From assembly GCA_003221005.1 (NCBI GenBank), contig QHTZ01000043.1:1-10551 (forward strand): a stretch of DNA of 10,551 nucleotides, in the 5' to 3' direction. Source of the stretch: Gemmatimonadota bacterium (GTDB lineage Bacteria; Gemmatimonadota; Gemmatimonadetes; Gemmatimonadales; GWC2-71-9). Positions 1 to 10,551 of the stretch are shown piece after piece. Under the pieces are notes generated by a model. The model was given only the letters and a program-made list of their open reading frames with translations. It was not told the origin of the DNA and did not search any database. The stretch's first letter is position 1. Every line of letters begins with the position of its first letter. Made by a program: the position numbers and the translations under genes.

Positions 1-2
1 GC

Positions 3-2444
3 TTCGGGCTTGCGATTTTGCTCCAGACGGCCCTGACCCACCCCGCAATCGGACAGGCGATCCCCAAACCCGAGTACGTGACCTATCTGCCGCGGGAAAT
101 CGTCCTCCCGGTGCAGGCGACGCCTGCGAATCGGCAATTCCATCTCTTCGGTGATTCCGAGGCGCCGGGCTACCGCGATGAGGCGCCGCGGGACGGCATC
201 GACGATGCCCGCGAGCGGTGGCTCCGCTCGCTGGCGGTCAGGTTTGCACCCTGGATGGTGCGGAACTCGGTCGATTTCCCGATGGACTTCCGGCGGTTCG
301 TGGAGGGCGGTGATGCGTCCACGCTCTTCATCGATGCATTCGACCTGTCCCAGGCGCGCCCCAGGCTGCTCGGCACGGAGACCATCGATTTCGACCAGCT
401 CGGGGGGATAGCCTGCCGCGGCACCGGCGCCCCGGGAACCATGGGAGACACGACCCCTGACTGCCGACTGCTGCGGCTCATCGACCGGTTCGCGCCTGAG
501 CCGCCTCGGGCGGCGAGCCCGCCTCGGCCGGATCTCGACCTTCGCTACGTCATGTACTTCGATTTTCCCGGACAGGACCCGGCGTCGTGGAACCGGGAGT
601 TCGAGGGGAGCGTACGCGGCTCGATCGCTCGCAAGTACCTCGGCTTTGCAAAGTCGTTCGTGCACCCCTTCGTAAGTGAGGTGCGCGGCACGGGCTTCGA
701 GCTGCCGCGTTACGAGCTCGTCCTCCAGTACTGGTTTTTCTACCCCTACAACGATGCCGGTAACGTCCACGAGGGAGACTGGGAGCACCTGAACGTGGTG
801 GTCACTCCGCGCGGGCAAGGCACGGAGCCGTTGGCCGCGGCCGTGATGTCACGGGTACTCGAAGCGCCGGCCGCACCCGAGGAGCTGATCATTCGCCGGG
901 TGGAGTACTACTTCCACCACTGGGTGTTCAGCTCTGACTACATGACGCCCGACGTCTATGCCCCTCCCGCGGAGTGGGAGCGACAGATGAAGGGGCTGCG
1001 GCAGGAGCGGGTGGGAGAGCGCGAGGTGTGGCGGCAGATTCGGCGCCAGGCGTACCTCGACGAGGCGGAGACGAAGCTCAATTTGCACCCGATCGTGTTC
1101 ATCGGTGGGGACAACCGCGGGTTGCAGCAGCTCATCGCCAGTCCCAGCCGGCTCGGCCGCGCGAGTCACGGGTCCTACCCGTTCCCCGGCCTGTACAAGG
1201 ACGTGGGGCCACAGAATACCGGCGAGCTGGTGAGCACCCGCTGGGACATCTTCCGCGCGCCCCCCGAGTCCACTTCGTCTGAGGCGGACAAGGTCGTCCG
1301 CCTCGACAATCCGGAGCGGCTCGAGATCATCCCCGACTGGGAGCTGGTGCTGCAGCTCGTGCGGACGGATCCAAAGGCGCGCCGGGACTGGGCGTGGCTT
1401 GTGCTGCCGATCCGCTTCGGGTACCCGGCGACCCGATCCCCCTTCGCCGGAATCGTGCGCTACGCCGAGACCGGAAATACCTCGATCCTCGCACCCCCGT
1501 TCAACGGCGGGTGGAACCGCGCCGGGGCGGCGGCGGGTTTCGAGCGCTATCGCCCGCACCGCCTGGCCTCGTTTTTTCCGGCCAGCCAGCAGGACAACTA
1601 CTGGACGGGATGGGGATTCTTCAACCTTACGCTGCCCACGCTCGTGACCCTGCCGCCGTTCGACCTCGCTTTCCGGCTGGTCACCGCCCCGATCCGCGCC
1701 AGCAACCGCCACGCCCACCCGGCGTTCTTCGGCTCCGAAGAGGTTCCATTCCGGTTTATCGGCGTGCCTATCGGGGTCTCCTCAGTCACGGTGCCGAAGG
1801 CGTTCCTGAATCTCCTCGGATTTCCGGAGACCGCCGTGCCGTTTCTGACACAAGTGGCGGCGCTCGCGGCGTCCGACACGTTCTCAGTGAACGTGTCGCC
1901 CCCCGACGTGGACCGCGTGTCGCCCCCTTACTATGGGATCAGCCTCTTTCTCGGTCGCCGGTTCGTGAGCGAGAACACATTGCGGCATTCGCACGGCGCG
2001 CTGCGCGCGGACGTAGCCGTGAGCACGGTCCCCGGGCGCCTTCCCCTCAGCGCCAACCTCGAGATGTGGGAATACACCGGCAGCCTCCGCTACAACATCG
2101 CGCTGGGCGGCCTGCAGCCGTTCGTGAAGGCCGGATACGGGCGCAGCTGGTATCGCGTGACCGACGCGAAATTCAACGGGCAGCTTCTGGGAGACGGCAG
2201 CTCGCGCTGGGTGGGCCGGGCCGCCCTGTTCAACAATCTGCTACCGAACACCTGGCACGTGGGCGCTGGACTCGAGTTCATTCCCGTGCGGGGCGTGGGC
2301 GGGCTCGATTGGGGGTTTCGCGGCGACGTCACAGTGTACAGCCACAACCTCGGACTGGAAAACAAAGAGGGGTCGTTCGTCGTGGCGCAGGATGCGCACG
2401 TGACTCGGATCCACCTCGGCCTCGGGACGACGCTGAGCTTCTAG
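3..2444 (+). CDS. Secreted/outer-membrane protein: Vps62/NPP1-like N-terminal domain plus C-terminal outer-membrane beta-barrel (5' end probably outside the window)
   Basis: The frame is open upstream of the TTG at 18 (FGLAILLQTALTHPAIG-Q reads as the end of a signal peptide). Motifs QYWFFYPYN..HEGDWEH and RASHGSYP resemble Vps62/NPP1-type domains. The C-terminus has amphipathic strands (LQPFVKAGYG, WHVGAGLEF, RIHLGLGTTLSF) ending in Phe. Confidence 0.75.
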   Translation, partial: FGLAILLQTALTHPAIGQAIPKPEYVTYLPREIVLPVQATPANRQFHLFGDSEAPGYRDEAPRDGIDDARERWLRSLAVRFAPWMVRNSVDFPMDFRRFVEGGDASTLFIDAFDLSQARPRLLGTETIDFDQLGGIACRGTGAPGTMGDTTPDCRLLRLIDRFAPEPPRAASPPRPDLDLRYVMYFDFPGQDPASWNREFEGSVRGSIARKYLGFAKSFVHPFVSEVRGTGFELPRYELVLQYWFFYPYNDAGNVHEGDWEHLNVVVTPRGQGTEPLAAAVMSRVLEAPAAPEELIIRRVEYYFHHWVFSSDYMTPDVYAPPAEWERQMKGLRQERVGEREVWRQIRRQAYLDEAETKLNLHPIVFIGGDNRGLQQLIASPSRLGRASHGSYPFPGLYKDVGPQNTGELVSTRWDIFRAPPESTSSEADKVVRLDNPERLEIIPDWELVLQLVRTDPKARRDWAWLVLPIRFGYPATRSPFAGIVRYAETGNTSILAPPFNGGWNRAGAAAGFERYRPHRLASFFPASQQDNYWTGWGFFNLTLPTLVTLPPFDLAFRLVTAPIRASNRHAHPAFFGSEEVPFRFIGVPIGVSSVTVPKAFLNLLGFPETAVPFLTQVAALAASDTFSVNVSPPDVDRVSPPYYGISLFLGRRFVSENTLRHSHGALRADVAVSTVPGRLPLSANLEMWEYTGSLRYNIALGGLQPFVKAGYGRSWYRVTDAKFNGQLLGDGSSRWVGRAALFNNLLPNTWHVGAGLEFIPVRGVGGLDWGFRGDVTVYSHNLGLENKEGSFVVAQDAHVTRIHLGLGTTLSF

Positions 2445-2469
2445 GGGGATAGCGCCAAGACCTCGTCGG

Positions 2470-2475
2470 TATATT
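2470..2475 (+). promoter_or_regulatory. Putative -10 box (TATATT) for the DUF72 pair
   Basis: AT-rich TATATT hexamer in the 41-nt intergenic gap, 10 nt before the ATG at 2486. No clear -35 or Shine-Dalgarno sequence. Confidence 0.4.
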
Positions 2476-2485
2476 TCGACTGCTC

Positions 2486-3454
2486 ATGTCCGGCCGCAGT
2501 CAACCAGGTCTCTTCGACGACGTCGCCGCGCTGCCGCCACCGTCCTCCGATTTGGTGGCGCTCGGCAGTCGCGTCCCGTCCAACATCAAGTTCGGCACGT
2601 CCACTTGGACCTATGACGGCTGGACCGGCGAGGTCTACCGTCGTGACTACCGCGGGGCCCAACCAGCCAACCGGCTCGAAGAGTACGCCCGCTACCCGCT
2701 GTTTCGCACCGTCGGCATCGACAGCGCGTTCTACGATCCACCCTCGGAGGAAGTACTCGCCGCGTACGCGAGATCGCTGCCTGCCGAGTTTCCCTGCGTC
2801 AGCAAGGTGTGGGATCGCATCACCGCCCGGCGCTTGAACCAGGACGGGCGCTGGGGCAATCTCGCGGGACAACGCAACCCCGACTTCCTGAACGCCGACC
2901 TCTTCAAGGAGGCGGTGCTGGGTCCCTACGCTCGCGCGTTCCGCGATCACGCGGCGTGTTTCGTGTTCGAGTTCCAGTCAATGCGGGGGAAGGACCTGCC
3001 CGCCCCCGGCGCTTGGGCCGAGGAGTTGGACAGGTTTCTCGGCCAGCTGCCGCGCGACTTCCGGTACGCCGTCGAGCTGCGCAACCCCGAGCTGCTCGAT
3101 CCGCTGCACGGTGCGGTGCTCGGGCGTCACGGCGTGGCGCACGTGTTCAATTCCTGGACCGAGATGCCGCCGATCGGCGCGCAGCTCGAGCTGCCGTGGG
3201 TGTTCCCGGCCAATTTCACGGTGGCCGGCGCCCTGCTGCGGCCCGGGCGCGCCTACGCGGACGCGGTGAAGCTGTTCGAGCCGTATGACCGGATCCGCGA
3301 GCCGCTCCCGGAGCTGCGGCAGGACCTGGTGCGGCTGATCGTCGAGGCGACGAGCCGCCATCTCGAGGCGCTGGTCCTCGTCAACAACCGGGCCGAGGGA
3401 AACGCGCCTGGCACGATCCGCGCGCTGGCCACGGCGCTCGCGGCCGGCCGGTAG
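2486..3454 (+). CDS. DUF72 (YecE-family) TIM-barrel protein, paralog 1
   Basis: Family motifs FGTSTWTYDGW, LEEYA, TVGIDSAFY, YAVELRN, VNNRAEGNA; 322 aa. Confidence 0.9.
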   Translation: MSGRSQPGLFDDVAALPPPSSDLVALGSRVPSNIKFGTSTWTYDGWTGEVYRRDYRGAQPANRLEEYARYPLFRTVGIDSAFYDPPSEEVLAAYARSLPAEFPCVSKVWDRITARRLNQDGRWGNLAGQRNPDFLNADLFKEAVLGPYARAFRDHAACFVFEFQSMRGKDLPAPGAWAEELDRFLGQLPRDFRYAVELRNPELLDPLHGAVLGRHGVAHVFNSWTEMPPIGAQLELPWVFPANFTVAGALLRPGRAYADAVKLFEPYDRIREPLPELRQDLVRLIVEATSRHLEALVLVNNRAEGNAPGTIRALATALAAGR

Positions 3455-3460
3455 CGGGAC

Positions 3461-4396
3461 ATGGCCGTTCAGCCGCCGCGACCGGAGCTCGCCGCGCTCG
3501 CCGCCGCGCTGCCGCCCAACATCAAGTTCGGCACGTCCACGTGGGCGTGCGACGGGTGGGCCGGCGACGTCTACCACCGTCACTACGCGGGCGCGCAGCC
3601 GCGGCGGCGCCTCGAGGAATACACGGGGTATCCGCTGTTCCGGACGGTCGGGATCAACAGCGGGTTCTACGATCGGCCGTCCGAAGACGTGCTCGCCTCG
3701 TATGCGCGCGTGCTGCCGCCGGGGTTCGCGTGCGTGATCAAGGTGTGGGACCGCATCACCGCGCGGCGCTTCATCCGCGACCCGCGCTGGGGGGACCTGG
3801 CTGGCAGGCAGAATCCGGACTTCCTGAGCGCGCCGCTGTTCAAGGACGCCGTGCTCGCGCCGTATGCGCGGGCGTTCCGCGGCCAGACGCCCTATTTCGT
3901 GTTTCAGTTCCAGGCGATGCGCGGACCCGACCTGCCGAGCGCCCAGCAGTGGGCCGAGTGGCTGGACGGCTTCTTCAGCAAGCTCCCGCAGGACTTTCGC
4001 TACGCGGTCGAGCTCCGCAACCGGCAGCTGCTCAGCGAGCTCCACGGGGAGGTGCTGCGGCGGCATCGAGTCGCCCACGTGTTCAACTCGTGGACCGAGA
4101 TGCCGCCGATCGGCGCGCAGCTCGATCTGCCCTGGACGTTCGCCGGCGGTTTTACCGTAGCCCGCGCCCTTATGAAGCCGGGCCGGAAGTACGGGGACGC
4201 GGTCCGCGCGTTCGAGCCCTACGATCGGGTCCGCGAAGTGCTTCCCGAGCTGCGGGCGGACCTGCTACGGCTCATGTCGGAAGCCGTGGGACGAGGCGCC
4301 GAGGCCTTGATTCACGTCAACAACCGTGCCGAGGGCAACGCGCCGGGCACGATCCGCGCCGTGGTCGAGGCGTGGGTGCAGGCTCGCGGCGGCTAG
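3461..4396 (+). CDS. DUF72 (YecE-family) protein, paralog 2
   Basis: Same motifs (FGTSTWACDGW, TVGINSGFY, YAVELRN, VNNRAEGNA). Colinear with paralog 1 at a 936-nt offset and starts 6 nt after its stop. Confidence 0.9.
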   Translation: MAVQPPRPELAALAAALPPNIKFGTSTWACDGWAGDVYHRHYAGAQPRRRLEEYTGYPLFRTVGINSGFYDRPSEDVLASYARVLPPGFACVIKVWDRITARRFIRDPRWGDLAGRQNPDFLSAPLFKDAVLAPYARAFRGQTPYFVFQFQAMRGPDLPSAQQWAEWLDGFFSKLPQDFRYAVELRNRQLLSELHGEVLRRHRVAHVFNSWTEMPPIGAQLDLPWTFAGGFTVARALMKPGRKYGDAVRAFEPYDRVREVLPELRADLLRLMSEAVGRGAEALIHVNNRAEGNAPGTIRAVVEAWVQARGG

Positions 4397-5499
4397 AGCG
4401 CCAGCTCGGCCTGCGACGCGGGCCGCGTCGCGCGATAGCGGTCCCGCATCCCGTGGTTCACCGGGAACCCAAACTTCGCCTGGAGCCTGCGCACGCGGGC
4501 GTCGAGCGCCGCGGCGTACTCACGCGGCGCGCTCGAGTGCCGCGCGTACGCCCGGGAGTACCGCTCCACGAGGTGCGGGAACTCTGTCTGGAGCACCGGG
4601 AGAAAGCGGTCCCGCACGCCGGCGTACAGCCGCAGCGGCCCGGCGTGCACGAACCTGGCGCCGGCCTCCCGGGCCGCCTGGAAGAGCGCTTCCAGGTGGG
4701 AAACATCGTCCGTCAATCCCGGGAGGACCGGAGCCACGATCAATCCCGCGTTGATCCCGGCGGCGGTGAGCCGCCGCAACGCCCGCAGCCGCGTCGCGGG
4801 TAGCGGCGAGCGCACCTCCATCTTGCGGATGAGCGCGGCGTCCACCGTGATCAGGGAGACGTACACCTCGAGGTCCGAGCGGGCGGCGAGCCGCCGCAGC
4901 ACGTCGCAGTCTCGCGTCACGAGTGGGCTTTTCGTGATGATGCCGACCGAGAGGCCCTCGCAGGCGGCCAGCCGCTCGAGGATCGCCCGCGTCACGCGGA
5001 AGCGCCGCTCGGCGGGCTGATAGGGATCGGTGGCTGTCCCGATCACGAGCGGGGCGGGTTGGCGGTTCGCCGGGTGGGCCGATCGAAAGTACCGCCGCAG
5101 GTCGGCATCGAGCGCGCTGAGCACGTTCTCCTTGACGAAAATCCGGCGCTCGAAAGCCTCCCACCCTCCGGGACCGCGGAATTCGCGGAATTCCTCGTCG
5201 CTCAGGCGTCTCTGGTCGTGGGCCCGCTCCACCACGTAGCGGTGCGCGTAGCGCGCGTAGCAATACGTGCAGCCGAACTCGCACCCCACGTACGGATTGA
5301 TGGACCAGAAATCCATCCCGGTGGCTTGCGGCGAGTTCAGGATCGACTTGGGCGCGAGGGAAACGAACTTCGTGCCGCGGAGACGCTGATCGAGGACCGG
5401 CAAGGCGACGGAAGGACGGAAGGACGGAACGTCGATCACGGGCAACGTCAACTCCCGCTGCTCCTGGCCCAACGTTCCGTCCTTCCGTCGTTCCGTCAT
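4393..5499 (-). CDS. Radical SAM protein, SplB/Rv2578c-like putative DNA repair family
   Basis: INPYVGCEFGCTYCYA carries the CxxxCxxC motif; GTATDPYQPAE and ITKS are typical of this family. AGAGG Shine-Dalgarno-like sequence upstream of the ATG. Confidence 0.9.
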   Translation of the reverse strand: MTERRKDGTLGQEQRELTLPVIDVPSFRPSVALPVLDQRLRGTKFVSLAPKSILNSPQATGMDFWSINPYVGCEFGCTYCYARYAHRYVVERAHDQRRLSDEEFREFRGPGGWEAFERRIFVKENVLSALDADLRRYFRSAHPANRQPAPLVIGTATDPYQPAERRFRVTRAILERLAACEGLSVGIITKSPLVTRDCDVLRRLAARSDLEVYVSLITVDAALIRKMEVRSPLPATRLRALRRLTAAGINAGLIVAPVLPGLTDDVSHLEALFQAAREAGARFVHAGPLRLYAGVRDRFLPVLQTEFPHLVERYSRAYARHSSAPREYAAALDARVRRLQAKFGFPVNHGMRDRYRATRPASQAELAL

Positions 5500-5509
5500 T
5501 CCGTCGCCT
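5403..5509. repeat. Inverted repeat built from GACGGAAN octamers (3 copies versus 4) spanning the radical SAM RBS, start codon and N-terminus
   Basis: 5403-5432 aggcgacggaaggacggaaggacggaacgt is complementary to 5472-5509 acgttccgtccttccgtcgttccgtcattccgtcgcct; the inner 18 bp pair perfectly. Confidence 0.9.
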
Positions 5510-5511
5510 CT

Positions 5512-5658
5512 CTAGCCGCACCTCGCCCACCCGCACTGCGGACACACGAGGCAACCCGCTTGACGCACGAGATGCGCCCCGCAGTCGGGGCAACCGGGCC
5601 GTGGGGACGGGGGACGAGGGAAGGGGGACGGGCGCGGCTGCGGCTCGTGCAAGGGCAT
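5512..5658 (-). CDS. 48-aa cysteine-rich zinc-ribbon microprotein (not in the ORF track), resembling the C-terminal Cys cluster of class II ribonucleotide reductase NrdJ
   Basis: Manual translation: MPLHEPQPRPSPFPRPPSPRPGCPDCGAHLVRQAGCLVCPQCGWARCG*. It has CPxCG and CPxCG knuckles plus two extra Cys. It lies between the predicted promoter and the radical SAM gene, stopping 12 nt before its ATG. Confidence 0.8.
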   Translation of the reverse strand: MPLHEPQPRPSPFPRPPSPRPGCPDCGAHLVRQAGCLVCPQCGWARCG

Positions 5659-5663
5659 TGGCG

Positions 5664-5711
5664 TTCGGGAAATAGTGCACCCGAATATATCCCGAAGCCC
5701 ACTATCGGCAA
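5664..5711 (-). promoter_or_regulatory. Sigma70-type promoter (TTGCCG-N16-TATATT) overlapped by a TTCGGG-N5-TTCGGG direct repeat plus an inverted third copy; candidate repressor (SOS-type) operator
   Basis: On the minus strand, -35 is at 5711-5706 and -10 at 5689-5684. On the plus strand, CCCGAA occurs at 5680-5685 and 5691-5696 and TTCGGG at 5664-5669. Confidence 0.6.
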
Positions 5712-5737
5712 GGGTTGCTGCCGGTTAGTGTAACCCG

Positions 5738-6613
5738 ATGCTGAACAATCGGATAGCCTTCCAGGGCGAGCCCGGCGCCTATAGCGAGGAGGCGCTCTTC
5801 CTGCTGCACCCCGACGCCGCATCGCTCCCCTGTCGCGAGTTCCGCGACGTCGCCGCCGCGGTGCTCGAGTCCCGCGCGCGCTACGGACTGCTGCCGATCG
5901 AGAACTCACTCGTGGGGTCGATCGCGACCAACTTCGATCTGATCGCCGACTCGGGGCTCGCGATCGTGGGGGAGGTCGTGAGCCCCGTGCATCACTGCCT
6001 GCTCGCCGTGCGTGGCGCGGCCCGCGACACGCTGCGGCGCGTGCTCTCCCATCCCGTCGCGCTGGCGCAGTGCGAGCGCTTCCTCTCCGGGTTGGCGGAC
6101 GTGGAGGTCGTGGCGTTCTACGATACGGCGGGTGCGGCGGCGGAGGTCGCGCGCCGCAACGAGCGCACGGTGGGCGCCGTCGCCGGCGCGCTCGCCGCGC
6201 GCCGCTACGGCCTCGACGTCCTGGTCGAGCGGATCGAGGACGAGCCACACAACCAGACGCGGTTCCTGCTGGTGGGCCGGGAGCCGGCGCCTCCAGCGCC
6301 TGAAGCCCCGGCGAAGACAACCCTACGCCTGCGGCTGCCGCACCGGCCGGGTACGCTGGCGCACGCGCTCGCGCCGTTCGCCGAGAAGGGCCTGAACCTC
6401 ACCAAGCTCGAAAGCCGCCCCGACCGGGCAACGCCGTGGCAGTATCTCTTCTATCTCGATGTGGAGGGGCGGATCGCGGACCCTGCGATGCAAGCGGTGC
6501 TCGCTGCGTTGCGGTCGCAGGGAGCGGAGATCAAGCTCCTGGGTGACTACCCGAAGTTTGCGCCCCCCCCGCCCCCCCCGCCCCCCCCGCCCCCGTCACC
6601 GCCCGCCAGATGA
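5738..6613 (+). CDS. pheA: Prephenate dehydratase with C-terminal ACT domain
   Basis: IAFQGEPGAYSE, PIENSLVGS, SHPVALAQC, NQTRF, PGTL, NLTKLESRP, YLFYLD, LLGDYP. Monofunctional (no chorismate mutase domain). Confidence 0.95.
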   Translation: MLNNRIAFQGEPGAYSEEALFLLHPDAASLPCREFRDVAAAVLESRARYGLLPIENSLVGSIATNFDLIADSGLAIVGEVVSPVHHCLLAVRGAARDTLRRVLSHPVALAQCERFLSGLADVEVVAFYDTAGAAAEVARRNERTVGAVAGALAARRYGLDVLVERIEDEPHNQTRFLLVGREPAPPAPEAPAKTTLRLRLPHRPGTLAHALAPFAEKGLNLTKLESRPDRATPWQYLFYLDVEGRIADPAMQAVLAALRSQGAEIKLLGDYPKFAPPPPPPPPPPPSPPAR

Positions 6614-8006
6614 AATAGACCGGCACACCGAGGAGCACGCACAGCAGGCCGAGCCCGCTGTAGGTGGTCTTCTCGACCAGCAGGGCGAGCGCGATCAGAC
6701 CGTTGAGAGCGAGATAGGCCGCCGGGAGCCAGGGGTATCCGGGCACCCGCACCGGGCGCGGCGCGCCCGGTCGCTTGAGCCGCAGCACGAACAGCCCGAC
6801 GGCCGTGAGCATGTAGAACAGCAGCGCCGCGAAGATCACGAACTCGAGCAGCTGGCTGTACGTCCCGGAGAGGCACAGCATGCTGGTCCACACCGCCTGG
6901 ACGACGAGCGCGACGGCGGGCGTCCGATACCGCGGGTGCAGCGCGCCCGCCGACCGGAAGAACAGATCGTCGCGCGACATCGCGTAGTAGACACGCGCTC
7001 CCGACAGGATCAGCCCGTTGTTGCAGCCAAACGTCGAGATCATGATCGCGACCGCCATGACGTAGAGTCCGGCGTTGCCCAGGATCACCTGCAGCGCTGC
7101 GGTGGCGACCCGGTCCTGAGGCGCGCTCGCGATGTCGCGCGCCGGGAGCACATGCAGGTAGGCGACGTTTGCGAGCAGATAGAGCACGGTGACGGTGAGG
7201 ACGCCGGCCGCCATCGCGAACGGGAGGTCCCGGGTCGGCTCTTCGAGCTCACCCGCCGCGAAGCCCACATTGTTCCACGCGTCCATCGAGAACAGGGAGC
7301 CGACCATGGCGGCCCCGAGCACCGGCAAGAGGGCCGCGGTGAGCCCGCCCGCGGGCCAGAAGTCGGGGCCGAAGTTCGCGGCGATTGCCGCGGCGTTGCG
7401 GCCGACCGTGAGCCCCAGCAGGATGAGGGCGGCGAGCGCCGCCGTCTTGATCGCGGTGAGCGTCGTCTGGATAAAGGCGGCGGTCTTCACCCCCCGGACG
7501 TTGACCCACGTGAGCACCACCACAGAGGCGATCGCGAGCAGCCGCTGGGGCGACAGGCCGACCGTGATCGGGCCGATCGGCTGGGGAAACGCGATTGTGC
7601 CGCCGAGGAAGACGTCCGGGGCGAGAGCAGGGAAGAGCACCGCGGTGAACCGCGCGAACGCCACCGCCACCGCGGCGATGGTGCCCGTCTGGATGACGAC
7701 GAACAGCGTCCAGCCGTACAGGTACCCGAACAGGGGCGAGATCCCCTCCCGCAGGTACACGTACTGACCGCCCGCCCGCGGGAACATCGCCGCGAGCTCG
7801 CCGTAGCTGAGCGCGCCCATCAACGTCACCAGCCCCGACAGCCCCCAGACGAGCAGCAGCAGCCCGGGTGCGTGCACGTCGCGGAGGATCTGGGCCGAGA
7901 CGATGAAAATCCCCGACCCGATCATCGAGCCGACCACGAGGGCGGTGGCGTCGAGCCGGGAGATCGCCCGGACGAATTCCGTCTGAGGCTGTGTCGTGCT
8001 CGCCAT
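6531..8006 (-). CDS. APC-superfamily amino acid permease (LAT/SteT-like)
   Basis: VGSMIGSGIF, YGELAAMFPRAGGQYVYL, AGELEEPTRDLP, SGARVYYAMSRD; about 12 hydrophobic segments. Confidence 0.93.
   Translation of the reverse strand: MASTTQPQTEFVRAISRLDATALVVGSMIGSGIFIVSAQILRDVHAPGLLLLVWGLSGLVTLMGALSYGELAAMFPRAGGQYVYLREGISPLFGYLYGWTLFVVIQTGTIAAVAVAFARFTAVLFPALAPDVFLGGTIAFPQPIGPITVGLSPQRLLAIASVVVLTWVNVRGVKTAAFIQTTLTAIKTAALAALILLGLTVGRNAAAIAANFGPDFWPAGGLTAALLPVLGAAMVGSLFSMDAWNNVGFAAGELEEPTRDLPFAMAAGVLTVTVLYLLANVAYLHVLPARDIASAPQDRVATAALQVILGNAGLYVMAVAIMISTFGCNNGLILSGARVYYAMSRDDLFFRSAGALHPRYRTPAVALVVQAVWTSMLCLSGTYSQLLEFVIFAALLFYMLTAVGLFVLRLKRPGAPRPVRVPGYPWLPAAYLALNGLIALALLVEKTTYSGLGLLCVLLGVPVYFIWRAVTGAGGAGGAGGAQTSGSHPGA
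6562..6595. repeat. (GC8)3-GC5 homopolymer tract; potential G-quadruplex on the minus strand
   Basis: gcccccccc three times then gcccccg, inside the pheA/permease 3' overlap. Confidence 0.85.
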
Positions 8007-8088
8007 GCGTCGCGGGACTAACCTAGTTGCTCGCGCCCCCGGCCGCTATGTTTTCGGGCAGCGATTCCTCCAACCCGAGGGCCGTGCC

Positions 8089-8703
8089 GTGCGCCTGCTG
8101 CCCCGTGAAGAGAAGTTCTTCGATCTGTTCGTCGCCGTCGCCGAGCGCAACACCGAGGCCGCGCGCCACCTGCGCGAACTGTTCGACGCGCCGCCCGAGC
8201 GCCGCAAGCCTCACGTCGAGGCGATCAAGCGGCTCGAGCACGAGGCCGACCAGGTCACGCACGAGGTGGTGAACCGGCTCGACCGCACGTTCATCACGCC
8301 GCTCGACCGCGAGGACATTCACAAGCTCGCCTCCGATCTGGACGACGTGATGGACACGATGGACGGCACGGCGCGGCGCTCGCAGATCTTCGGGCTCGGC
8401 CCCGCGCCCGAGGGCGTGAAGCTCCTCGCCGAGGTCATCCAGCGCATGGTACGCGTGCTCGCCGAGGCGGTGGGCCGCCTCAAGAAGGGCGACGACGTCA
8501 TGCGGTTCTGCGTCGAGGCGAAGGGGCTCGAGGAGGAGGGCGACGCGATCTACCACGACGCGCTCGGCCGCATGTTCGCCACGGAGCGGGACGCCCTCGA
8601 GGTCATCAAGTGGAAGGAGATCTACGACAACCTCGAGCGCACTCTCGACGAGGCGGAGGACGTGGCCAACGTGCTCGAGTCGATCACCCTGAAGCACGCC
8701 TGA
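8089..8703 (+). CDS. DUF47 / PhoU-like Pit accessory (phosphate transport regulator) protein
   Basis: LEHEADQV, TFITPLDREDI, EEEGD, IKWKEIY, AEDVAN. Start reassigned to GTG 8089 (MRLLPREEKFF) with GAGGG 7 nt upstream. Confidence 0.92.
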   Translation: MRLLPREEKFFDLFVAVAERNTEAARHLRELFDAPPERRKPHVEAIKRLEHEADQVTHEVVNRLDRTFITPLDREDIHKLASDLDDVMDTMDGTARRSQIFGLGPAPEGVKLLAEVIQRMVRVLAEAVGRLKKGDDVMRFCVEAKGLEEEGDAIYHDALGRMFATERDALEVIKWKEIYDNLERTLDEAEDVANVLESITLKHA

Positions 8704-9743
8704 TGCACGCCTCCGTGGCCGGGGTGATCGCGATCATCGTCGTCGCGCTCGCCTTCGATTTCATCAACGGGTTCCACGACGCGGCCAACTCGATCGCCAC
8801 CGTCGTGTCCACCCGCGTCCTCTCGCCCGGGTTCGCGGTCATCTGGGCCGCGGCATTCAACTTCATCGCCGTGTTCCTGTTCGGCACCGCGGTCGCGAAG
8901 ACGATCGGGAAAGGGATGATCGACATCTCCATCGTGGACGCGACGGTGACGCTGAGCGGCCTGCTCGGCGCCATCATCTGGGACCTGATCACCTGGTGGG
9001 GCGGGCTCCCCACGTCGTCGTCACACGCGCTGATCGGCGGCTACGCCGGCGCCGCCGTGGCCAAGGCGGGCTTCGGGGCGATCATCGAGGCGGGGTGGAT
9101 CAAGACGCTCGTGTTCATCGTGGTGGCACCGGTGATGGGTCTGTGCCTCGCGCTGTTCCTGACGGTGGCGCTCTCCTGGGTGCTGCGGCGCTCCCTGCCG
9201 CGGCGGGTGGACCGCACGTTCCGCGTGCTCCAGATGGCCTCGGCGGCCGCGTACTCGCTCGGCCACGGCACGAACGACGCGCAGAAGACGATGGGGATCA
9301 TCGTCGGCCTGCTCGCCGCCCCGGCGATCCAGCCGCTCTTCGTCGACTCTCCGATACGCGCCCTGCACCTCAGCTCGGCGGACGCGATCCCCGCGTGGGT
9401 CGTGGTGCTGTGCGGTGCGGCCATGGGGTTGGGCACGATGTCGGGGGGGTGGCGCATCGTGCGGACGATGGGGCAGCGGCTCACCAAGCTCACGCCGTTC
9501 GGCGGCTTCTGCGCGGAGACGAGCGGGGCGATCACGCTGTTCGTCGCGTCGCATTTCGGCATCCCCGTCAGCACGACGCACACGATCACGGGCGCCATCT
9601 CGGGCGTGGGCGCCGCGCAGCGGCTCTCGGCGGTGCGTTGGGGCTTGGCGGGACAGATCGTGTGGGCGTGGGTCCTCACGATTCCCGCGGCCGCGGGCAT
9701 CGGGGGCTTGAGCTATCTGCTATTCCATGCAGTGCTGCACTGA
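8703..9743 (+). CDS. pit: Inorganic phosphate transporter, PiT family
   Basis: NGFHDAANSIAT, GLPTSSSHA, HGTNDAQKTMG, GIPVSTTH. Its ATG at 8703 overlaps the DUF47 stop (TGATG), indicating translational coupling. Confidence 0.95.
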   Translation: MHASVAGVIAIIVVALAFDFINGFHDAANSIATVVSTRVLSPGFAVIWAAAFNFIAVFLFGTAVAKTIGKGMIDISIVDATVTLSGLLGAIIWDLITWWGGLPTSSSHALIGGYAGAAVAKAGFGAIIEAGWIKTLVFIVVAPVMGLCLALFLTVALSWVLRRSLPRRVDRTFRVLQMASAAAYSLGHGTNDAQKTMGIIVGLLAAPAIQPLFVDSPIRALHLSSADAIPAWVVVLCGAAMGLGTMSGGWRIVRTMGQRLTKLTPFGGFCAETSGAITLFVASHFGIPVSTTHTITGAISGVGAAQRLSAVRWGLAGQIVWAWVLTIPAAAGIGGLSYLLFHAVLH

Positions 9744-9810
9744 AAGACAGACGTCAGACATCAGACGTCAGCCTGACCTCTGATGTCTGATGTCTGACCT
9801 CTGTCTTTCA
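9741..9810. terminator. 31-bp-arm hairpin made of TCAGACR-type heptamers between convergent genes; possible bidirectional terminator or mRNA-stabilising repeat element
   Basis: 9741-9771 tgaaagacagacgtcagacatcagacgtcag versus the reverse complement of 9780-9810, tgaaagacagaggtcagacatcagacatcag (2 differences), with an 8-nt loop. There is no long U-tail. Confidence 0.55.
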
Positions 9811-10380
9811 CCTTCTCCAAATCGATCATCTTCACCCCATCCACGTACTCCGTCACCGGCGCGTGAGAGACATTCACGAGCTTGTCCATGCTGTCGCGGA
9901 TGCGACGCGTCATCTTCATGATGCTCTCGAGCGACGCCTGATCCTCGGGATGGGTGATGCGGGCGTCCTGCTCGAGGAGCTGACCTTCCGCGAGGATGGT
10001 GGCGAGGGCGTTGTTCACCTCGTGCCGCATCGCCACCGCCAGCTGGCTGATCACGGCCACCCGCTCCCCCTGGATCGCGCGGTTGTAGAACTCGTGCAGC
10101 TGCTCCGACAGCCACCCCACCGAAACAGCACCGTGCCCATGACGAGCCCCGCGACCGCGCCACGTAGGCCGTACGTGAGCGACAATAGATAGGCGGGGAC
10201 TAGCGTCAGCAGCCAGATCAAATCGCGGTACGGCACTTCTTCCGACGCCACGAACTGGAGCACGAGGCTCGGCGCGAGGTAGGCGACGGCGCAGTACACC
10301 CACCAGCGCCGCGGCAGCGGCGGGCGGTGCGCCAGGGGCGTGAACCCCAGGAAGTCGACGAGTCGCAGGCGCGTTCCCAA
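9761..10380 (-). pseudogene. Frameshifted membrane protein with HisKA dimerisation/phosphoacceptor domain and no HATPase domain
   Basis: The frame from TTG 10380 encodes TM helices up to VMGTVLF (10123). A second frame continues SVGWLSEQL...MRHEVNNALATI...TEYVDGVKMIDL. The junction lies near 10121-10128. Confidence 0.7.
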
Positions 10381-10446
10381 CCCTAGAGTTTCCCGGACCT
10401 CGGGTCGCCACCAATCTCGCTAGCGGATGCCCGCCCCGCGAGCCTG

Positions 10447-10551
10447 TCAGTCCGCGAAGATGCGCTTCAGGCCGCGCTCCGTCTCCGCCAACGCCTCCTG
10501 AAAGTGCTGCAGCTCGTCGCCGTACCCGAACCGCAGGTGGCCGGGCACGCC
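10447..10551 (-). CDS. C-terminal fragment of a probable PLP-dependent aminotransferase class I/II
   Basis: Manual translation GVPGHLRFGYGDELQHFQEALAETERGLKRIFAD* matches the G-x-x-R-x-G/S motif plus terminal helix of fold-type I aminotransferases. Only 34 aa are visible. Confidence 0.6.
   Translation of the reverse strand, partial: GVPGHLRFGYGDELQHFQEALAETERGLKRIFAD

Follow-up and report, generated by a model that had tools for sequence, protein, structure and literature searches.

A predicted LexA-controlled operon pairing a six-cysteine microprotein with a SplB-like radical SAM enzyme in Gemmatimonadales

We describe here a two-gene unit at 4393-5711 that we consider, with a probability of about 0.75, to be an operon repressed by LexA, and so damage-inducible, encoding a six-cysteine microprotein and a SplB-like radical SAM enzyme and forming one arm of an SOS gene neighbourhood. 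The reading draws in silico on operator identity, conservation of the gene pair and predicted fold; the mechanism of the damage response is one that we infer. It keeps part of the original prediction, in that a damage-inducible microprotein-enzyme operon is supported, and gives up another part, a four-protein pathway that would also include two neighbouring DUF72 proteins. The host is a soil Gemmatimonadales bacterium, and we refer to the whole 10,551-nt stretch of DNA analysed as the window.

Organization of the locus

The four open reading frames, the CTAG shared by two stop codons and the promoter with repeats that were originally described are all present, as follows.

2486..3454, plus strand: DUF72a, 322 aa, TIM-barrel protein of a divergent DUF72 subfamily; PF01904 at 89.6 bits (cut-off 25.3)
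3461..4396, plus strand: DUF72b, 311 aa, second copy of the divergent DUF72 subfamily; PF01904 at 86.6 bits (cut-off 25.3)
4393..5499, minus strand: radical SAM enzyme, COG1533/SplB-like, 368 aa; PF04055 at 51.1 bits (cut-off 29.5)
5512..5658, minus strand: six-Cys microprotein, 48 aa, upstream of the radical SAM gene
4393..4396: CTAG common to the convergent stop codons of DUF72b and the radical SAM gene
5678..5699, minus strand: predicted LexA-type operator (SOS box), 22-nt matrix window GGCTTCGGGATATATTCGGGTG, matrix score 29.8
5664..5669, minus strand: inverted half-site CCCGAA, remnant of a second, inverted box
5684..5711, minus strand: sigma-70-like promoter TTGCCG-16-TATATT, -10 hexamer at 5689-5684
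2468..2481, plus strand: -10-like element GGTATATTTCGACT just 5' of DUF72a, not a LexA box

The radical SAM gene starts 12 nt past the microprotein stop. An 808-aa ORF also lies on the window, alongside the two DUF72 genes. The assembly is sound at 2444-2486, since this junction is spanned, with 0 to 2 differences, by contigs of three DNA runs that come from three studies. RNA evidence consists of one 255-nt metatranscriptome contig inside DUF72a, and no metatranscriptome contigs were found on the microprotein-radical SAM operon.

The promoter and candidate LexA operator

The promoter overlaps a direct repeat, TTCGGGATATATTCGGG, whose TTCGG-N6-TTCGG core occupies 5681-5696 on the minus strand and overlaps the -10, with the -10 hexamer sitting between the two operator half-sites. 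It is the one sigma-70-like site found in 2300-6000, compared with 0.2 expected from shuffled sequences. The inverted half-site CCCGAA lies 10 nt downstream of the direct repeat, and a full inverted box, CCGAA-N6-CCGAA, is kept in more distant relatives, with the four-part arrangement present at L014, L017, L021, L022 and L023.

We built a position matrix on 30 sites that precede radical SAM homologues and scanned both strands of the host's own 2.79-Mb genome, where only six sites score above 27; the score of 29.8 at the microprotein promoter therefore places the repeat beyond chance. The six include sites directly upstream of recA (contig C57) and of lexA (C124, two in tandem), and within the window 5678-5699 is the only site scoring at least 5.5, the next being 5.4 at 1489. 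Among relatives, recA is preceded by an operator site (score at least 10) in 27 of 28 loci, and lexA has a site (score at least 12) within 200 nt upstream in 29 of 30 loci, own genome included, against a background of 0.0016 per window of that size; two or more sites precede lexA in 26 of the 30. The box is found upstream of the radical SAM gene or the microprotein in 60 of 65 non-Acidobacteriota loci, and a TTCGC variant takes its place at 14 of 15 Acidobacteriota radical SAM loci.

TTCGG-N6-TTCGG is thus very probably the LexA operator of Gemmatimonadales, with LexA assigned as the regulator solely through the sharing of the motif with lexA and recA. The damage-inducible control originally proposed gains in silico support because the operator matches the motif upstream of these two genes. 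We note that a -10-like TATATT lies inside many of the operator copies, so part of the motif conservation could reflect promoter rather than operator, although inverted copies with T-rich spacers and tandem copies before lexA also exist. The repeat could in principle be an alternative sigma factor promoter or another regulator's site, with the operon outside SOS control. We regard this as very improbable: the tandem copies before lexA are a signature of autoregulation, the motif recurs before recA and imuB-dnaE2 and, as the TTCGC variant, at Acidobacteriota homologues, and a direct repeat spaced by 11 nt resembles GTTC-N7-GTTC, the LexA box type of Alphaproteobacteria and Acidobacteria.

The microprotein

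Conservation as a protein in relatives marks the 48-aa ORF as a genuine gene. It combines a variable, Pro-rich N-terminus with a C-terminal six-Cys module, CPDCGAHLVRQAGCLVCPQCGWARCG, and across 59 distinct sequences the residues C23, P24, C26, C36, C39, C42, G43 and C47 are invariant; all 59 have six cysteines at fixed spacing and end one residue past the last. Of 29 relatives' loci for which upstream sequence is available, 25 have the microprotein ahead of the radical SAM gene and never in its frame, and by this linkage the two genes are a conserved pair. It is present at 37 of 65 public non-Acidobacteriota loci, and no such microprotein accompanies the radical SAM homologues at 28 same-phylum loci and all 15 Acidobacteriota loci.

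Positions 732-759 of the 759 in NF006417 match the microprotein at E 9.8e-8, and the NrdJ tail of the host's own genome has the same Cys spacing. Profile searches retrieved small proteins and the tails of class II ribonucleotide reductases (RNRs), and the full-length matches that reach the very C-terminus are class II RNR tails, including their CGW(G/S)(R/K)CG ending. By these comparisons the microprotein is homologous, as a protein on its own, to the Cys-rich electron-transfer tail at the C-terminus of the class II RNR NrdJ. The idea that it serves as a redox or metal partner acquires a concrete basis because of this homology to a six-Cys zinc and electron-transfer tail, and the partner role itself stands as a proposal.

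Instead of acting as a redox shuttle, the same module could be a zinc ribbon with a structural or nucleic-acid-binding role, such as clamping a lesion or DNA for the enzyme, or could supply ligands to an extra metal or Fe-S site. A weak resemblance in Pfam to DNA ligase and topoisomerase I zinc ribbons (E 0.007-0.009, below cut-offs) points this way, as does the presence of topoisomerase I and multi-zinc-ribbon proteins among the profile matches, and enzymes that lack the microprotein have up to three extra cysteines that might form a metal site in cis. However, the ribbon repeat proteins match only in part, whereas the full-length matches are RNR tails, and six cysteines rather than just four are invariant, as in NrdJ; we consider the ribbon a real possibility that is nonetheless improbable.

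The radical SAM enzyme

The radical SAM ORF carries CEFGCTYC, with the cluster motif C73-x3-C77-x2-C80. Its best NCBIfam matches are the Rv2578c and PA0069 families, at scores below the cut-offs and about half of them (NF038135, 206.7 bits with a cut-off of 430; NF033668, 197.6 with a cut-off of 360), and TIGR04070 (photoproduct lyase) gives 16 bits with a cut-off of 400. A sequence-profile search with the enzyme found no solved structure. The best PDB match of the structure model (pLDDT 88.5) is spore photoproduct lyase 4FHC (E 1.4e-9, TM 0.57/0.61), and spore photoproduct lyase entries take ranks 1-6 (E 1.4e-9 to 1.9e-8), with the next radical SAM enzymes at E ~1e-5. The model thus supports the earlier description of the enzyme as SplB-like, by fold.

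The only invariant cysteines of the microprotein-associated enzymes are the three cluster ligands, so that an RNR-like reducible active-site disulfide is not evident. Cysteines at 255, 287 and 340 occur in 35 of 46 enzymes without the microprotein versus 1 of 60 with it, a trend that amounts essentially to one split in the tree and that received no support from an independent-pairs test.

A six-Cys small peptide with a variable N-terminus and a conserved C-terminus, encoded immediately upstream of a radical SAM gene, would also suit a RiPP system, in which the 48-aa peptide would be the substrate of a sactipeptide/ranthipeptide-type maturase. Such maturases accompany the 'six cysteines in forty-five residues' peptides. 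We think this highly unlikely here. Domain searches of the enzyme gave no SPASM/twitch or other auxiliary-cluster domain, neither protein matches a RiPP family at E up to 0.01, and an ORF and domain search found no transporter or protease gene in the operon. By fold the enzyme is closest to spore photoproduct lyase, a DNA-repair enzyme, the RiPP maturase SkfB reaching only E 9.3e-6 and TM 0.43, the Cys module shares homology with a folded RNR zinc module, and the operon has a predicted LexA operator and polymerase neighbours.

The imuB-dnaE2 neighbourhood and the DUF72 genes

In relatives, an IMS-family gene and DnaE2 (NF004225, 953.5 bits, cut-off 939) stand beside DUF72 or the radical SAM gene. 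DUF72 lies between the radical-SAM unit and imuB-dnaE2, in head-to-head orientation to imuB, and the second LexA box between these two genes is 3-22 nt from the imuB start, oriented towards imuB, and 39-119 nt from DUF72. The host's own imuB-dnaE2 genes close contig C6, oriented such that this contig end could join the start of the window.

At several other loci imuB-dnaE2 follows directly 3' of the radical SAM gene and co-directionally (G002, with a 16-nt gap, L012, L014, L072, L074, L075, L082 and L107), which, together with SplB-like genes reported in operons with ImuB-C (Aravind et al. 2013, PMC3765255), would suit a role of enzyme and microprotein as accessory subunits of an ImuB-DnaE2 mutasome, for example in the place of ImuA. 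Yet a co-directional Y-family gene is within 3 kb at only 12 of 23 microprotein-bearing loci (those with at least 2.5 kb of downstream sequence), and a Y-family gene at 4 of 17 loci without the microprotein and 0 of 10 Acidobacteriota loci, likewise counted where downstream sequence sufficed. In the window's genus, moreover, opposite-strand genes stand between the radical SAM gene and imuB, which carries a LexA box of its own, and we judge a mutasome role to be quite improbable.

The divergent DUF72 subfamily is longer and scores 75-117 bits, whereas the canonical copy, also present in 41 of 41 genomes, reaches about 200 bits or higher. DUF72b is 68% identical to DUF72a, and two copies also occur in G004 (L182) and L061; the GGTATATTTCGACT element is common to the DUF72 genes of L061, L063, L070 and L185. 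The DUF72a model (pLDDT 88.9) aligns with crystal structures of DUF72 proteins (1VPY, 1ZTV and 1VPQ) at Z 21.4, with endonuclease IV (5ZHZ, Z 13.9) and sugar isomerases tied at Z 13-14.

The original prediction joined all four proteins in one lesion pathway, with the radical SAM enzyme attacking a damaged base, DUF72 processing the product as a nuclease or lyase, and the microprotein serving as redox or metal partner. A xylose-isomerase-like TIM barrel as close to endonuclease IV as to sugar isomerases is consistent with such a pathway, as is the enrichment of DUF72 reported near damage-inducible polB2 operons (PMC11791011). Of 20 same-family genomes carrying the subfamily (G010, on a 2.7-kb contig, was not assessable), 14 have divergent DUF72 genes no more than 10 kb from the radical SAM gene, imuB-dnaE2 or both, either convergent between two SOS units or co-directional 1-4 kb downstream of a microprotein-radical SAM-Y-family-dnaE2 array (G022-G024), and their proximity to the radical SAM gene outlasts that of the pheA neighbour on the other side. 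But DUF72a has no LexA box in the window (best operator score -8.9 in 2396-2500), and the nearby box in relatives faces imuB. The stop overlap is not conserved, the gap ranging from 0 to 2.9 kb in relatives, many of which have unrelated genes inserted in this interval. In five or six genomes of the same family the subfamily is found elsewhere, 67 of 80 public loci have no DUF72 within 6 kb of the radical SAM gene, and DUF72 stays with imuB in G015, whose assembly lacks the radical SAM gene, and in G016, where that gene is on a different contig. We also note that pheA is found head-to-head with a LexA box, and because it shares this relation, position alone is weak evidence.

A pathway of all four proteins is therefore unlikely: DUF72 lacks a LexA box in the window, shares no conserved stop overlap with the enzyme gene and stays with imuB-dnaE2 where the two units are apart. 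Synteny ties the DUF72 genes to imuB, not to the radical SAM gene. The DUF72 pair belongs to the same damage-response gene neighbourhood, and a damage-response role stays plausible because the subfamily is inside or beside an SOS neighbourhood in those 14 genomes, in two arrangements.

A model for the operon

In the LexA-repressed operon that we favour, the promoter, with its -10 embedded in the operator, would drive the microprotein and then the radical SAM enzyme, and RecA-stimulated cleavage of LexA after damage would free it. The [4Fe-4S] cluster of the enzyme and SAM would yield a 5'-deoxyadenosyl radical acting on a DNA lesion, in the manner of spore photoproduct lyase. The microprotein would bind Zn via C23, C26, C39 and C42, and C36 and C47 in a flexible C-terminus might, as thiols acting in trans, donate electrons or H atoms to the enzyme, a step that we advance tentatively and with more doubt than confidence. 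In relatives the operon leads into, or stands a few kb away from, the LexA-box-controlled imuB-dnaE2 error-prone polymerase operon, and the DUF72 genes (2486-4396) are residents of a variable space between two SOS units.

Comparison with known systems

The DUF72 proteins resemble PF01904 members of known structure (1VPQ, 1VPY, 1ZTV), scoring above the Pfam cut-off, and lie close to genes for error-prone polymerases, an association also reported for polB2 (PMC11791011), although they form a divergent, longer subfamily with a tandem duplicate here. Within the endonuclease IV/UVDE branch, endonuclease IV is no closer to DUF72a than are sugar isomerases. Relatives' microprotein and radical SAM genes lead into or adjoin the LexA-controlled imuB-dnaE2, recalling the imuA-imuB-dnaE2 SOS mutagenesis cassette and the reported SplB-like/ImuB-C operons, whereas the window's contig has two DUF72 genes and the 808-aa ORF in place of polymerase genes.

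In both the microprotein and the Cys-rich C-terminal domain (CRD) of NrdJ, six cysteines occupy the extreme C-terminus at almost identical spacing, C-x2-C-x9-C-x2-C-x2-C-x4-C in the microprotein and x5 before the last Cys in S. nassauensis NrdJ, and the microprotein shares the CGW(G/S)(R/K)CG ending with RNR tails. Loderer et al. (2017) report that the NrdJ tail carries electrons to the class II RNR active site, that all six cysteines are needed for the transfer, and that RNR activity was not rescued in trans by a CRD expressed on its own (PMC5704485). Unlike the CRD, the microprotein is free-standing (43-105 aa) and is encoded next to a radical SAM enzyme rather than fused to RNR.

Spore photoproduct lyase (SplB; 4FHC), a radical SAM enzyme acting on DNA, is the best structural match over about 319 columns (TM 0.57-0.61), although identity is only 16% and the host is not known as a spore-former. 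SOS control of related genes has been reported in other bacteria: a RecA-dependent LexA ChIP-seq peak lies at Rv2578c/Rv2579 of M. tuberculosis (PMC3381160), PA0069 is listed among 15 SOS genes of P. aeruginosa (bioRxiv 10.1101/2022.03.14.484287, citing Cirz 2006), and splB/COG1533 is described as SOS-regulated in several phyla, including Bacteroidetes and Verrucomicrobia (PMC8565304). The enzyme described here is like Rv2578c, PA0069 and splB in that it belongs to one broad group of radical SAM proteins with them and stands behind a LexA operator, here a predicted one, but differs from the first two in reaching about half of both curated cut-offs. It is preceded by a conserved microprotein, which was seen at none of the 15 Acidobacteriota homologues, and in contrast to other SOS-regulated SplB-like genes its operator has the sequence of its own phylum.

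Organization of the locus

The open reading frames, the CTAG stop common to the two strands, and the promoter with its repeat, all of which had been proposed in the original prediction, are confirmed in the window, and are arranged as follows.

2486-3454, plus strand: DUF72a (PF01904, 89.6 bits against a cut-off of 25.3)
3461-4396, plus strand: DUF72b (PF01904, 86.6 bits against a cut-off of 25.3)
4393-4396: CTAG common to the convergent stop codons of the radical SAM gene and DUF72b
4393-5499, minus strand: radical SAM gene (PF04055, 51.1 bits against a cut-off of 29.5), with the motif CEFGCTYC
5512-5658, minus strand: 48-aa microprotein ORF with a six-Cys C-terminal module
5678-5699, minus strand: operator matrix window, score 29.8
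5711-5684, minus strand: sigma-70-like site TTGCCG-16-TATATT, the sole such site in 2300-6000 (0.2 expected)

We refer to the microprotein ORF and the radical SAM gene together as the operon. The window is the entire contig C99, one of 141 in its own genome (2.79 Mb, estimated completeness 93.9%), for which the nearest public records are MAGs of soil Gemmatimonadales. The junction at 2444-2486 is spanned by DNA contigs from three runs in three studies with 0 to 2 differences, and one of these runs may be the source sample. One soil metatranscriptome run gave a 255-nt contig at 2672-2926, inside DUF72a, and at 5475-5509 a brief stretch of low complexity, with the remainder of the operon uncovered; this bears on neither expression nor induction. 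An Rfam scan of the window returned no families at gathering thresholds.

Directly adjoining DUF72a is a plus-strand ORF of at least 808 aa (3-2444) that is open at the contig start; it has no Pfam or NCBIfam match and no tblastn counterpart among the relatives' loci, its C-terminal part resembles an outer-membrane beta-barrel and ends in ...TLSF, and it stands where relatives carry a LexA box and imuB. On the other side, pheA (prephenate dehydratase with an ACT domain; 5738-6613, plus strand) is head-to-head with the operon, with 39 nt between its start and the LexA box. Its product ends in 11 consecutive prolines, and the gene shares 83 nt with the 3' end of the gene for an amino-acid permease, which is convergent with it (6531-8006, minus strand). 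Three overlapping 11-nt direct repeats with an 8-nt spacing (TCCTTCCGTCG) lie at 5480-5506, covering the spacer that precedes the radical SAM gene together with its start codon (5499), and many metagenome contigs of other organisms end or diverge around 5400-5509.

A probable LexA operator upstream of the operon

The -10 hexamer of the operon promoter is embedded in a direct repeat, TTCGGGATATATTCGGG, which is followed by an inverted CCCGAA, and relatives have the motif again 5' of their radical SAM homologues, frequently as the four-part palindrome TTCGG-N6-TTCGG ... CCGAA-N6-CCGAA. A position matrix built from 30 sites upstream of radical SAM homologues was used to scan the window's own genome, giving 21 matches that score at least 12, six of them above 27.

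Sites scoring above 27 in the window's own genome
Upstream of recA (followed by recX and alaS)
Upstream of lexA
Upstream of the operon
C133:7336, plus strand: upstream of an RND-type transporter gene
C11:19254, plus strand: intergenic, between a PAS sensor kinase gene and a holB-like gene
C38:1051, minus strand: upstream of a gene for a repeat-containing outer-membrane-like protein

The sites on contigs C133, C11, and C38 score 28.7-32.4, and the genes beside them are possible non-canonical members of the SOS regulon. The lexA gene of this genome has a second, tandem copy of the box scoring 12.3. In a set of 30 loci that includes the window's own genome, lexA has a site scoring at least 12 within 200 nt upstream in 29, against a background rate of 0.0016 per window of equal size, and at least two sites in 26; among relatives, recA has a site scoring at least 10 upstream in 27 of 28 loci (30 were fetched, and recA could not be placed in two). 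A LexA box is classically recognized by autoregulated tandem sites at lexA combined with one at recA, and for this reason we interpret the repeat as such a box, with TTCGG-N6-TTCGG (the box) probably being the LexA operator of the Gemmatimonadales. The promoter-proximal site at 5678-5699, with its score of 29.8, conforms to the motif of the lineage's lexA and recA as expected for a member of the LexA regulon, and this agreement favors the damage-inducible control that was originally predicted.

LexA boxes of the form GTTC-N7-GTTC occur in Alphaproteobacteria and Acidobacteria, and the direct repeat with 11-nt spacing described here is reminiscent of them. Of 65 non-Acidobacteriota public loci, 60 carry a box scoring at least 12 no more than about 500 nt 5' of the radical SAM match; among the five box-less loci, one is without any upstream sequence and another has only 260 nt. 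The Acidobacteriota homologues (L125-L138 and L140) have a TTCGC-N6-TTCGC variant upstream in 14 of 15 loci, as one or two boxes. A literature search that lacked most subscription journals found no published description of this operator. The operator predicts a small LexA regulon consisting of recA, lexA, the microprotein-radical SAM operon, and imuB-dnaE2.

The microprotein as a free-standing homologue of the RNR tail

Using tblastn and frame reading, the microprotein ORF is found in 25 of 30 relatives' loci, and L024, among the other five, has no upstream sequence. Two of the 25 are the locus of the window itself and a locus of the unpublished genome G020 (the loci of which, L008 and L187, enter counts only); subtraction of both leaves 23 of the 27 for which upstream sequence exists. 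The microprotein frame always differs from that of the enzyme, with gaps of -10 to about +330 nt. In the public loci, a set that overlaps the relatives' set by two loci from the same genomes, the microprotein occurs at 37 of 65 non-Acidobacteriota loci and at none of the 15 from Acidobacteriota; translation of the regions upstream of 14 Acidobacteriota homologues revealed no Cys-rich ORF. The proposed pairing of microprotein and radical SAM enzyme is borne out by its retention in these relatives' and non-Acidobacteriota public loci. At one locus (L020, genome G026) the box pair is intact and in place of the microprotein ORF there is a 16-codon Cys-less ORF followed by GTCTGTGC-type repeats; this loss is probably recent, as genomes of the same genus retain the ORF.

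Across the 59 distinct microprotein sequences the N-terminus varies and the C-terminal module is constant: C-P-x-C-x9-C-x2-C-x2-C-G-x3-C-x-stop. In NCBIfam, the microprotein aligns to the final 28 positions of the class II RNR model NF006417 (E 9.8e-8), and the only other occurrence of the pattern in the same genome is the C-terminus of its NrdJ (831 aa, NF006417 1137.5 bits), the tail of which is 50% identical to the microprotein over 26 residues with equal spacing. A word-index search with the 48-aa protein found no homologues among candidates of 26-84 aa, and a profile search of 1.84 billion representatives yielded 3072 matches at E up to 0.001, such that the blank word-index result reflects a limit of sensitivity. 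Among the best 150 of the 3072 matches, most are 30-105 aa long and terminate in the module. Twenty-eight longer matches were scanned, of which 12 are RNR/TSCPD proteins with the module as a tail and seven are partial matches to zinc-ribbon repeat proteins or topoisomerase I, the rest being one PafC-type HTH protein, one Nudix protein, one intein fragment, and six without a family. The six-Cys tail also terminates the PafC-type HTH protein P0053 (159 aa) and the stand-alone TSCPD-domain proteins P0073, P0121, and P0141 (190-230 aa), and because such proteins end in the same tail the module seems to be portable. The microprotein ORF is a real gene, and the microprotein is a free-standing homologue of the RNR tail.

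According to Loderer et al. (PMC5704485), electron delivery to the active site of S. nassauensis NrdJd requires all six Cys, and a homology model assigns four of these to Zn and two to a terminal redox pair. By correspondence of position, C23, C26, C39, and C42 of the microprotein would be putative Zn ligands, with C36 and C47 as the putative redox pair. The homology to the six-Cys tail is thus in keeping with the redox or metal partner suggested previously, and thiol donation in trans is a further step that we infer. A complex prediction for the enzyme and the microprotein (alignments A3 and A2) gave a score of 0.00, in a calculation run without controls and with the microprotein fold uncertain, and it speaks neither for binding nor against it.

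An SplB-like radical SAM enzyme

The Cys residues of the CxxxCxxC motif (C73, C77, and C80) are conserved without exception in sets of 14 and 56 sequences, consistent with the radical SAM superfamily. The enzyme scores 206.7 bits in two stretches with the Rv2578c family model (NF038135, cut-off 430), 197.6 bits with that of the PA0069 family (NF033668, cut-off 360), and 16 bits with that of spore photoproduct lyase (TIGR04070, cut-off 400); all of these are below the respective cut-offs, and the enzyme therefore represents a separate branch of the SplB-like group. In a PDB fold search with an AlphaFold model of the enzyme (pLDDT 88.5), spore photoproduct lyase occupies ranks 1-6 (4FHC, E 1.4e-9, TM 0.57/0.61, 16% identity), and the next radical SAM enzymes follow at E of about 1e-5. 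A sequence search of solved structures with the radical SAM profile gave no matches at E up to 0.01, and fold searches alone are informative. With spore photoproduct lyase as the best PDB match, the modeled fold supports the SplB-like assignment made earlier.

LexA control of SplB-like radical SAM genes is already known. A LexA ChIP-seq peak is reported at Rv2578c/Rv2579 (PMC3381160), PA0069 is one of 15 SOS genes (bioRxiv 10.1101/2022.03.14.484287, from Cirz 2006), and splB is described as SOS-regulated in several phyla (PMC8565304). A function as a RiPP maturase was also considered, and for neither protein was a SPASM/twitch domain or precursor family found in Pfam or NCBIfam at E up to 0.01.

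Besides the three cluster ligands, no Cys is invariant among the enzymes that accompany a microprotein; this argues against the simplest analogy with RNR, and a donated thiol would therefore have to act directly at the substrate or radical site. In the sister clade that lacks the microprotein, Cys residues tend to occur at positions 255, 287, and 340 (35 of 46 enzymes, compared with one of 60 with it). In the 106 rows of this count, from which L008, L024, L070, and L096 are omitted, 59 have the microprotein and no Cys 255/287/340, 35 have the Cys and no microprotein, 11 have neither, and one has both. A FastTree tree resolves five changes of microprotein presence and four of Cys, essentially one split, and an independent-pairs test of complementarity had no power and gave no support; there is a hint that Cys 255/287/340 complement the absence of the microprotein.

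The DUF72 pair and the imuB-dnaE2 neighbourhood

The DUF72a model (pLDDT 88.9) matches 1VPY, 1ZTV, and 1VPQ with Z 21.4 and an rmsd of 2.9-3.3 over 232-253 residues, in agreement with DUF72 membership. Beyond these, endonuclease IV (5ZHZ, Z 13.9), xylose isomerase (Z 14.2), and epimerases (Z 13.9) are tied, UVDE is absent among the best 50 Foldseek matches listed, and a DUF72a sequence search of solved structures gave no matches at E up to 0.01. A canonical DUF72 protein (about 200 bits or more) is encoded in all 41 genomes searched, that of the window's own genome being on contig C65; the copies in the window belong to a divergent, longer subfamily (75-117 bits) found among the 41 genomes only in the window's family.

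The original prediction combined the DUF72 pair, the microprotein, and the radical SAM enzyme in a four-protein repair pathway. The microprotein-radical SAM pair stands, but the membership of DUF72 is disfavored by the lack of a LexA box 5' of DUF72a in the window (best score -8.9), by the varying gap between the genes, and by the association of DUF72 with imuB. This DUF72 lies within 6 kb of the radical SAM gene in 13 of 80 public loci, and in 12 of these the radical SAM protein shares 62% identity or more with that of the window. The overlap is not conserved. Among relatives, the gap between the radical SAM and DUF72 stops ranges from 0 to 2.9 kb and contains, depending on the relative, HTH-like paralogues of about 140 aa, a gene for an M16-type peptidase, or one for a lipoprotein-like product of about 230 aa; since both the gap and its contents vary, we regard the CTAG overlap as a local accident.

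Between the radical SAM gene and DUF72, one to three of the approximately 140-aa paralogues (...VPTLPVPLLRDAVARE...SPNGLRNFL...) are seen at L061:7410-8661, L064:7102-7524, and L185:1596-2535, and a conserved lipoprotein-like gene of 223-287 aa (...V(S/Q)WMEWPAEV...) is another recurrent insert, seen at L065, L066, L068, L069, L112, and L186. In the same-genus genome G001 (L002 / L183:4345-5225), the DUF72 gene beside the radical SAM gene is split into three frames, and its nearest LexA box is 1.8 kb away. DUF72 has an element of its own, GGTATATTTCGACT, beside its start in relatives, which is kept in the window at 2468-2481. The sequence GTCGGTATATTTCGA at 2466-2480 was considered as a decayed LexA box and rejected, as relatives carry this element plus a true box.

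In 14 distinct relatives a strong box (28.8-32.1) is situated 39-119 nt 5' of DUF72. Between this box and the start of a divergently oriented IMS-family (ImuB-like) gene there are 3-22 nt, the -10 embedded in the box is directed at imuB, and the gene next after imuB encodes DnaE2 (NF004225, 953.5 bits against a cut-off of 939). DUF72 is head-to-head with imuB in G015 (90% complete, with no radical SAM match) and in G016 (with the radical SAM unit on another contig), lies 1-4 kb downstream of microprotein-radical SAM-Y-family-dnaE2 on the same strand in G022-G024, and is elsewhere in G008, G011, G012, G013, and G018; the copy in G010 is on a 2.7-kb contig and is thus uninformative for neighbourhood.

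The radical SAM gene runs directly into imuB in G002 (16-nt gap) and at L012, L014, L072, and L074, and SplB-like genes in operons with ImuB-C are described by Aravind et al. (PMC3765255). The radical SAM unit is part of an imuB-dnaE2 operon in some relatives and not in the window, where DUF72 is on the opposite strand. Of the loci whose downstream sequence reaches 2.5 kb or more, 12 of 23 that bear the microprotein, 4 of 17 that lack it, and 0 of 10 from Acidobacteriota have a Y-family gene in the same direction within 3 kb. The window's own genome has imuB-dnaE2 at the extreme end of contig C6 (22727-27146, minus strand), with imuB cut at residue 121, and we infer from orientation alone that this end may join the window start. 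The theme conserved in these arrangements is an SOS neighbourhood of box-microprotein-radical SAM, a variable space, and box-imuB-dnaE2, in which the DUF72 pair is a neighbour linked by position to imuB-dnaE2 and not to the enzyme. However, pheA is also head-to-head with the operon's LexA box, as DUF72 is with that of imuB, and such positions therefore prove little.

Discussion

The microprotein and radical SAM genes constitute a predicted damage-inducible operon on sequence grounds, in which the SOS-regulated SplB-like gene is of a known kind and the microprotein partner is new. The arrangement described in the original prediction is confirmed and its interpretation is supported in part, for the operon but not for DUF72 as a pathway member. 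Operator identity, conservation of the pair, the homologous relationship between microprotein and RNR tail, and a fold like that of SPL, each established in silico, are compatible with a mechanism in which damage would induce the operon, the substrate of the enzyme would be a DNA lesion, and the microprotein would be its thiol donor in trans.

The fullest reading is that a portable RNR tail has been recruited as a trans thiol (electron or H-atom) donor for an SOS radical SAM repair enzyme, and that the divergent DUF72 is a damage-response nuclease acting with the ImuB-DnaE2 mutasome; we consider this unlikely as a whole, with a probability of roughly one in five. If true, it would represent the first use of the RNR Cys-rich redox module outside RNRs, and would provide a handle on the orphan COG1533 SOS enzymes (Rv2578c and PA0069), whose chemistry has eluded identification for two decades. 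Few SOS genes without a known reaction are conserved as widely as the SplB-like radical SAM genes, and a dedicated RNR-tail microprotein suggests a chemistry that is open to test, with a thiol donor in trans and a simple pair to reconstitute. The divergent DUF72 beside imuB-dnaE2, together with the published polB2 association (PMC11791011), offers a lead to DUF72 function.

The closest known counterpart of the microprotein is the Cys-rich module of NrdJ, whose spacing (C-x2-C...C-x2-C-x2-C...C) it reproduces at its extreme C-terminus. In NrdJ, however, the module is fused to the class II RNR barrel, whereas the microprotein is encoded as a separate 48-aa ORF.
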